Assembly (NCBI GenBank): GCA_036398095.1 | Contig: DASWHR010000127.1 | Coordinates: forward strand, 1,995-65,994 | Direction: 5' to 3' | DNA: 64,000 nucleotides | Origin: Actinomycetota bacterium | Lineage (GTDB): Bacteria; Actinomycetota; AC-67 | Shown: positions 1-64,000 of the stretch, piece by piece | Position numbering within the stretch: position 1 is the first letter of the stretch | Layout: every line of letters starts with the position of its first letter | Program-made: the position numbers and the translations under genes | The notes under the pieces: model-generated | Databases searched by the model: none | What the model saw: the letters and a program-made list of their open reading frames with translations, nothing else | Told to the model about the DNA's origin: nothing

Positions 1-1077
1 GGAGTCGCGCTGGAACTGGTTGCAACGAACCTGACCGAGCCGATCCATGTCACCAACGCCGGCGACGGCTCGGGGCGCCTGTTCATCGTCGAGCGGGCCG
101 GCATCGTCAAGATCGTTGACGACGGACAGGTTCTGGCGGACCCGTTCATCGACATCAGCGCGATCGTCGGGGACGGCTTCCTGGAGCAGGGCTTGCTCAG
201 CATCGCGTTCCATCCCGGCTACGCGACGAACGGCTCCGTCTTCCTCAGCTACACCGATCTGCTCGGCCGCAACGTGCTGGCGCGCTACCACGTGGACCAG
301 AGCGACGCGAACAAGCTCGATCCGGGAAGCGCCGAAATCCTGCTCACCCAGCTTCAGCCGTTCCTGAACCACAACGGCGGCTTGGCGTTGTTCGGACCCG
401 ACGGATACCTCTACATGGGGATCGGCGACGGCGGGACGGCGAACGATCCGGCTTTCAACGGCCAGAACGCGCAGACGCTGCTCGGCACGATCATCCGCAT
501 CGACGTGGACGTGCCCTCCGGCTACGCGATCCCGCCGGACAATCCGTTCGTCGGGAATCCCGCGGCCTCCGGCGAGGTCTGGGCCTACGGCCTGCGCAAC
601 CCGTGGCGGTTCTCATTCGACGCGGCGACCGGCGACCTCTACATCGCCGATGTCGGCCAGAACGTGTGGGAAGAGATCAACGTGGCGGCTGCTTCGAGTC
701 CCGGCGGCGAAAACTACGGCTGGAACCGTTACGAAGGAAATCACGAATTCCAGATCGAGCTGTTCCCGCCGATCACCCCGTATGTGTTCCCCGCGCTCGA
801 GTACAACCACGACGAAGGCTGCTCGGTCACAGGCGGCGACGTGTATCGCGGTCCGACGCTGACGGCGCTGACCGGCGCCTACGTCTTCGGCGACTATTGC
901 ACCGGCCGGATCTGGAGCATGACGCAGACGGGATCGACGTGGAGCAAGACGCAACTGCTTGCCTCGAGCTTGGGCATCAGCAGCTTCGGCACCGACGAGG
1001 CCGGCGAGATCTACGTCGCGCACCTAGGCTTGGCGCTGGGCGGCCCCGGCGCCGTCTACAAACTCGTCGCCGCATAG
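1..1077 (+). CDS. PQQ-dependent sugar dehydrogenase (soluble aldose/sorbosone dehydrogenase family), 5' partial
   Basis: Frame 1 is open from base 1 (GVALELVATNLTEPIHVTNAGDGSGRLFIVERAG...). It runs into the listed ORF 193..1077. Beta-propeller motifs are typical of the family: HNGGxLxFGPDGYLYxGxGDGG, GLRNPWRFSFD, DVGQNxWEEIN. Confidence 0.85.
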   Translation, partial: GVALELVATNLTEPIHVTNAGDGSGRLFIVERAGIVKIVDDGQVLADPFIDISAIVGDGFLEQGLLSIAFHPGYATNGSVFLSYTDLLGRNVLARYHVDQSDANKLDPGSAEILLTQLQPFLNHNGGLALFGPDGYLYMGIGDGGTANDPAFNGQNAQTLLGTIIRIDVDVPSGYAIPPDNPFVGNPAASGEVWAYGLRNPWRFSFDAATGDLYIADVGQNVWEEINVAAASSPGGENYGWNRYEGNHEFQIELFPPITPYVFPALEYNHDEGCSVTGGDVYRGPTLTALTGAYVFGDYCTGRIWSMTQTGSTWSKTQLLASSLGISSFGTDEAGEIYVAHLGLALGGPGAVYKLVAA

Positions 1078-1084
1078 CGCCGGG

Positions 1085-1999
1085 TCACGGAAGACGCTTG
1101 GTCCAGCGCGTGTAGCTGCGGCGCACCTTCATGCCGGCGTGCTCGTAGAGCGCGAGCGCGCCCGTGCGGGAGTCGGTCGACAGCCCGCAGCGCCGGCGGC
1201 CGGCTGCGTAGACGCGTCGAAACGACTCATGCAGCAGCGCGCGACCCAGCCCCAGGCGGCGGTGCTCGCGGGCGACGGCCACCTGATGGATCCAGCCTTC
1301 GTCGTTGCCGTGATAGTCCAGGCCGATCGCAACGCCGGCGATCGCATCGCCGCGCACGATCAGCGGTGACATCGCCGGAGCGAACGCGCTTCGCGCCGTC
1401 GCGATCGCGCGCCACGCCTCGAACGAGGATGGCTCGCGTCCCGGCCACTCGTTGAAGGCGTCTTCGATCACGCGATAGACGGCAGGTTCGTCGGCGTCGC
1501 GATAGCTGCGAATGGCAAAGCCGTCGGGGAGAACCGGCGCCGCGGGTGGTTCGCCGAGATCGATTGAAAGGATCCACGAAGTCCAGCGCGACTCGTACCC
1601 GTGCGCCCGAAGCAGCGCGACCGCATCGGTTCGGACGTCGGGAAGGGTTTGGCCGATCTCGTCGCGACCGGCGGCGCGCGTGCGCTCCCACGTCCACCGC
1701 ATCAGGCGCGCACCGATGCCCCGGCCGCGCCATGCGGGATGCACGTCGGTGTCGGATCGCCCTTCGAAGACCTCGCCGACGGCAACCAAATCGCGCCCGT
1801 GGAAGACGCCCAGGGTATCCACCGCAAGGTCGAAGCCGGGACGCCTCCAGTGATCGGCCACATCGGACGCGTCGATCTCGACGGTTCCGTCGTCGTCACG
1901 CTCGCACGCGGCGACGACGGCAACGACCGCCTCGACATCGTCGAGGGACAGCGACCGAAACGCTAGTGGATCCAGACGGGGGTGCCGATCGGCGTCCAC
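1085..1999 (-). CDS. GNAT family N-acetyltransferase with two acetyltransferase-like halves
   Basis: This is the C-terminal about 300 codons of the fused 597-aa ORF. It carries GNAT signatures (RGRGIGARLM, HRRLGLGRALL, YEHAGM). The start is assigned to the in-frame GTG at 1999 and is uncertain. Confidence 0.7.
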   Translation of the reverse strand: MDADRHPRLDPLAFRSLSLDDVEAVVAVVAACERDDDGTVEIDASDVADHWRRPGFDLAVDTLGVFHGRDLVAVGEVFEGRSDTDVHPAWRGRGIGARLMRWTWERTRAAGRDEIGQTLPDVRTDAVALLRAHGYESRWTSWILSIDLGEPPAAPVLPDGFAIRSYRDADEPAVYRVIEDAFNEWPGREPSSFEAWRAIATARSAFAPAMSPLIVRGDAIAGVAIGLDYHGNDEGWIHQVAVAREHRRLGLGRALLHESFRRVYAAGRRRCGLSTDSRTGALALYEHAGMKVRRSYTRWTKRLP

Positions 2000-2571
2000 G
2001 AGTACAGCCGCTTCGCGTTGGCGGGGCCGATGCGAATGCAGCCGTGTGAATCGGGCCGTCCCAGCTTGGACGCGCCGATCAGTCGCTTCGGGTTGCTGTA
2101 CGGGAGCGAGTGAAGGTTGTAGTTCGAATAGAAGTTCATCGCGTACGGCATCCACACCTTCCATTTGCGCGACCACCACTTGGTGCCTTTCGCGCGAACC
2201 TTGAACGTCCCCTTCGGCGTGCGGTATCCGGGACGCCCGGTCGAAACCTTGAAGGCCATCACCGCGCGTCCGTTCTCCCACGCGGTGATCGTCTGCGAAC
2301 CGATCGCGACTTCGATCATCTTTCCGGTGGCGGGAACCTTCGCCGGCTTCGCGCCGGCGACCGGCTTGGCGGCCGGCGGCTTGGCCGCAACGGGCTTCGC
2401 CTCGCCGGCCGGAGGCCCGAACAAGGTCGCATCGACCGCGACGGCCCCCGATCCCGGCGCCGACCAACTGCCCGGCGGCGAGGATGCGGTGGCGATCGGC
2501 TGCGGCGCGGTCGCCAGGGACGTCACGACCATGGCCCCCAGAATGGCGGCGGTCGTCAAGACACGTTTCAC
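1963..2571 (-). CDS. secreted L,D-transpeptidase (YkuD domain)
   Basis: The catalytic motif SHGCIRIG sits near the C-terminus. The N-terminal signal/TM segment is VKRVLTTAAILGAMVVTSLATA. The start is moved to GTG 2571 because GGAGGAGG lies 5 nt upstream of it; the listed ORF start at 2628 has no SD. Confidence 0.85.
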   Translation of the reverse strand: MKRVLTTAAILGAMVVTSLATAPQPIATASSPPGSWSAPGSGAVAVDATLFGPPAGEAKPVAAKPPAAKPVAGAKPAKVPATGKMIEVAIGSQTITAWENGRAVMAFKVSTGRPGYRTPKGTFKVRAKGTKWWSRKWKVWMPYAMNFYSNYNLHSLPYSNPKRLIGASKLGRPDSHGCIRIGPANAKRLYSWTPIGTPVWIH

Positions 2572-2688
2572 GGGAACCTCCTCCCCCCTTCGAGCCGGTT
2601 TCCGGCCCGTCGATGAGGTCATCGGCACAGAAATCCACCACTTGAGGGCAAACGGATCGTACGGGCGAACCCGGGCGGGAGCAAGGGT

Positions 2689-3750
2689 CTAGCGACCGGC
2701 CGGCTCCCGCAGAGCGGCACCGGCGAACTCTCGCATGCCGTCGGCGAACCTCACGCGGGCCCTGAAGCCAAGCACGCGCGCCGCGCGTTCGGGCGAAGCG
2801 AAGACGTGCCGGACGTCGCCCGCGCGAAAGCGACCGCACACGACCGGGGCCGGCGCCACCCCTCCGGTCGCCGACCACAGCGCATGCGCCATCTCCCCGA
2901 TGGTGTGCGGCTCGCCCGACGCGACGTTGAACGCGCCCACGGCCGGCCGGGACGCAGCGATTGCGACCGCGTTGGCTCGCGCCACGTCACGCACGTGCAC
3001 GAAGTCGCGGACCTGCCGTCCGTCTTCGAACACCTGCGGCGCCTCTCCGCGCTCCAGCGCGCTTCGAAAGATGCTCGCCACGCCGGCGTAGGGCGTATCG
3101 CGAGGCATTCCCGGCCCGTACACGTTGTGATAGCGGAGCACGGTCAGCGGAATGTTCCGCTCGCGCGCGAGCGCCGCACACAAGTGCTCTTGATGAAGCT
3201 TCGTGGCGGCGTAGACGTTGCGCGGATCAGCCGGCGCCGATTCGGGAACGGCCTCGGGCTCCAGGTCGTTGCCGCACGCCGGGCACAGCGGGTCGAAGCG
3301 GCCGGACGCGAGCATCTTTGTCGAGCGTGGGTGCGGGGCGACCTGACCGTCGCGCGTGCAGCGCCAGCCGCCTTCGCCGTAGACGACCATGCTCGATGCG
3401 AGCACCATCCGGCCGTGGAAACCGGCGGCATCCATTCCCCACAGCAACGTCGCGGTCCCTTGATCATTGTGCGACACGTAATCGCGGACGTCGGCGAAGT
3501 TCACCCCCAGCCCCACCATCGCCGCTTGATGACAGACCACGTCGATACCGCGCAGCGCGGAAAGCACGGTTTCGGGATCGCGCAGGTCGCCGATGATGAC
3601 CTCGGCGGCGGGATCGGCCGACGGCATCCCGGCGTGCGCACCGGGATGAAGATTGTCGAGAATCCGAACACACGCACCGTCGGCGAGGAGCGCATCGACG
3701 ATGTGGGACCCGATGAAGCCGAGCCCCCCGGTCACGAGGATGTTCACCAT
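2689..3750 (-). CDS. NAD-dependent epimerase/dehydratase (SDR family)
   Basis: Starts MVNILVTGGLGFIGSH (Rossmann GxxGxxG) and has the catalytic YAATK motif. Only the 3' 353 codons of the 744-aa ORF look protein-like. The ATG is at 3750. Confidence 0.9.
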   Translation of the reverse strand: MVNILVTGGLGFIGSHIVDALLADGACVRILDNLHPGAHAGMPSADPAAEVIIGDLRDPETVLSALRGIDVVCHQAAMVGLGVNFADVRDYVSHNDQGTATLLWGMDAAGFHGRMVLASSMVVYGEGGWRCTRDGQVAPHPRSTKMLASGRFDPLCPACGNDLEPEAVPESAPADPRNVYAATKLHQEHLCAALARERNIPLTVLRYHNVYGPGMPRDTPYAGVASIFRSALERGEAPQVFEDGRQVRDFVHVRDVARANAVAIAASRPAVGAFNVASGEPHTIGEMAHALWSATGGVAPAPVVCGRFRAGDVRHVFASPERAARVLGFRARVRFADGMREFAGAALREPAGR

Positions 3751-5051
3751 GGCGTCGCGATCATCGTTTGAACGCCGAGGGCGACGGCGATCTGCGCCGC
3801 CAACCATGCGCGCCGATTGGGAAGCGCCGCGCACGCGATCACCAGCCACGGCACGAACAGCAGCCAGATCCGTTCGGTTTCCCCCTTCGACATGCCCGAA
3901 AGGTCGGCCAGCGCGACGGCCGCGACACCTCCCGCGACGAGGGCGCCGGCAGCATGCCGGCGCATTCGGACCATCGCCGCGGCGGCAGCCGGTCCGATCG
4001 CCAGGCCCAATGCTCCCAGATTCGCAGCGAGCGAGAACCAGTAGCCGCGGTCCTGCGCCACACCCGACAGATACGCGCGGCGCGTCGCCAGCAGGCCTGC
4101 CGGCCACCAAAATCCCGCCGCCGCGAACACGGCAAGCACCATCAGCGTGCCGGTGACGAACGAAGCGGCGCAGTCGAGCCGGCGGCGTCGCCACGCAATC
4201 GCCGCGGGGACGGCGGCGAGAAGGACCGCGCCGTAGGTCAGCATCATTGCGATGCCCATCAGCACGCCGCCGGCGGCGGCGGCACCGCGCGATCGGGCAC
4301 CCTCTCGGCCGGTCGCGATCACGCCGAGGGCGACCGCCCAGGCGCCCACGCCCGCGAAGAGCGCGTCCGCCGACGTCGCGATCCACACGGCCGCCGGCGC
4401 AAAGACAAGGAAGGGCGTCGCGGCGCGCGCCGCCGGTTCGCCGGCCACTTCGCGCACCGCGATCATGGCTGCGGCAACGGCCGCCGCACCGCCGCCGATC
4501 ATCATCGCCGCCGCCCAGCCGGCGCCGCCCAGCCCGGCGCGCGACATGGCCCACAGCAGCAGCGGCATCCCCGGCGGATGGCCCCGCACATGCGTTCCGT
4601 ACCCGGCGAGCGAGTCCGAGAACGACCCGAGAAACCGCGACGGGGAGTCCAGAGCCGCGGCCGTCGTCAAGTATTCGCCGGCCCGGCGCACCGGTTCGGT
4701 GAGCGCTGCGAACCCGTCGGCTCCGGCCAACGCGACTGCCCACGCCGCCGCCGCCACCGGGGCCACGAAACACAGGGCGCGCCAGGATGCTCGATCCGCA
4801 ACGCCTGGCAGCAGCCGCCACCCGATCAGGCCCGCGGCGATCGGCACCACCGTCGCCGCTCCGATGCGCGGATCCCAAGGGCCCAGCACGCCCGGCAACG
4901 CGAGCAGGACCAGCAGCGCCCACGCGCCGACGGCGATGCGTTCGTTGCGCGCGGCCGGGATGACGGCGGCGAATCGTTCGGCGGTGACGGACATCGCAGC
5001 GATGCTAGCCCCCTGCTCGTCGAGGCGCGACGCGACAGCGCCGTTCGTCAT
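3744..5051 (-). CDS. polytopic integral membrane protein, possible GT-C-type glycosyltransferase
   Basis: 435-aa ORF with at least 10 hydrophobic segments rich in Ala/Gly/Leu. Its stop overlaps the epimerase start (ATGGTGA). It is divergent from a GT2 gene. The start could instead be ATG 4994. Confidence 0.6.
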   Translation of the reverse strand: MTNGAVASRLDEQGASIAAMSVTAERFAAVIPAARNERIAVGAWALLVLLALPGVLGPWDPRIGAATVVPIAAGLIGWRLLPGVADRASWRALCFVAPVAAAAWAVALAGADGFAALTEPVRRAGEYLTTAAALDSPSRFLGSFSDSLAGYGTHVRGHPPGMPLLLWAMSRAGLGGAGWAAAMMIGGGAAAVAAAMIAVREVAGEPAARAATPFLVFAPAAVWIATSADALFAGVGAWAVALGVIATGREGARSRGAAAAGGVLMGIAMMLTYGAVLLAAVPAAIAWRRRRLDCAASFVTGTLMVLAVFAAAGFWWPAGLLATRRAYLSGVAQDRGYWFSLAANLGALGLAIGPAAAAAMVRMRRHAAGALVAGGVAAVALADLSGMSKGETERIWLLFVPWLVIACAALPNRRAWLAAQIAVALGVQTMIATPW

Positions 5052-5106
5052 GGAAACGTAAGCATTCGTTCATCGGCAGCCAAGATCTTCCCCCTACGCT
5101 CGCCCC

Positions 5107-5760
5107 ATGGTTGACGTGATCTTGCCGGTCTTGAACGAAGCCGAGGCGCTGCCGTGGGTGCTCGGCCGAATGCCGGCCGGCTATCGCTCGATCGTGGTCG
5201 ACAACGGATCGGGCGATGGATCGGATCGAATCGCGGCCGAACTGGGTGCGATCGTCGTCTTCGAGCCGCTGCGAGGATTCGGTGCCGCGTGCTTCGCGGG
5301 GCTGCTGGCCGCGAGCGGGCCGATCGTTTGCTTCATGGATTGCGACGGGTCGCTCGACCCCGCATCCCTGCCGCTGGTCACGGAAGCCATCACGCGCGGG
5401 CGAGCCGATCTCGCGATCGGATCCCGCCTGCCGGGAAGAGGGTCGATGCCCCTTCACGCCCGCGCAGGCAACGCCGCCCTCGCCAGAACGGTTCGCCGCC
5501 GCACCAGCGCGTCGGTGCGCGATCTCGGGCCGATGCGAGCCGCGCGGCGCGACGAGCTGCTCGCGCTGGGATTGACCGACCGTCGATTCGGCTGGCCGCT
5601 CGAGATGGTTCTGCGCGCCGCGAACGCCGGATGGCGCATCGCCGACGTCCCCGTTCCGTACGCCCCGAGGATGGGACGATCGAAGGTGACCGGAACGGTG
5701 GCAGGGACGATGCGAGCGGTGCGCGACATGCGTCGCATCCTCAAGACCATCGCACGATGA
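5107..5760 (+). CDS. glycosyltransferase family 2
   Basis: The N-terminus VILPVLNEAEALP and the DNGSGDGS and DCDGS (DxD-type) motifs are typical of a short GT2. Confidence 0.85.
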   Translation: MVDVILPVLNEAEALPWVLGRMPAGYRSIVVDNGSGDGSDRIAAELGAIVVFEPLRGFGAACFAGLLAASGPIVCFMDCDGSLDPASLPLVTEAITRGRADLAIGSRLPGRGSMPLHARAGNAALARTVRRRTSASVRDLGPMRAARRDELLALGLTDRRFGWPLEMVLRAANAGWRIADVPVPYAPRMGRSKVTGTVAGTMRAVRDMRRILKTIAR

Positions 5761-6470
5761 GACGGAATCAAAGACGCGACGAGGCGCCGGCATGCGTCCG
5801 CGTGATCGTGCTCGCGAAGGCTCCGATGCCCGGTCGAAGCAAAACGCGCCTGACGCCGCCGTGCACGCCGGCGGATGCGGCCGCGATCGCTCAGGCGGCG
5901 CTCGAGGACACGCTGCGTGCTGCGGAGCAGGCGAGCGATTCCCCGATGCCGCGGCTTTCCCCGATGCTGGCGTTGGATGGACCGGCGGGCGATTGGCTCC
6001 CACCCGGAATTGCCGTCGTCGCGCAGGCGCCCGGCTCCCTCAGCGAGCGCATCGCGGCCGCGTTCGACGCGGCCGGCGGACCGGCGCTCCTGATCGGCAT
6101 GGATACGCCGCAGATCTCCCCGGCGTGCCTGCGATCGGCTGCCGCCGCTTTGACCACACCAGGCTGCGATGCGGTGCTGGGCCCCGCGGAGGACGGCGGC
6201 TGGTGGTGTCTGGGGCTGCGCCGTCCGGAGCCGCGCATCACCCGAAGCATCACCCGGGGAGTGGCGATGTCAACGGCCCAGACCGGCGATGCACAACATC
6301 TCCGGCTGCATGCGCTCGGCCTTCGTCACTCCTTCCTGCCGTCGATGCGAGACGTTGACACCTTCGACGACGCGCTCGCGGTGGCCGCTCTCGCTCCCGG
6401 GACTCGATTCGCGGCCACGACCGCGCGCGTTCGGGAACGCATCGGCCACGCTGCCGCGCCGGTCGCATGA
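5757..6470 (+). CDS. DUF2064 (TIGR04282-like) nucleotidyl/glycosyl transferase-like protein
   Basis: ATG 5757 overlaps the GT2 stop (ATGA). Family motifs are present: VLAKAPMPGRSKTRL, GMDTPQ, GPAEDGGWW. Confidence 0.8.
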   Translation: MRRNQRRDEAPACVRVIVLAKAPMPGRSKTRLTPPCTPADAAAIAQAALEDTLRAAEQASDSPMPRLSPMLALDGPAGDWLPPGIAVVAQAPGSLSERIAAAFDAAGGPALLIGMDTPQISPACLRSAAAALTTPGCDAVLGPAEDGGWWCLGLRRPEPRITRSITRGVAMSTAQTGDAQHLRLHALGLRHSFLPSMRDVDTFDDALAVAALAPGTRFAATTARVRERIGHAAAPVA

Positions 6471-7642
6471 TGCGCCTGCCGGCTCCGCCCGATCGCCTTC
6501 GGCGCGGGCCATTTCGACCAGGTGCGTTCTCGATGCGGCTGCGCGACGAGCGAACCGCTGCGCTGCTGGGCGTGGCACTTGGCATCTCGGTGCTCATCCT
6601 CATGGCAACCGGACTCGTGTCACACCTCATCCAGCATCCGCCCGGGTGGCTCACCTGGCCGGCCCGCCCGGCCAACACATATCGGGTGACGCAAGGCATC
6701 CATGTCGCCGCGGGCATCGCGACGGTGCCGCTGCTGCTGGCGAAGCTGTTCGTGATCTATCCCAAGCTCTTCGTCTGGCCGCCGGCTCGAGACATCCCCC
6801 ACCTCATCGAGCGTCTCACGTTGTTCCCGCTGGTCGGCGGAACGCTGTTCATGCTCGCGTCCGGCCTGTGGAACGTCGCCGGCTTCGAACCGTGGGGCTT
6901 CTTCTTCCCCGTCGCCCACTACTGGGGCTCGTTCATCACCATCGGTGCGCTCATCACCCACGTCGCTGCCAAGGCCGCCGTCACGCGTCGCGGACTTTCG
7001 CGTCCTGCCGGCGGGGCCGGCGGGGCCGCCGCGCCCGAGGAGGCCGGACTGTCCCGGCGCGGGTTCATCGGCGCGATCGCAGCCGCTTCGGCAGCGCTGA
7101 CCGTGACCACGATCGGCCAAACCGTTTCACCGCTCCGACGCCTCGCGCTGCTGGCTCCTCGTGATCCGAAGACGGGGCCGCAGGGCGTCCCGGTCAACAA
7201 GACCGCCCGCGCCGCAGGCGTGATCGCCGCCGCAACCGATTCGGCGTGGCGACTCCGGATCGAGGGAAACGTGCCGGCGCCCTTGGAGCTCTCGCTCGAA
7301 GACGTGCGCGCCATGACGGCGCACACCGCCGATCTGCCGATCGCATGCGTGCAAGGGTGGAGCGCCCCGGCGCGATGGCGCGGCGTCCGCTTAGCCGACG
7401 TCCTCGACCGGGCCGGCGCGTCGCCGGACGCGAGCCTTCGCGTCGAATCGCTTCAGCCGGCCGGGCAGTATCGAGCCTCCAGCGTCAACCGGCTTCACGC
7501 TCGAGACCGCGACACCCTGCTCGCCTACGATCTTCACGGCGCGCCACTCCACCTGGACCACGGCTACCCGCTTCGACTGATCGGCCCGAACCGGCCGGGC
7601 GTGATGCAGACCAAGTGGGTGACGCGGCTGGTCGTCGAATGA
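6467..7642 (+). CDS. membrane-anchored molybdopterin-dependent oxidoreductase (sulfite-oxidase fold)
   Basis: N-terminal TM helices are followed by a Moco domain with the motifs CVQGWSAPARWRGVRLADVL and GYPLRLIGPNRPGVMQTKWV. ATGA overlap with the upstream gene. Confidence 0.8.
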   Translation: MMRLPAPPDRLRRGPFRPGAFSMRLRDERTAALLGVALGISVLILMATGLVSHLIQHPPGWLTWPARPANTYRVTQGIHVAAGIATVPLLLAKLFVIYPKLFVWPPARDIPHLIERLTLFPLVGGTLFMLASGLWNVAGFEPWGFFFPVAHYWGSFITIGALITHVAAKAAVTRRGLSRPAGGAGGAAAPEEAGLSRRGFIGAIAAASAALTVTTIGQTVSPLRRLALLAPRDPKTGPQGVPVNKTARAAGVIAAATDSAWRLRIEGNVPAPLELSLEDVRAMTAHTADLPIACVQGWSAPARWRGVRLADVLDRAGASPDASLRVESLQPAGQYRASSVNRLHARDRDTLLAYDLHGAPLHLDHGYPLRLIGPNRPGVMQTKWVTRLVVE

Positions 7643-8076
7643 AGCGCGGCCCGCTCTTTTGGTCCGGCGTCGCGATCGGATGGGCGTTCATCGCAGCCGG
7701 AGCGGTGGGCATGATCGCGCAGGCGCGCTTCGCCAAACCATCCGAGACGGCGTTGTGGATCGCCGGCGCCGTCCTCGCCCACGACGCGCTCGTCGCGCCG
7801 ATCGTCATCGTGATCGCCCATGCGTTGCGGCGCATCGTCGCACCGCGATGGCTTGCAGCAGCACAAGCCGGCTTGATCGGCTCCGCGATCGTAACTATCG
7901 CCACCCTGCCGATCGTGCTCCGCCTGGGTCGCCGCGCCGATAACCCGAGCCTGTTGCCGCGCGCCTACGGGACGGGACTTGCGGTCACGCTCGCCGTCGT
8001 GTGGTTGGTCATGGTGACTGCCGCGCTTCGCGCAGCGCGCCGTCACCCGCTCGGATCCGATTCAGAATCCGGGTGA
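7639..8076 (+). CDS. small integral membrane protein
   Basis: ATG 7639 overlaps the oxidoreductase stop (ATGA). It has 4 hydrophobic segments and high GC3. Confidence 0.6.
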   Translation: MKRGPLFWSGVAIGWAFIAAGAVGMIAQARFAKPSETALWIAGAVLAHDALVAPIVIVIAHALRRIVAPRWLAAAQAGLIGSAIVTIATLPIVLRLGRRADNPSLLPRAYGTGLAVTLAVVWLVMVTAALRAARRHPLGSDSESG

Positions 8077-8117
8077 TCGTGTGTGGAGTCCCGACCGGGC
8101 TCCGACGGCGGGGCCTT

Positions 8118-8258
8118 TCAGCAGCCGGGCTCGCCGGGGTGCCCGCAACACCCCGCCGCAAGCGCGCGCATGCGGTTCTTCGTCGCACGACGAAGCTTGT
8201 CGACGACCGGGCCCTCCGCCGTTTTCCAGTTCGAGAAGAAATCCTTCACGTATCCCAT
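8118..8258 (-). CDS. unlisted 46-aa Cys-rich small ORF (MGYVKDFFSNWKTAEGPVVDKLRRATKNRMRALAAGCCGHPGEPGC)
   Basis: Translated by hand. The ATG lies 17 nt downstream of the response-regulator stop on the same strand. GC3 is high. Four Cys fall in the last 10 residues. It is below the track length cut-off. Confidence 0.4.
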   Translation of the reverse strand: MGYVKDFFSNWKTAEGPVVDKLRRATKNRMRALAAGCCGHPGEPGC

Positions 8259-8274
8259 CACACCGGCCTTCCGG

Positions 8275-8982
8275 TCAGACGGCAGCGAGCCGGAAGCCCA
8301 CGCCGTGCACCGTCTCGATGTAACGCGGTTCCTTCACATCGTCCGACAGCTTCTTGCGCAGCGAGGACATATGCACGTCGAGGGTCTTCGCAGCCTCGGC
8401 GGGCGTGGCGTTCCACACGGCCCGGACGATCTCATCGCGGCGCACGACCGCACCGGGCCGCTGCATCAACATCCGGAGCAGCTCGAACTCCTTTTGGGTC
8501 AACGTCACCTCTGCACCGGCTCGATGACAGCGGTAGGTGGCCGTGTCCAACGTCAAGTCCTTGAACGAGAGCGTGTCGGGATGAACGGCGGGAGGACCGC
8601 CGGCGCGACGCGCGACGGCGCGAACGCGAGCGACCAGCTCCGGCAAGGAGAACGGCTTGACCACATAGTCGTCGGCTCCCAATTCCAGGCCGACGACGCG
8701 TTCGGATTCACCGCCGCGCGCCGTCACCATGATGATCGGGATTCCGGTGCTCGATCGAATCCGCTGAGCGACGTCCCGCCCGTCGATATCGGGCAGCCCG
8801 AGATCGAGCAAAATCACGTCCGGGCGCCACGTGCGTGCGAGCTTCTCAGCGTCGGCCCCCGTTCCGCATACCGAAACGACGTAGCCTTCTCGCTCGAGCG
8901 CATGACGAACGGCGCGCGCCAACTCCTCCTCGTCGTCGACGACGAGAATTCGCAACGGCCCACCGCTCGCAGGTCCACTCAT
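8275..8982 (-). CDS. OmpR/PhoB-family response regulator
   Basis: The receiver domain has ILVVDDEE, LLDLGLPDIDG and the KPF motif. The C-terminus is a winged helix (LTQKEFELL, TVHGVGFRL). The start is taken as ATG 8982 (MSGPASGG). Confidence 0.9.
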   Translation of the reverse strand: MSGPASGGPLRILVVDDEEELARAVRHALEREGYVVSVCGTGADAEKLARTWRPDVILLDLGLPDIDGRDVAQRIRSSTGIPIIMVTARGGESERVVGLELGADDYVVKPFSLPELVARVRAVARRAGGPPAVHPDTLSFKDLTLDTATYRCHRAGAEVTLTQKEFELLRMLMQRPGAVVRRDEIVRAVWNATPAEAAKTLDVHMSSLRKKLSDDVKEPRYIETVHGVGFRLAAV

Positions 8983-9141
8983 GTCGGGTATCGATCGCTC
9001 CGGCCGTATTCTAGTGAACGCATTCGCTCTGCGGCGTTCGCCGGGAGATCCGCCTCCCCGTATTGGGAAGATCACGGCGATGGGTTAGCATCGGGGCTCA
9101 ACCGAAGGCGCAGATCACAACAGAGTCCATGGGAGGTCACG

Positions 9142-9717
9142 ATGGGGGCGAAGAAGAAGGTCGCGAAGCGGCCGTCCGGCGCGACACGGAAGGTCGCCGG
9201 CGGGCTTCCGTGTCCGGAATGCGATTTCGTCGCCAAGCACGCTATGGGACTCGGACGCCACCGCTCGGCGCGGCACGGCGTGGTTCCCAAGCGCGCCGCG
9301 ATGGCCCGGCCGAAGGCGCAAGCCCCCGGCGCGCCCTGGATCACGCGCGAGCAAGCCGCCGAACGCGCGGACGTTCACTACAACACGATCCGTCACTGGG
9401 AGCGGCGCGGATTGGTTCGCACCACGCGTCGTGCCGGCATCCGCGGCGTGTTCGTGCACGGCGAGGACGTCGATCGCGCGGCGGCCGGCGGAACCGCGCT
9501 CGGCGTGGGCGCTCGGTCGTTGTCGATCGAAGAGCTTGAACGTCGCTACTCGGAGCTGCTCGCCAACTTGGAACGGTTGCTCGCCGCGACGAAGCGAGGC
9601 GCGGAGAAGGTCACCAGCGTCGCCGCCGGATCACAGCGCTCGCGGGGCGGCGGCCCCGCGAAAGCGAAAGCGAAGGCTCGTCCGCGGCGGCGTGGCCGGC
9701 CGCGATCGCGCCGATAG
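9142..9717 (+). CDS. DNA-binding protein with a C2H2-like zinc knuckle, an excisionase/MerR-type HTH and a basic AT-hook-like tail
   Basis: GGGAGG lies 5 nt upstream of ATG 9142. Motifs, in order: CPECDFVAKHAMGLGRHRSARH, then ITREQAAERADVHYNTIRHWERRGLV, then a coiled segment, then PRRRGRPRSRR at the C-terminus. Confidence 0.7.
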   Translation: MGAKKKVAKRPSGATRKVAGGLPCPECDFVAKHAMGLGRHRSARHGVVPKRAAMARPKAQAPGAPWITREQAAERADVHYNTIRHWERRGLVRTTRRAGIRGVFVHGEDVDRAAAGGTALGVGARSLSIEELERRYSELLANLERLLAATKRGAEKVTSVAAGSQRSRGGGPAKAKAKARPRRRGRPRSRR

Positions 9718-10201
9718 GTTCGAGTTCGGCGGGAATCCCGAACGCGTCCTTCACGTCGCGCTCGTGCCGGAGGCCGAAGAACAGCGCACCGAGACCCTCG
9801 TCGGCGACGGTGAGCAGCATCGTCATGGTTGCGAAGGCGGTGTCCACCGTCCAGTAGGGAACCGGCCACCGGTCTTCGTCGCGGTCGGTCCATCCCTTGT
9901 CGGGTTCCGCGTAGCGATCCAGATAGGCCTGTTTGTTCGCGCACGGCAAGACGATAAGACCCGCGCGCATCACGCCCCGTCTGTTGGACTCGCCTCGCTC
10001 GCCGCGAGGCCAAGCCGCATCCCAGAACCGCTCGCGATCCGCGGGCTCGGTGAGGGCGAGGAATCCCCATCCCTGCGAAAAGCCGGCCGACGGGGCGCGC
10101 GTCGCGTTCGAAAGAATCCGCTCGACGACGGCTTCGGCGACCGGACGGTCGTGAAAGGAGCGGACCATGCGTCGCCGCTCGATGACGCGCTGAAACTCCA
10201 T
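9611..10201 (-). CDS. nitroreductase family protein
   Basis: The opening MEFQRVIERRRMVRSF... and the SAGFSQGW motif are typical of the family. GGAGGA lies upstream of ATG 10201. The 3' end overlaps the convergent gene by 107 bp, so the stop region is less certain. Confidence 0.75.
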   Translation of the reverse strand: MEFQRVIERRRMVRSFHDRPVAEAVVERILSNATRAPSAGFSQGWGFLALTEPADRERFWDAAWPRGERGESNRRGVMRAGLIVLPCANKQAYLDRYAEPDKGWTDRDEDRWPVPYWTVDTAFATMTMLLTVADEGLGALFFGLRHERDVKDAFGIPAELEPIGAIAAGHAAADEPSLSLSRGRRPASAVIRRRRW

Positions 10202-10209
10202 CGATCCTC

Positions 10210-11616
10210 CTAGGTGCGGCCGCGCATCGCCGCGAGCGCCGATTCTAGGCGGCGCCGCGCGCCGGTGAGTGTTCGGAGCCGCTTGGCGAGAATGTCGCGC
10301 GCGAACCGCTCCAGCTCGTCCGGTCCGGTCACGATCGCGCGAAGCCGTTCGATGCGCGGCGCCCCGTCGTGTGTGGCGCTTTCGACTTCGGGCACCCAGG
10401 TTCCGTCGCGGCACACTTCACGCCGCGTCGACACGACCGTCACGAGTCGCAGCGGGATTTCGACTTCGACTTCGAGCGGCGCGTCGTCGGACATGCCCGT
10501 AGCCAGTCGCAGAATCTCGGCCGGGTCGTCGGCCGGGATCTCGACGGTCGCTTCGTTGCGAAGCGCGCGGGCTCGCACCGCCCCGGCGAGCACGGTGTCG
10601 TGCGCGACGAAGTCGTTGTCGAGCTTGCGGACCGCGCCTTCTCGGCAAGGTGCCGGCAACCGGCCCGTCCCAGACACGGCCCCAGATACCGGACCGGAAA
10701 CGGGCACAGAAACGGGACCGGAAACCAACGGGGCCGCCTCCGGCTCGTCTTCGGCGAACAGCGGCGGCACGTCGATGTCGAACTCGTCTTCCTCCATGAA
10801 CGACGGCACATCCTCGATCAACGATTCGCTCGCGCGAATGGTCGGCAAAACGTCCCCCGAGGAGGATCGGATCAGCAGGTCCGGATCATCGCGCGTGAGA
10901 GGCGCAGGCGCCGGCTCGGGTTCAAGCGGCGCCGGATCGGTCGGCGCGGGCGGCTCGAAGGTCGGTTCGCGGTCGCGCAGTGTTCGCGGTGCCGGTGAGG
11001 CATCCAGGACGTCCGGGCGGGCGAGCGACGCATCCCATTCGGTGTTCGCGCGCGCGGGTCGCGGCATCCGGCGGCGCACGCGGGCAAGCGCGAACAAGCC
11101 GAGCAGCGCCGCGGCGACCAGCAGGATCGCAGCGACCGGCAGCGGCTTCGATGCCGCCGCCGGCGGCGGCGCGGCTTGCGGTTCGCCGGCCGGCGGACAC
11201 GGCATGGACTGCACAGGCGGGGCCACGTGCTCGGTCTCGTCGCGAGCCCCTTGGCTGTAGACGATCCCGCAGCCTTCGGGGTCGGTGATCCGAAGCGTGA
11301 TCCTCGCGCGGCCGTCCTGCTCGTTGGTGCATCCGTCCGGACGACGCGCCGGCGGACCGTGCTGGAATCCCTGCGACGGTCCGGTCGTCTCGGGATCGGT
11401 CAAGTATCCGCACTCTGCCTCGAGCGCCCAGCGATAGCTCAGCTTTCCACCGTCGGGGTCGCCGGCGACGGCAATATAGAAGGTCGTCGTGCTGGTCGGG
11501 TTGTACCGGGCGACGAATCGGTCGAGGCGCGGCGGACGTCCTTCCGCCGCAGCCGGGCTTGCCCAGGCGGCCACGGCCGCAGCCGCGACGACCCACACGA
11601 GGCAAGCGCGCCGCAT
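10210..11616 (-). CDS. bitopic membrane protein of unknown function
   Basis: Signal peptide MRRACLVWVVAAAAVAAWASPAAA, one TM (LPVAAILLVAAALLGLFALA) and an acidic/Pro-rich linker containing the VSGPVSVPVSGPVSGAVSG repeat. Its start shares a base with the upstream stop (TGATG). Confidence 0.65.
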   Translation of the reverse strand: MRRACLVWVVAAAAVAAWASPAAAEGRPPRLDRFVARYNPTSTTTFYIAVAGDPDGGKLSYRWALEAECGYLTDPETTGPSQGFQHGPPARRPDGCTNEQDGRARITLRITDPEGCGIVYSQGARDETEHVAPPVQSMPCPPAGEPQAAPPPAAASKPLPVAAILLVAAALLGLFALARVRRRMPRPARANTEWDASLARPDVLDASPAPRTLRDREPTFEPPAPTDPAPLEPEPAPAPLTRDDPDLLIRSSSGDVLPTIRASESLIEDVPSFMEEDEFDIDVPPLFAEDEPEAAPLVSGPVSVPVSGPVSGAVSGTGRLPAPCREGAVRKLDNDFVAHDTVLAGAVRARALRNEATVEIPADDPAEILRLATGMSDDAPLEVEVEIPLRLVTVVSTRREVCRDGTWVPEVESATHDGAPRIERLRAIVTGPDELERFARDILAKRLRTLTGARRRLESALAAMRGRT

Positions 11617-12860
11617 CAGTCCTCGACGGACCGGCGGCGAGCGATCGCGAAGAGGCCGCCGAAGGTTCCGCCACCCGCGAGCAGCACGACGGCGACGGCG
11701 AACCAGTCGCCGGCTCCTCCGCCCGACCCGGTCCGTCCCTCCTCGCTCGGCGTCGCGGCGGCGCTCCGCGTCGGTGCCGGAGACGCCGACGCGGTCTCGC
11801 TCGCCGACGGCGACGGCGACGGCGTCCCGACGTTGCCGCGAAGCTCGATCGTCATGACCGGCGTATCCGGGTCGTCGCTTTCCACGCGCAGGATCGCCGT
11901 CCGCGGCCCGTCCTGCCCGGGGGTAAAAGTCGCCGTCAGCGGAAGCTCGCCCGCGGGACCCAGCACTTTGGGCGTCGACGGCAAGGACTCGAAGCGGAAG
12001 TCGGCCGGCGCATCACCTTCGACGATGATTCGCGTGATCCGCAGCGGTGCGCGGCCCCCGTTGGAAATAACCACGGGAACGCCCCGGCTTCGCGTCCCGA
12101 CGGCGACATGACCGAGGTCGATCGGCGACGGGTTGACCTTAATGTCGGGCGCCGTTCCGTTTCCTTCGACTGCGATCGTCATTCGCCCCACGCACGCGTC
12201 CGAGTCGATCGTGATGGTCGCGGTGCGCCGCCCGACGGCACCGGGGCGGAAAGCGACGGTTACGATTGCGTCCTCGCCGGAGTCGAGCGTCTGCGCTCCC
12301 GATCCGCGAACGGTGAACTCGGAGCGATTGGTCCCCGCGGCAGCGACGCCGGTGATCCTCACCGGATCGCCGCCGATGCTCGTGATCGACAACGCAAGCT
12401 CGTCGGACGTGGTCTTGATTCGCTGATCGCCGAACGACAGAGCCTCCGGGTTGACATCGAGAATGCGCGTTGCGCCGCGTCCCGAAACCGGGATTTCGAC
12501 CGGCCCTTCCGGGGCGTCGGAGGTAATGCGCACGATCGCGCTGCGGTCGCCGGCCACGCGCGGCAGGAACCCGACCTTGAACGAGCCGCTCTGTCCCGGG
12601 GGAATCGTGCGCGGCTGCGCGTCGGCCAGCGAGAAGTCCTGTGGATGGGAGCCGGTCAGCGCGATGCCCGACACGGTGAGCGGGTCGCTGCCGGTGTTGG
12701 TCATCGTCACCGCACGCGCGTCGATCGGAGCGCCGACGCACGACGTCCCGAAAGCCAGCGTTGTCGGCGACACCGACAAGCCGGAAGCGGCCGACGCGAC
12801 TCCGGAAAGAAGGAGAGCGCACCCGGCCCCGGCGACGGCGAGCACGATGCGGGTCCGCAC
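11616..12860 (-). CDS. surface protein with repeated choice-of-anchor-D / ASH-type Ig-like domains and a C-terminal TM anchor
   Basis: Signal peptide, then four repeats of the pattern FG...VG....V.N.G..PL.I..I...G....F. These are followed by a Ser/Pro/Ala linker, a hydrophobic segment and RRR. Confidence 0.75.
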   Translation of the reverse strand: MRTRIVLAVAGAGCALLLSGVASAASGLSVSPTTLAFGTSCVGAPIDARAVTMTNTGSDPLTVSGIALTGSHPQDFSLADAQPRTIPPGQSGSFKVGFLPRVAGDRSAIVRITSDAPEGPVEIPVSGRGATRILDVNPEALSFGDQRIKTTSDELALSITSIGGDPVRITGVAAAGTNRSEFTVRGSGAQTLDSGEDAIVTVAFRPGAVGRRTATITIDSDACVGRMTIAVEGNGTAPDIKVNPSPIDLGHVAVGTRSRGVPVVISNGGRAPLRITRIIVEGDAPADFRFESLPSTPKVLGPAGELPLTATFTPGQDGPRTAILRVESDDPDTPVMTIELRGNVGTPSPSPSASETASASPAPTRSAAATPSEEGRTGSGGGAGDWFAVAVVLLAGGGTFGGLFAIARRRSVED

Positions 12861-12892
12861 GACACTCAGACTACATGCGACGGGGTCGGCTG

Positions 12893-13297
12893 CTAGACAG
12901 CCGTGTAGACGAAGGAGCCACCGGCACCGGCGGCGAGCGTGACGACCGCCCAGGACGCGCCGGCCGGAACCCGCCCGGCCTCGTCACCGGATTCGGCGAA
13001 CGCACCCACGGGCTCGGTGTCGTCAAGCGTGACGTAGAACGCGACGTCCACGTCCTCCAGGCCGGTGACTCCATCCTGCGTCTCCAGCCGGAACGCCGCG
13101 CCGGGCGTGGTGACCGCGAACACCCAGCCGGCGATTCCGTTGACCTGCGTCGCGGCGTAGGTCATGCGGGGAATCGCCGGCGATCCGAATGTCGCCAGCT
13201 CGATCCGGCCTTGGACGGTCTGCGTCGCACCGGCGTGGGAGCCGGACCCCGAAGCGAGCACCAGCAGCCCGGCAAGAATCAGATGGTGGACACGCAT
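12893..13297 (-). CDS. small secreted protein
   Basis: Starts MRVHHLILAGLLVLASGSGSHA (signal peptide). High GC3. The start is taken at ATG 13297 inside the longer listed ORF. Confidence 0.55.
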   Translation of the reverse strand: MRVHHLILAGLLVLASGSGSHAGATQTVQGRIELATFGSPAIPRMTYAATQVNGIAGWVFAVTTPGAAFRLETQDGVTGLEDVDVAFYVTLDDTEPVGAFAESGDEAGRVPAGASWAVVTLAAGAGGSFVYTAV

Positions 13298-13362
13298 CCC
13301 GACGATTTCTCGGCCGACCCCGCGCGTCCCTGCTCCCCAACTCGGCATCATTGTTCGGACTC

Positions 13363-13863
13363 CTATTTGATGCAAAAAAGATTCGTGGCGCACGGGACGA
13401 ACCCGGCAATCTCGACGACGACGATCAGGGCGACGGTGAGTGCGGTCAAGATCGCCACGACAAGCCAGAGCGGACGAATTCGGTCCCGCATCAAGCGCGC
13501 CGGCGGCGAGCCGCCGGCGCGCGACTCGCCGTCGTCCGGCGTCCCGGTCTCCGACAGCCGGCCGGCGTCCACCAGGCTCGATTCCAGCACCTCGAGCCGT
13601 GCCGTCTCCAGCAAGCCGGTCGGGACGAGCACGTGGACCGGCACGTTCACGTTTCCCGACGGATACATCCACGCGAACGGACTACGATCGAATCCGTCGA
13701 GCACGACCGGAACGCCGGCTCCTTCGAGCAAACCTCGCAGCAGCTCGGCCTCGAAGCGGTCGTTCGCCGTCAACAGCCACGACCAACCACCGCGGCCGTC
13801 GCCCCCGACCCGCTCTCGCGGCGGCGCGGGGTCCAGAACGTCGCTGTGCCTGCGCATGGTCAA
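13363..13863 (-). CDS. DUF2007-like protein with C-terminal TM helix
   Basis: The segment WSWLLTANDRFEAELLRGLLEGAGVPVVLD resembles the putative signal-transducing DUF2007 fold. C-terminal helix LWLVVAILTALTVALIVVV. Confidence 0.5.
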   Translation of the reverse strand: MTMRRHSDVLDPAPPRERVGGDGRGGWSWLLTANDRFEAELLRGLLEGAGVPVVLDGFDRSPFAWMYPSGNVNVPVHVLVPTGLLETARLEVLESSLVDAGRLSETGTPDDGESRAGGSPPARLMRDRIRPLWLVVAILTALTVALIVVVEIAGFVPCATNLFCIK

Positions 13864-13979
13864 AAGAGTATGACCGGTCGCCCCGATCCGCCACGGCCGG
13901 CCCGATCCGGGTCGGATAGCCTTGGGCCCGGGCGTTCTTGAACCGAGCGTTCGACACGAGTGGACGGCGGAGGTCGAAG

Positions 13980-14213
13980 ATGAAGATCAGCATTGAATAT
14001 TGCGCGGTTTGAGGGTATTCGGCCCGTGCCGTCGGTCTGGCGGCCGCCCTTCTATCCGAGATGGAGCAATCGATTGAGGACCTGCGCATCATCCCTTCCG
14101 GTGGGGGCGTCTTCGAGGTGATCGTGGACGGAGACTTGGTGTATTCGAAGAAGAAGACCGGCCGTCACGCCGAATCCGGCGAGGTCGAGGCGATCATTCG
14201 GAGCCGCGCGTGA
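13980..14213 (+). CDS. SelW-like (Rdx family) selenoprotein with UGA-encoded selenocysteine at codon 11
   Basis: Hand translation gives MKISIEYCAV-U-GYSARAVGLAAALLSEMEQSIEDLRIIPSGGGVFEVIVDGDLVYSKKKTGRHAESGEVEAIIRSRA. The in-frame TGA is at 14010-14012, inside a CxxU redox motif. GGAGG lies 6 nt upstream of the ATG. The stop overlaps the downstream GTG (GTGA). The gene is absent from the ORF track because of the TGA. Confidence 0.85.
14020..14046 (+). promoter_or_regulatory. candidate bacterial SECIS hairpin
   Basis: Stem CGGCC(14020-24)/GGCCG(14042-46) plus GCC(14028-30)/GGC(14039-41), with an 8-nt loop GUCGGUCU. It begins 8 nt after the UGA. Confidence 0.55.
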
Positions 14214-15127
14214 AGCGAGCGCTGCTCATCTGGAATCCCGTCGCGACCACCACCTCCCCCGGCGTGCGCGACGTCATCGCCCGCGCACTGTCGAGCGAGT
14301 TGCACATCGAGGTGGCCGAGACGGTGCAGCGCGGCCACGCGACCGAGTTGGCCGCCGACGCTGCCGCCGGCGAAAGCTTCGATCTGGTGTGCGTACTCGG
14401 AGGCGATGGGACGATCAACGAAGCCGTGAACGGGCTCGCCGGCACCGGCGTGCCGCTGGCCGCGATCCCGGGAGGGGGCACGAACGTGCTCGCGCGCACG
14501 CTCGGCTATCCGAAGGATCCGGTCGAGGCAACCGCCACGCTGCTGGCGAGGATTCGCGACGGGCTCGAACCCAGATCGGTCAACCTCGGACGAGTGAACG
14601 GACGTGCCTTCGCGTTCTGCGCGGGGATGGGCTTCGACGCCGAGGTGGTGCGTCGCGTCGAGTCGAATCCGCGAGCGAAGCGACGATTCGGTGAGGCATT
14701 CTTCGTCGCATCCGGACTTCGCGAATACTTCCTGCCGCGGGAGCGGCCACGTCCGGCTATGACGCTTACGCTGCCGGGCGGTGCGCGCGTCGAGGGCGTG
14801 CGCGTCGCGGTGGTCGGCAACAGCGATCCGTTCACGTTCCTGGGCGCGAGGCCCTTTCGAATCGTGCCGGACGCTCGGCTGGAAGACGGCCTCGATGTGA
14901 CGGCCATTCGAACGATGCGGATCACAACGATCCTTCGCGTGCTGTTCACGGCGTTCGGCTCGGCGCGGCACACGGGATTCAAACGCGTGACCGCGCTCCA
15001 CGACCTCGACGGCTTCACGGTCGAGGCCGACGCGCCGGTTCTGTTTCAGGTTGACGGCGACCTTGCCGGACGCGAGACGCAGTTCCACTTCACCGTCGAG
15101 CGGGATGCGCTCCGACTGATCGGCTAG
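14210..15127 (+). CDS. diacylglycerol kinase family lipid kinase
   Basis: Motifs VLGGDGTINEAVNG and IPGGGTNVLAR mark the DAGK catalytic domain. Confidence 0.9.
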   Translation: MKRALLIWNPVATTTSPGVRDVIARALSSELHIEVAETVQRGHATELAADAAAGESFDLVCVLGGDGTINEAVNGLAGTGVPLAAIPGGGTNVLARTLGYPKDPVEATATLLARIRDGLEPRSVNLGRVNGRAFAFCAGMGFDAEVVRRVESNPRAKRRFGEAFFVASGLREYFLPRERPRPAMTLTLPGGARVEGVRVAVVGNSDPFTFLGARPFRIVPDARLEDGLDVTAIRTMRITTILRVLFTAFGSARHTGFKRVTALHDLDGFTVEADAPVLFQVDGDLAGRETQFHFTVERDALRLIG

Positions 15128-15816
15128 CCCAGAGCCGCCCGGGCGGCCGCGGGGTCGTCGGTGATGATCCCGTCGGCCCCCGCGTCGGCGAGCGCACGGA
15201 CGGCCGCGGGGTCGTTCACGGTCCAGACGACTGCCGCCTTGCCGGCGGCATGGGCCTGCCGGATGACCGCGGGTGAGGCGAGATCGACCGGCAGGTAGCA
15301 GATCTGGTGCCCGCCGGCGACGGCCATCCGGATGTTGTCGGCCGGATCGACCGGAGCGCCGGTCAGGACACCGGTGTCGGCCGTGCCTCCGGCGGCGCGG
15401 AACTCGTCCAAGGCCGTCACGTCGAAGCAGGACACGACCGTCCCGGCGACGTCCCGGCCGTCCAGGAACGCGGCGACGGCGCGGGCGGCGCCCGCGGCCT
15501 CATTCGACCCCCACGCGCCCTTGATCTCGAGCACGATTCGGCCGCCGGCCGCCTCCCAGGCCTCGATCAGCGTCGGGATGCCGCGATCCCCGGTCGCGGC
15601 GGCCCGGACCTCGGCGGCGGTCAGATCGGCCACGCGAGCGTCCAGGCCGGCAACGCGCGCCAAGGACTCGTCGTGGACGATGACCGCGACCGAGTCCGCA
15701 GTCAGGCGCACGTCCACCTCGACCGCGTCGGCCCCGTCGGCAAAGGCCCGGCGGATCCCGGCGAGGGTGTTCTCGGGCGCACGAGCCGCCGCCCCACGGT
15801 GGCCGATGATCCTCAC
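15124..15816 (-). CDS. glycerophosphodiester phosphodiesterase
   Basis: The IIGHRGAAARAPENTL, EVDVRLTAD and HDESL motifs are present. GTG 15816 is preceded by GGAGGGGGA. The stop shares CTAG with the convergent lipid kinase. Confidence 0.85.
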   Translation of the reverse strand: MRIIGHRGAAARAPENTLAGIRRAFADGADAVEVDVRLTADSVAVIVHDESLARVAGLDARVADLTAAEVRAAATGDRGIPTLIEAWEAAGGRIVLEIKGAWGSNEAAGAARAVAAFLDGRDVAGTVVSCFDVTALDEFRAAGGTADTGVLTGAPVDPADNIRMAVAGGHQICYLPVDLASPAVIRQAHAAGKAAVVWTVNDPAAVRALADAGADGIITDDPAAARAALG

Positions 15817-16058
15817 TCCCCCTCCTTGCCTCGGTTGTTTCCTGTGTCGCCAAAAGTCAATCGTTGTCGTCTCACGATAGCGCCTGTGCCACAAGCGGAA
15901 CAGGCCGGCCGCGCCGGCTGTGGAAAATACGGGGAAAGCCTTCTCGGAAGGTATTGCCAGCCGTTTCTGCCGCGTCATATACTCGCGCCGCTTCTGGACC
16001 TTGACGATTCACGTTTGCACTCGGTCCGGGGCGAAGACGAGAAGAGGGGGAAGTTGCT

Positions 16059-16325
16059 TTGGAGAGCATCTCGATGGACTGGCGCCACCAGGCCTCCTGT
16101 CGCGACGTTGACCCCGAGATTTTCTTCCCGATCGGCACCACCGGTCCCGCACTCGCCCAGATCGAGGCCGCCAAGGCCATTTGCGCGATGTGCGCCGTTC
16201 GCGAACCCTGCCTGGAATGGGCGATCGAAACCGCCCAGGACGCCGGGGTGTGGGGCGGCCTGACCGAGGAAGAGCGCCGGTCGCTGCGCCGCAGCCGTGC
16301 AACCCGCCAGCGCGTCGCAGTCTAA
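16059..16325 (+). CDS. whiB: WhiB family transcriptional regulator (whiB1-like by synteny with pdtaS)
   Basis: Four Cys are arranged as C-x22-C-x2-C-x5-C, followed by the GVWGG turn and a basic tail. The start may be the internal MDWRHQ. Confidence 0.9.
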   Translation: MESISMDWRHQASCRDVDPEIFFPIGTTGPALAQIEAAKAICAMCAVREPCLEWAIETAQDAGVWGGLTEEERRSLRRSRATRQRVAV

Positions 16326-16386
16326 TTCCGCGACCACCCGTCGCACGATCGCTGCCGCGTCCGGACCCAAGCGCTACGATGCCTGG

Positions 16387-16590
16387 ATGATGCGCGAGGA
16401 ATACAACGGCCCGGTCGGCTTCGCGTCCGAGCCCTCCGAGCGGCGCAAGAATTGGATCGCCCGGATCATCACCGCCGGCCTGCTGCTGTTCATCGCCTGG
16501 CTGGCGATCACCCGCGTGCTGAGCCCGCCGACGGATCCGACCTTCCGGCCTCCGCCCGGCCAATCGTCCTCGCTGCCCGGTCCGCTCTAG
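16387..16590 (+). CDS. small membrane protein
   Basis: Sequence MMREEYNGPVGF...WIARIITAGLLLFIAWLAITRVL contains one TM. Coding is supported only by frame and GC3. Confidence 0.4.
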   Translation: MMREEYNGPVGFASEPSERRKNWIARIITAGLLLFIAWLAITRVLSPPTDPTFRPPPGQSSSLPGPL

Positions 16591-17306
16591 ACATCGACGG
16601 CGGTCGTCGCCGCCCACAACACGGCCAAGTCGCCGGCCACCTCCTGCGGATGCTCGAGCGGCACGGTGTGCCCGGCATCTTCGAAGATCGTCAAACGTGC
16701 TCCCGAAATCCGCTCGGCCAAATACTGGGCATACTTCACCGGCGCGCACACATCCCGGCCGCCGGCAAACACCTGGGTGCGAACGCGAATCTCGGCGAGG
16801 CGATCCATCACGTCAAAGAGGTCGCACGCCTGCAGATCGGTCAGCGTGTGCTCCATGCCGACGGCCTCCAGCATGCGGCGCAGCACGATCCGCTCGCGAT
16901 CGCCGGCCTTCGGGCCGCACTGCGCGTTGGCGAACACGTCGATGGTGTCGCGGACGCCGTCGGCGAATCCTTCCAGCACCTGCGGCCAGACGCGCAGCCG
17001 CGCGCCGGTGCACGACAAGCCGAGCCCGGCCACGCGCTCGCTGTGCTCCAGCGCCATCCACAGCGCGACCGCGCCGCCGAGCGAGTGTCCGGCGACGGTT
17101 GCACGCTCGACCCCTTCGCGATCCATCGCGGCAACGACCGTGCGCGCATAGGCACCGACACCGCGCTCGCGCTCGGCGTCCGGCCACGCGCACCCGTCGC
17201 GCCCGGGCAGCGCGAGCGCCAGCGTGGGAATCCCGTGGAGGTGTTCCAGGACGCGATCCCACAGCGCCGGCGTGGCGCCCGAGGAGTGGAGAAGGATGAG
17301 CGTCAC
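16587..17306 (-). CDS. alpha/beta hydrolase
   Basis: Nucleophile elbow GHSLGG and a C-terminal DAGH motif. Confidence 0.85.
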   Translation of the reverse strand: MTLILLHSSGATPALWDRVLEHLHGIPTLALALPGRDGCAWPDAERERGVGAYARTVVAAMDREGVERATVAGHSLGGAVALWMALEHSERVAGLGLSCTGARLRVWPQVLEGFADGVRDTIDVFANAQCGPKAGDRERIVLRRMLEAVGMEHTLTDLQACDLFDVMDRLAEIRVRTQVFAGGRDVCAPVKYAQYLAERISGARLTIFEDAGHTVPLEHPQEVAGDLAVLWAATTAVDV

Positions 17307-18760
17307 GACGGCTGCGCCAGCGGGATCTCGACGCGCACCCGCGTTCCGTGATCGGACTCGAGCATGATCGCGCCGCCCAATTCGCTCTCGACGAGCGTCC
17401 GAACGATCTGCAGACCCAGGTTGGAGCTCCGATCGAGCGTGAAGCCTTCGGGGAGTCCCGCGCCGTCATCGGCCACGGTCAACCGGAAGTTCAACCCGCG
17501 TCGCTCGATCGTGACGGCGACGCTCCCGCCGCCTTCGCCAAAGGCGTGATCGACCGCGTTCTGGCACAACTCGTTGAGAACAAGCGCGAGAGGGGTCGCG
17601 ACATCGGCGTCGATCTCGCCGGCGCCGCCCGTGAGCGTGAAACGAACCGGACGGTCTGGCGCGGTGAGCGACTCGCCGACCATCTCCACGACCCGCTGCG
17701 CGACTTGATCGAACTCGACCAGCTCGCTCGAATCCTGGGAGAGCGTTTCGTGCACGAGCGCGATCGAGGAGATGCGCCGGATCGCCTCTTCCAACGCCTC
17801 CTTTCCTTCCGCCGTCCCGACCCGGCGCGTCTGCATCCGCAGCAGCGAGGCCACCGTCTGCAGGTTGTTCTTGACGCGATGGTGAATTTCTCGAATGGTC
17901 GCGTCCTTGAGCACCAGCATGCGATCCCGCCGGCGCAGCTCGGTCGTGTCACGGACGAATCCGAGCGCGCCCTCGACGACGCCTTTGTGCACGATCGGGA
18001 TGAAGCGACGGAGTACGAACGCGCCGTTGGCTTCGATCTCGCTGGTGACCGGCCGTCCGGCCATCAACCGGGCGAGCACCGCCTTGTCTTCGACCTCGGA
18101 TCCGCCGAGCGGCTCGTCCACCAGGTTCGCCGTCACTCCCAGCCGCCGGTAGGCGCTGACGGCATTCGGGCTGACGTAGGTGACGACGCCGGCTTTGTCG
18201 ATCCGCATGAAGCCGTCCCCGACGCGCAAGGGGATTTCATGCTCGGGCTGATCGCCGTCGAACGGGAACTCGCCGTCGGCGATCATCCGCGCCAGGTCGC
18301 CGGCCGCCTGCAGATAGGACAGCTCCAACTTCGACGGGGTCCGCGCGGTGGACAGGTTCTGCTCGCTGGAGACGGCGGCGATGACGCGCCCATCGCATCG
18401 CACCGGGATGACCTCCTCGCGAATCGGGATGCCGTCGCGCCATTCCGGATCGCCTTCGCGCACGATCCGCTCTTCGCTGATCGCGCGAGCGACGCGCGGG
18501 CGCCTAAGAACCATCGCGCCGACCATGTCCTCTTGATACAACGTCTGCGCGGGAAACGGCCGCACCTGCGCCAGCACGACGTAGCCGTCGCCGTCGCGGA
18601 GCGGCGCGAACAGCAGCAAGTCGGCAAAGTTGAAATCGGCGAGCATCTGCCAATCGGCGACGAGCCGCTGCAGATGCATCACATCGCGCTCGCCCAGATC
18701 GGTGAAGCGGCGCGCCAACGGGCGAAGCGGATACATGACGCCGCCAGCATAGCCGGGCAC
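17303..18760 (-). CDS. pdtaS: PdtaS-type sensor histidine kinase (GAF-PAS-HisKA_2-HATPase)
   Basis: The H-box EIHHRVKNNLQTVASLLRMQ is present. N/G boxes: NELCQNAVDHAF, DDGAGLP. It is cytoplasmic (no TM). It sits adjacent to whiB as in mycobacteria. The start may be MYPLRPL (18736). Confidence 0.85.
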   Translation of the reverse strand: MPGYAGGVMYPLRPLARRFTDLGERDVMHLQRLVADWQMLADFNFADLLLFAPLRDGDGYVVLAQVRPFPAQTLYQEDMVGAMVLRRPRVARAISEERIVREGDPEWRDGIPIREEVIPVRCDGRVIAAVSSEQNLSTARTPSKLELSYLQAAGDLARMIADGEFPFDGDQPEHEIPLRVGDGFMRIDKAGVVTYVSPNAVSAYRRLGVTANLVDEPLGGSEVEDKAVLARLMAGRPVTSEIEANGAFVLRRFIPIVHKGVVEGALGFVRDTTELRRRDRMLVLKDATIREIHHRVKNNLQTVASLLRMQTRRVGTAEGKEALEEAIRRISSIALVHETLSQDSSELVEFDQVAQRVVEMVGESLTAPDRPVRFTLTGGAGEIDADVATPLALVLNELCQNAVDHAFGEGGGSVAVTIERRGLNFRLTVADDGAGLPEGFTLDRSSNLGLQIVRTLVESELGGAIMLESDHGTRVRVEIPLAQPS

Positions 18761-18786
18761 GCCGGGGCGGATGGTAGCGTTCGGGC

Positions 18787-19668
18787 ATGCGGTCGCCTGC
18801 CGAGGGATTTCGCGTCGGACACTGGACCGACTCCTCCGTTCCGACCGGCTGCACGGTCATCCTGCCGCCGCCGGGCAACGTGTCCTCGTGCGACGTGCGC
18901 GGGCTCGCGCCGGGCTCGCGCGAGCTGGCCGCCCTCGCGCCGGCGATGCCGCGCAGCGAGGTGCACGCGGTGATGCTCGCCGGCGGCAGCGCCTTCGGGC
19001 TGGCCGCGGCCGATGGAGCGATGCGCTGGTGCGCCGAGCGCGGCATCGGCTTTCGCGCCGGCCCCGTCGTCGTTCCGATCGTCCCGGCGGCCGTCGTGTT
19101 CGATCTCGCCGCCGCGCCGGGCATGCGAAAGCCCGACGCCGACGCCGGCTACGCGGCGTGCGAGGCCGCGTCCCCGGGGGCCGTGGAGCGCGGCCGCGTC
19201 GGCGCCGGCGCCGGCGCGTCGGTCGGAAAATGGGCCGGCCTGGATCACCGGTCGCCCGGAGGGCTCGGGCTGGCCGTCGCCGAACACGACGGCGTGACGG
19301 TCGCCGCGCTCGCCGTGGTCAACGCCTTCGGCGACGTGATCGGCGAGGACGGATCGATCATCGCCGGCACGCGCGCCCCCGACCCGTCTCTGCGCGACGT
19401 CGAGGCAGCGCAGTGGTCGCCGAACACGGTGCTGGCCGTGGTGGCGACGACCGCAACGATCGGCAAGCGCGAGTCCGCCTTCGTGGCCTCGCGCGGCAGC
19501 GACGGCATCACGCGTGCCGTCCGCCCGGCGCACACCCACTACGACGGTGACGTCGTGTTCGCCGTCGCCGCCCCGGGCGAGCGCCCCGCGACACGCCGCG
19601 AAATCGATCTTCTCGGCATGCTCGCATCCGACGCCGTCGCGGCCGCGATCCGCGACGCGGTCGCATAG
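18787..19668 (+). CDS. P1/S58 (DmpA/BapA-type) family peptidase
   Basis: GFRVGHWTD...TGCTVIL and LAGGSAFGL motifs, plus a C-terminal TLLAVVATTA-type nucleophile region. Confidence 0.8.
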   Translation: MRSPAEGFRVGHWTDSSVPTGCTVILPPPGNVSSCDVRGLAPGSRELAALAPAMPRSEVHAVMLAGGSAFGLAAADGAMRWCAERGIGFRAGPVVVPIVPAAVVFDLAAAPGMRKPDADAGYAACEAASPGAVERGRVGAGAGASVGKWAGLDHRSPGGLGLAVAEHDGVTVAALAVVNAFGDVIGEDGSIIAGTRAPDPSLRDVEAAQWSPNTVLAVVATTATIGKRESAFVASRGSDGITRAVRPAHTHYDGDVVFAVAAPGERPATRREIDLLGMLASDAVAAAIRDAVA

Positions 19669-19681
19669 CCCGCAAAGGCGT

Positions 19682-19709
19682 GCCGCGGCCGGCCGCAGTC
19701 GGCCGCGGC
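19682..19709. terminator. 10-bp GC hairpin between convergent genes
   Basis: GCCGCGGCCG / CGGCCGCGGC with an 8-nt loop. No clear U-tract. Confidence 0.45.
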
Positions 19710-19733
19710 GGTGTGGGGCACGATGACCGCGCC

Positions 19734-20906
19734 TTACGGAGGCTTCTCCTGCCCCGCCGGCCGGATCATGCGGCAGTTCGGTGGATCGCCTTCGATCCTC
19801 CACCCGAGGTGCGTCTTCAGGGAGTGGTGATACGCGCACAGCCGATGCAGATTCTCCAGCGACGTCGGCCCTCCGCGGCCGTATTCGATCCGATGGTCGC
19901 GTTCCAGGCCGCGTCGGCGCGTGCATCCTTTGATCGCGCAGCGCTCATCGCGCGCCTCGAGCGCCGAACGAACCAGTGCCGGCACATATCGACCCGTGTT
20001 CACCACACCCGATAGGTTCCCGTCGTTGCGAATGGCGATCTTGAGCATCCCGCCCGGCTGCGCGGCCAGCCGCCGGGCCGCCGCGACCGTCGTGGGACCG
20101 ACGCCGGCGATCTCGCACCGCTCCCCCGGCTCCGCACGACCGCGATCCCACGCCGGCTGGTCCACGTATACGTAGACCGTCGCCCGAACGGCCACGTCCT
20201 TCGCGCTGCCTCCGGAGCCGATCTTCGCCGGCATCGAGCAGAACGCATCCGCCATGTGCGCCTCGTGCGGCTCGATCACTCCCGCCCGCCGCGACTCGGC
20301 AGCGCGGCGATCAGCCGCCGCTTGGAGCCACACCATCATGGGCGCGGCCTGATCCGCGGTCATTCGTCCATCGACTCGCACCGCCAGCGGCCCATCGGCG
20401 CGGAACCGAAGGGAGCGAGTCCGATGCACCCGCTCATGCTCGTCGTCGCCGGCCGCCGCCGCGCGCACCATCCGGCACTTTTCTCGCAGCTCAGCCGCCG
20501 TCCCCGCCGAGGCAGCGGCCAGCAGCGTCGCCTCAGACGCCGGATCCGCCTGCGCGGCCTGGGCGATCTCCGCGGCCTGCTGCACCGACACCCGGCCCGC
20601 TGCGAGCGCAGACCGGGTCGCCGGCGCCGACGCCAGCGCTTTCGCCGTCTTCACCGACGCGATCGCGTGGCCCATCGTGACGCCGGATCGCTCCGCGGCC
20701 CATTGCGTCACCGACTCATGCCCGCCGCCCTGCCACGCCCGCAAGCGCTCGACGGCCGCCAACGCCGCGAGCCGCCCCGCCTCCGCGACCCGCCCGATCC
20801 GCTCGAACGCGTCCAGCAGCGCCACCGGGTCCGCATCCGCGGGGACCCGCCCGGCACCGACGGCACCCTCGAGCTCGGCCGCGATCCGTTTCAATAAGGA
20901 CAACAT
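19734..20906 (-). CDS. HNH endonuclease with N-terminal DUF222 (REP13E12-like)
   Basis: The N-terminal region is DUF222-type. The C-terminus carries the HNH motifs C.IKGC....LERDHRIEY..GGPTSLENLHRLCAYHH. Confidence 0.85.
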   Translation of the reverse strand: MLSLLKRIAAELEGAVGAGRVPADADPVALLDAFERIGRVAEAGRLAALAAVERLRAWQGGGHESVTQWAAERSGVTMGHAIASVKTAKALASAPATRSALAAGRVSVQQAAEIAQAAQADPASEATLLAAASAGTAAELREKCRMVRAAAAGDDEHERVHRTRSLRFRADGPLAVRVDGRMTADQAAPMMVWLQAAADRRAAESRRAGVIEPHEAHMADAFCSMPAKIGSGGSAKDVAVRATVYVYVDQPAWDRGRAEPGERCEIAGVGPTTVAAARRLAAQPGGMLKIAIRNDGNLSGVVNTGRYVPALVRSALEARDERCAIKGCTRRRGLERDHRIEYGRGGPTSLENLHRLCAYHHSLKTHLGWRIEGDPPNCRMIRPAGQEKPP

Positions 20907-20996
20907 GACAGCCCCGATTATCGAACATCTGTACGACCGAGTCCATTCCGAGAAGAACGAGCAGAACCGGACATCCGGGCAGGCCGCGAGGCCGCC

Positions 20997-21614
20997 CTAC
21001 CCGCGCGCCGTGGACAGCCACGTTCCCGTGCGGGCATCGACGAAAATCAGGCCGAAGGAGAACGGCGGATCCGAGGGATTGCAAATCACGCCGCACCGCC
21101 CGAATTCTCCGTTCGGGGGCCACATCGACACGATCCAGAAGTCATCGACCGGCACCCCCGCCGAGGACCACGCGGGAGGATTCTCCGGCGTGCTGGCAAG
21201 GACCGACTCCAGAACGATCGTGCCCGGCGGGAACGAGCCGCCAACGATTGTGCTCGTGCGCCCCAGTGCGATCTGTTCCGCCCGCTCCTTCGATAGGGGC
21301 GGATCGTTCGTCGACGGTGCTCGCAACCCGTACCGGCAGCACGCTTCCGCGATCTGCCCCGGGGTTACGGACGTCATCGTTGGCGCGCCCCCGCCACCGG
21401 ACACCGGAGCCGCAGCACCATCGCCGAGCGCACGGCGAACGACACCGGCGCCGAGCCCCGCACCGCACACGATGGCGACGCTCAGCAGAATGATCCCGCT
21501 CCCGTTTCGGATCCGGCGCCGGCGCGCCCGTCGCAATACCGCCGGCGACGGCTGCGCGACCACGGGCGCCGACGCAATGTCGGCAAGAAGATCGCGGATC
21601 TTCGCTTCGATCAT
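20997..21614 (-). CDS. single-pass membrane protein, candidate anti-sigma factor
   Basis: The start overlaps the ECF sigma stop (ATGA). Cytoplasmic N-terminus, one TM (GIILLSVAIVCGAGLGAGVV) and an extracytoplasmic domain. No ZAS motif. Confidence 0.6.
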   Translation of the reverse strand: MIEAKIRDLLADIASAPVVAQPSPAVLRRARRRRIRNGSGIILLSVAIVCGAGLGAGVVRRALGDGAAAPVSGGGGAPTMTSVTPGQIAEACCRYGLRAPSTNDPPLSKERAEQIALGRTSTIVGGSFPPGTIVLESVLASTPENPPAWSSAGVPVDDFWIVSMWPPNGEFGRCGVICNPSDPPFSFGLIFVDARTGTWLSTARG

Positions 21615-22123
21615 GACGTGCCTCCCAACGCTGTCCTCATCGCCTCGACGCCGCGAGACACCAAGGACTTGACGGTGCCGCGGCGGCATCCAAGAATCTC
21701 GGCCGTCTCGGCTTCCGAGAGATCGCAATAGAAGCGAAGGGCCAATGCGGCACGCTGCCTCTCCGGCAAGGTCATCAGCGCCCGGCTCAGCCGGTCGCGC
21801 TCCTCGATCTCCGGCGAGAGCGTCGCCGGCTCCCGGCGCGACCACACCAGCGGCTCGTGGCGCCCGGCCACAATGCGGCGGCGCGCCCGCATCTTCGACG
21901 CGTTGATCACCGCCCGCCTCAGGTAGACCGGAAACATCTCGCGGTTGCGCAGATCGGCGAAACGACCCACCGCCCGAATGAACGCTTCCTGCGCCAGGTC
22001 TTCGGCATCATCGACAGACCCGGTAAGAACGCGCGCCAACCGAATCGCGGCCGGCAGATGCGCAACGTACAGGTCCGCCATCCGACCGGACGTCACGGGC
22101 TCACCGGCGAGATCGATCTCCAT
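21611..22123 (-). CDS. ECF-type RNA polymerase sigma-70 factor
   Basis: Region 2 (DAEDLAQEAFIRA) and region 4 (LPERQRAALALRFYCDLSEAETAEILGCRRGTVKS). Confidence 0.85.
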   Translation of the reverse strand: MEIDLAGEPVTSGRMADLYVAHLPAAIRLARVLTGSVDDAEDLAQEAFIRAVGRFADLRNREMFPVYLRRAVINASKMRARRRIVAGRHEPLVWSRREPATLSPEIEERDRLSRALMTLPERQRAALALRFYCDLSEAETAEILGCRRGTVKSLVSRGVEAMRTALGGTS

Positions 22124-22182
22124 ACCCCCAATGATGCCCGGCTCCACCGTTCGGTTCCCGCCGGGACGTGTCGGAGGAGGGG

Positions 22183-22971
22183 CTAACGACCGCGGAACTC
22201 CGGGACGCGACGCTCGCGCAGCGCGGCAAGGCCTTCGCGCAGATCCTCGCTCGCCGCGGCCTGAAGCGCGAGCGCGTCGTGGCGTTCGAACAGCGCGGCG
22301 TCGCGCGTCCGGTCCACCGGGCCGTGATCGATGATGGCTCGCAGGCCGGCTTTGCTTCCGCGGACCGACAACGGCGCGCATGAGGCGACTTTCTCGGCCA
22401 GCTCCGCGACGGCCGTCGCCAGATTCTTGCGGGGGACGGCCGCGTTGACCAGGCCGCGCTGCGCGGCCTCGACGCCGGTCCATTCGCGCCCGGACAGCAG
22501 CATTTCGCGAACGGTGGGGATGCCCAGCACAACGGCCATTCGCTGGATCTTTTCAAGATCCAGCAGCAAGCCGAGTCGCGCGCTCGGTATGCCGATCCGC
22601 GCGTCCTCGGCGGCGACGGCCAGATCGCAGGCGGCCAGCAACTGGCAGCCCGCACCGAGCGCCGCCCCGTGAACGCCGGCGACCACCGGCAGGGGATGCG
22701 CTTCGATCGCGCGCAGGAGCGACTCGAACCCGGCGCCGTAGCGGGCACCGGCCGCCGCGCCGGCCGCGACGTCGCCGAAGTCCGCGCCGGCGCAAAAATG
22801 CTCGCCTTCGCCTTGCAGCACGATGCAGCGCGCGGCCGGATCGCCGGCGGCGGCGCCCAGCGCGGCCTGCAGGGCGTCGAGCATGGCGGCGTTGAGCGCG
22901 TTGCGCTGCTCCGGACGCCGCAGCGTGATCAGCGTGACGCGTCCGGTCGCGACCGAGACCAGCTCGCTCAT
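22183..22971 (-). CDS. enoyl-CoA hydratase/isomerase family protein
   Basis: Crotonase motifs LRRPEQRNAL, FCAGADF and GAALGAGCQL. Confidence 0.9.
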   Translation of the reverse strand: MSELVSVATGRVTLITLRRPEQRNALNAAMLDALQAALGAAAGDPAARCIVLQGEGEHFCAGADFGDVAAGAAAGARYGAGFESLLRAIEAHPLPVVAGVHGAALGAGCQLLAACDLAVAAEDARIGIPSARLGLLLDLEKIQRMAVVLGIPTVREMLLSGREWTGVEAAQRGLVNAAVPRKNLATAVAELAEKVASCAPLSVRGSKAGLRAIIDHGPVDRTRDAALFERHDALALQAAASEDLREGLAALRERRVPEFRGR

Positions 22972-23180
22972 TCGATGACCGCGATCACGTCGCCTTCTTG
23001 AACGACGCCGCCTTCCTGAACGTTGACCGCGGAGACGGTACCGGCCTGGGGGGCCTCGACGGGGATCTCCATCTTCATGGACTCAAGGATCACCAGCGTG
23101 TCGCCTTCCGCGACCGTTGCGCCGGGCTCGACGAGCACCTTCCAGACGTTCGCCACCATTTCCGCTTCGACGTTGGCCAT
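22968..23180 (-). CDS. stand-alone biotinyl-domain carrier protein (BCCP-like, 70 aa)
   Basis: Biotinylation motif ESMKMEIPV. The stop overlaps the hydratase start. Confidence 0.85.
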   Translation of the reverse strand: MANVEAEMVANVWKVLVEPGATVAEGDTLVILESMKMEIPVEAPQAGTVSAVNVQEGGVVQEGDVIAVIE

Positions 23181-23405
23181 CCACCGCTCCTTCGCTCGGA
23201 TCGCCGCAGTCGTGCCACGGCTCGGGTCGGATTCTTCCGGAACGACGCCGTGGGAGCAAACCACCGCGTTGCCCGGGCGCGCCGACGCGCGGCGTTCGTC
23301 CCTTCCGCTCCGTCCCGATATGAAAACAGGAACAAATGGCGGTAATCCGGCAGCGCCAAAGGGGACCGCCCGGGGCGAATCGAACGTGATGGGCGGGAGG
23401 GGTTC

Positions 23406-26400
23406 ATGAACGTTCGCTCCAGGGTTCGAGCGGCGCTTCCGGCGCTTGCGATTGCCGCGACGATGCTCGCGCCGGTTCCGGCGTCGGCTGCGCCGCTCGT
23501 CGTCGTCCAGTTGACACCGTCGAACGGGTCGACGGTGTATCCGCCTGCCCAGATCCGGGTCGAGTTCAACCAATGCGTGGACCTGCCGCGCTCGTCGCTG
23601 GAGCTGCGCAGCCCGCAAGGCACGCTGGTGAGCGTCTTCGTCTCGTACCCGAGCTGCAGCAGCATCGTGATCGGTCCGACCGAGACGATCGGAAGCGGCC
23701 AGTTCACGATCTTCGCGTTCGGCGTCACCATCGGCGGCAGCAGCGTGTCGCATAGCGCGACCTTCTTCTCGGACGGCATCGCGCCGGTCCCGCCCGACCC
23801 GGCGATGACGCATCCGATCAACGACGCCAACCGGACCAAGGTTTTCGTGACCGGAACCGGTGAGCCCGGCTCGAGCGTGTTCGTGGTCATCGACGACGAC
23901 AACGGATCCACGCCGGCCGTCGCGTGCGGCGTGTCCGGCCAGCCCCCGTGCGGTCTCGTCGGCGCGGGCGGGCTCTTCGCGGTCGGACCGTTCAACGTGA
24001 CCGGGCTGGACGACTCGCCGGTTCCGTCGACCGTGCTCTCGACGCTGTCGATCAAGGCGACGGTGACCCTGACCGATGCCGCGATGAACGTCTCCCCTCC
24101 GCGCTTCGCCTTCGCGTTCAAAGACGTCCTGTATCCGGCGGCGCCCGCGATCGACTTCCCGTCGGCCGGCATGACCAACGCGAACCAGCGGTGGACCGTC
24201 ACCGGAACGGTCGCGTCACAAGCCGGCTTCGAGCACATGGACCTGCTGCTCTACGACAACGGCGTCGCGGCCGCAACGACGCGCGGCCGCTGCGCGAGCG
24301 GCGTCTGCGCCTGGCACGGCACGATCGTGTCGAACCCGGGCGCGCGAACCTTCGCGGCGCGGGCGCGCGACGCGGCCGGCAACGTCGGACCGTCGTCGCC
24401 GACCGTGGGCGTGACGGTGTCGTCGTCCACCAGTACCGGGCCGATCCGTCCGAGCATCGACATCGACCCCTTCCCGGTCAAGGACGAGTTGTCCGTGTCG
24501 GGCGTGGCGCAGGCAGGCGCGGCGATCGAGATCAAGATCGACGCGGCGCCGTTCGCGGCGTGCGCGACGGCCTCGTTCGGACCGGGAACTCCGAACTATG
24601 CGTGCGGGCCCTTCGACACGTCGGCGCTCGCGCCGGGCATCTTCCCGACGTTGCTGCGAGACCCGTCGGCCAACGGCGGCGTCGCCGGCGTCGCGGTGCT
24701 CAAGGATGTCGTCGCGCCGGTCGCGCCGACCGTTCAATTCACCGACCCCGGTCCGTGGGTCAACGCGCAGCAGGCTTCGTCGCTCCAACTGGACGGCTCG
24801 GCCGAACCGTTCGCGTCGGTGACGGGAACGGTCGCCTCGACCGGCGGCGGCACGTCGGTGGTCTTCACCGGGCAGACCGACGTGTTCGGCAACTGGCACG
24901 CCGTCACGAACGTGGCGCTGCTCAACGACGGCTGCCTCTCGGTGACGGTCAACGCCGTCGACGCCCGCGGGAACGTCTCGGCGGCGGGGACGGCCCCGTG
25001 CGGTCCGACGCTCGACCAGACGGCGCCGCCGGCGCCGGTGATCGTCGTCCCGGCCGAAGGCGCCACCGTGACCTCGACGACGTTCGCCGTGTCCGGCACG
25101 GCCGGCGGCGGCGCGGCGACGGTGCAGGTCTTCGAAGGCGCGACGCTGAAGGCGACCGGAACGGCCGCCGCGTTCTCCGGCGCCGGCATCGCGATCACCG
25201 TCTTCAACGACGGGATCAAGGTGCTGCGCGCGCGCTCGTTCGACCCGGCCGGCAACGTCTCGCCGTTGTCGGCGCCGCGCACGATTCTCCTCGACGCGAA
25301 CGGTCCGGTGCTCGCATCGACCAGCCCGCCGAACAACGGGATCACCAACCCGTCGGCGACCATCACCGCGACCTATACCGATCCCGATCACGCGAGCCTG
25401 GGTTCGTGCACCTTGACGGTCCGCGACAGCGGCGGCGCGCTCGCGATGGGATCGGTCACGGGATCGGGCCTGTCGTGCATCTTCACGGCGGCTTCGGGCG
25501 CGCTCACCGTCGCCGGCAGTCCATACACGGCCACGGTGCAGGCGACCGACCCGGCCGGCAATCAGTCCCAGGTGGACACCTGGCAGTTCTCGATCGACGA
25601 TCAGCCGCCCGCAGCGCCGGTCTTCACCTCGCCGCCCGAAGGGGCGCTCACCGGATCGCCGGTGCAGTTCCAAGGGACCGCCGAACCCGGCTCGACGGTG
25701 CAGCTCTTCTTCGGCGCGACGTTCCTCGGCGGGTCGTTCGCGAATCCGAACTGGTCGATCAGCGCGTTGTTCTCGGACGGCAGCTACACGCTCACCGCCG
25801 TCGCGATCGACGCGGCCGGCAACGTCGGACCCGGCGCGAACCGCTCGATCGTGGTGGACACCACCGCGCCGGCGCCGCCGATCATCACCGCGCCTGCATC
25901 GGGCGCGACGGTCGCGCCGAACACGCCGGTCACCGGAACCGCCGAGGCGGGCGCGACGGTGCGCCTGTTCGAAGGAGCGCTCCTGCTCGGCGAGACGGTC
26001 GCGAACCCGAACTGGTCGATCACGCCGTCCACGCTCGGCGGCGGACCGCACACCGTGACGGCGTTCGCGGTGGATCCCGCCGGCAACACCAGCGCCGGAT
26101 CGTCGCGTTCCTACATCATCGACGCCGCGGCTCCGTCCCAGCCGGTCATCACCGCCCCGGCCGAAGGCGCGTTCTTGCCCTCGACCGGCGTTACCGTCTC
26201 GGGCACCGCCGAGACCGGCAGCACCGTGCGCATCTTCGAAGGAGCCGCCCTGCTCGGCACGCAGCTCGCGACGCCGTCGTGGTCGTTCCCGCTGACCTTC
26301 ACCGAAGCCGCGCACACCGTCCGGGTAAACTCGACCGACATCGCCGGCAACGTCTCAACGGACGCAACCCGATCGTTCACCGTCGATATCACCGCGCCGG

Positions 26401-27263
26401 GCGCGCCCTCGATCTTGTCGCCGGCCAACGGCAGCCTGCAGCCCGCCACGTTCACGCTGTCGGGAATCGCCGAGCGTCTCGCGCTCGTCGAAATCTTCGA
26501 AGGCGCCACGCTGATCACCTCGACCACCGCGACGTCCACCGGAACCTGGACCGCGTCCGTCACCGCGAGCGACGGGCCGCACACCTATACGGCGCGGCAG
26601 ACCGATCAGGCCGGCAACGTCGGACCGCTTTCGCCGGGCCGGCTGATCAACGTCGATGCCATCCCGCCGGGACCGCCCACGATCACCTCGCCGGTGGAAG
26701 GCGCAGTGCTCAAGCGCCGCGTGTCGATTCAGGGAACGGCCGCCGAGCCGGGCGGCGTGGTCACGATCCTGGAGAGCGGGCAGCCGATCGCGGTCGCGCA
26801 AGTGAGCGGCGCCGGCACGTGGGAGGTCGTCTACGACTTCCCCAACGACGCGACGCATTCGATCGTCGCGCGACAAACCGACCTCGCCGGCAACGTGGGC
26901 GGCGACAGCGCGCTGCGCACGTTCATCACGGACGGCACGCCGCCGACGATCGACATGGCGACGGCCGGGTTCTACCCCGCGGCACCGTTCGTGTCGATCG
27001 CGACACCGACCTTCACCGGCTCGGCGTCCGACAACCGAGGCGTTACCCAGGTCGATGTGCGGATTCTGGATCTGCTCGGGAGCGTCGCTTCCAGCGGACA
27101 GGCGATCTGCGCCTGCGGCAACACGGCGACGCCGGTGACGTGGACCTATACACCGCCCGGCCTGCTGCCCGGCATCTACACGATCGAAGTGACCGGCACC
27201 GACCAGGCCGGCAACGTCACCGCGCCGCCGGCGAAGCTCACCTTCGTGACGCTCGGCCTGTGA
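23406..27263 (+). CDS. secreted Ig-like domain repeat protein (1285 aa)
   Basis: Signal peptide ending PASAAP. At least 9 modules of about 90 aa follow the pattern D..AP..P.I..P..G......V.GTAE.G.TV..FEG......A...W......H.....D.AGN.S. Confidence 0.85.
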   Translation: MNVRSRVRAALPALAIAATMLAPVPASAAPLVVVQLTPSNGSTVYPPAQIRVEFNQCVDLPRSSLELRSPQGTLVSVFVSYPSCSSIVIGPTETIGSGQFTIFAFGVTIGGSSVSHSATFFSDGIAPVPPDPAMTHPINDANRTKVFVTGTGEPGSSVFVVIDDDNGSTPAVACGVSGQPPCGLVGAGGLFAVGPFNVTGLDDSPVPSTVLSTLSIKATVTLTDAAMNVSPPRFAFAFKDVLYPAAPAIDFPSAGMTNANQRWTVTGTVASQAGFEHMDLLLYDNGVAAATTRGRCASGVCAWHGTIVSNPGARTFAARARDAAGNVGPSSPTVGVTVSSSTSTGPIRPSIDIDPFPVKDELSVSGVAQAGAAIEIKIDAAPFAACATASFGPGTPNYACGPFDTSALAPGIFPTLLRDPSANGGVAGVAVLKDVVAPVAPTVQFTDPGPWVNAQQASSLQLDGSAEPFASVTGTVASTGGGTSVVFTGQTDVFGNWHAVTNVALLNDGCLSVTVNAVDARGNVSAAGTAPCGPTLDQTAPPAPVIVVPAEGATVTSTTFAVSGTAGGGAATVQVFEGATLKATGTAAAFSGAGIAITVFNDGIKVLRARSFDPAGNVSPLSAPRTILLDANGPVLASTSPPNNGITNPSATITATYTDPDHASLGSCTLTVRDSGGALAMGSVTGSGLSCIFTAASGALTVAGSPYTATVQATDPAGNQSQVDTWQFSIDDQPPAAPVFTSPPEGALTGSPVQFQGTAEPGSTVQLFFGATFLGGSFANPNWSISALFSDGSYTLTAVAIDAAGNVGPGANRSIVVDTTAPAPPIITAPASGATVAPNTPVTGTAEAGATVRLFEGALLLGETVANPNWSITPSTLGGGPHTVTAFAVDPAGNTSAGSSRSYIIDAAAPSQPVITAPAEGAFLPSTGVTVSGTAETGSTVRIFEGAALLGTQLATPSWSFPLTFTEAAHTVRVNSTDIAGNVSTDATRSFTVDITAPGAPSILSPANGSLQPATFTLSGIAERLALVEIFEGATLITSTTATSTGTWTASVTASDGPHTYTARQTDQAGNVGPLSPGRLINVDAIPPGPPTITSPVEGAVLKRRVSIQGTAAEPGGVVTILESGQPIAVAQVSGAGTWEVVYDFPNDATHSIVARQTDLAGNVGGDSALRTFITDGTPPTIDMATAGFYPAAPFVSIATPTFTGSASDNRGVTQVDVRILDLLGSVASSGQAICACGNTATPVTWTYTPPGLLPGIYTIEVTGTDQAGNVTAPPAKLTFVTLGL

Positions 27264-27267
27264 CGGC

Positions 27268-27753
27268 TCACGCCAGCAACTGATCAACCAGCAGCGACTC
27301 GAGCCAGCCGAGCCATTGGTAGACGGCCGCCGCCGGCGCGTCGGGCGAGGACTCGTCGATCGGCTCTTCTTCGGCTTCTTCGGTGACGTCCAAGCGCGTG
27401 CCGAGCGCGAGGCGGGCGTCGTTGAGCGCGCCGAGCAACGCACCGGTCTCCTCGTCGTCGAGCGTCGTGGACCACAGACCCCGCCTGACCCGTCCGCGCC
27501 CGAGCGCGCGATCGAGCGTCTCCAGCGCGGCCAGCTTCGCGGCGGTCAGGTCGTCGTGGGTATAGGACGCGAACTCGGATTGCGCCTCGGTATCGTCGGG
27601 ATAGGCGACGGGAAACAGTCGCTTCAAGTGCGCGGGAGGATCGTTCATCGCAACCTGATCGCGCAGCTCGCGGAAGACGCGCGCGAGTATCTCGGCTTCC
27701 GCATCGCCCAGGCGAAGCTCCAGCCCGCCGCGCCGCCGAGCGAACGGCCCCAT
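27268..27753 (-). CDS. DUF2017 domain protein (ClpS-associated)
   Basis: Acidic 161-aa protein immediately downstream of clpS (TAATG overlap), as is usual in actinobacteria. Confidence 0.7.
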   Translation of the reverse strand: MGPFARRRGGLELRLGDAEAEILARVFRELRDQVAMNDPPAHLKRLFPVAYPDDTEAQSEFASYTHDDLTAAKLAALETLDRALGRGRVRRGLWSTTLDDEETGALLGALNDARLALGTRLDVTEEAEEEPIDESSPDAPAAAVYQWLGWLESLLVDQLLA

Positions 27754-28103
27754 TACGAGTCCCGGGACAGGGTCGCCCACAATCCGTGCGCATGCAGCCT
27801 GGCGACGTCGGCTTCGCACTTCTCGCGCGGGCCGTCCGACACGATCGCCTTGCCTTCGTTGTGAACCTGCAGCATCAGCTTGGTTGCCTTCTGCCGTCCG
27901 TAGCCGAACAGCTTCTGCAGGACGTAGACGACGTAGTTCATCAAGTTGATCGGATCGTTCCACACGATCACGATCCAGGGCCGGTCCGATGCGACGGCTT
28001 CGTCGGTTTCCGGCCGTTCGACTTCGACGGGCGCGGTGCGCGTGGTCACCACGGCAGTGTAGCGATCGCGCTCATCGAGGCGGCGTCTCTTCGACGGGAT
28101 CAC
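27753..28103 (-). CDS. clpS: ATP-dependent Clp protease adaptor ClpS
   Basis: Core sequence [26 protein letters not shown]...[15 protein letters not shown] start at GTG 28052 would avoid overlap with the upstream gene. Confidence 0.9.
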
Positions 28104-28656
28104 CGGGGATCTTCTCGGGCGCCTTCTGACCGTAGGCCTTCACGAACGCCGCGGCGGCATCCACGGCTTTCCCGGTCGGCGCGGGGCAGCGTCGCAGCAC
28201 CGTCCATGCGGTGAACGCGAGCGGCGTCGCCGGAACGAACCGGTTCGCGGCGCGCGGCGCAAGCAGGATCCATTCGGGATTCGACTTGGTCAGCGTCACG
28301 AGTCCGTCGAGCACCGCATCGTCGATCTCGCCGGGCACGTACTGGATCACGACGTGTCCGTGCTCCAAGTTGTGCACCTGGATCTCGTCGGGGATCTCTT
28401 TCCCGTAGGTTCCGGTCGCGCCCCAGATCCCTTCGTGGTCGCCCGAGACCGGCGGCAGCGTCGAATACTGGACGCGCGTTCCTTCGGTGACGTGTTTGCG
28501 CGTCCCTTCCGGAAAGCGCACGATCGCATCGCATCCGGCCGCCTCGTCGGCCGGTTGGATCTCGACGGGCGTGGCCGGTCCGCTCGGCGTGTCCCCGCCC
28601 CCGCACGCGGCGAGCACCAGCGAGCCCACCAACGAAACGATCGCCGCGCGCCTCAT
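28072..28656 (-). CDS. DUF3105 family lipoprotein
   Basis: Lipobox LVLAAC after [12 protein letters not shown]. Conserved SGDH and [11 protein letters not shown] motifs. The start overlaps the upstream stop (ATGA). Confidence 0.75.
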
Positions 28657-30287
28657 ACCGGCAACACCCCGTGCTTGCGCCACGGCCGCTCAATTCGCTT
28701 GGTCGCCGCGCGCTCCAGGCCGCGCGCGATCACGCGACGCGTATCGGCCGGATCGATCAGGTCGTCGACGAAGGACCATCCGGCCGCAACGTACGGGCTG
28801 ATCTGCTGACGGACCGCGTCGATCATCGCGGCGCGCTGGGCGTCGCGCTGATCTTCGGGGATCTTCTCCAGGATCGAACGGCCGATGATGTTCACCGCTC
28901 CTTCGGGCCCCATGACGCTGATCTCGGCGGCCGGCCAGCCCACGATCAGGTCGGGCTCGTAGGCGCGGCCGTTCATGACGTAGTAGCCGGCTCCGTAGCC
29001 CTTGCGGACGACCACCGTCACCTTCGGCACCGTCGCTTCGCTCACGGCGAAGAGCATCTTGGAGCCGTGCCGGATGATGCCTTGCTTTTCGACGGCGCTG
29101 CCGACCAGAAACCCGGGGCAGTCCATCAGGAACACCAGCGGGATGTGGTAGGCGTCGCAGAGCCAGACGAACCGCGCGGCCTTGTCGGCGGCGTTCACGT
29201 CGATCGCACCGCCGAGGAACATCGGCTGATTCGCCACGATCCCGACCGGTCGTCCGCCGAAGCGCGCGAAGCCGGTAATCATCGAGCGCGCCCAGTCGGG
29301 CTTCATCGGAAGGAACGATCCTTCGTCGGAGATCGAGCGGATCACCTTGCGCATGTCGTAGGCCTGACGCGGGTTCGCCGGCACGATGTCGTAGAGGTCT
29401 TCGCATCGGCGATCGACCGGATCGTCGGTGGGAATCACCGGCGAGCGCTCGAGGTTCGACGACGGCATGTACGACAGGTAGCGCCGCACCGCGTCCAAGC
29501 ACTCCTTGTCGTCGGCGACTTCGAGGTCGGCGACGCCCGACACCTTGCAGTGAACCTGCGAGCCGCCCATCTCCTGCTCGGTGACGATCTCCCCGACGGC
29601 GGCCTTCACCAGATGCGGGCCGCCGAGCGCCATCGACGACACGCCTTTGACCATCGGGACGAAGTCGGCGAGTCCGGGGATATAGGCCGTGCCGGCGGCG
29701 CCCGGACCCATCATCGCCGCGATCTGCGGGATCACCCCGCTCATGACTACCTGCTCGCGGAACAGCTCGCCGGTGCGTGCGAACGCCGATCCGGCCGCTT
29801 CCTGAATGCGCGCGCCGGCCGAGTCGATCAGCCACACGATCGGCATCCGCTCGCGCAGCGCCAGCTCGCGCATGCGAGCGGCCTTGAATTCGCCGACCAT
29901 GCCCATCGAGCCCGCCATCACCGTGAAGTCGTAGGCGATCACCGCGGTCTTGCGACCGTCGATCGTGCCGACGCCGCACACGACGCCGTCGGCCGGCGTG
30001 AACTTGCCTTGCATCTGCGGCGAGGACGACTGGTGATGACCCAGCAGCCCGAACTCTTCGAACGAGCCGTCGTCGAACAGGAAATCCAATCGCTCGCGAA
30101 CGGTCATCTTGCCGAGTGAATGCTGGCGCGCGATCTTGTCGGTCCCGCCCATCGCGCGATGCTTCTCTTTGCGCTCGTGCAATTCGGCGGTGTAGCCGCG
30201 CATGTCGGGGCCTTGGTAGGTCAGCGTGGGCATCTCGCGCGCTTCGGGCGCGGACGCGTCACCCGCCGCCGGGGTGTCGTCGCTCAT
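28653..30287 (-). CDS. acyl-CoA carboxylase carboxyltransferase (beta) subunit
   Basis: Two crotonase-like CT halves with the motifs AYDFTVMAGSMG and ANQPMFLGGAID. SD GGAAGGGA lies upstream of ATG 30287. Confidence 0.9.
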   Translation of the reverse strand: MSDDTPAAGDASAPEAREMPTLTYQGPDMRGYTAELHERKEKHRAMGGTDKIARQHSLGKMTVRERLDFLFDDGSFEEFGLLGHHQSSSPQMQGKFTPADGVVCGVGTIDGRKTAVIAYDFTVMAGSMGMVGEFKAARMRELALRERMPIVWLIDSAGARIQEAAGSAFARTGELFREQVVMSGVIPQIAAMMGPGAAGTAYIPGLADFVPMVKGVSSMALGGPHLVKAAVGEIVTEQEMGGSQVHCKVSGVADLEVADDKECLDAVRRYLSYMPSSNLERSPVIPTDDPVDRRCEDLYDIVPANPRQAYDMRKVIRSISDEGSFLPMKPDWARSMITGFARFGGRPVGIVANQPMFLGGAIDVNAADKAARFVWLCDAYHIPLVFLMDCPGFLVGSAVEKQGIIRHGSKMLFAVSEATVPKVTVVVRKGYGAGYYVMNGRAYEPDLIVGWPAAEISVMGPEGAVNIIGRSILEKIPEDQRDAQRAAMIDAVRQQISPYVAAGWSFVDDLIDPADTRRVIARGLERAATKRIERPWRKHGVLPV

Positions 30288-30374
30288 CGTTCTCCCTTCC
30301 GGGGGCTCGTCGCCGGGGTCGTGTCCCCGAAGTCTGCCGGAGCCCGCCTGGGTTGGCGCCACTGTACGCGCCGG

Positions 30375-31160
30375 TCAGCGTCCCTTCCAGACGGGGTCGC
30401 GCTTTTGAAAGAATGCCGTGACGCCTTCGACGACGTCTTCGGTTTCCAGGCAAAGACCGAGCATCGCGTGCAAGTACTCGAGCCCGTCCCGCACGCTCAT
30501 GTCTTCGCTCGCGTAGAACGAGTCCTTGCCGAGCCGCATCACGATCGGCGATCGCGCAGCGAGCGTCGCGCACATCGTCGCGACGGCCGCGTCCAGCTCG
30601 CCGGCCCCGACGACCACGTTCACCGCGCCGATCCGCTGTGCCTCGGCCGCGTCGATCCGCGCGCCGGTCATCATCAGCTCGAGCGCCTTGCCCGGCGGGA
30701 TCTTGCGCGTGACCGTGGCCGTGATGATGAACGGCCACAAGCCCATGGTGATCTCGGGCATGCCGAAGGACGCATCGGAGGATGCGATGACGATGTCGCA
30801 GGCGCACATCAGGCCGAAGCCGCCGGCGAGCGCGTGGCCCTGCACGCGTGCCACCACCGGCTTGCCCAGACGGCGCATGTCCTCGATCAGCCGGCCGAGA
30901 TCGCCGCGCAGCAGATGCTGCTCGACCTTGGATTGATCCGCGGTGAAGCCTCCCAGGTCGCCGCCGGCGCTGAACGCCTTATCGCCTTCGCCGGTGAGCA
31001 CCACGACGCGCACCGCCACATCGGCGCGGGCGATCGAAAAGGCCTCGCGCAGTTCGCGCATGACCTCGACGCTGAGCGCGTTGCGCTTGTCGGGCCGGTT
31101 GATCGCGATGCGCGCCACCGGACCGTCGATCGAATACGAAACCGTCGCGAACTCGGCCAT
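30375..31160 (-). CDS. enoyl-CoA hydratase/isomerase family protein
   Basis: Crotonase motifs INRPDKRNAL, FSAGGDL and GHALAGGFGL. Confidence 0.9.
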   Translation of the reverse strand: MAEFATVSYSIDGPVARIAINRPDKRNALSVEVMRELREAFSIARADVAVRVVVLTGEGDKAFSAGGDLGGFTADQSKVEQHLLRGDLGRLIEDMRRLGKPVVARVQGHALAGGFGLMCACDIVIASSDASFGMPEITMGLWPFIITATVTRKIPPGKALELMMTGARIDAAEAQRIGAVNVVVGAGELDAAVATMCATLAARSPIVMRLGKDSFYASEDMSVRDGLEYLHAMLGLCLETEDVVEGVTAFFQKRDPVWKGR

Positions 31161-31229
31161 CGTCCTCCTTCAGCGGACCGCGAGCCGCCGGTCGCCGGCG
31201 GTCGTGGTGCGTGCGATGATGGTACTTCA

Positions 31230-31781
31230 GTGATCGTCCTTCTGATCGTCCTGGTTGCCGGCATCGTCGTCGGCCGCGCGCGCGGCGGATCGCTGCGACG
31301 GCTCGGCGAGGCGCGGCTTCGGATGACCCCGGTGATCTTCGTCGGCGTGGCGATGCAAGGGACCGCGGCCTACGTCGGCAGCCGCCCGGCCGCCACGACA
31401 CTCGCGTTGATCTCGCACACCGCGGTGTTCGTCTTCGCCGGCGCGAACGCCAAGCGGCCCGGCATGGCGCTGCTGGCGCTCGGCGCGCTGATGAACTTCG
31501 TCGTCGTCGGCGCGAACGGCGCGATGCCGGTCTCGCTCGATGCGATGGCACGCGCGGGAATCGGATCGCCGGCCGTGGGTTTGCCCGACCTCGGCGGCCT
31601 CCACGAGATCATGACGCCGGCAACGCGGCTGCGGTTCCTGGCCGACGTGATCCCAATCCGAGCGGCGCGACATGTGGTCTCGCCGGGCGATCTGACGCTG
31701 TGGGCCGGGCTGGTGCTCGCCGTCCAAGGCCTGATGGTCGCGCGCGGACACCGAACCCCGGCCGGCCACGCGCCCGCCTAG
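31230..31781 (+). CDS. DUF5317-like integral membrane protein
   Basis: GTG start, then VIVLLIVLVAGIVVGRARGGSLRRL. Several TM segments and a C-terminal IPIRAARHVVSPGD motif. Confidence 0.6.
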   Translation: MIVLLIVLVAGIVVGRARGGSLRRLGEARLRMTPVIFVGVAMQGTAAYVGSRPAATTLALISHTAVFVFAGANAKRPGMALLALGALMNFVVVGANGAMPVSLDAMARAGIGSPAVGLPDLGGLHEIMTPATRLRFLADVIPIRAARHVVSPGDLTLWAGLVLAVQGLMVARGHRTPAGHAPA

Positions 31782-31873
31782 GGAAAATTTCTGCGTTTCC
31801 TTCCGCGCTCGTTGCTCGTTGCACCCTGGTACGGGACCGCCGGGCGGCGGTCCTCGAGGCCACGAGGGTCCCG

Positions 31874-32203
31874 ATGTCTCATCCGGCACCGGGGGGGAGC
31901 CCGCCTCGATCCACCGAGCGCAGCGAAGACGCGCTCGAGGTTCGCTCGGCCGACGGCGTCGCCATAACGATCCGATCGCGCGCTCGCATCCGCGCGCACG
32001 ATCCGTCGTTCACGCGCCGGCAGACCGAGATCCTCGGGCTCGTCGGCGACGGCTTGTCCAACACCGAGATCGCCGAGGCCCTGTGCATCAGCCGGCGCAC
32101 CGTCGAAAAGCACGTCGAGTCGATCCACATGAAGGCGGGCACCGGCACGCGTGCGCGGCTCGTCGCGTTCGCGAGGATCCATTCGCGCATCGACGAGCGG
32201 TGA
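31874..32203 (+). CDS. LuxR-type HTH transcriptional regulator (109 aa)
   Basis: HTH sequence TRRQTEILGLVGDGLSNTEIAEALCISRRTVEKHVESIHMK. Confidence 0.8.
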   Translation: MSHPAPGGSPPRSTERSEDALEVRSADGVAITIRSRARIRAHDPSFTRRQTEILGLVGDGLSNTEIAEALCISRRTVEKHVESIHMKAGTGTRARLVAFARIHSRIDER

Positions 32204-32292
32204 ATTACGTACTTCTCCCCTGCCGCATCCGGTGCGCGCATCGCACAATGCGCGACATGCCCCGAACGATCGAAGCGGCCGGACGGCCGGAG

Positions 32293-32994
32293 CTACGCGC
32301 CGACGAAGCGGTTGAGCGCGGACAGGGTCGCGCGGGCTATCGCGTCGCCCGGATCACGGCGCATCACGGCCGAACCCGACACGACGTGATCGCCGCGGCC
32401 GGTGATCACGCGAAGCACGACCAATGCGACTTGATGCGATCCGGCGGGAACCACGATCGCCGCCTCGACCTCGACGGCTTCGGCGCGCAAGGCCTCGGCG
32501 ACCGCATCGACCGTCGCTTCGGCCACCAGTCGGAGCCCGGCGGTCGCCGGGCCGCGCGTCGTCCGGTCGATCTCGGTGCCCTCCAGCGCCAAACCCACCT
32601 TGATCTCGGTGGAAAACGACGCGGTTTCGGCCGACAGGCGGCGCAGCACCGGACGAGCCGATCCGGCAACGGCGGCGACGGGCTCGGGCTCGGGCTCGCG
32701 CTCCAACTGAACCACGCTCACGACGCGATAGTCGATGGTGATCCCGAAGCGTGTCAGCACGGCGCTCTGGATGTCGCGGACGAGTTGCTTGGGGGCGCGG
32801 CCGGGCGCGGCCAGCACGTGCACCTCGGCGATGCGGCCGTCTTCACCGCCGACGACTCGCGCGGCACGCACGCCGGCGATGTCCGCCAGGCCGCGTTCGA
32901 TCTCGGCCGGCGTCGGGCGGCGCGCGCCGCCGTCCGGCGCGTCGTCCGATGCGACCGGAGTGCCCCCGCCGGGCGATCCGTTTTCCCACGACAT
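32293..32994 (-). CDS. hypothetical protein, divergent from bldC
   Basis: High-GC3 ORF beginning at ATG 32994 (MSWENGSPGG). No motif recognised. Confidence 0.55.
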   Translation of the reverse strand: MSWENGSPGGGTPVASDDAPDGGARRPTPAEIERGLADIAGVRAARVVGGEDGRIAEVHVLAAPGRAPKQLVRDIQSAVLTRFGITIDYRVVSVVQLEREPEPEPVAAVAGSARPVLRRLSAETASFSTEIKVGLALEGTEIDRTTRGPATAGLRLVAEATVDAVAEALRAEAVEVEAAIVVPAGSHQVALVVLRVITGRGDHVVSGSAVMRRDPGDAIARATLSALNRFVGA

Positions 32995-33131
32995 CGTGGT
33001 CCCTCCGATGCCGGATCGAATGCGTCCGGCGCGATGGCTCACTCTATTCGGTCCTCGCCTCGGCTCCCGGGAGCGAGGACGGAACGCGCACCGACCTCGA
33101 ACCGCACGTCGAAACGAAAGGAGCGAAGCCA

Positions 33132-33335
33132 ATGGCTCACGATCGATTCCTCAGAACCTCCGAGGTTGCCCTGATGCTTCAGGTCTCGCCGAAGACCGTC
33201 TCTCGCTGGGCGAAGGAGGGCCGCCTCCCCTACATGGCCACCCTGGGCGGTCACCGCCGCTTCCCCAAGAGCGAGATCGAGCGCCTGACCGAAGACCTGA
33301 ACCGCTCGGCCCAGGACGTCCTCGCCCGGGCATAA
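33132..33335 (+). CDS. bldC: BldC family MerR-like DNA-binding protein
   Basis: 67 aa: MAHDRFLRTSEVALMLQVSPKTVSRWAKEGRLPYMATLGGHRRFP. AAAGGAG lies upstream. Confidence 0.85.
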   Translation: MAHDRFLRTSEVALMLQVSPKTVSRWAKEGRLPYMATLGGHRRFPKSEIERLTEDLNRSAQDVLARA

Positions 33336-33349
33336 GACGCTGCCAACGC

Positions 33350-33374
33350 GGGCCGGCCCGGAGGCGGCCGGCCC
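33350..33374 (+). terminator. intrinsic terminator after bldC
   Basis: GGGCCGGCC / GGCCGGCCC 9-bp stem with a 7-nt loop, followed by GTTTCG. Confidence 0.6.
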
Positions 33375-33808
33375 GTTTCGTCGCACAAAAACCCGAACCG
33401 GGAAAATACATCCCTGTAATTCCGGATAAGGCGAAACAAACCCCAAAACTCGTCGTTTTCCACAGAGAGTATTGACCGGACCGCCCCGTAGAAGGTACAA
33501 AGCATCGCTCGTCCAATTTGGACACGTGCTCCCCCCGGCACGGCCGCGCAGGTTATTCGGCCGTATCGGGGGTCCGGTTTTTTCGGGTCCGAAAGGCGAG
33601 CGTCGTTTGGGGATGGGACGCGCGGATCATCCGCCGCCTCATGTTGGGGGCGCTTCGGCGCAAATTGAAAATCGCATAGGGCGTTGGGGCCGGCAGGGCC
33701 CGACGGTGTCGCCACTCGAGCGGAGCGGACGGACTTCCCGCGCAGCAGCACAGCGGAAGCGGGAAGGGTCGCAACATCGAACTCTACCGTCCGAATGGGG
33801 GGCGACCC

Positions 33809-33913
33809 ATGAAGAAGCGAATTCTCGGCATTCTGGCCACGCTCGCAACCGTGTTCCTGGCTTCGGGAGCGAACGCGTCGTGGCTGAACGCAAGTTGGCT
33901 GAGCGGCAAGTAG
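33809..33913 (+). CDS. unlisted 34-aa ORF encoding a signal peptide plus an 11-aa tail (MKKRILGILATLATVFLASGANASWLNASWLSGK)
   Basis: Hand translated. The n-h-c signal peptide is canonical and has an ANA cleavage motif. A G-rich SD-like run lies upstream. A small hairpin (33938-33954) follows. The ORF ends 87 nt upstream of the first HD-GYP gene. Confidence 0.4.
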   Translation: MKKRILGILATLATVFLASGANASWLNASWLSGK

Positions 33914-33999
33914 AAACACCACACCACCCGTTGCAACCCGGCGGGTCCTGCCGGCTTCATTGCCCTAGCGAACCCTGATGTGGGAGGAGCAGCGGAGCG

Positions 34000-35340
34000 A
34001 TGAGGCTTAGTTGGGCGGCCCGTGCGTACATCGCGGTGGTCGTCGTATCGGCAAGTGCCGTCTTGATGGCAGCCTTGACGTCCGGGTCGTCGATCCCGAT
34101 CGGCCACACGATTCTTCTGGCGAGCCTGTTCCTGCTGGCCGAGGCGTTTCCCGTCGCACTGCCGCGCGGCGCCGCCTACTCGGTTTCCTTCGTCGTCACG
34201 CTCGCCGCGATGATCACGCACGGCCCGGCCGTCGCGGTGATCGCCGCGGGCGCGGGCGCTTTCAACCTTCGCGGCATTCGCCGCCATCCCGCTCCCATCG
34301 CAAGCCGCATCTTCAACGGCGCGAACTTCATGATCTGCACCGGGATGGCCGCGCTCGCCTATCGCGCGACCGGCGGACCGATCGGACCGGAGCTGCTCAC
34401 CTCGCCGATCGCCGGCGGGCTGCTGCCGGTCCTGGTCGCGACCGGCGTGAATTTCGTCGCCAACACCGCGATCGTCGCGGTGATGCTCTACTTCGCGACG
34501 CCGCAGTCGCGTTTCCGGAACAGCCCCTGGGCGATCTGGCGCAGCGAGTTCACCTCGCTGCTGCCCGGCTATTTCTCGTTCGCGTTCCTGGGACTGCTCC
34601 TGGCCGTGCTCTATATGGAGGTCCACGCGGCTGCGGTCCTGTTCGTGCTCGTCCCGCTGCTGGTCGCTCGCCGCGCGTTCGCCGCGGCCGTGCGCGCGCA
34701 ACTCGCCTACGAATCCACGGTGGAAAGCCTGGTCACCGCGATCGAGGCGAAAGACCGCTACACCCGCGATCACGCGGGGCGCGTCGCGCGACTGACCGAT
34801 ATCGTCGCGCACGAGCACGGCGTCCGCGGCGAGCAACTCCGGACCTTCCGCCTGGCGGCGCTGATGCACGATGTGGGAAAGCTCGGGGTTCCCACCGCCG
34901 TGCTGGCCAAGCCGGGCAAACTCACGGCCGACGAGTACGACGCCATGAAGAACCATCCGGTCCGCGGCCATGAGATCGTCGCCGAAATCGACCTGCTCCA
35001 GGATGCCCTGGCGGGAATCCGCCACCATCACGAGCGGATGGACGGCTCGGGCTACCCGGACGGGCTGTCGGGCGACCAGATCCCGCTCGTCGCTCGAATC
35101 ATTATGGTTTGCGATGCTTTCGACTCGATGACCTCAACACGAGCCTATCGGAAGCCGATGACCATGAGCGAGGCATTGAGCGAGTTGCGTCGGTGCGCCG
35201 CAAGCCAGTTCGATCCCGCGGCCATAGACGCGCTCGAAACGGCGCTCGCCAAGCATCCGTGGCGAGCCGAACCCGAGATCGAGCGTCTGCGACGAGTCGA
35301 AGAAACGAAGGAAAGGAAGAACGATGCAGCGGCCGTCTGA
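34000..35340 (+). CDS. membrane-bound HD-GYP domain protein (c-di-GMP phosphodiesterase type)
   Basis: The N-terminus is multi-TM. Catalytic motifs HDVGKLGVP and HHERMDGSGYPDGL are present. Confidence 0.9.
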   Translation: MRLSWAARAYIAVVVVSASAVLMAALTSGSSIPIGHTILLASLFLLAEAFPVALPRGAAYSVSFVVTLAAMITHGPAVAVIAAGAGAFNLRGIRRHPAPIASRIFNGANFMICTGMAALAYRATGGPIGPELLTSPIAGGLLPVLVATGVNFVANTAIVAVMLYFATPQSRFRNSPWAIWRSEFTSLLPGYFSFAFLGLLLAVLYMEVHAAAVLFVLVPLLVARRAFAAAVRAQLAYESTVESLVTAIEAKDRYTRDHAGRVARLTDIVAHEHGVRGEQLRTFRLAALMHDVGKLGVPTAVLAKPGKLTADEYDAMKNHPVRGHEIVAEIDLLQDALAGIRHHHERMDGSGYPDGLSGDQIPLVARIIMVCDAFDSMTSTRAYRKPMTMSEALSELRRCAASQFDPAAIDALETALAKHPWRAEPEIERLRRVEETKERKNDAAAV

Positions 35341-36586
35341 CCCGGCAACCTGGGGCGATCGAGCGCTCGCAGCCGTCGCCGCGATCGTCGCGGCCACGCT
35401 CGTGCCGTTCGCCGGCGTGAACGGACTCGGCGATGCGCTCCTGACCTTCGGCGCCTTCGTTCTTCTCACCGAATTGCTCGACACGGAACTTCCCAGCGGC
35501 AAGCGGCTTCGCCTGTCGCTCGCGCCCGGCCTGGCATTCGCGATGCTCGAAGGCACGCCGGCCGGATCCGCCTCCCCCGCCGTAGCGGGGCTGACCTTCC
35601 TTCTGGCGGCAAGCATCGCCGGGGGAATCCGCCTTCTGGCCAAGCGCGAAGTGCGTTTCGGCGAGATCGCCGCCTCGTTCCTGACCGTGACCGCCGCGGC
35701 CGCAGCCTACAGAGCCTTTTCCGCGACCGGGCCGCTGCATCTGGTCGGCCGCGACGGAACGCACCTGGCATCGGTGACCGGGATGGCGGCGGTCCTGGCG
35801 ATCGCACTCGCCTTCGAGCCGATCCGCCTGTGGGTAACCGGCGCCGTCGATCCCGCCGTGCGGCGCGCCGGCTCGCCGACCGCGCTGGTTCGAGCGCTGC
35901 GCTCCAACGCGGCGCTCCAGACGGCGATCGTGTCGATCGCCGCGCTTGTCGCGCTCGCGTTCCCGAAGCTGGGCGGCTGGTCCTTCCCGCTCTTCCTCGG
36001 CCCGCTTGCCGCGACGCGCTACGCGTTCCGTCAGATCACGCAGATCCGAACCACGGAGGTGCAAACGCTCCGTGCGCTTTCGAAGATCCCCGAGATGGCG
36101 GGCTACACCCAGCCCGGCCATTCGCGCCGCGTCGCCGAGCTCGCCATCGCGATGGCTGCCGAACTGGGCGCCGCCGAAGACGAGCTTCGCGAGATCGAAT
36201 ATGCGGCGCTGCTCCACGACATCGGCCGCGTCGTGCTCGAAGATCCCGAAAGCGCGGACGCGTCCTCGCTCCGCGCCGACGTCGCCGCGACCGGCGCCAG
36301 CATCGTCGCCGCCGCCGGCACGTTCCCGGACGTGGCGCGCATGATTCGCGAACAGCACCACGACTATCGCCGTCCCGGCGAGCTGATCAACGAAGAGGTT
36401 TCGCTGGGCGCGCGCATCCTTCGCGTCGCCAACACCTTCGACGACCTTTCGACCGGGCAAGGATCGACGCCGACGAAAAGCGCGTGGGAGTCGATCGAAG
36501 AGCTCCATCGCGGCGCGGCCTACGACTACGACCCGACCGTGGTGTCCGCGCTCACGCGCGTCCTCGCGCGCGACGGCGTGCTCTAG
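35324..36586 (+). CDS. membrane-bound HD domain protein, degenerate HD-GYP paralogue
   Basis: Overlaps the previous gene by 17 bp. It has LHDIGRVVLE, but the GYP position reads EQHHDYRRPGE. Confidence 0.8.
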   Translation: MQRPSDPATWGDRALAAVAAIVAATLVPFAGVNGLGDALLTFGAFVLLTELLDTELPSGKRLRLSLAPGLAFAMLEGTPAGSASPAVAGLTFLLAASIAGGIRLLAKREVRFGEIAASFLTVTAAAAAYRAFSATGPLHLVGRDGTHLASVTGMAAVLAIALAFEPIRLWVTGAVDPAVRRAGSPTALVRALRSNAALQTAIVSIAALVALAFPKLGGWSFPLFLGPLAATRYAFRQITQIRTTEVQTLRALSKIPEMAGYTQPGHSRRVAELAIAMAAELGAAEDELREIEYAALLHDIGRVVLEDPESADASSLRADVAATGASIVAAAGTFPDVARMIREQHHDYRRPGELINEEVSLGARILRVANTFDDLSTGQGSTPTKSAWESIEELHRGAAYDYDPTVVSALTRVLARDGVL

Positions 36587-36699
36587 GAGGGTGCTGAAAA
36601 AGACCGACCCGTGCTTGGTCGGACTTCAATCAGCTCAGGTCGAAGAGTTAACGTCGGTCGGGCTTGCATGCAGACACTCACTTTTTCAGCACCCTCCTA
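36584..36699. mobile_element. MITE-like element with 17-bp perfect terminal inverted repeats flanked by TA within CTAG
   Basis: TA-GGAGGGTGCTGAAAAAG...(78 bp, lower GC)...CTTTTTCAGCACCCTCC-TA. Including the flanks, the perfect inverted repeat is 20 bp (36583-36602 / 36681-36700). The element carries no ORF. Confidence 0.5.
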
Positions 36700-36957
36700 G
36701 GCGTCTGCTCCGCCGGCGAGCATCTGTTCGATCTGTGCTTTGAGCCGTTGCGTCAACTCGGGCGGCGCGGCGCCTTCGGAGCATTTTCGGCGCACGACTT
36801 CTTTCAGGTCCTTCTCGAAATCCACGTGGTGAAGACACGGCGGGCAGCGAGTCAGATGCGCTTCGATGGTCGCGCAATCGTCGCCGGCGATCTCGCCGTC
36901 GATGTAGAGGTACAGGCGCTCTAGGACCTGTCTGCAATCCGCTTCGGGGTTTCCCAT
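36697..36957 (-). CDS. rsrA: zinc-associated anti-sigma factor (RsrA/RshA type)
   Basis: ZAS motif [11 protein letters not shown] plus an upstream Cys. 86 aa, immediately downstream of the sigH-like gene. Confidence 0.85.
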
Positions 36958-37517
36958 GGCTCTTCCTCTGTAACGAGCCCGTGGGTACGGGCAAATTCCC
37001 AAAGTCGCCTCTGAAGTTGCTTCCGGCCTCGATGGAGCCGGCTCATCACGGTTCCGATGGATACGCCCGTGATGTCCGCGATCTCTTTGTAGGAGAAGCC
37101 TTCGACATCGGCCAAAAGGACCGTCATCCGGAACTGCTCGGGGATCGCCTCCAGCGCCGCCTTGACCTCTTCGTCGGGGATTTGATCCAGGATCAACGTC
37201 TCGGGGGTCTCGGTCGTCGCCGCCGACAGCCGGTCGAAGAGCGAGAAGTCCTCCGATTCGGCTTCGCTCACCGTCTGCGGCTGGCGCTTGGCCTTGCGGT
37301 AGGAGGAAATGAAGGTGTTGACCATGATCTTGTACAGCCATGCGCGCAGGTTCGTCCCCGACTCGTATTGGCCGAATGCTTGGTACGCTTTGAGCGAGGT
37401 TTCTTGCAGCAGGTCCTCCGCGTCGGCCGAATTGCGCGTCAGTCGAAGCGCGGTTCCGTACATCTGCGCGATGAGCGGAAGGGCGGTTTCGGTGAACGAT
37501 TCCTGCGCGGCGGCCAT
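36921..37517 (-). CDS. sigH: ECF sigma factor, SigH/SigR type
   Basis: Region 2 ([26 protein letters not shown]) and region 4 ([23 protein letters not shown]). It is paired with a ZAS anti-sigma gene. Confidence 0.85.
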
Positions 37518-37529
37518 GGCGGGGCAACC

Positions 37530-38630
37530 TTAGCCGCCGGCGCCGGGGGCGTAAACCCGAGCATCTGGGTCGAGCGCGGCCCAGCCGAACCAGAGGCTTC
37601 GAATGCCGGCGAGCGGACGCAACGCGCGGCCGGCAAGCGGTCCGGCCACGGCGCGGCCGAACACGTTCCACCGCGTGCCGGTCTGCCGGTCCCGGAACAG
37701 CTGGTCGCCGTCCGGGCCTTCGGCCGGCTCGAACGTCAAGCGCCGCCCGTCGACTTCGGACGCGAAGGCGACGGCCGATCCGGCGTCGCGCGAGTCCGCG
37801 ATGACTTCGCGGTCCACGGCCGAAGCGACGCCGGAAACCCAGGCGACCACGACATCTTCGTCGTTGATCGTGCCGGCGTCGCGGACGGCATCGAAGGGAT
37901 AGACGCGGCCTCCGGGGACGGCCAGGACGTGGCTCATGGCCGGCAACCGCGGATCGGGCGTTCGCAGAAACAAGCGGCGCGGCGGGATCGACCGGGCGGC
38001 ATAGCCTTGATAGGGCGAGCGACCGTAGGGCCGCGCGTAGCCGGTCTCGGGATCGAGGACGGTTCCGTCGGGGAACGCCTCCGCGTACCCGGAGGCCGGC
38101 ACGAGCATCACAGCCACCGGCGCAAGCGCGCCGGCCGGTTTCGCCCTCGCCTCCGGACCCGCGACGGCGCGGCCGGTCGGGGGAAGCCACAGCGATCCGG
38201 TCTCACGGTCGGCCATGACCCCGGTCGCGGCATAGATCTTGCCGCTCTGCGCGAAAGTGAACGTCCGGCCGGCGCTGCGCCGTACCCAGGCGGCAACCGA
38301 GTCGGTCAGCGGGCTGTAGGCCACGACGACCGGAACGCCGCCGACGACATCGTTGACGACCTCGTGCCAGACCAGGATCGACAGCGGATACGCGCGCGTG
38401 ATGCCGCCGGCCTCGATCACCGCGAGCGGTTCGACGTCGTCGGGCCGAATCCGGGCGATGGCGGCGTGAACCGGGTCGTCCAGCGGCGGGATCGATCCGT
38501 ATCCGAGCGCGTCGATCATCTCGGCGGCGCGAAAGCCGCTCGTGGGCGGCCCGGTCGCGAAACGAAGGCCGCTGCACCCCCCAGAGAGGATGGCAAAAAG
38601 CCAAAGCAACCCAAGCATCCGAAATCGCAT
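37530..38630 (-). CDS. DUF3179 domain lipoprotein
   Basis: Starts MRFRMLGLLWLFAILSGGC (lipobox). Conserved segments YPLSILVWHEVVND and GVMADRETGSLW. Confidence 0.8.
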   Translation of the reverse strand: MRFRMLGLLWLFAILSGGCSGLRFATGPPTSGFRAAEMIDALGYGSIPPLDDPVHAAIARIRPDDVEPLAVIEAGGITRAYPLSILVWHEVVNDVVGGVPVVVAYSPLTDSVAAWVRRSAGRTFTFAQSGKIYAATGVMADRETGSLWLPPTGRAVAGPEARAKPAGALAPVAVMLVPASGYAEAFPDGTVLDPETGYARPYGRSPYQGYAARSIPPRRLFLRTPDPRLPAMSHVLAVPGGRVYPFDAVRDAGTINDEDVVVAWVSGVASAVDREVIADSRDAGSAVAFASEVDGRRLTFEPAEGPDGDQLFRDRQTGTRWNVFGRAVAGPLAGRALRPLAGIRSLWFGWAALDPDARVYAPGAGG

Positions 38631-38734
38631 ACGTGTGATTTGACCCCTCCCCCTAAGTTTGGCAACCTGGACCGCCGTGAAGCCTACCGCCGGGTAAACG
38701 GGGCTCGATTGCCCGACGGGCATGGAGGGGAACT

Positions 38735-39709
38735 ATCTCGAAGCGCATCGCCGTCATTCTTGCCGCCTTGATCGCGGTTTCCTTGCTTCCCTCACTCCCG
38801 GCCGGGGCGATCGGGCGCAGCGAACTCGAATCCCGCGTCAAGACGCTCAAGAAGTCCTTGGACGCGATCACGGCGACCCTGTCCGATGCCGAGCGAGAGC
38901 TCGACGCGGCGCAGAAAGCCGTTGACGTCCATACCCGGGCGCTCGCCGCGGCCGGCAAGCGACTGGCGAGCCTGCGGAACGCGCATTCGCGACGCAGCGC
39001 CGAGATGTACATCGCCGGAAGCGCCGGGCTGATCGACACCCTGGTCGCCTCCGAGGACGTGGACGTCTTCGTCGAGCGGCTCGGCTATCTGGAGCGGATC
39101 CGCTCCGCCGAAGACGCCGGGCTCGACAGCATCGTGGCGCTTCAGCGCCGGGCCAAGACCGAAACCGTCGAGCTTCGCGAGGCCCGCGACGAGGCCGCCG
39201 CCGCGCTGCGCACGCTGCAGAAGCGCCGCAGCGGCCTGGACGCCAAGCTTCGCGACTGGCAGTCGCTGCTGAACCTATCGAACGCGATGGCGAGTGGAAC
39301 GCGCGCCTCGCGCAGCAGCATCCGGGGCTTCCGCTGTCCCGTCCGCGGACCGCACGGCCTGTCCAACGACTTCGGCGACCGCCGTCGCGGCGGACCGCAT
39401 CAAGGCATCGACATGCCGGCCAACTCGGGCACGCCGGTCGCGGCGGTCCTGACCGGCCGGATCGCCGACGTGGTGCGCGGCGGCTGGATGGGCCGCGGGA
39501 TCATCCTTCGCGACACAGCCGGAAACGAGTGGTGGTACGCACATCTGTCGTCCACCTACGTCTCGCGCGGCGAGGGAGTTTCTGCCGGCCAGGTGCTCGG
39601 CCGCGTCGGATGCAGCGGAAACTGCACCGGACCGCATCTGCATTTCGAGTACCACCCGGGCGGCGGCGCCGCCCGCAACCCCTACAAGATCCTCCGCGCC
39701 GCCTGCTAG
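38735..39709 (+). CDS. secreted M23 family metallopeptidase with coiled-coil N-terminal region
   Basis: M23 motifs HQGIDM and GPHLHFEY. The first canonical start (TTG 38768) truncates the signal peptide. GGAGG at 38724-38728 sits 6 nt upstream of in-frame ATC 38735, which yields ISKRIAVILAALIAVSLLPSLPAGA. Confidence 0.75.
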   Translation: MSKRIAVILAALIAVSLLPSLPAGAIGRSELESRVKTLKKSLDAITATLSDAERELDAAQKAVDVHTRALAAAGKRLASLRNAHSRRSAEMYIAGSAGLIDTLVASEDVDVFVERLGYLERIRSAEDAGLDSIVALQRRAKTETVELREARDEAAAALRTLQKRRSGLDAKLRDWQSLLNLSNAMASGTRASRSSIRGFRCPVRGPHGLSNDFGDRRRGGPHQGIDMPANSGTPVAAVLTGRIADVVRGGWMGRGIILRDTAGNEWWYAHLSSTYVSRGEGVSAGQVLGRVGCSGNCTGPHLHFEYHPGGGAARNPYKILRAAC

Positions 39710-40245
39710 CGCGCTTGCGGCAACGCCCAGAGGCCGCGGTTCGCTTCGCGCGCTTCGCGTTGCAGGTCGCGGAACACGTCCACGTAGCGAACGTTCGGCG
39801 GATAGGTTGCGATCTGCGCGTAGCCTTCGATCAGGAGCGTCGCGTTGAACATGCCGCTACGAACGTCCGCGGCCGATCCGTCTCCCCGCGGCCGCATCCA
39901 GATGTAGGCAAGCAGGCGTCCGTAGCGATCGCGACGTTCGATGTCGTATTCCAAGTAGATCGTTGCGCCGTCCAGCCTCTGCCGCGCGAAGCGGGACGCT
40001 TCGGCGCCGTAGGGCTCGTGCCGCGTCGTGCTTTCGGGCGTGTTCACCCCGATGAAGCGGATCTTTTCGGTCGCCCCGGTGGCCGCGAGGCGCGCATGAA
40101 CCGTGTCCCCGTCCACGACTCGCGTGACCGTTGCCCGGTCGACTGTGCGCGCCCCATCGAATGCCTCGATCACGCCCGTCGCGCTGCAGGCCGACAAGGC
40201 CGCCATCGCAAGGACGGCGATCGCACCCCGAAGGATGTCCACCAC
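39706..40245 (-). CDS. thermonuclease (SNase) family lipoprotein
   Basis: Motifs VVDGDTV, RFIGVNTPE, YGRLLAYIW and the lipobox ALSAC. The start is assigned to GTG 40245, just downstream of the mazF stop. Confidence 0.8.
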   Translation of the reverse strand: MVDILRGAIAVLAMAALSACSATGVIEAFDGARTVDRATVTRVVDGDTVHARLAATGATEKIRFIGVNTPESTTRHEPYGAEASRFARQRLDGATIYLEYDIERRDRYGRLLAYIWMRPRGDGSAADVRSGMFNATLLIEGYAQIATYPPNVRYVDVFRDLQREAREANRGLWALPQAR

Positions 40246-40246
40246 C

Positions 40247-40558
40247 TCAGCAGCCGGCCGCGACGGCGAGCGCCTCGCACACGGATTGCATTCGCCCGGC
40301 AGACAGCGCGGTGATGCGTTCCGTGCAAAGCGACTTTCGGATCGTGGTGATGTTGTCGAGCGTGAGGACGCACGGAGCGGGCATGCCGTCGTCACGGCCG
40401 ATGAAAACCTCGGTCGGGATCTCGCGGATCGTCCGCGTCGCGGGAATCGCCATGATCCGCTCGAGCACAGCGATCGCGGGCGTGCGCGTCAAGATCAAGA
40501 AAGGCCGGCGTCCCGCGTCGGGATGCTCGTACCACCAGACCTCGCCGCGGGCTACCAC
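40247..40558 (-). CDS. mazF: MazF/PemK family type II toxin
   Basis: Starts MVARGEVWWYEHPDAGRRPFLILT, followed by the ...CVLTLDNITTI... pattern typical of the family. Confidence 0.85.
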   Translation of the reverse strand: MVARGEVWWYEHPDAGRRPFLILTRTPAIAVLERIMAIPATRTIREIPTEVFIGRDDGMPAPCVLTLDNITTIRKSLCTERITALSAGRMQSVCEALAVAAGC

Positions 40559-40833
40559 GGTGGCAACCCGGCCTCGCGTTCTTCGGCGTCCAGGCGAGCC
40601 AGCAGCTCGCGGGCGGCCGCGTCGGCCGTTCGTTCGTCCTCGGCGGCTTGCGGTATCCGGTTGTATCCGGCCACGATCGCCGCGTCGATGTCCCGCTGGG
40701 ACGCCGCGGCCAGATACGCTTCAGCCGCCTCGCGGATCAGGACCGAGCGCGAGATCCCTCGGCGAGCCGCCTCCTCGTCCAGCCGCCGACGAAGCTCCTC
40801 CGTCAGTTGAACGAGCGTCTCAATCCTTGCCAT
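40552..40833 (-). CDS. ribbon-helix-helix (CopG-type) antitoxin
   Basis: MARIETLVQLTEELRRRLDEEAARRGISRSVLIREAAEAYL. Overlaps the toxin start by 7 bp. Confidence 0.8.
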   Translation of the reverse strand: MARIETLVQLTEELRRRLDEEAARRGISRSVLIREAAEAYLAAASQRDIDAAIVAGYNRIPQAAEDERTADAAARELLARLDAEEREAGLPPW

Positions 40834-40869
40834 ATGGCTACCATATGGCACGGTGTCGCTGGTCGTCAA
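40830..40869 (-). promoter_or_regulatory. promoter and operator of the mazEF-like operon, probably leaderless
   Basis: On the minus strand: TTGACG (40869-40864), an 18-nt spacer, TATGGT (40845-40840), then ATG at 40833. Two CCATATGG palindromes sit 11 bp apart (40830-40837, 40841-40848) and cover the -10 element and the start codon. Confidence 0.5.
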
Positions 40870-40876
40870 TGACATG

Positions 40877-40909
40877 GAAGAGGGCCGGCCACAGCGGCCG
40901 GCCCTCTTC
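40877..40909 (-). terminator. 14-bp perfect GC-rich hairpin after the secreted-protein gene
   Basis: GAAGAGGGCCGGCC / GGCCGGCCCTCTTC with a 5-nt loop, 13 nt beyond the stop at 40922. Confidence 0.6.
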
Positions 40910-40921
40910 CCTGCTTCCGCG

Positions 40922-41575
40922 TCAGATCGTGGCGTCGTTGGCCAGCTTGGAGGGCTGCACGACAAGCGTGCGGTTCCCGATCGCGGCCTCGGCGGTCGCG
41001 TCACCCGTCGTTTCCTGGGCGAGCGTCGCCTTCACGGTGATCTCGTGGATTCCGGAGCCGACGTTCAAGTGGACCCAGTTGAACGAGTTCGCAGCCTTTG
41101 TGTCGATGAAGTCCTCTTCGATGTCCTGGCCGTCGAGCGGGTCCTCCGCGTCGGTGACGGTCCGGCTGTAAGTACGGTTGCAGAACGTGACCTTGTCACG
41201 GTCGCTCCCGGCGGTGGACGAGTTGACCGGCACGATCTGTCCGTCGACCTCGATCCACGCGAGTACCGTCCCGGCGGCGGTTGCCGTACTGACCCCGCCG
41301 TTGTCGGACGGCCCGGTCAGCAGCCGGGTGAAGATCGAGCACTCCAGTGTCACCGAAAGAACCAAATCGCTCGGGGATGAGCTGCGAAGCGTCGCCGACA
41401 GGATCGTGACCTCGGCATTCGGCCCCATGACCTCCAAGGTCGAACCCGCCGCCACGACCTTGTCGGCCGGCTGATGGGTCGCCCCGGCGCCGAAGACGCC
41501 TCCGAAAAGCAGAGCGCCGGCCGCAAGACCGGCTACGACAAGGCTCACCCGGCGCGGTGCTGTTTCCTTCGACAT
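40922..41575 (-). CDS. secreted/anchored hypothetical protein
   Basis: GGGGGAGGAGG lies upstream of ATG 41575. The N-terminal TM/signal is LVVAGLAAGALLFGGVFGAGA. The remainder is rich in beta-type sequence. Confidence 0.65.
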   Translation of the reverse strand: MSKETAPRRVSLVVAGLAAGALLFGGVFGAGATHQPADKVVAAGSTLEVMGPNAEVTILSATLRSSSPSDLVLSVTLECSIFTRLLTGPSDNGGVSTATAAGTVLAWIEVDGQIVPVNSSTAGSDRDKVTFCNRTYSRTVTDAEDPLDGQDIEEDFIDTKAANSFNWVHLNVGSGIHEITVKATLAQETTGDATAEAAIGNRTLVVQPSKLANDATI

Positions 41576-41711
41576 TGTTCCTCCTCCCCCGGGGGCGGCC
41601 CCAGGCTCTCGAACAAACCCATGCCTGATGCCCAATTCGATGAAAAGGCAAACATATCCTGCCGCTTTTCCACGAAAGGAACGCGCCGCCTCGGCGGCGA
41701 ACGATCTCCCC

Positions 41712-44051
41712 ATGACCTCTCGCCGCCGCGGTTGGACCGCCTCGCTCGCGATCGTCGCCGTGCTGGCGGCGCCTCTGGCCGGCACGACGGTGCCGAGCCG
41801 CGCGGAGCCGGCGTCGCTTGTCGATCCGTTCATCGGCACGCTCGGCGCGGGTTTCGTCTTCCCGGGACCGGCCGCGCCGCACGGGATGGTGCAGCTCTCC
41901 CCCGACACCGAAGGTTACTTCGCATACACCGGCTACCAGTGGGCCGACACGCGGATCCGAGGCTTCAGCCACGTTCACGTCCAGTCGATGGGCGTTCCCG
42001 AGGGCGGCAACATTCCGCTGATGCCCACGACCGGCGACGTGGTCACCGACGTCGCCGACTACCAGTCGCCGTTCTCCCACGCGACCGAACGCGCGCGTCC
42101 CGGCTTCTACGACGTGCTGCTCCTCCGCGACCGGGTTCGCGCCGAGCTGACGGCCGGCGTTCGCGCCGGCATGCACCGCTACACCTTTCCCGCGACCGAC
42201 CGCGCCAACGTGCTGCTCGACATCGGGCGGCAGGTGCCCGGCGGCGACATCAACAGCAGCCTGCAACGCGAAGCGGGATCAAATCGCGCGTCGGTCCGCG
42301 TCCTCGACGACCGCACGATCGTGGGGACCGCCAATGTCGATCGCGCCGCCCCGCACGGCTACCGCGTCCATTTCGCGGCCGTCTTCGACCGCGCGTTCGA
42401 CTCGTCCGGCGTGTGGGCCTCGCGCGGCGCGCCGTTGCAGCGCAGCGTTGCGGCCGTCGAAGGCGTCGGTGCCGGCGCGGCGGTGACGTTCGATGCGCGC
42501 ACGGATCGCGACGTGGTGATCAAGGTCGGCATCTCGTTCGTCTCGCAGGACAATGCGCTCGAAAACCTGGACGCAGAGGCGCCGGGTTTCGATTTCGACG
42601 GCTTGCGCGACTCCACCTACGCGGCGTGGAACGATGCGCTTTCGGTCATCGACATCGACGGCGGCACCCCGGCCGAGCGGACCGCCTTCACCACCGCGCT
42701 GTATCACGCGCAGCACCATCCGAACGTCTTCAACGACGTCAACGGCGAGTACCTCGGCCACGACAATGCCGTGCACCGCATCGGCGCCGACGGCGACCCG
42801 ATGCCGGCCGGGTCGACCTACTACGCCAACTTCTCGATGTGGGACACCTATCGCGCCGAGATGCCGCTGCTCGCGTTGATCGCGCCCGGCCGCTATCGGG
42901 ACATGATGCGATCGCTCGCCGCGATCATCCGGTCGGGCAGCGTGATGCCGCGCTGGGCGCTGATGAACGGCAATCCCAACTATATGAACGGCGAGCCGGC
43001 GTTGCCGGTGATCGTCGACGGCTTCTGCCGCGGGCTGGTGCCCGCCGACGCGCTCGATGCGCTCTACACCGAAGCGCGCCGCGTCGCGCTTGAGGGGCGA
43101 CGCAATCTCGAGTTCTATTCCCGCGGCTACACCGACGAGGCGTCGATGACGCTCGAGTATGCGCTCGCCGACTTCGCGCTGGCGTTGATGGCCGACCGGC
43201 TGGACCGTACCGACGACCGCGACCGGTTGCTCGCGCAGTCGAACGCCTGGCGCAACCTGCTCGATCCCGAGACGCGGTTCATCCGGCCTCGCAACGCCGA
43301 CGGCTCCTGGCACGGCGACCCGTATCTGCCCGAGATGCCCGACCGTTTCCGCGAAGGCACCGGCTGGCAATACACCTGGCTGGCGCCCCAGGACGTCGCC
43401 GGGCTGTTCGAGGCGATGGGCGACGAGGACCTGGTGCGCGCACGCCTGGACGTGTTCTTCTCGACTGCGCTCAACGCAACCGTTCCGCTCGCGCCGGCCG
43501 AGGCGCAGCAGAAAGCGACCGCCTACGGGATCGCCTACTACGGGAATCAGTACGCGCCGTCGAACGAGCACGACCTGCAGGCGCCCTGGCTCTACAACTG
43601 GACCTCGCAGCCGTGGAAGACGCAGGCGATCCAGCGCGCCTATCAAGGCTTGTACCGCGCGACGCCCGACGGCCTGCCCGGAAACGACGATCTGGGAACG
43701 ATGAGCGCCTGGTTCGTGTGGAGCGCTCTCGGGTTGTATCCGGTCACGCCGGGCTCGCCCACCTACACCATCGGAAGCCCTCTCTTCACCCGCGCCGTGG
43801 TGCATCCGCCGGGTTCGCCGTCGTTCACGATCGAAGCGCCGGGCGCGTCGCTCGCCGGGCGCTACGTTCAGTCCGCAACCCTGAACACGCAGCCGCTCGA
43901 CACGACGTGGATCACGCACGATGCGCTGATCGGCGGCGCAACACTGCGCCTTCCAATGGGACCCGCCCCATCCGCCTGGGGCTCCGCACCCGCCGCACGC
44001 CCCCCGTCCGCATCCACCAATCCCCTCGCCGACTTCTCCTGCCGGCCATGA
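41712..44051 (+). CDS. GH92 family alpha-mannosidase, secreted
   Basis: The motifs FIGTLGAGFVFPGPAAPHGMVQLSPDT, GNDDLGTMSAWFVWSALG and others are diagnostic of GH92. The start is taken at ATG 41712 (MTSRRRGWTASLAIVAVLAA). Confidence 0.9.
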   Translation: MTSRRRGWTASLAIVAVLAAPLAGTTVPSRAEPASLVDPFIGTLGAGFVFPGPAAPHGMVQLSPDTEGYFAYTGYQWADTRIRGFSHVHVQSMGVPEGGNIPLMPTTGDVVTDVADYQSPFSHATERARPGFYDVLLLRDRVRAELTAGVRAGMHRYTFPATDRANVLLDIGRQVPGGDINSSLQREAGSNRASVRVLDDRTIVGTANVDRAAPHGYRVHFAAVFDRAFDSSGVWASRGAPLQRSVAAVEGVGAGAAVTFDARTDRDVVIKVGISFVSQDNALENLDAEAPGFDFDGLRDSTYAAWNDALSVIDIDGGTPAERTAFTTALYHAQHHPNVFNDVNGEYLGHDNAVHRIGADGDPMPAGSTYYANFSMWDTYRAEMPLLALIAPGRYRDMMRSLAAIIRSGSVMPRWALMNGNPNYMNGEPALPVIVDGFCRGLVPADALDALYTEARRVALEGRRNLEFYSRGYTDEASMTLEYALADFALALMADRLDRTDDRDRLLAQSNAWRNLLDPETRFIRPRNADGSWHGDPYLPEMPDRFREGTGWQYTWLAPQDVAGLFEAMGDEDLVRARLDVFFSTALNATVPLAPAEAQQKATAYGIAYYGNQYAPSNEHDLQAPWLYNWTSQPWKTQAIQRAYQGLYRATPDGLPGNDDLGTMSAWFVWSALGLYPVTPGSPTYTIGSPLFTRAVVHPPGSPSFTIEAPGASLAGRYVQSATLNTQPLDTTWITHDALIGGATLRLPMGPAPSAWGSAPAARPPSASTNPLADFSCRP

Positions 44052-44575
44052 GACCACGAGACTGGTCCATCCTCGGCATGCGCCTGTTCGCCATCTATCT
44101 CGCAGTGCTCGCGATCTGGCCTTTGACCGACGCGATTCAACACGTCGATCGGATAGGGAACCTCGAGGCGCTCCGATTCTTTATTCAGGGCGTCGTCGTC
44201 GCAGCGGCGACCGCGGTAGTAGGTCTGGTGCTGTGGAAGACCGCACCACGGATCACGACAGTCCTGCTTCCATACGGCCAACACGCGAAGGTTTCCGCCG
44301 TCACCGCGCGCGACGTTCTTACGATCGGCTTCGTGCTCGCCGGGATCTTCCTGGCAGCATCCGCTGTCACACCGCTTCTCGTGAACCTCCAGTCGGTCGT
44401 CTTTCCCGCTCCGGTGACATCAGGACACTTGGATACCTCGTTCGAGGAGATACACCGTCGGCAGTCGATAGCGTTCGTCGTCGGTTCGGTCGTCGAAGGC
44501 GGGATCGGCCTCCTGCTCGCGTTCGGGGCGTCGCGCTTCGCGACGCGCGCCAGTATCTCCAAGGAAGCCCCGTGA
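44048..44575 (+). CDS. integral membrane protein, paralogue A
   Basis: ATGA overlap with the GH92 stop. Four hydrophobic segments. Confidence 0.6.
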   Translation: MRPRDWSILGMRLFAIYLAVLAIWPLTDAIQHVDRIGNLEALRFFIQGVVVAAATAVVGLVLWKTAPRITTVLLPYGQHAKVSAVTARDVLTIGFVLAGIFLAASAVTPLLVNLQSVVFPAPVTSGHLDTSFEEIHRRQSIAFVVGSVVEGGIGLLLAFGASRFATRASISKEAP

Positions 44576-45144
44576 CATCCAATGGGCAGACGATCTCGCC
44601 GCACTCCTGGGCACGGGCAGGCGTGATGCTGCTGGCGATCCCGGTCGCGGCGCACGCCATGGGCGATGCCACCCGAATCGCCGACTACGTCGCCATCGGC
44701 GCCGCCGGTGCGGTTTGGGATAACGCGCAACATACTGTCGTGGCCTTGGTACTGCACCTGGCGGTCGCGATATTGCTGTGGGTCGGCAGCGCGCGGATCG
44801 CCGCTGCGATCTTCCCCCACGAGGCGGACACCGGAGACGATGACCTCGAACGTATTCTGGCGGTCGCGCTCGTGGTGGCCGGCGTGGCCTTGGCCGTCAG
44901 CACGCTTCAACAGTTCGGGGCGGGCGTCTCGGAGATCGCCGTTCCGACGCTGGGCCCCGCGTTCGGCGCCGAAGCGATCTCAAACAGGAGAACCCAAGGG
45001 GCCGTCAAAGCGGGCGGAGCTGCGATCACAGCGCTCGCCGGGCTGCTGCTCGCACGGCGAAGCCGCGACATCGCGCGAGCAATCGCACGCCGCGGACATG
45101 ACCGAGACCCGTGGGCAGGATCAGTCGACGAGGAACGCGCCTAG
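44572..45144 (+). CDS. integral membrane protein, paralogue B
   Basis: GTGA overlap with paralogue A. The topology and the C-terminal GG....LLLA..SR..AR motif are similar. Confidence 0.6.
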   Translation: MTSNGQTISPHSWARAGVMLLAIPVAAHAMGDATRIADYVAIGAAGAVWDNAQHTVVALVLHLAVAILLWVGSARIAAAIFPHEADTGDDDLERILAVALVVAGVALAVSTLQQFGAGVSEIAVPTLGPAFGAEAISNRRTQGAVKAGGAAITALAGLLLARRSRDIARAIARRGHDRDPWAGSVDEERA

Positions 45145-45178
45145 GCTCGCGGTGCCGATCTCACGTGGCGCGGCGCCC

Positions 45179-45203
45179 TCTTACATCACCGTACTCGTAT
45201 GAT
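45179..45203 (+). promoter_or_regulatory. inverted repeat upstream of vapB (candidate operator)
   Basis: TACATCA-N11-TGATGTA overlaps a TATGAT -10-like hexamer, 15 nt upstream of the ATG. Confidence 0.35.
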
Positions 45204-45217
45204 GTATCCTCCACCTT

Positions 45218-45430
45218 ATGAAACGGCTGCAGATCAGCATCGAGGAAGAGCTCGACGACGCGCTGGCCGTCGAGGCGAGCCGGCGCCGGACCTCCAAAGC
45301 GGCGCTGATCCGGCAGTACGTTCGCGAACGCTTGGGGCGCAGCCGTCCCGCCCCCGATCCCCTGACTGCGCTCGTCGGGGACATCGACGACGAGGCCGGC
45401 GACATCGACGCGATCGTCTACGACCGGTGA
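45218..45430 (+). CDS. vapB: RHH (CopG/VapB-type) antitoxin
   Basis: MKRLQISIEEELDDALAVEASRRRTSKAALIRQYVRERL. Confidence 0.8.
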   Translation: MKRLQISIEEELDDALAVEASRRRTSKAALIRQYVRERLGRSRPAPDPLTALVGDIDDEAGDIDAIVYDR

Positions 45431-45822
45431 AGTTCGTCGACACCTCGTTCTGGGTGGCGCTGCGCTTCGCGCGCGACGGCCACCATCCGGACGCCAAACG
45501 GATCTGGGGGGAAGGTCCCGGCGCGTTGATCACCACCGACGCCGTCGTCGGCGAGACGTGGACGTTCCTGCGACGCCGCACGGGACATCGGCGAGCCGTC
45601 GAGTTCATCGACGCCGCAAGGAAGTCGGCGTCGCTCACGATCCGCCACGTCGACGAGGATCTGGTCGCAGACGCGCTGCGGTGGCTCCGCCGTCATGACG
45701 AGCGCGACTACTCGTTCGTGGATGCAACCAGCTTCGCGTTGATGCGACGGTTGAGGCTGCGCGAGGTGCTCGCCTTCGACGGAGACTTCACAGTCGCCGG
45801 CTTCACCGAAGTCCGGCCGTAG
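45427..45822 (+). CDS. vapC: PIN domain toxin VapC
   Basis: GTGA overlap with the antitoxin. The PIN acidic residues are present (VKFVDTSFWVAL, TTDAVVGET, FVDATSFA). Confidence 0.85.
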   Translation: MKFVDTSFWVALRFARDGHHPDAKRIWGEGPGALITTDAVVGETWTFLRRRTGHRRAVEFIDAARKSASLTIRHVDEDLVADALRWLRRHDERDYSFVDATSFALMRRLRLREVLAFDGDFTVAGFTEVRP

Positions 45823-45835
45823 CCCGTGGAGCGGT

Positions 45836-48034
45836 CTACAGGCTCCCGATCGAAAGCTCTGTCGTCCCGGCGGGGATCGAGATGACGATGTTGCCGCCGG
45901 CCACCTCGGCCGTCGCCTCGCCGCTGAGAACCTCGATCGTCGTGTCGCCATCGAACGAGCCGCGCAGCACCACGGTCATCGCAGCGTCGGTCTCGACAAG
46001 CAGAAGTCGGGGCGCCTTCGACGGCCAGAACATGCGGCTCGTGTCGAGCTCGGCGGCGCGCAATCCGCGAACGTCCATCCGGATCGTGTGCTGGATGCTC
46101 GTGCCTTGGCGGCGCTCGCGCCCGCGAAGCACGTACGCGCCGAGTTCGTCGGCTCCCGCCCGCGGCCCGACCGCAACGTCCAGATCTCCCTCGGCAAGGT
46201 TCACCGCGATCCGGCCTTCGAGGGCGTCGCCGGCAAGTCGCAGCCCATCGACCCAGTACGCGCCGTCATAGGTAAGCCCTTCCTGTTGAAGGTCGGCAAC
46301 GACCGTGTACTCCACGAACGTCGGGGATCGCTGTCGCTTCGGCAGGTCGCCGAGCCACTCGCGCACCCACCCGTCGGTCGTGCCCGGATACGAGGTCTCG
46401 TGTCCGTGGTTGGGATACAGCACGTAACGGTAGCTTCCGCCGACCGCATCGAAGTGCGCCATCCAGCCCTCGGGACCGGTGGACGGCACCAACTCGTCGG
46501 CGCCGCCGTGGATCACGAACATCGGAACGTGATCGAGATTGTCGAACACGTCCGTCAGGCTGAAGCCGCATCCCGACGCGTCGCGGTCGCACATCGGCGG
46601 GTTCGGGTAGGGCCAGGTGACCGGCGCCGGCGCCGGCCAGATCGCATACGGCGTCGTCGGGCCGGCCCAGACGATCCCCGCCGCGAACTGATCGGGATAC
46701 AGCGCCGCAAGCCGCCAGGTGCCGTAGCCACCCATCGACATGCCCGATAGATAGACGCGCTCGCGATCGATGTCGTAGTGGCGGGCGGCGTCTCGCCAGA
46801 CTTCGAACACGTCTCGTTCGGCGGGACCCTCGTACCATCCGGCCTCGCCGCGGCCGTGCGGCATCACCACGGTCGCGCCCAACTCGTCGGCCCAGCGCCG
46901 CGCCTGCAACGGGAACGAGGTAATCGGATAACTCATGTAGTTGCCGCCGAGGAAGTGCATCAGGATCACCAGCGGCCGCGGCCCCTGATGACAGCACGGC
47001 TCGTAGACCGAGTACGGCTGGTAGGCCGAGCGGTAGAAGCGGTAGTCAAAAGACTCGTCCTGGTTGTAGAGCGTCTGCTCCTCGACCCCCTCGCCCAGGC
47101 TCTGCGACGATTTGAACGTGCGCACGAACGTCTTCCGTCCGCCGAAGACAGCCTCGACGCGAACGCATGTGCTGCACGGATTCGCGAGCGACGCAACGTC
47201 GATCCGGACCGTGGCGTTCGCATAACTCCCATCGGCCAGCACGCGCGACTGGTGCAGATCGTTCCAGTAGGTCGCGTCGGACTCGTCCACGCCGATCAGA
47301 TCGAACAACGGCGGCGCATCCGGATCGGGGCGGATCCAGTCGCCCGCGGCCGGATCCCACAGTCCCGCGCCGACGAACAGGTCGCGCTCACCCGCGCGCG
47401 GATCCAGCACCGCGTGGGGAATGCGAGCCTCGAACGTGTTCTGCGCCGCGTCGGCGACCACGGTCACCGGCGTTCCGTCCAGCGATCCCGTCTGCCCGTG
47501 CATCAGCAGCGAGGCCGCGGGCCCGTCGGTGTTGGGGTCGCCGAGCGTGGCGAGCACGGCCGTGCGAGACGGGTCGATCAACGTGTTCAGCACCACCAGC
47601 AGATACCAGGCGTGCGCATCGACGCCCATGCGCACCTCGACGATGTCGGCGCCGTTGCCGGCGAAGGCCGCATCGCCGGGATAGGTGAAGTCCCCCGCGT
47701 GCGACGTGGCCGCGTTCGCCCCGTGGGTCACCCAGACGTATTCGAGCGGGTTCGTGGTCTGTCCGTCGCTGCCGTCAAGATCGGCGCCGGTGTCGTCGAA
47801 CGGATAGTCGCTGAACACGAACTCGTCGCCCTCGTGCGTGCCCCTGCCGGCGATACCGGCCGGCTCGGCGTCCCAGTCGAACAGGTGGCCGTCGGGCGAG
47901 GCAGCCGCCGGCGGAGCGAGCGCCGGTCCCCCATCGGGCCCGCCGCTCTCCGGGGGATCAAGATGATGCGCCGGGGAAGTCCCCGGCAGCAACGACATGG
48001 ACAGCACAACAAGAACGGCAGCGATCCGACGCAT
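45836..48034 (-). CDS. secreted alpha/beta-fold serine hydrolase (prolyl oligopeptidase/esterase family) with a large N-terminal beta domain
   Basis: GGAGGTG lies upstream of ATG 48034. A signal peptide is present. The catalytic region has YLSGMSMGGYGTW and VIHGGADELVP. Confidence 0.8.
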   Translation of the reverse strand: MRRIAAVLVVLSMSLLPGTSPAHHLDPPESGGPDGGPALAPPAAASPDGHLFDWDAEPAGIAGRGTHEGDEFVFSDYPFDDTGADLDGSDGQTTNPLEYVWVTHGANAATSHAGDFTYPGDAAFAGNGADIVEVRMGVDAHAWYLLVVLNTLIDPSRTAVLATLGDPNTDGPAASLLMHGQTGSLDGTPVTVVADAAQNTFEARIPHAVLDPRAGERDLFVGAGLWDPAAGDWIRPDPDAPPLFDLIGVDESDATYWNDLHQSRVLADGSYANATVRIDVASLANPCSTCVRVEAVFGGRKTFVRTFKSSQSLGEGVEEQTLYNQDESFDYRFYRSAYQPYSVYEPCCHQGPRPLVILMHFLGGNYMSYPITSFPLQARRWADELGATVVMPHGRGEAGWYEGPAERDVFEVWRDAARHYDIDRERVYLSGMSMGGYGTWRLAALYPDQFAAGIVWAGPTTPYAIWPAPAPVTWPYPNPPMCDRDASGCGFSLTDVFDNLDHVPMFVIHGGADELVPSTGPEGWMAHFDAVGGSYRYVLYPNHGHETSYPGTTDGWVREWLGDLPKRQRSPTFVEYTVVADLQQEGLTYDGAYWVDGLRLAGDALEGRIAVNLAEGDLDVAVGPRAGADELGAYVLRGRERRQGTSIQHTIRMDVRGLRAAELDTSRMFWPSKAPRLLLVETDAAMTVVLRGSFDGDTTIEVLSGEATAEVAGGNIVISIPAGTTELSIGSL

Positions 48035-48402
48035 ATGCACCTCCGGCCCATCTCTTTCGCGCCCCACCGCACCGCTTCCTGCCGAAGCCCGTCGGCGGCA
48101 AGCAGCTTTGCCCCTACGCCCGACTACCCCGAGCCCCTACCCTTGAAGCACGTCGAACTTTGCATGTTGACCCCTAATCACGTGCCAATCGACGCAGCTC
48201 TCGATCCGAAATTCTTGGGCGCGGTGTTCCCGTGACCCCGCGCTTGTCGGTCGTCGTCCACCGTATGCCCTGACCTGCTATTTCTCGCCGTGGTAGCCCT
48301 ACAAGCAGGTATCCCTGCACGCGAGAGCGAACCCGTATCGTCAGAGGGAGATCCACCGGCGCCGGCAGCCTCGATAGCCGGCACGACCGAGGGGGGAAAG
48401 GC

Positions 48403-49053
48403 ATGAGACGCCGATTCGATGTGCGCAGGTTGCTGGTCCTCGCGGCGACGTTGACCGTGGTCGCGACGGGAGTGTTCCAAGCCAGTGCCGGCATCTACGT
48501 CGGGGGCGCGACGGTCGTCTACAAGGAGGCGGGAAACCAGACCGCGGTAGACGAGGGCGCGGCCGCGTGTCTCGTGGGAACCGGGACCGGCATCGGCGGC
48601 GGATGCTTGCCCTTCGGCGCCGGCACCGCGGTCGAGGTCATCGACGCGCTCGGCATCCCGACCGGAACCGAGCACGAGGTCGCATTCCAAGTCTGCATCG
48701 ACAACAATGCCGACCTCAAATGCACCAGCGGTGGCGCGTCTCAGACGCTTCCCTGCCACGACGAGGTCTTCTTCAGCCACTCCGACGATGGCCTGTTCTT
48801 CAACCCGCTGGGCCCTCTTCCCGGCGCCCGGTCGCCCGGTTGCCCAACCGGAGGATGGAACGGGTACGTGGTGTTCATCTGCCAAGGCGTGCACACCGGG
48901 CAGGGACCGTTCCCCGGGACCTCCGGGTCGCCACACGCGCATCCCTCGACCCTCGGCACGATCGAGCTCACGACCGGAGGCAGCGGTTTCGGTGACTTCT
49001 GCGGAGGATCAAGGGATGTCGTCGTCGAGAAGGACTACGTTCTGATCGGCTGA
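48403..49053 (+). CDS. secreted Cys-rich protein of unknown function (possibly continues through the TGA to 49215)
   Basis: Signal peptide MRRRFDVRRLLVLAATLTVVATGVFQASA. The 216-aa product has 9 Cys. GGGGGGAAAGG lies upstream. Confidence 0.7.
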   Translation: MRRRFDVRRLLVLAATLTVVATGVFQASAGIYVGGATVVYKEAGNQTAVDEGAAACLVGTGTGIGGGCLPFGAGTAVEVIDALGIPTGTEHEVAFQVCIDNNADLKCTSGGASQTLPCHDEVFFSHSDDGLFFNPLGPLPGARSPGCPTGGWNGYVVFICQGVHTGQGPFPGTSGSPHAHPSTLGTIELTTGGSGFGDFCGGSRDVVVEKDYVLIG

Positions 49054-49215
49054 GGATGCCAGCCGGAGGAGGTGTTCGGGACACCGGTCGGCAATCTCGA
49101 CGAGATCAAGGTCGACACGACCCCCCAGGGCGGCAACTGCGGCAGCGATGTCGTCGCCTGGGCCTACGGCCTTACGCAGCCCGTCTCGGCCGGAGACATC
49201 GTCGTCACCCCCTAA
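49054..49215 (+). other. in-frame high-GC3 extension after the TGA (candidate Sec/readthrough segment)
   Basis: It is in the same frame as 48403..49053 and encodes GCQPEEVFGTPVGNLDEIKVDTTPQGGNCGSDVVAWAYGLTQPVSAGDIVVTP before TAA at 49213. The only internal start (GTG 49072) has its SD just 2 nt away. Confidence 0.4.
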
Positions 49216-49368
49216 TCTCCCGCCGGCTACCTCGGTATCGATGCTTCGGAGGAAGGCACACCGTCGTGGAGGAAATCAATCCATCGCGCCGCGGTCATGA
49301 TTCGACCATACTCGAATAACTATTAGAGTTGACCTGAAATCCTGAAACAGGGCCGAGGGCGGTGCGCC

Positions 49369-49719
49369 TCACAGCGAGAGGTGGGTTCGTAGCGCGTCGG
49401 CGACCAGGCCAAGTTCCGCGTCGGGAACAGAGCCGATTCTGCGGCCCAGACGCGACGTTGCGATCGTGCGCACCTGATGGCACAGAGCCAGCGAATCAGC
49501 GCGAAGTCCTGCCGTTCCTTTGTTCAGGCGCACTTCGGATGGATAGGTGCGCCGGCCACGTCGAAGCGTGGTGACGGGAACGATCGTCACGATCGGCATC
49601 ACCTCGTTGAACAGGTCGTTGCTCACAACAACGACCGGCCGCGATCCCGCTTGCTCGGACCCTTCGACCGGGCCGAGGCGCGCCGCGTAGATCGCTCCGC
49701 GTCGCGGCCGGTCGCTCAC
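49369..49719 (-). CDS. mazF: MazF/PemK family type II toxin
   Basis: PRRGAIYAARLGPVEGSEQAGSRPVVVVSND...PVT... and ...ALCHQVRTI. Confidence 0.85.
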   Translation of the reverse strand: MSDRPRRGAIYAARLGPVEGSEQAGSRPVVVVSNDLFNEVMPIVTIVPVTTLRRGRRTYPSEVRLNKGTAGLRADSLALCHQVRTIATSRLGRRIGSVPDAELGLVADALRTHLSL

Positions 49720-49970
49720 GGCGCGGAGTCCTCGTCGTCCGAGTCCGCGAACGCGTTCTGCAGATCGTCGACGTCGGCAACAAAGAGTGGATCCGCCGCC
49801 GCAGCGGCGTAGGCGTCCCGCAACGCGCGCCGGCGAGCTTCGTCGAGGTAGTTCACAACGGCATCCTGAACGAGCCGGCTCTGCGATTTGGCCAGTCCCG
49901 CGTCCACCGCCTGCTTGAGGTCGTAGACGACCGACTCTTCCATGGCCAACGTCACCTTGCGCTTCGACAT
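49716..49970 (-). CDS. RHH antitoxin partner
   Basis: 84 aa with an acidic C-terminus. 4-bp overlap with the toxin. Confidence 0.75.
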   Translation of the reverse strand: MSKRKVTLAMEESVVYDLKQAVDAGLAKSQSRLVQDAVVNYLDEARRRALRDAYAAAAADPLFVADVDDLQNAFADSDDEDSAP

Positions 49971-50036
49971 ACCACCAAGACTACCATACTATTTTGCCAT
50001 ACATACTAGACGGGTGCGTACGGGCCGGCGCATCGT

Positions 50037-50570
50037 CTATGCGCGGCCGAGCATCTCGGCTGCCTCTAGGGCGGCCGGGTGCCGGAGCGTCAACGGCTCG
50101 ATCGCCACGACCACCGGATTCGCCGACCACAGTCCGTACACGCTCCAACGCGCGTCGCGAACGCTCCACCACGAAAGCCCGTCCCAGGCTTGTTCTTCGA
50201 AGGCCGCCAAGGCAAGCCGCTGCGTGACGGTCCGGTCCGGAGTTGCGATGTTCGACGGGCGGAGCGCGCGTGGCAGAAGCGCCTTCGCATCGTCGAGGTT
50301 CAACACCTTCGAATCGACCTCCATCTCGACCAGCGCGCGTCGCGCAGAGCCGAACCGCTTCGACGCGAACATCTCGTCGCGCCACCGGCTCTTGTTTCCG
50401 AAGGCCTCGCCGAACGCGCCGGCCGGCTCGCCGGCCGCGTACAGAACGCAGTAGGAATCCGGATTGTCGATGCGCCCGGCGCCTTGCGCGAAGGGAACAT
50501 GAAGCGGATGTCCCGGCTCTTCAGGAAGCGCCTCTTCCCGCCACGAGGCGACGCGGTAGACGCGCGTCAG
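50037..50570 (-). CDS. RES domain toxin (NAD+-targeting family), probable CTG start
   Basis: The frame is open from 50570 with no stop (checked codon by codon). It reads (L/M)TRVYRVASWREEALPEEPGHPLHVPFAQGAGRIDNPDSYCVLYAAGEPAGAFGEAF..., which is the RES N-terminal half. The track lists only the last 111 aa, from ATG 50372. Confidence 0.75.
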   Translation of the reverse strand: MTRVYRVASWREEALPEEPGHPLHVPFAQGAGRIDNPDSYCVLYAAGEPAGAFGEAFGNKSRWRDEMFASKRFGSARRALVEMEVDSKVLNLDDAKALLPRALRPSNIATPDRTVTQRLALAAFEEQAWDGLSWWSVRDARWSVYGLWSANPVVVAIEPLTLRHPAALEAAEMLGRA

Positions 50571-50977
50571 GCGTAGCCTCCCTGCTCTTCGACCTCGATC
50601 GCTCCGACTACCTCGTCGAAGCGTCCCCGCGTGAGCGCATCCACCGGTCGGGTTCGCAGCATCGCATTGTGGGATTCGAGCCAGTCCAGCGCCACGACCG
50701 CGACCATGTCCTCGAACAATCGAGCCAGCACCCGGTCGAGTTCGATGATCGCGCGCTCATGCGCGGGGCTGGGCCGTTCCTTCCCGGACCGCCACCGCGA
50801 CGGCTGAGAGGCGCTCACGCCAAGGATCCGCGACACCTTGTTGTTCCCAAGCGTCTGCACCGCCGCCTCCAAACGTGACAGCAGCCCCGCGGCGTCGCCG
50901 TAGACCGGCGCGATCTCGCGCACCATCGCCTGCGGCCGCTTCCTCGGCCGCCCGGGCCCCCCTTTCATCATGCCCAA
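50567..50977 (-). CDS. Xre/DUF2384-type antitoxin of the RES system
   Basis: The central segment is HTH-like (LGNNKVSRILGVSASQPSRWRSG). The C-terminal segment is DUF2384-like (WLESHNAMLRTRPVDAL). The more likely start is ATG 50971. Confidence 0.8.
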   Translation of the reverse strand: MGMMKGGPGRPRKRPQAMVREIAPVYGDAAGLLSRLEAAVQTLGNNKVSRILGVSASQPSRWRSGKERPSPAHERAIIELDRVLARLFEDMVAVVALDWLESHNAMLRTRPVDALTRGRFDEVVGAIEVEEQGGYA

Positions 50978-50992
50978 TATCTTCTATTGGGC
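50972..50992. promoter_or_regulatory. perfect 8-bp inverted repeat abutting the antitoxin start (candidate operator)
   Basis: GCCCAATA-TCTTC-TATTGGGC. Confidence 0.45.
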
Positions 50993-51115
50993 AAACGCAG
51001 CGTGTCAACCTGCCCGGTCGGCAAGGAAAGGCAGGGCCGTTCGGCCCTCCATAGGACGTGCTCCGCGTCGATGATGTTGAAGAGGCCCGACGCACGGGCG
51101 CGACCGGAGGCAAGG

Positions 51116-53449
51116 ATGGCGTGGCCCCGATTTGGGCAAGCGGAAGGAAAGCTTCCACTTTGGATGCGCCTTTGCACGGTCGTGGTGGCCGTCGGCTCGG
51201 CCGTGGGAGCGGCAGCGGCGATCAGCACCCTTCAATCGGACGCGGCCGAGCGCCTTCGCGCCGAGACGCGCGTCGTCGCACTGGAAGGCGTCGCCTGGGG
51301 GATGCAGGGCGTGTATTCATCCCTCCTCCTTGGTGGCCCGACCGACCGCCTGCACCGGGCGCACGTGATCATCTCGGACATGGTTGCCGAAGAGGACGCC
51401 GCGCTTCGGCGACTCGACCACGAAGCCGTGACCCAAGACTTTCGCGAAGCCCACAAAGCGTTCCGTGCGGCCATGGACGCCGAGTGGGCCCGCGTCTTGA
51501 CGAGCGGTCCCACCGAAGGTTTCGCCGCCGACATCATGACCCCGCTGTTTAACCGCGTGGTCGACCTCTCTCAATCCACCCGAAAAGCTCTGAGCGATCG
51601 CGGCGCTTTGGACCTCCGGGAAGTGCGGATCTTGACGGGAGCGATTTTGATCGCCGGCGCTTTCATTGCGCTCGCCGTCCTCGCTTTCGCTCACCGAGTG
51701 CTACGGAACGCAGCCGTTCGAATCGCCCACGAAAGGGCACTCGCGCAGGCCGAGCGCCGATACCGTTCGATCTCAGGCAACGCCGAGGAGATGCTGACCA
51801 TCATGTCCGCAGATGGCCGGCTGATGTGGGCGAGCCCCACGTTCGAGCGAGTGTTCGGCTGGAAGCTCGAGGACCGGATCGGAAGGCGGGTCGGGCGCTT
51901 CGTTCATCCCGAGGATCTGCCGCGCGTGTCGAGGGAGTATGCGCACGTGGCCGCGCAACCCGGCGCGGCGATCAATCAGCAGTATCGAGCGAAGGATGCG
52001 AATGGAAACTGGCACTGGATCGGGGTGACGCTGACGAATCAGACCGGCGATCCCGATATCGGTGGCATCGTGTGGACGGCACACCTGATCGACGCGCAGA
52101 AGGACCTGGAACAGAAAATGATGTTCGGGCTGTCTCATGACAACCTGACCGGACTGCCGAACCGGGGTGCCTTTACCAGGATGCTCGCCGGCCTGAACGT
52201 GGCAGCGGATTCCGCGAGCTTTGCGGTGCTCAACCTTGACCTGGACGACTTCAAGAGAGTCAACAACGGACTGGGTCAGGCTGCTGGTGACGCGCTGCTC
52301 GTGCGCGTCGCGCGACGGCTTCGCGCATGGATCGGCTCGGGCGATACGGTCGCGCGGCTCGGGGGGAACGAATTCGCGATCCTTGCGTCCGCAGCCGGCC
52401 GCGAGGAACTGACACACCTCGCCGATCACCTCGGTGATCTGATAAAGGATCCTTTTCAGATTGCAGGACATGATGTCTTCATTCGGTGCAGTATCGGACT
52501 AGCGTTTGTCCAGGGACCCGAGGTCGAAGCGGATGCCGTGATACGAGACGCGCACCTCGCCATGCTCGCCGCGAAGAGATCGGGCAAGGGCCGTTATGCG
52601 ATTTTCGAGGCACGCATGCGAATCGGGCTTGGCGACTCCATCCAGATCGAGGCCGACTTGCGCCGCGCCCTCCTGACGAACGAGATCGTCGTTCACTATC
52701 AGCCAATCGTCGACCTCGCCACGAGTCACGTGCACACCGTCGAGGCACTGACCCGCTGGCAACACCCGGACCAAGGCCTGCTCGCGCCGGCGCTGTTCTT
52801 CGACCTGGCCGAGCGCACCGGCCTGATCGTTCCGATCGGACGCTTCGTGATCCGAGAAGCCTGCCGGCAAGTCGCCGACTGGCGCTCGGCCCGCCCCGGC
52901 GCCTCTGATCTCCGGCTCGCCGTCAATCTCTCGTCGACGGAACTGCGCAGTCCCGATATCACCGCCGACATTCTTCGCGCATGCGAGGATGCGAAGCTTC
53001 CTCCGGAGGCGCTCACGATTGAAGTAACCGAAACCGTCCTGACCGAAGACGTCGCTGAGGTTGCCGTCGTCTTGCGGCAATTGAAGGAGCATCACGTCCG
53101 GATCTCGATCGACGATTTCGGGACCGGCTACTCGTCGTTGTCTCATCTGCGAAGCTTCCCCGTGGACGAGTTGAAGATCGATCGCTCGTTCGTCGATGGA
53201 GTCGACACCAGCGACGACCTCAAGGCGATGGTCCGCGCGGTGGTGAAACTCGCGAACGATCTGTCCCTTCACACCGTCGCCGAAGGAGTCGAAACCCCCA
53301 CGCAGCAACAGGTGATTCGCGACCTGGGCTGCGATTACGCGCAGGGATATTTGTATGCGCCGGCGCTGGCGCCCGACGCGCTGGCCGCCCTCTTCCCCGT
53401 CGAAGTCGGCAACGGGCTCGCAACTCTTGACGCCGCAGCGGCTCACTAG
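51116..53449 (+). CDS. membrane-anchored PAS-GGDEF-EAL signalling protein (GGDEF motif degenerate: GGNEF)
   Basis: GGAGG lies 6 nt upstream of ATG 51116. There is one TM, a PAS domain, GGNEF at 52361-52375, and an EAL domain with EAL, NLS, EVTE, DDFGTGYSS, KIDRSF, EGVE and QGY. Confidence 0.85.
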   Translation: MAWPRFGQAEGKLPLWMRLCTVVVAVGSAVGAAAAISTLQSDAAERLRAETRVVALEGVAWGMQGVYSSLLLGGPTDRLHRAHVIISDMVAEEDAALRRLDHEAVTQDFREAHKAFRAAMDAEWARVLTSGPTEGFAADIMTPLFNRVVDLSQSTRKALSDRGALDLREVRILTGAILIAGAFIALAVLAFAHRVLRNAAVRIAHERALAQAERRYRSISGNAEEMLTIMSADGRLMWASPTFERVFGWKLEDRIGRRVGRFVHPEDLPRVSREYAHVAAQPGAAINQQYRAKDANGNWHWIGVTLTNQTGDPDIGGIVWTAHLIDAQKDLEQKMMFGLSHDNLTGLPNRGAFTRMLAGLNVAADSASFAVLNLDLDDFKRVNNGLGQAAGDALLVRVARRLRAWIGSGDTVARLGGNEFAILASAAGREELTHLADHLGDLIKDPFQIAGHDVFIRCSIGLAFVQGPEVEADAVIRDAHLAMLAAKRSGKGRYAIFEARMRIGLGDSIQIEADLRRALLTNEIVVHYQPIVDLATSHVHTVEALTRWQHPDQGLLAPALFFDLAERTGLIVPIGRFVIREACRQVADWRSARPGASDLRLAVNLSSTELRSPDITADILRACEDAKLPPEALTIEVTETVLTEDVAEVAVVLRQLKEHHVRISIDDFGTGYSSLSHLRSFPVDELKIDRSFVDGVDTSDDLKAMVRAVVKLANDLSLHTVAEGVETPTQQQVIRDLGCDYAQGYLYAPALAPDALAALFPVEVGNGLATLDAAAAH

Positions 53450-53580
53450 GAATCCGAAGCCGTGGCTCAGCGATTTGGGGGGTTTTCCGCGATCTGCCCG
53501 AGATGTATGGTGGCGGTGCTGTGTCCACTGCCGGCGGCCGTCCCGTCGTCCGGCCCGAGGTGGAGGGGGGATGATCGCCG

Positions 53581-55923
53581 ATGCTGCTGTCCCGTCGGCA
53601 CCACCGGTCCAATCGGTCCTATCGGTCCTGGCAGGCGGCGCTGGTCGCCGTCGGCATGCTCTTGGCATCGCTGGCATCCGCATCGTCGGCTGAAGAGCCC
53701 TGCACGACCATGCCGGCTCCCGGCACACCCCGGGAGTCGTCCACGTACCGGGAGTCCGTGCCGAGCTTGGAATTGCAGTCGGCGATCGCGGGCTATCTCC
53801 GCGGCGACCCCGACGCATCGTTTTCGTTCTTCAATTGCGAGGTCGACTTCTTCGCGACGGTCCCGAAGACGACCGTGCCTTCCTACGCCGTCCCGACGCT
53901 GACATCGCTCGGCCTGTCCACCACGCCGCGTGCACCCGAGCGCGTGCCGGCGCCGACCGACACGGCGAAACCGGCGCAGAATCTCGACGCGGACCTGTCT
54001 CGAAAGGTGCCGCTCGATCTAGAGGAAGACACCAGGGAAACCGGCGACGCCGAACCGCTCGAGATCCTCGACGGAATCGGCTTGGATCCCGGCCTGCTGG
54101 CACCGACGCAACCCGAGAATCGGACCGCTCCGGCGATCGTGCTCGAGCCGCGCGACAACACCTACCGGCCGGCCACGCCCGAGCAAACCGCGCTCGAGTC
54201 CCGCGCCGCCGCGCCGATCCTGGATGCGTTCCTGTCACAGAACGAATCGGTGTTCCGTCCGATGGGATCGTCGTTGCAGATGAGCGAGTTTCGGATCGGA
54301 CGTTTCGGCCGTCGCGCGCTGTTCGAGCAGATGCCCGGCGGCGTGAAGCTGCTCGAGTCCCGCACGGTCGTGCTGTTCGACAACAACTGGAATGTCGCCG
54401 GGATCTCGCGCATGATCGCCTCGCCGGCAAAGCTCTATGCCGACCGGTCCTCGACGGTCCCCGAGGCCGACGCGGTGCGCATCGCCAAGGGCGCGGCCGC
54501 CGCGGCGCTCGACATTCCCGAAGCGAGCATGCAGGTCGCCTCGGCCGAGCACGGGATCGATGCGATCGGCCGGCACATGGCCTGGCACGTGCGGCTGCTG
54601 TCGTCGCACACCGTTGAATTCGACGCCACCGTCGCCATCCACGCCGGCACCGGCGCGGTGCTCAACATCAGCGACGACGTCATGCACTACACCGACGCGA
54701 AGCTGCGGCGCTGGGGCTACACCAACGGCGACGAAGACAACGCCGTCCAAGTCGTCGCCGGCGGCCAATACACCGCGGACGACAACACGATGCGGCACGA
54801 CTACTTCTACATGCAGAGCGACGAGCGTGACGGCGGCGGCGATCCCGCCGTCCTGCCGGCCGCCTGCGTCACCGCCAACGGGTGGGGCGCCAACACCCGG
54901 GTTCGCGCCAACGCGTACGGCACCACCAGCGGGGCCGTCGATGCGATCCGTCACACGCATCGGCCGGATCGCGACTTCAGCATCTGGAGTCCGGCTCACT
55001 CCGCCGGCAGCTTCGCCGAATCCCACGCCTACTACTGGGCGCGCAAGTACTTCCTGTGGCAGAAGACTGCCTTCGAAGAGCTCGGCGCGCTCCCCGTTTC
55101 GAACTCCAAGAAGCTCAACATTCTGGTGAACACCTGCATCAACGACGTGGGCATCGCGAACTCGACCGCGGTGGCGACCCAGCACAACGAGGCCGAGTCG
55201 AACCCGAAGAACTGGATCGTGGAGTTTTGCCGGTCGGGACTTCCGGCGTGCCCGGCGTCGTCGTATGCGAATTCGGGAAACGATTTCATCACCTGCCAGG
55301 GCGGCGGCTGCTCCTTGCATCCCTCGGTCATCCACCACGAGATCAACCACTACGCGATGGGGACGCTGTTCGGGGTCGGCAGCAGCATCAACTGCAACTC
55401 CGGCGTCCAGCTCGGGTTCCTTCACGAAGGCGGACTGGGCTCGGCGGTGCCGCAAGCGTTCTGGCATTACTGGTACGGCGTCGGCTACAACCCGCCGGTC
55501 GATCGCCTCTTCACCGCCGACGTCGTCCGCGGCCAAGTCCATGCGAGCAACGCGACGCGACTGACCGTCGGAAACTATCTGTGCGTCAACAACGACGACG
55601 GCGGGCAGGGCGCCTACGAAGCCGGCCGCGTCGCCGGACAACCGCTGTGGGAGATCTATCACGGCAAGAAGGTGTCGGGAAGCACGATCACCAACATGCT
55701 GCGGCCCGCGACCGATACCGACTTTCAGATCCTGACTTTCTGGGCCGCCGACCTCGTCGCCGGCTCGACCTACAAGGACCGCTACGAGATGGCCAACCGC
55801 TTCATGCAGGTCATCCTGAACTACGGAAACTTCACCAGCGCCGCGCAAAAGGCATCGGTCAAGGCCGACTGGTGCGAGACCTGGACCCACCACAGCCTGG
55901 GCACCTTCATCAACGACTGCTGA
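53581..55923 (+). CDS. secreted zinc metalloprotease (HExxH; thermolysin/fungalysin-like with a PepSY/FTP-type propeptide)
   Basis: A signal peptide is present. The propeptide-like segment is EADAVRIAKGAAAAALDI...WHVRL. The active site reads VIHHEINHY, with a downstream LHEGGLGS that could supply the third zinc ligand. Confidence 0.7.
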   Translation: MLLSRRHHRSNRSYRSWQAALVAVGMLLASLASASSAEEPCTTMPAPGTPRESSTYRESVPSLELQSAIAGYLRGDPDASFSFFNCEVDFFATVPKTTVPSYAVPTLTSLGLSTTPRAPERVPAPTDTAKPAQNLDADLSRKVPLDLEEDTRETGDAEPLEILDGIGLDPGLLAPTQPENRTAPAIVLEPRDNTYRPATPEQTALESRAAAPILDAFLSQNESVFRPMGSSLQMSEFRIGRFGRRALFEQMPGGVKLLESRTVVLFDNNWNVAGISRMIASPAKLYADRSSTVPEADAVRIAKGAAAAALDIPEASMQVASAEHGIDAIGRHMAWHVRLLSSHTVEFDATVAIHAGTGAVLNISDDVMHYTDAKLRRWGYTNGDEDNAVQVVAGGQYTADDNTMRHDYFYMQSDERDGGGDPAVLPAACVTANGWGANTRVRANAYGTTSGAVDAIRHTHRPDRDFSIWSPAHSAGSFAESHAYYWARKYFLWQKTAFEELGALPVSNSKKLNILVNTCINDVGIANSTAVATQHNEAESNPKNWIVEFCRSGLPACPASSYANSGNDFITCQGGGCSLHPSVIHHEINHYAMGTLFGVGSSINCNSGVQLGFLHEGGLGSAVPQAFWHYWYGVGYNPPVDRLFTADVVRGQVHASNATRLTVGNYLCVNNDDGGQGAYEAGRVAGQPLWEIYHGKKVSGSTITNMLRPATDTDFQILTFWAADLVAGSTYKDRYEMANRFMQVILNYGNFTSAAQKASVKADWCETWTHHSLGTFINDC

Positions 55924-56075
55924 ACACCGAGATTTGGCTCAACTGGCATATTTTCCCATGTCGGATATATCCCCAGAAGGATTGGACGCCCCGACGGCGA
56001 ATTGCTCATTGCGACACAAATGTCGGCTACGTCACCACCGTCCCGATAGGGATCGCTCACGGAGGTCTGGGGAGC

Positions 56076-59000
56076 ATGAATTCAATCCGACGACGGTTCG
56101 TATTCTTGCTGGTCCTTTCCGTGCTGGCCGGCGCAGGCACGGCGATTGCCAGTCACACGGGGCCGGCCACGATCGGCGATTTCGAAATCGACGGCAACAC
56201 GACCGACGATGCGCTGGCCGGCATCGACTGGGACACGTTCCCGGAGGCGGTGACATTCGACGATCCCGAAGGGACCGAGTGCACGACCGACGACGACATC
56301 TTCACCACCGGCGGCTCGAAAGAGAACACCCCGGGATTGTGGGTGTACGGCTGCGGCTCGGCGCCCTCGAAGAGCGACATCGTCTCGGGCGCAACGGGCA
56401 CGCGTGACGTCAACGGCGAGTCGTTCCTCTACATCTCGTTTGCGCGCCTGGGCGACAACGGCGAAGCGAACCTGAGCGTCGAGTTCAACCAGTCCGACGA
56501 CACCTTCGACAACGACAACAACCCGACCACGCCCGAGGTGGTCTTCCGGACCGCCGGCGACCTGATGGTCTTCCTCGAGGTCACCCTCGGCGGACAGGTG
56601 ACCGCGCCGACGGTGTTCGTCTGGACGGGCACGCACATCAGCGGCGCGTGGGTGGACACCACCGGCACCGCCGTCCAGGGCACCGACTGGGACGCGGCGA
56701 CCAACGCGAACGCTCAGGGCCGTTGGAACTTCGCAGAGGCCGCGCTGAGACTCTCGGCGTTCGGCTTCGTGAAAGACTGCCCCGGCCCCGGCCTCCATTG
56801 GCTGAAGACCAACTCGACCAGCGACATCACCGGCGGCGTGCTCAAGGACCGCACCGTCCGCAAGTCGCTGGATCTTTCGAACTGCGCGACAAAGAACTGG
56901 ACGTTCAGCTTCGACCCCGAGCCGATCGCCGGCGCGTCGGTCTTCGCCGTCTACACGGTACCCGGCGGCGAGAACCGCGAGATCGAGCTAACCGACGCCG
57001 ACCAGGACGGCACCTACACGGCCCAGGACACGAGCATCCCTCCCGGCAACGTCACCTATCACTTCGAGGTTCGAAACGGCGCGTCGCTGATCTGGCAGAG
57101 CGCGGAAGGCAACGAGACGTTCGCGCCCGACGAGACCAAGACGAACTCGGGGTCGATGCACTACGACATCACCCTGACGCCGGAGAGCGCCGAGAACTTC
57201 GACGACGACCCGCACACCTTCACCGCGTTCGTGTTCGAGGTCGGCACCAACACGCCGCTTCCGAACGTTCCGGTCAACTTCGAGCTGTTCGGCGGCACCC
57301 CCGACGGGTGCGGAAGCCTCGACCCGACGTCCGGCCTGACGGCGGCCGGCGGAACCATCACCACGACCCTGTCCTCAACCGGGCCCTGCACCACCTCGGT
57401 TCGGGCCTGGATCAACAGCGCGCTCGGGGCGACGACCGGCCTCGACGACGGCGAAGCGTCGGATGCTTCGACGAAGAGCTTCGTCGAGTACGCGCTAACG
57501 GTTACGCCCGGCGACGCCAGCAACGAGACCGGGCAGCCTCACACGTTTACGATCACGCTGACCAAGGACTCGGGCGGCGGGCCGGCCGGTGTTTCCGGCG
57601 CCGCCGTGGACTTGACGCTTGACCCCGGAACCTCGGACGCGCACTTCACCACCGTGAGCGCCGGCACAGTCGTGGACGACACCCACGCGACCTGCACCAC
57701 CGACACGAGCGGGCAGTGCACGGCCACGATCGAGGCCACGACGGCCGGCGATGTGTCCCTGACGGCGAGCTACCTGGCGTCGGACAGCTCCGGGAACACG
57801 CGCACGATCACCGGCGAAGCGAACAAGGCGTACCGGACGTTCGCGTTGAGCGTCACGCCCGGCGATGCCACCAACGAGGTTGACGATCCGCACACGTTCA
57901 CCGTCACGCTCACCCAGGACTCCGGCGTCGAGCCGGTCGGCCTCGCCGGCGAGACGGTCTCGCTCGCCCTCGACCCGGGGACGTCGGACGCGCACTTTAC
58001 CGCCGTCGAGACGGGCACGATCGTCGACGACACCCATGCGACCTGCACGACGAACCTGTTGGGTCAGTGCACGGCCACGATCGTGGCGGCCACGCCCGGC
58101 TCGGTCACGCTCACCGCGAGCTGGAGCAACGAGACGATCGTGACCGGCGGCGCGTCGACAAGCGACACGGCCGGCAAGCAGTATCTCGACTTCCGCCTGA
58201 CCGCATCGCCCGACGACGCGACCAACGAAGTCGGCGACCCGCACACGTTCACGATCACGCTCGAACAAGACGACGGCACCGGCTTCTCCGGACTCGCCGG
58301 CGAAACGGTCTCGCTCACCCTCGACCCGGGAACGTCCGACGCGCACTTCACCGCCGTCGAGACGGGCACCGTCGTCGACGACACCCACGCAACCTGCACG
58401 ACCAACGCCGGCGGGCAATGCACCGCCACGATCGTGGCGACCACGCCCGGCTCGGTCACGCTCACCGCGAACTGGAGCAACGAGACGATCGTGACCGGCG
58501 GCGCGTCGGACGGCGACACGGCCGGGAAGACGTATCTCGAATTCCGCCTTGGCGTCACACCGGCAGAAGCCGTCAACCTGGTCGGCGACCCGCACACGTT
58601 CACGATCACGCTCGAGCAGAACGACGGCTCCGGTTTCACGGGCCTGGCCGGCGAGACGGTCTCGCTCACCCTCGACCCGGGAGCGACCGACGCGCACTTC
58701 ACCGCCGTCGAGACGGGCACCGTCGTCGACGACACCCACGCGACCTGCACGACCAACGCCGGCGGGCAATGCACGGCCACGATCGTGGCGGCCATGCCCG
58801 GCTCGGTCACGCTCACCGCGAACTGGGACAACCAGACGATCGTCGTGGGAGGCGCGAGCCGCGACGCATCCGCATCGAAGACCTACGTGGCGGTCTCGCT
58901 CGCCAAGAGCTCGTGCCCGGACGATCGGGTCACGCGCGGCGGCATCCTCACCTACCGGATCGACTTCTCGACCTCCGGTGCGACGCTGACGAACGCCACC

Positions 59001-60536
59001 CTGATCGACGACCTGCCGGCGGAGATTCGATTCGTGGCGGCCGATCCGATCGCCGGCGTAACACCGGTGACGCCCGCAGTGGGCGACTCGAACGGCACGG
59101 TCTCGTGGACGTTCTCGACGCTGCCGCCCGGCGAGTACTCGGCGACGATCACCGTCGAGGTTGCGCCGGCGAGCCAGACCAACGGTCCGTATGCGAGGCT
59201 GGGCGAGAAGATCACCAATAGCGTCGTGCTGGACGCCGACGAGATCCCCGAGCAGTCGGCCTCGCACGACGTGCTGGTTACCAACGAGGGCGCGGCGGCC
59301 GACGGACGCGCCTTCGGGATCAGCCTGACGGCCCTCGCGACGGAGCTGATCGCGCCGACGCCCGACAGCGACGTCGCAAGCCCGGCGGAGCTGCGCAGCG
59401 TTCCCAACCCGTTGGGTCCGCCGGCGCCGCTGGCCAGGCTGCTGCGCGTCGTGGAGACCAACAACGCGAAGTCCGACTCGACCGGCTACACGGCGTCGGC
59501 GACCGCGGTCGACGTCAACGCGGAGGTGCCCGGCCTCGTCAAGGTCGAAGCCGACAGCGTGATCGCGCGGTCGTCGAGCTTCGCCCAGGTCTCCGGAGCC
59601 GGCTCCTCGCACTCCGGATCGATCGTCCAGAACCTGCGCGTCAACGACACGCAGCACGGTGACATCTCGGAGCCGACGACGATCGAGGTGAAGGACGGCG
59701 CCGGGAACATAATCGCCGAGGTGCACGTGCTGGAGCGGATCGCCTCCGGCGCCGCGGCCGAGGAAACGCAGCCGTCGACGGCCGACATGACCTTCGCCAG
59801 CGGCCTGGCCGTCAACGGGATCCACGTCGTCGTCTACGACCTGGCGTTGACGCCGATCGACGAGTCGACCGACCTGATCGTCTCCCACGCCGAAACGTCC
59901 GCCGCCTACCCGTCGGGCCTTGCCTGCGACGCGGCCATCCCGGCGGTGTCGGGACGCGCGGCGGCCGTCGAGACGGCGAACCTGACGCCCGACGCGACCA
60001 ACGTGGTCGTCGCCGAGGTGATCCTGCCGATCACCGGCGGCACGCGGTCGGCGAGCCTGGCCGACGTGGACCTGCCCTCGGTCGGGACGTCCGACTCGGC
60101 GTTCACCTCCACGCAGGGCAGCATCTCCGGCGACGGGAGCCCGCAGGCTTCCTCCAGCGCGCAGATCAAGGGACTCGACCTGCTCGGAGGCACGATCACG
60201 GCGACCCTGGTTCAGGCGACGTCGTCGAGCACGGCCGCCGGATCGACCGGCGATGCCGTCATCGCCGACCTTGAAATCGCCGGCATTCCGGTCTGCGTCG
60301 AATGCGACCCGGACGTCGACGAAGTGCTGCTCGGCATTCCCGACACGGTGATCCTGCTCAACGAGCAGATCCCCGAGCCGGGAGGCCTGACCGTCATCGC
60401 GATCCACATCTTCGTGGTCGGTGAAGGCAACCCGCTCGGTCTGCCGGTCGGAGCCGAGATCCTGATCTCCAGCGCGCACTCGGACGTGCACGCGGCGGAC
60501 GCGCCGTCGCGGACGAAGCTGCCGATCGAAGGCTGA
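56076..60536 (+). CDS. 1486-aa secreted repeat adhesin-like protein (Big/invasin-type repeats, DUF11-like domain, long C-terminal beta domain)
   Basis: GGAGG lies upstream of ATG 56076. Signal peptide MNSIRRRFVFLLVLSVLAGAGTAIA. The listed 1884-aa ORF begins out of frame inside the protease gene. No LPxTG motif or TM anchor is seen. Confidence 0.85.
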   Translation: MNSIRRRFVFLLVLSVLAGAGTAIASHTGPATIGDFEIDGNTTDDALAGIDWDTFPEAVTFDDPEGTECTTDDDIFTTGGSKENTPGLWVYGCGSAPSKSDIVSGATGTRDVNGESFLYISFARLGDNGEANLSVEFNQSDDTFDNDNNPTTPEVVFRTAGDLMVFLEVTLGGQVTAPTVFVWTGTHISGAWVDTTGTAVQGTDWDAATNANAQGRWNFAEAALRLSAFGFVKDCPGPGLHWLKTNSTSDITGGVLKDRTVRKSLDLSNCATKNWTFSFDPEPIAGASVFAVYTVPGGENREIELTDADQDGTYTAQDTSIPPGNVTYHFEVRNGASLIWQSAEGNETFAPDETKTNSGSMHYDITLTPESAENFDDDPHTFTAFVFEVGTNTPLPNVPVNFELFGGTPDGCGSLDPTSGLTAAGGTITTTLSSTGPCTTSVRAWINSALGATTGLDDGEASDASTKSFVEYALTVTPGDASNETGQPHTFTITLTKDSGGGPAGVSGAAVDLTLDPGTSDAHFTTVSAGTVVDDTHATCTTDTSGQCTATIEATTAGDVSLTASYLASDSSGNTRTITGEANKAYRTFALSVTPGDATNEVDDPHTFTVTLTQDSGVEPVGLAGETVSLALDPGTSDAHFTAVETGTIVDDTHATCTTNLLGQCTATIVAATPGSVTLTASWSNETIVTGGASTSDTAGKQYLDFRLTASPDDATNEVGDPHTFTITLEQDDGTGFSGLAGETVSLTLDPGTSDAHFTAVETGTVVDDTHATCTTNAGGQCTATIVATTPGSVTLTANWSNETIVTGGASDGDTAGKTYLEFRLGVTPAEAVNLVGDPHTFTITLEQNDGSGFTGLAGETVSLTLDPGATDAHFTAVETGTVVDDTHATCTTNAGGQCTATIVAAMPGSVTLTANWDNQTIVVGGASRDASASKTYVAVSLAKSSCPDDRVTRGGILTYRIDFSTSGATLTNATLIDDLPAEIRFVAADPIAGVTPVTPAVGDSNGTVSWTFSTLPPGEYSATITVEVAPASQTNGPYARLGEKITNSVVLDADEIPEQSASHDVLVTNEGAAADGRAFGISLTALATELIAPTPDSDVASPAELRSVPNPLGPPAPLARLLRVVETNNAKSDSTGYTASATAVDVNAEVPGLVKVEADSVIARSSSFAQVSGAGSSHSGSIVQNLRVNDTQHGDISEPTTIEVKDGAGNIIAEVHVLERIASGAAAEETQPSTADMTFASGLAVNGIHVVVYDLALTPIDESTDLIVSHAETSAAYPSGLACDAAIPAVSGRAAAVETANLTPDATNVVVAEVILPITGGTRSASLADVDLPSVGTSDSAFTSTQGSISGDGSPQASSSAQIKGLDLLGGTITATLVQATSSSTAAGSTGDAVIADLEIAGIPVCVECDPDVDEVLLGIPDTVILLNEQIPEPGGLTVIAIHIFVVGEGNPLGLPVGAEILISSAHSDVHAADAPSRTKLPIEG
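57480..58890 (+). repeat. four tandem 351-bp coding repeats (117-aa Ig-like modules)
   Basis: The string CACACGTT recurs at 57540, 57891, 58242 and 58593, an exact 351-bp period. Units 3 and 4 are nearly identical over long stretches. A diverged unit 0 precedes them at about 57140. Confidence 0.85.
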
Positions 60537-60544
60537 AACAGACG

Positions 60545-60573
60545 CCGGCAGCGCCCGGAAGGGCTGCTGCCGG
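60545..60573 (+). terminator. terminator hairpin 1 after the adhesin gene
   Basis: CCGGCAGCGCCC-GGAA-GGGCTGCTGCCGG, with one bulge. Confidence 0.6.
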
Positions 60574-60581
60574 GGAAGGGC

Positions 60582-60613
60582 GACGGCGCCGGGCGAAGCA
60601 GCCCGGCGCCGTC
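60582..60613 (+). terminator. terminator hairpin 2 after the adhesin gene
   Basis: Perfect 13-bp stem GACGGCGCCGGGC / GCCCGGCGCCGTC with a 6-nt loop, followed by GTTCGTGTG. Confidence 0.6.
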
Positions 60614-60779
60614 GTTCGTGTGCGGCCGATCCACAAAAAATCCTAAACGTCGCCGGTCATCCCGGGCCGAATCGTTCATTCAGCGACGAATCGGACTCCA
60701 GATGGTTCGACGTCAGGCCGAGTAGTCGGGTGAAAGCGCGTCAAGACCGCCCGCAAGCCCTTGAAAGGACTACCCGGTC

Positions 60780-61787
60780 ATGTCAATCCCCGTCCGCACG
60801 TCCCGAATCGTCATCGCATTTGCGATCATGCTGTCTCTCGCCATGTCGGAATCGGAATCCGGATTCGAATCGATCCCGGTCGCGAAGCCGGCGAAGACCG
60901 TCAAGACCGCCGGCGCGCCGAAGCTTTTGTTCGGCGCCTACGCTCCCGCCTCCGACGAGAATCAGATGGGCAACGTCGGCGATCTGGAGTCGGCGCTCGG
61001 CACGCGGCTCGACATCGTCCTGTTCTATCAAGCGTGGGCAGGCGGCGGCGCTCCGTTCCGCCTCGACTGGATCGAGACGGCGGCCGCCGGTGGCCGCGCT
61101 CCGCTGCTGACGTGGGAGCCGTGGGTTCCGGGCGGTTCCGCCTCACAGCCCGACTTCAGCCTGCAGGCGATTCTGGACGGACGCCACGACGACTACATTC
61201 GCAGCTGGGCCGCCGGAGTCAAGCAGTTCCCGAACCTGGTCTATCTGCGCCCGATGCACGAGATGAACGGAAACTGGTACCCGTGGTCGGGCGTCGTCAA
61301 CGGCAACTCCCCCGCGAAGTACGTCGCCGCATGGCGGCGCATCCACGGCATCTTCGCCGCGGCCGGCGCGAAGAACGTGCGCTGGGTCTGGTCGCCCTAC
61401 GCCGACGACGTGCCGTCGACCAACCGCTTCGAGCCCTACTATCCCGGATCGAGCTACGTCGACCTCGTCGCGATCGACGGCTACAACTGGGGCGGATGCG
61501 AGCCGACCTACGGCGGCTGGCGCTCCTTCGATCAGCTCTTCTCAGGCCCCTACAGCCGGATCATGAAGATGGGGACGCGCAAGCCGGTCTGGATCGGCGA
61601 GGTCGGGACCACCGAGTTGGGCGGCGACAAGGCGGCCTGGATCGCCGGCATGTTCACCGTGCTCAAAGCGAAGTACCCCTACGTCCGCGCCGTGACCTGG
61701 TTCCACACGGTCAAGGAGTGCGATTGGAGAGCAACCAACCCGGCGGCGGCACGGATCGCGATGGCGGCGGGGCTGGCGGCTCGTTGA
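60780..61787 (+). CDS. secreted GH26 family glycoside hydrolase (beta-mannanase-like)
   Basis: An N-terminal hydrophobic signal is present. GH26 motifs: YLRPMHEMNGNWYPW, WVWSP, and IGEVG (nucleophile Glu region). Confidence 0.8.
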   Translation: MSIPVRTSRIVIAFAIMLSLAMSESESGFESIPVAKPAKTVKTAGAPKLLFGAYAPASDENQMGNVGDLESALGTRLDIVLFYQAWAGGGAPFRLDWIETAAAGGRAPLLTWEPWVPGGSASQPDFSLQAILDGRHDDYIRSWAAGVKQFPNLVYLRPMHEMNGNWYPWSGVVNGNSPAKYVAAWRRIHGIFAAAGAKNVRWVWSPYADDVPSTNRFEPYYPGSSYVDLVAIDGYNWGGCEPTYGGWRSFDQLFSGPYSRIMKMGTRKPVWIGEVGTTELGGDKAAWIAGMFTVLKAKYPYVRAVTWFHTVKECDWRATNPAAARIAMAAGLAAR

Positions 61788-64000
61788 ACACCGGCTTGAT
61801 GTCGAAATAGTCGCGCGCGCGGACCGCCTCGGTGAACGAGCGGGCGATGCGGCCGCGAAGCCGGAAGTCGACGACCGCGCTGTACCGGCTGTCGAACCAG
61901 ACCACGCCCTTGACGAGCGGATAGTCGCGAAGCTCCTCGAGCGTCTCGCGCACCCATTGGGCGGCGTCGCCGCCGACGTCGACGGTGCCGATCTCGGAGA
62001 TCAAGATTGGCTTGCGGAACTGATACATCTCGATATAGGTGTCGCGGAACACGTCCCCGAAGGTGCGCCACGCGTTCCACCGGTGCGAGTCGCCCCAGTT
62101 GAAGCCGGTCGCCGACACCCAGTCGACGTACTCGTCTCCCGGATAGTAGCGTTCGATGTCGCGGAAGTCGCCGGTCATGCCGGCGAACGCGTTGACGGTC
62201 CAGACCCAGGTCACGTTGGTCGCGCCCTCGGCGACGAAGATATCGTGGACATGCCGCCACGCCGTCACGTAGGAGTCCGGCGTGTTCCCGTTGGTGCGTA
62301 TCGACCACGGATACCAGTTGCCGTTCATCTCGTGCATGAACCGGATCATGAACGGACCCCGGTAGCGGGCGGCCGCTCGTGCCCAGGTGCGGATGTAGTC
62401 GTCGTACCGGCCGGAGGCGATCTGCTCGTGCGTGAAATCGGGCTGCTCTTGCGAGTGGACGCTTCCTTCCGGCTTGGCCCAGGGCTCCCAGGTGATCATC
62501 GGAACGGCCCCCTGCCTGGCGATCATGCGGATCCAATCCTCGCGGAAGCGAGGCTCGCCGGTCATCCAATGCTGATACCAGTTGGCGATCCGCGCGTCGA
62601 CGCCGCGGGCCTTGTTCCACTTCAAGACCTCGTCGCCGCTCATCAGCAGGTCCGGTGTGAACACGCCCATGTACGCCCCGGTCTCGGGCGGCGCGAGCGG
62701 ACCGATCCCGGTCCGGCGGGGCGTCGCGCGCGCCGTCGCCGACGGGACAGCGGGTTCGATGGCGCCCTGCACGCGCACGAACTCCGGCTCGACCGAGAAC
62801 TGGGGCTGCGGCACGGAGACCATCAGGACGGCGACGGCGACCAGCACCGGACCGCGCAGCGCGACCCGGCAGGCCGTGGCAATTCCTTTGCGCGCGCTCA
62901 CGGTTCCGACGAGCCCGGCGAGCACGAACACCGTCCACGCCGCCCACACGGCCGACACGCGCGAGTCGCCGCGGTCCGTCGTGAACGCCAAGAAGATCCC
63001 GCCGATCGAAAGCAGCAACACGACGAGGTGGGGCAGCAGCAGCATCGACCAGGACGGCTCGGCGACCTTCGCGTTGACGCGCATGCGGAACCGGATGCCG
63101 GTCAACGCTCGAAGGACGGCAAGCGGATACAGCGGCGCGAGGAATAGGCTCGATTGGATGCCGCGAAGGCCGCCGCGGCGGCCGCCGAGGATGAGAACGA
63201 ACGTGGCCATCGATCCGAGGTACGGGATCGCGTAGGACAGGTAGCTTCCGAGCGATTCCGGACGCATCACCGGAACCTGCCAGAGCAGGTGCAGCGCCGG
63301 GCCGAGCAAGAACAGGACGTGCAGGCACGCGATCAGGTAGTAGGCGACGGTATGGAAATAGTGGAGCCGCTGCATCGGCCGCAGGCCGCGCTTGAACAGC
63401 GGGTTGTCCCAGAACATGACCCGCAGGCTGTCGGTCGCCCATTGGAGGCGCTGCCTGACCAGCGAAGCGCCCGTCTGCGGAGCCAGTCCGACGGTGAGCG
63501 AACGCGGATGGTAGACGCTGTGCCATCCGGCCGCGTGCAACTCGTAGGTAGTGTGCAGGTCCTCGAGCAGGTTCCATTCCGAGAAGCCGCCGATCCGGTC
63601 GAGCGCCGTCCTGCGGTACAGGGCGGCGTTCCCGGTCGAAAACGCAGCGTTGGACGCGTCCTTGGCCGGCTGGAGCGAGTCGTAGAACAGGATCTCCAGG
63701 TTGCCGAGAACGTCCTTCCCGTCGACCCGGAAATCCTGGCGGGTCGAGACCAGCGCGACGCGCTCGTCGGCGAAGTACCCGAGCGTCTGGTGCGCGAAGT
63801 CGGGGTGCGCTTGATGGTCGGCGTCGATGACGGCGACGAACTCGCCTTTCGAGCGCTTGAGCGCATGGTTGAGGTTGCCGGCCTTGCGCCGCGAACCGGT
63901 GGTGCGGCGCAGCACCGGAACGGCGTAGCGGCGGCCGAGCTTCTCGATGTCGCGCCAGCCTTCCTTGCCGGCAATGTAGCCGTCGTTGAGCAGGTACGTG
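61711..64000 (-). CDS. processive GT2 glycan synthase fused through a TM region to a C-terminal GH26 domain, 5' partial
   Basis: The frame is open to the window edge. GT2 motifs: IDADH, TGNAALYRR, QRLQWA (Q-x-x-RW). About 6 TM segments follow, and then the GH26 motifs FMHEMNGNWYPW, WVWTV and SEIGT. Confidence 0.85.
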   Translation of the reverse strand, partial: TYLLNDGYIAGKEGWRDIEKLGRRYAVPVLRRTTGSRRKAGNLNHALKRSKGEFVAVIDADHQAHPDFAHQTLGYFADERVALVSTRQDFRVDGKDVLGNLEILFYDSLQPAKDASNAAFSTGNAALYRRTALDRIGGFSEWNLLEDLHTTYELHAAGWHSVYHPRSLTVGLAPQTGASLVRQRLQWATDSLRVMFWDNPLFKRGLRPMQRLHYFHTVAYYLIACLHVLFLLGPALHLLWQVPVMRPESLGSYLSYAIPYLGSMATFVLILGGRRGGLRGIQSSLFLAPLYPLAVLRALTGIRFRMRVNAKVAEPSWSMLLLPHLVVLLLSIGGIFLAFTTDRGDSRVSAVWAAWTVFVLAGLVGTVSARKGIATACRVALRGPVLVAVAVLMVSVPQPQFSVEPEFVRVQGAIEPAVPSATARATPRRTGIGPLAPPETGAYMGVFTPDLLMSGDEVLKWNKARGVDARIANWYQHWMTGEPRFREDWIRMIARQGAVPMITWEPWAKPEGSVHSQEQPDFTHEQIASGRYDDYIRTWARAAARYRGPFMIRFMHEMNGNWYPWSIRTNGNTPDSYVTAWRHVHDIFVAEGATNVTWVWTVNAFAGMTGDFRDIERYYPGDEYVDWVSATGFNWGDSHRWNAWRTFGDVFRDTYIEMYQFRKPILISEIGTVDVGGDAAQWVRETLEELRDYPLVKGVVWFDSRYSAVVDFRLRGRIARSFTEAVRARDYFDIKPVFNEPPAPPPSRSVPPPGWLLSNRTP

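Follow-up and report, generated by a model that had tools for sequence, protein, structure and literature searches.

SelW-like selenoproteins with a CXXU redox motif have been described in bacteria since 2004-2005 and have been surveyed by Zhang, Gladyshev and co-workers (PMC1088965, PMC1794560, PMC2398784). In marine metagenomes no other family of bacterial selenoproteins is as abundant; the GOS data hold 427 SelW-like genes versus 56 Cys homologues (PMC2398784), and few Cys homologues occur in Sec-using organisms (PMC1794560). The locus described here, found in a 64,000-nucleotide stretch of DNA (the window), resembles this family in its domain, its size (about 75-90 aa in the family) and its N-terminal CxxU motif, in the in-frame UGA and the small hairpin behind it, whose loop contains a G, and in having few close Cys homologues and being routinely mis-annotated. 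It differs from the SelW-like genes on which these surveys lay stress, those of marine plankton, Deltaproteobacteria and Clostridia, in belonging to an uncultured Actinomycetota lineage of soil and sediment, and in heading an operon with a DAGK/YegS-type kinase, a linkage that we did not find in a non-exhaustive look through the literature. Family, motif and mechanism of recoding were all established before, and the locus is a further, mis-annotated member. Its additions are modest: the lineage, the operon with the kinase, a SECIS element that occurs in two registers and a fossil SECIS.

The product of this locus has the Rdx fold family and the position of CxxU/CxxC in common with mammalian selenoprotein W and the Cys paralogues of the latter (Rdx12 and MIEN1/C17orf37, 2LJK). 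Eukaryotic members, however, use a SECIS in the 3′-UTR together with SBP2/eEFSec, whereas the hairpin of the window gene lies inside the coding sequence. The latter arrangement is that of the E. coli fdhF SECIS, the paradigm among bacterial SECIS elements and a coding-sequence hairpin directly 3′ of the UGA with a GGUC(U) apical loop and a conserved G-U, the dinucleotide that SelB contacts. The first-pass annotation of the window had pointed to the GGUC of the fdhF loop, and this was confirmed: of 5,426 E. coli genomes, 5,419 have precisely this sequence within fdhF.

From comparison of its sequence with relatives, we consider it probable (roughly 0.88) that positions 13980-14213 of the window are an intact SelW-like (Rdx) gene in which the UGA at 14010-14012 encodes Sec. 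The features of the locus are as follows.

13969 to 13973, forward strand: Shine-Dalgarno-like GGAGG, with a 6-nt spacer to the ATG at 13980 (sequence reading).
13980 to 14213, forward strand: predicted coding sequence of a SelW-like (Rdx family) selenoprotein, 77 residues including Sec11, plus stop (translation, Pfam, TIGR02174).
14001 to 14003, forward strand: TGC codon of Cys8, putative resolving Cys of the CxxU redox motif (orthologue comparison).
14010 to 14012, forward strand: in-frame TGA, predicted selenocysteine codon, Sec11 (comparison with orthologues and Cys homologues).
14021 to 14048, forward strand: predicted bacterial SECIS hairpin (MFE structure, bSECIS rules, orthologue covariation of the upper stem).
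14021 to 14023 with 14046 to 14048, plus G14026-C14045, forward strand: lower stem of the hairpin, predicted from the window alone and not conserved.
14027, forward strand: bulged U of the hairpin (MFE structure of the window), not conserved in orthologues.
14028 to 14033 with 14039 to 14044, forward strand: upper stem of the hairpin, 6 bp, in the conserved register.
14034 to 14038, forward strand: apical loop GGUCU, 5 nt, in the conserved register.
14061 to 14213, forward strand: 50-aa open reading frame from Met28, the product of gene callers (ORF listing).
14210 to 15127, forward strand: lipid kinase with DAGK_cat and YegS_C domains and a GTG start (Pfam, NCBIfam).

The SelW-like frame reads MKISIEYCAV, the TGA at 14010-14012, and then GYSARAVGLAAALLSEMEQS...RSRA (the part behind the TGA starting with GYSARAV), and is ended by a second TGA at 14211-14213. 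Apart from the first TGA, its translation reveals no lesions. The ORF listing of the window has solely the 50-aa piece from Met28 at this locus, and public pipelines gave the same 50-aa product on four independent contigs, with a Pfam Rdx match on record; a cluster one residue away from this product is named 'selenoprotein W-related protein'. The unlisted SelW/Rdx gene with an in-frame UGA that the first-pass annotation had proposed is borne out by the translation, the match to Pfam Rdx and the conserved TGA. Two details that it had given, the GGAGG 6 nt before the ATG and the overlap of the real stop with the start of the kinase gene (GTGA), are likewise present in the sequence, the latter as an overlap of the TGA at 14211-14213 with the GTG at 14210-14212.

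When U was read as C, as had been suggested for aligning the protein to Pfam, the match to Rdx (PF10262) ran from end to end, with 73.9 bits (cutoff 22.6) and residues 2-74 covering profile positions 1-73 of 74. NCBIfam TIGR02174 (CXXU_selWTH) gave 59.9 bits against a cutoff of 34.2, so that both profiles agree with the proposed membership of the Rdx (SelW/SelT/SelH) family. The score for the NCBIfam equivalog NF041051 (SelTWH_Campy), 78.2 bits, stayed under its cutoff of 88, and the protein appears to be related to this equivalog but to lie outside it. The redox motif, C8-A-V-U11, aligns with the CxxC of Cys homologues and of solved structures; the Cys-type structures aligned across CxxC are 2FA8, 3DEX, 2OKA, 2OBK and 2P0G (residues 2-76, E = 4e-10 to 4e-6). 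By homology to these Rdx structures (E = 4e-10), a thioredoxin-like fold is predicted. The proteins of solved structure and the window product are homologous, the CxxC of Atu0228 (2FA8), of SAV_2001 of Streptomyces avermitilis (3DEX) and of 2OKA, 2OBK and 2P0G corresponding to CAVU, but the Cys-type proteins exceed the window product by 25-30 residues and, with Cys rather than Sec, do not require an element for recoding. 2FA8, 3DEX, 2OKA, 2OBK and 2P0G are thioredoxin-like structural-genomics targets.

The output of gene callers, at the window as at dozens of related loci, would fit a true product of 50 aa that starts at Met28 (14061), with the IEYCAV-TGA stretch as an untranslated leader. Such a protein would, however, be a fragment. 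It scores 38.6 bits against Pfam Rdx and misses profile positions 1-28, and with them strand one and all of the redox motif; compared with 73.9 bits for the full protein, ~35 bits, or about half of the family signal, therefore come from the stretch containing IEYCxxU. Homologues do not align only from the Met at 14061, as the first-pass annotation had allowed for; the alignment reaches IEYCxx, upstream of Met28. The Met28 position itself is variable (Y, F, H, L or W in orthologues), in contrast to the start codon with its Shine-Dalgarno sequence 10 codons before the TGA, a start codon being found at this distance in 53 of 76 orthologues.

The pattern of selection before the TGA points the same way. 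Cys-3 (relative to the TGA) is invariant in 76/76 orthologues while being encoded by either TGC (62) or TGT (14), and the codons before it vary as well: TAC 64 and TAT 11 for Tyr-4, GAA 42 and GAG 26 for Glu-5, ATC 57 and ATT 12 for Ile-6. Upstream of the TGA, the window and 75 orthologues differ by 248 synonymous versus 102 nonsynonymous codon differences, a pattern of purifying selection at the level of the protein. The region of the N-terminal decapeptide is thus translated and selected as protein, and translation must therefore run on through the TGA. We regard a start at Met28 as very improbable.

Four independent assemblies agree letter for letter on the sequence of the locus, TGA included. 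In L005 (GCA_964463315.1), a syntenic orthologue from a MAG with 71% protein identity, the reading is V-E-L-S-I-E-Y-C-A-V-TGA-G-Y-A-E-R-A-V-G-L-A-A, while L008, a distant homologue from a contig of 3.6 Mb, has S-I-E-Y-C-S-Q-TGA-N-Y, again with the TGA at this codon. A metagenome search found at least 530 relatives; it was seeded by an alignment that starts C-terminal to the Sec site and so did not select for the codon. In the best 80 loci of these at least 530 metagenomic relatives, the site was TGA in 80/80, always behind (I/L)EYCxx. Across homologues the site holds TGA or Cys codons only, and none of the sense codons unrelated to Cys/Sec that, by the first-pass annotation, would have spoken against its reading was seen.

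These data bear on the possibility that the TGA is a Cys codon, TGC or TGT, that was mutated, as in a pseudogene, or misread in assembly. One base change suffices to turn either codon into TGA, and Cys-form homologues do exist. Yet an error of this kind is hard to reconcile with four identical independent assemblies, with TGA in all 80 of the best 80 loci (of at least 530) and with a frame that has no other lesions; we take the idea to be effectively refuted, with only a very slight probability left to it.

Some orthologues have entries in protein databases that read 'CAVW' (P0002, P0006, P0034), which might suggest that UGA has been reassigned to an amino acid (to Trp as under code 4, or to Gly as under code 25). 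The DNA of these entries has TGA, and translation with table 11 does not give the database protein; the entries are artefacts of gene calling under code 4. In the window, the well-defined genes for PdtaS, AccD, a molybdopterin oxidoreductase and an RHH protein, and the Rdx gene itself, all end in TGA exactly where their domains end, and the sequence past the ends of such well-defined genes looks non-coding. TGA is thus otherwise a normal stop in the source organism, an actinobacterium (window GC = 68%), and the Rdx gene itself stops at its second TGA. The best named matches of the AccD-like protein are all proteins of 'MAG: Actinomycetota bacterium', at identities of 92% or lower, and point, as do WhiB and PdtaS, to an uncultured Actinomycetota lineage. 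Reassignment of UGA is effectively refuted, and we give it hardly any credence. Since TGA is otherwise an ordinary stop, recoding of 14010-14012 needs a local signal.

A candidate for this signal lies directly behind the TGA. The hairpin at 14021-14048 has an MFE of -8.9 kcal/mol for the stem-loop alone and of -13.4 kcal/mol with the lower stem, and its loop, GGUCU, begins 21 nt past the UGA. Published rules for bacterial SECIS elements require a loop of 3-9 nt, an upper stem of 4-16 bp, a spacing of 16-37 nt, a G within the first two loop positions and an MFE of at most -7.5 kcal/mol (PMC13188914 Fig. 2). The window hairpin passes all four published bSECIS rules (5-nt loop, 6-bp stem, 21-nt spacing, G at loop positions 1 and 2 within N1-G-U-N-N2), and the expected distance from the UGA that the first-pass annotation had claimed for it is thereby confirmed. 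The hairpin with a GGUC loop that had been claimed there also exists, but in another register: the conserved loop is the 5-nt one at 14034-14038, and not the 8-nt GUCGGUCU.

Taken by itself, the window hairpin is unremarkable. Its stability is no better than chance when compared with dinucleotide shuffles of the single sequence (z = -0.1 to -0.3), resampling of synonymous codons for the same peptide yields the 6-bp stem 22% of the time, and Rfam returned no matching family for it at gathering or permissive thresholds. The significance of the hairpin comes from comparative data only.

We compared the hairpin among 77 distinct TGA-form orthologues and found the stem in one of two registers in 75 of them (positions counted from 0 at the U of the UGA). 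Register A, that of the window, occurs in 59/77 (stem nt 18-23/29-34, loop 24-28); in register B (16/77), the stem lies 4 nt further upstream (13-19/25-31), with the loop at 20-24. With rule-based scoring, all 77 orthologues have a conforming bSECIS hairpin. In register A, 85.7% of cells are paired, a share that drops to 14-58% once the 3′ arm is displaced by 1-3 nt; the earlier register with the 8-nt loop (14031-14038), which equals the slide of -3, reaches 58% and was rejected. For register B, pairing is 91.3% versus 20-45% in slid registers. Among 57 distinct orthologues with register A, changes on both sides of the stem occur in 5/7 pairs, and the covariation score is 0.260 versus 0.141 for shuffles, with 0/500 shuffles reaching the observed value. 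RNAalifold independently recovers the core helix.

The loops of the orthologues are almost always N-G-U-N-N (GGUCU 34, AGUUU 9, CGUGA 9, AGGAU 7, AGUCU 5). The most telling single result concerns the loop U, which occupies the third position of a codon: when this codon specifies Gly, GGU is used in 34/34 cases, as compared with 57/359 (16%) elsewhere in the same genes, and when it specifies Ser, AGU is used in 14/14 versus 6/260 elsewhere in the same genes. The P-values for these loop codons are nominal, being inflated by shared ancestry as kinship is ignored. Fixation of the U at a synonymous site nevertheless implies selection on RNA at the G-U dinucleotide, and together these comparisons argue that the hairpin is kept by selection at the RNA level and not merely by the encoded peptide.

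Measured from the U of the UGA, the loop G-U lies at nt 26-27 in register A, at 22-23 in register B and at 23-24 in fdhF, so that the fdhF loop is one codon closer to the UGA than that of the window; the stem sequences are unrelated. A bulged U beneath the upper stem belongs to the fdhF type, and the MFE structure predicted for the window places one at U14027. Among the orthologues this bulge is not conserved, roughly half of them pairing position 17 with position 35.

More distant homologues carry Cys in place of the putative Sec. A scan of named genomes with the motif back-translated with Cys, which could return Cys forms only, found TGC or TGT at the Sec site in 21 more distant homologues, in addition to P0008. 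Carriers of Cys forms belong to Chloroflexota, Solirubrobacterales, Demequina, Nitrospirota and Dormiibacterota. In 18 of 19 distant Cys forms the hairpin falls below the stem threshold of 5/6 pairs (register A) or 6/7 pairs (register B). Rule-based scoring does find a conforming hairpin in 12/19 Cys forms, but a weak one, with a mean of -4.2 kcal/mol versus -8.95 kcal/mol in the Sec forms. The closest Cys form, P0008, with a TGT codon and the same R-A-V-G-L-A-A peptide, has an identical 17-nt hairpin. Absence of the hairpin from Cys forms, which we had considered as a clean control, is thus only partly valid as such, and the presence of a hairpin alone is not diagnostic of Sec, because this Cys form has the identical one. 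The simplest reading of the P0008 hairpin is a fossil SECIS left by a recent conversion of Sec to Cys. Fossil SECIS elements after such conversions have been described (PMC1794560).

We searched the available sequence for the machinery of Sec insertion. ARAGORN found no tRNA genes in the 64-kb window, tRNA-Sec included, and no tRNA-Sec in 31 orthologue loci. With E. coli SelA, SelB and SelD as tblastn queries, neither the 64-kb window nor the flanking DNA of close relatives gave a homologue; in the ~985 kb of DNA that these searches covered, the only match was a SelD gene at L054. This locus, on a 121-kb contig, carries a TGA-form orthologue, and the SelD gene is 4.4 kb away from it. The L054 SelD gene has an in-frame TGA of its own at the position of E. 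coli Cys17 ('SCAG*ASK'), and since the adjoining SelD is itself of this form, the carrier of L054 decodes Sec. A crude screen of the window for further selenoprotein genes, which looked for TGAs with high-GC3 frames around them and Cys/Ser/Thr motifs, gave nothing convincing; all of its candidates were artefacts, off-frame or antisense, or the ends of ordinary genes.

The lack of Sec machinery in the sequence searched (the 64-kb window and the flanks of relatives) is what would be seen if the UGA were read through without Sec, by a near-cognate Trp or Cys tRNA, or if the machinery had been lost and little or no full-length protein were made, although, given the amount of sequence covered, the lack carries little weight. 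Cases in which sister lineages lost the Sec trait and their selenoproteins are documented (PMC1794560). After a loss of the machinery, however, rapid conversion of the TGA to TGC/TGT or decay of the gene would be expected, whereas 80/80 of the best relatives (of at least 530) keep the TGA, and the window gene has stayed intact, down to its conserved motif, the stem of the SECIS and the GGU codon in the loop. The Sec-containing SelD near L054, in a related carrier, also speaks against this explanation, which we judge to be unlikely.

We therefore favour recoding of the UGA at 14010-14012 as selenocysteine, which would take place by the standard bacterial mechanism. SelB-GTP-Sec-tRNA(Sec) would bind the hairpin with the GGUCU loop inside the coding sequence, and SelB would bring Sec to the ribosome, competing there with release factor 2. 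At the second TGA (14211-14213), which has no hairpin, translation would terminate. The product would be a thiol/selenol oxidoreductase of 77 residues with the active site Cys8-Ala-Val-Sec11, and may cycle between the selenolate/thiol form and an intramolecular Cys8-Sec11 selenenylsulfide, reducing a partner. We infer the insertion of Sec, the binding of SelB, the presence of selA, selB, selC and selD in the source genome, the redox chemistry and the existence of a substrate.

Correct annotation of the gene would restore the catalytic CxxU motif to a 50-aa stub. Most close homologues are likewise stubs, of 43-62 aa, or code-4 'Trp' artefacts, and there are at least 530 related stretches. The gene also marks an uncultured soil/sediment Actinomycetota lineage as a probable user of selenocysteine. 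In addition, the comparative set of 77 distinct SECIS elements, with two registers and one Cys-form fossil, offers material on the co-evolution of a SECIS with the peptide that it encodes.

The SelW-like gene is the first cistron of an operon with the YegS/DAGK-type lipid kinase, a protein of 305 aa whose gene has its own GGAG at 14200-14203. The order Rdx(Sec), lipid kinase, GDPD on the opposite strand and WhiB is found at 10 or more diverged loci, which include L005, L102, L031, L033, L037, L038, L043 and L053. Usually the kinase gene starts no more than ~35 nt from the stop of the Rdx gene; in L102, as in the window, start and stop overlap. Conservation of the Rdx(Sec)-lipid kinase operon (with GDPD and WhiB) might reflect a functional link, a suggestion that we offer as speculative and rather doubtful. 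The selenoprotein could regulate lipid phosphorylation of the DAG-kinase type through its redox state or, alternatively, Sec insertion at the UGA could gate translation of the downstream kinase by translational coupling. If such a link were true, membrane-lipid metabolism would respond to selenium or redox state, and it would provide the first functional lead for bacterial SelW-like proteins. The window also carries genes for WhiB and PdtaS.

Within the one protein family, the predicted SECIS hairpin occupies two registers that lie 4 nt apart (loci L031-L110, alignments A3 and A4, compared from position +13 to +35 downstream of the TGA). The loop G-U is therefore found at nt 26-27 or at nt 22-23, counted from the U of UGA. 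The register follows the encoded peptide, which reads A-V-G-L-(A/T) for register A and A-V-S-M-(V/A) for register B.

The hairpin is also found in a homologue that has Cys in place of Sec:

L113:601-870, + strand, Cys-form Rdx homologue P0008, TGT at the Sec site

In P0008 the hairpin, GCCGTCGGTCTGGCGGC, is preserved unchanged over all 17 nt, GGUCU loop included; it is probably a fossil SECIS left by a recent Sec-to-Cys conversion. The neighbouring gene on L113 encodes a Ser/Thr protein kinase instead of the lipid kinase.

On contig Ga0209450_10000025 (locus L054), which carries a TGA-form Rdx orthologue, a gene for a selenophosphate synthetase homologue lies 4.4 kb downstream of that orthologue:

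L054:14431-15459, + strand, SelD homologue

The product is 38% identical to E. coli SelD, and the gene contains an in-frame TGA, reading 'SCAG*ASK'. Because this TGA aligns with E. coli Cys17, the protein is itself a Sec-containing SelD; gene callers would truncate it too, as in the case of the Rdx stub.

Full-length versions of these selenoproteins also occur in public protein collections, where the Sec position is given as Trp ('CAVW'; P0002, P0006 and P0034). The following loci are tied to these entries:

L114:990-1241, Rdx locus tied to 'CAVW' entries
L115:104-334, Rdx locus tied to 'CAVW' entries

The Trp is a product of gene calling with code 4, which reads UGA as Trp, on short contigs. 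In another database protein, P0004, the Sec-site residue is Ser. In the orthologue at L080 (2481 region), the TGA is present and the C-terminal part is normal, but the N-terminal end is disrupted and reads 'NFPGFAILR*WF' instead of xxIEYCxx; the gene may be a pseudogene or have been rearranged, or the contig may be a chimera.

By their coordinates, ENA contigs ERZ27256989:k141_3131858 and ERZ27256991:k141_1785629 break off ~23-24 kb right of the Rdx gene, while the window continues for ~50 kb, past both contig ends; to the left, both reach ~32-43 kb beyond window position 1. The window therefore comes from another, longer assembly, and more public sequence is available for this genome.

Several other genes in the window were noted:

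16068-16325, + strand, WhiB-family regulator
17303-18739, - strand, PdtaS-type GAF histidine kinase
23346-27263, + strand, repetitive Ig-like surface protein, ~1,300 codons
45203-45430, + strand, small CopG/RHH_1 ribbon-helix-helix protein (Pfam E = 4e-7)
49716-49988, - strand, small ORF with an acidic C-terminus
54831-60536, + strand, repetitive Ig-like surface protein, ~1,900 codons

The WhiB and PdtaS genes adjoin just downstream of the Rdx-kinase-GDPD cluster, a pairing reminiscent of whiB1-pdtaS in mycobacteria. Among syntenic loci, WhiB is also downstream in L005, L037 and L102, and PdtaS is present in L005. Pfam families across the two Ig-like ORFs are Big_1 and Filamin, and the public gene table lists Big_13, Big_6 and related families; the longer ORF contains about four near-identical ~150-aa repeats ('TPGDATNEVGDPHTFTITLEQDDG...'). 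The RHH_1 protein is possibly an antitoxin. The small minus-strand ORF had no match in Pfam; by eye, it resembles the RHH_1 ORF.
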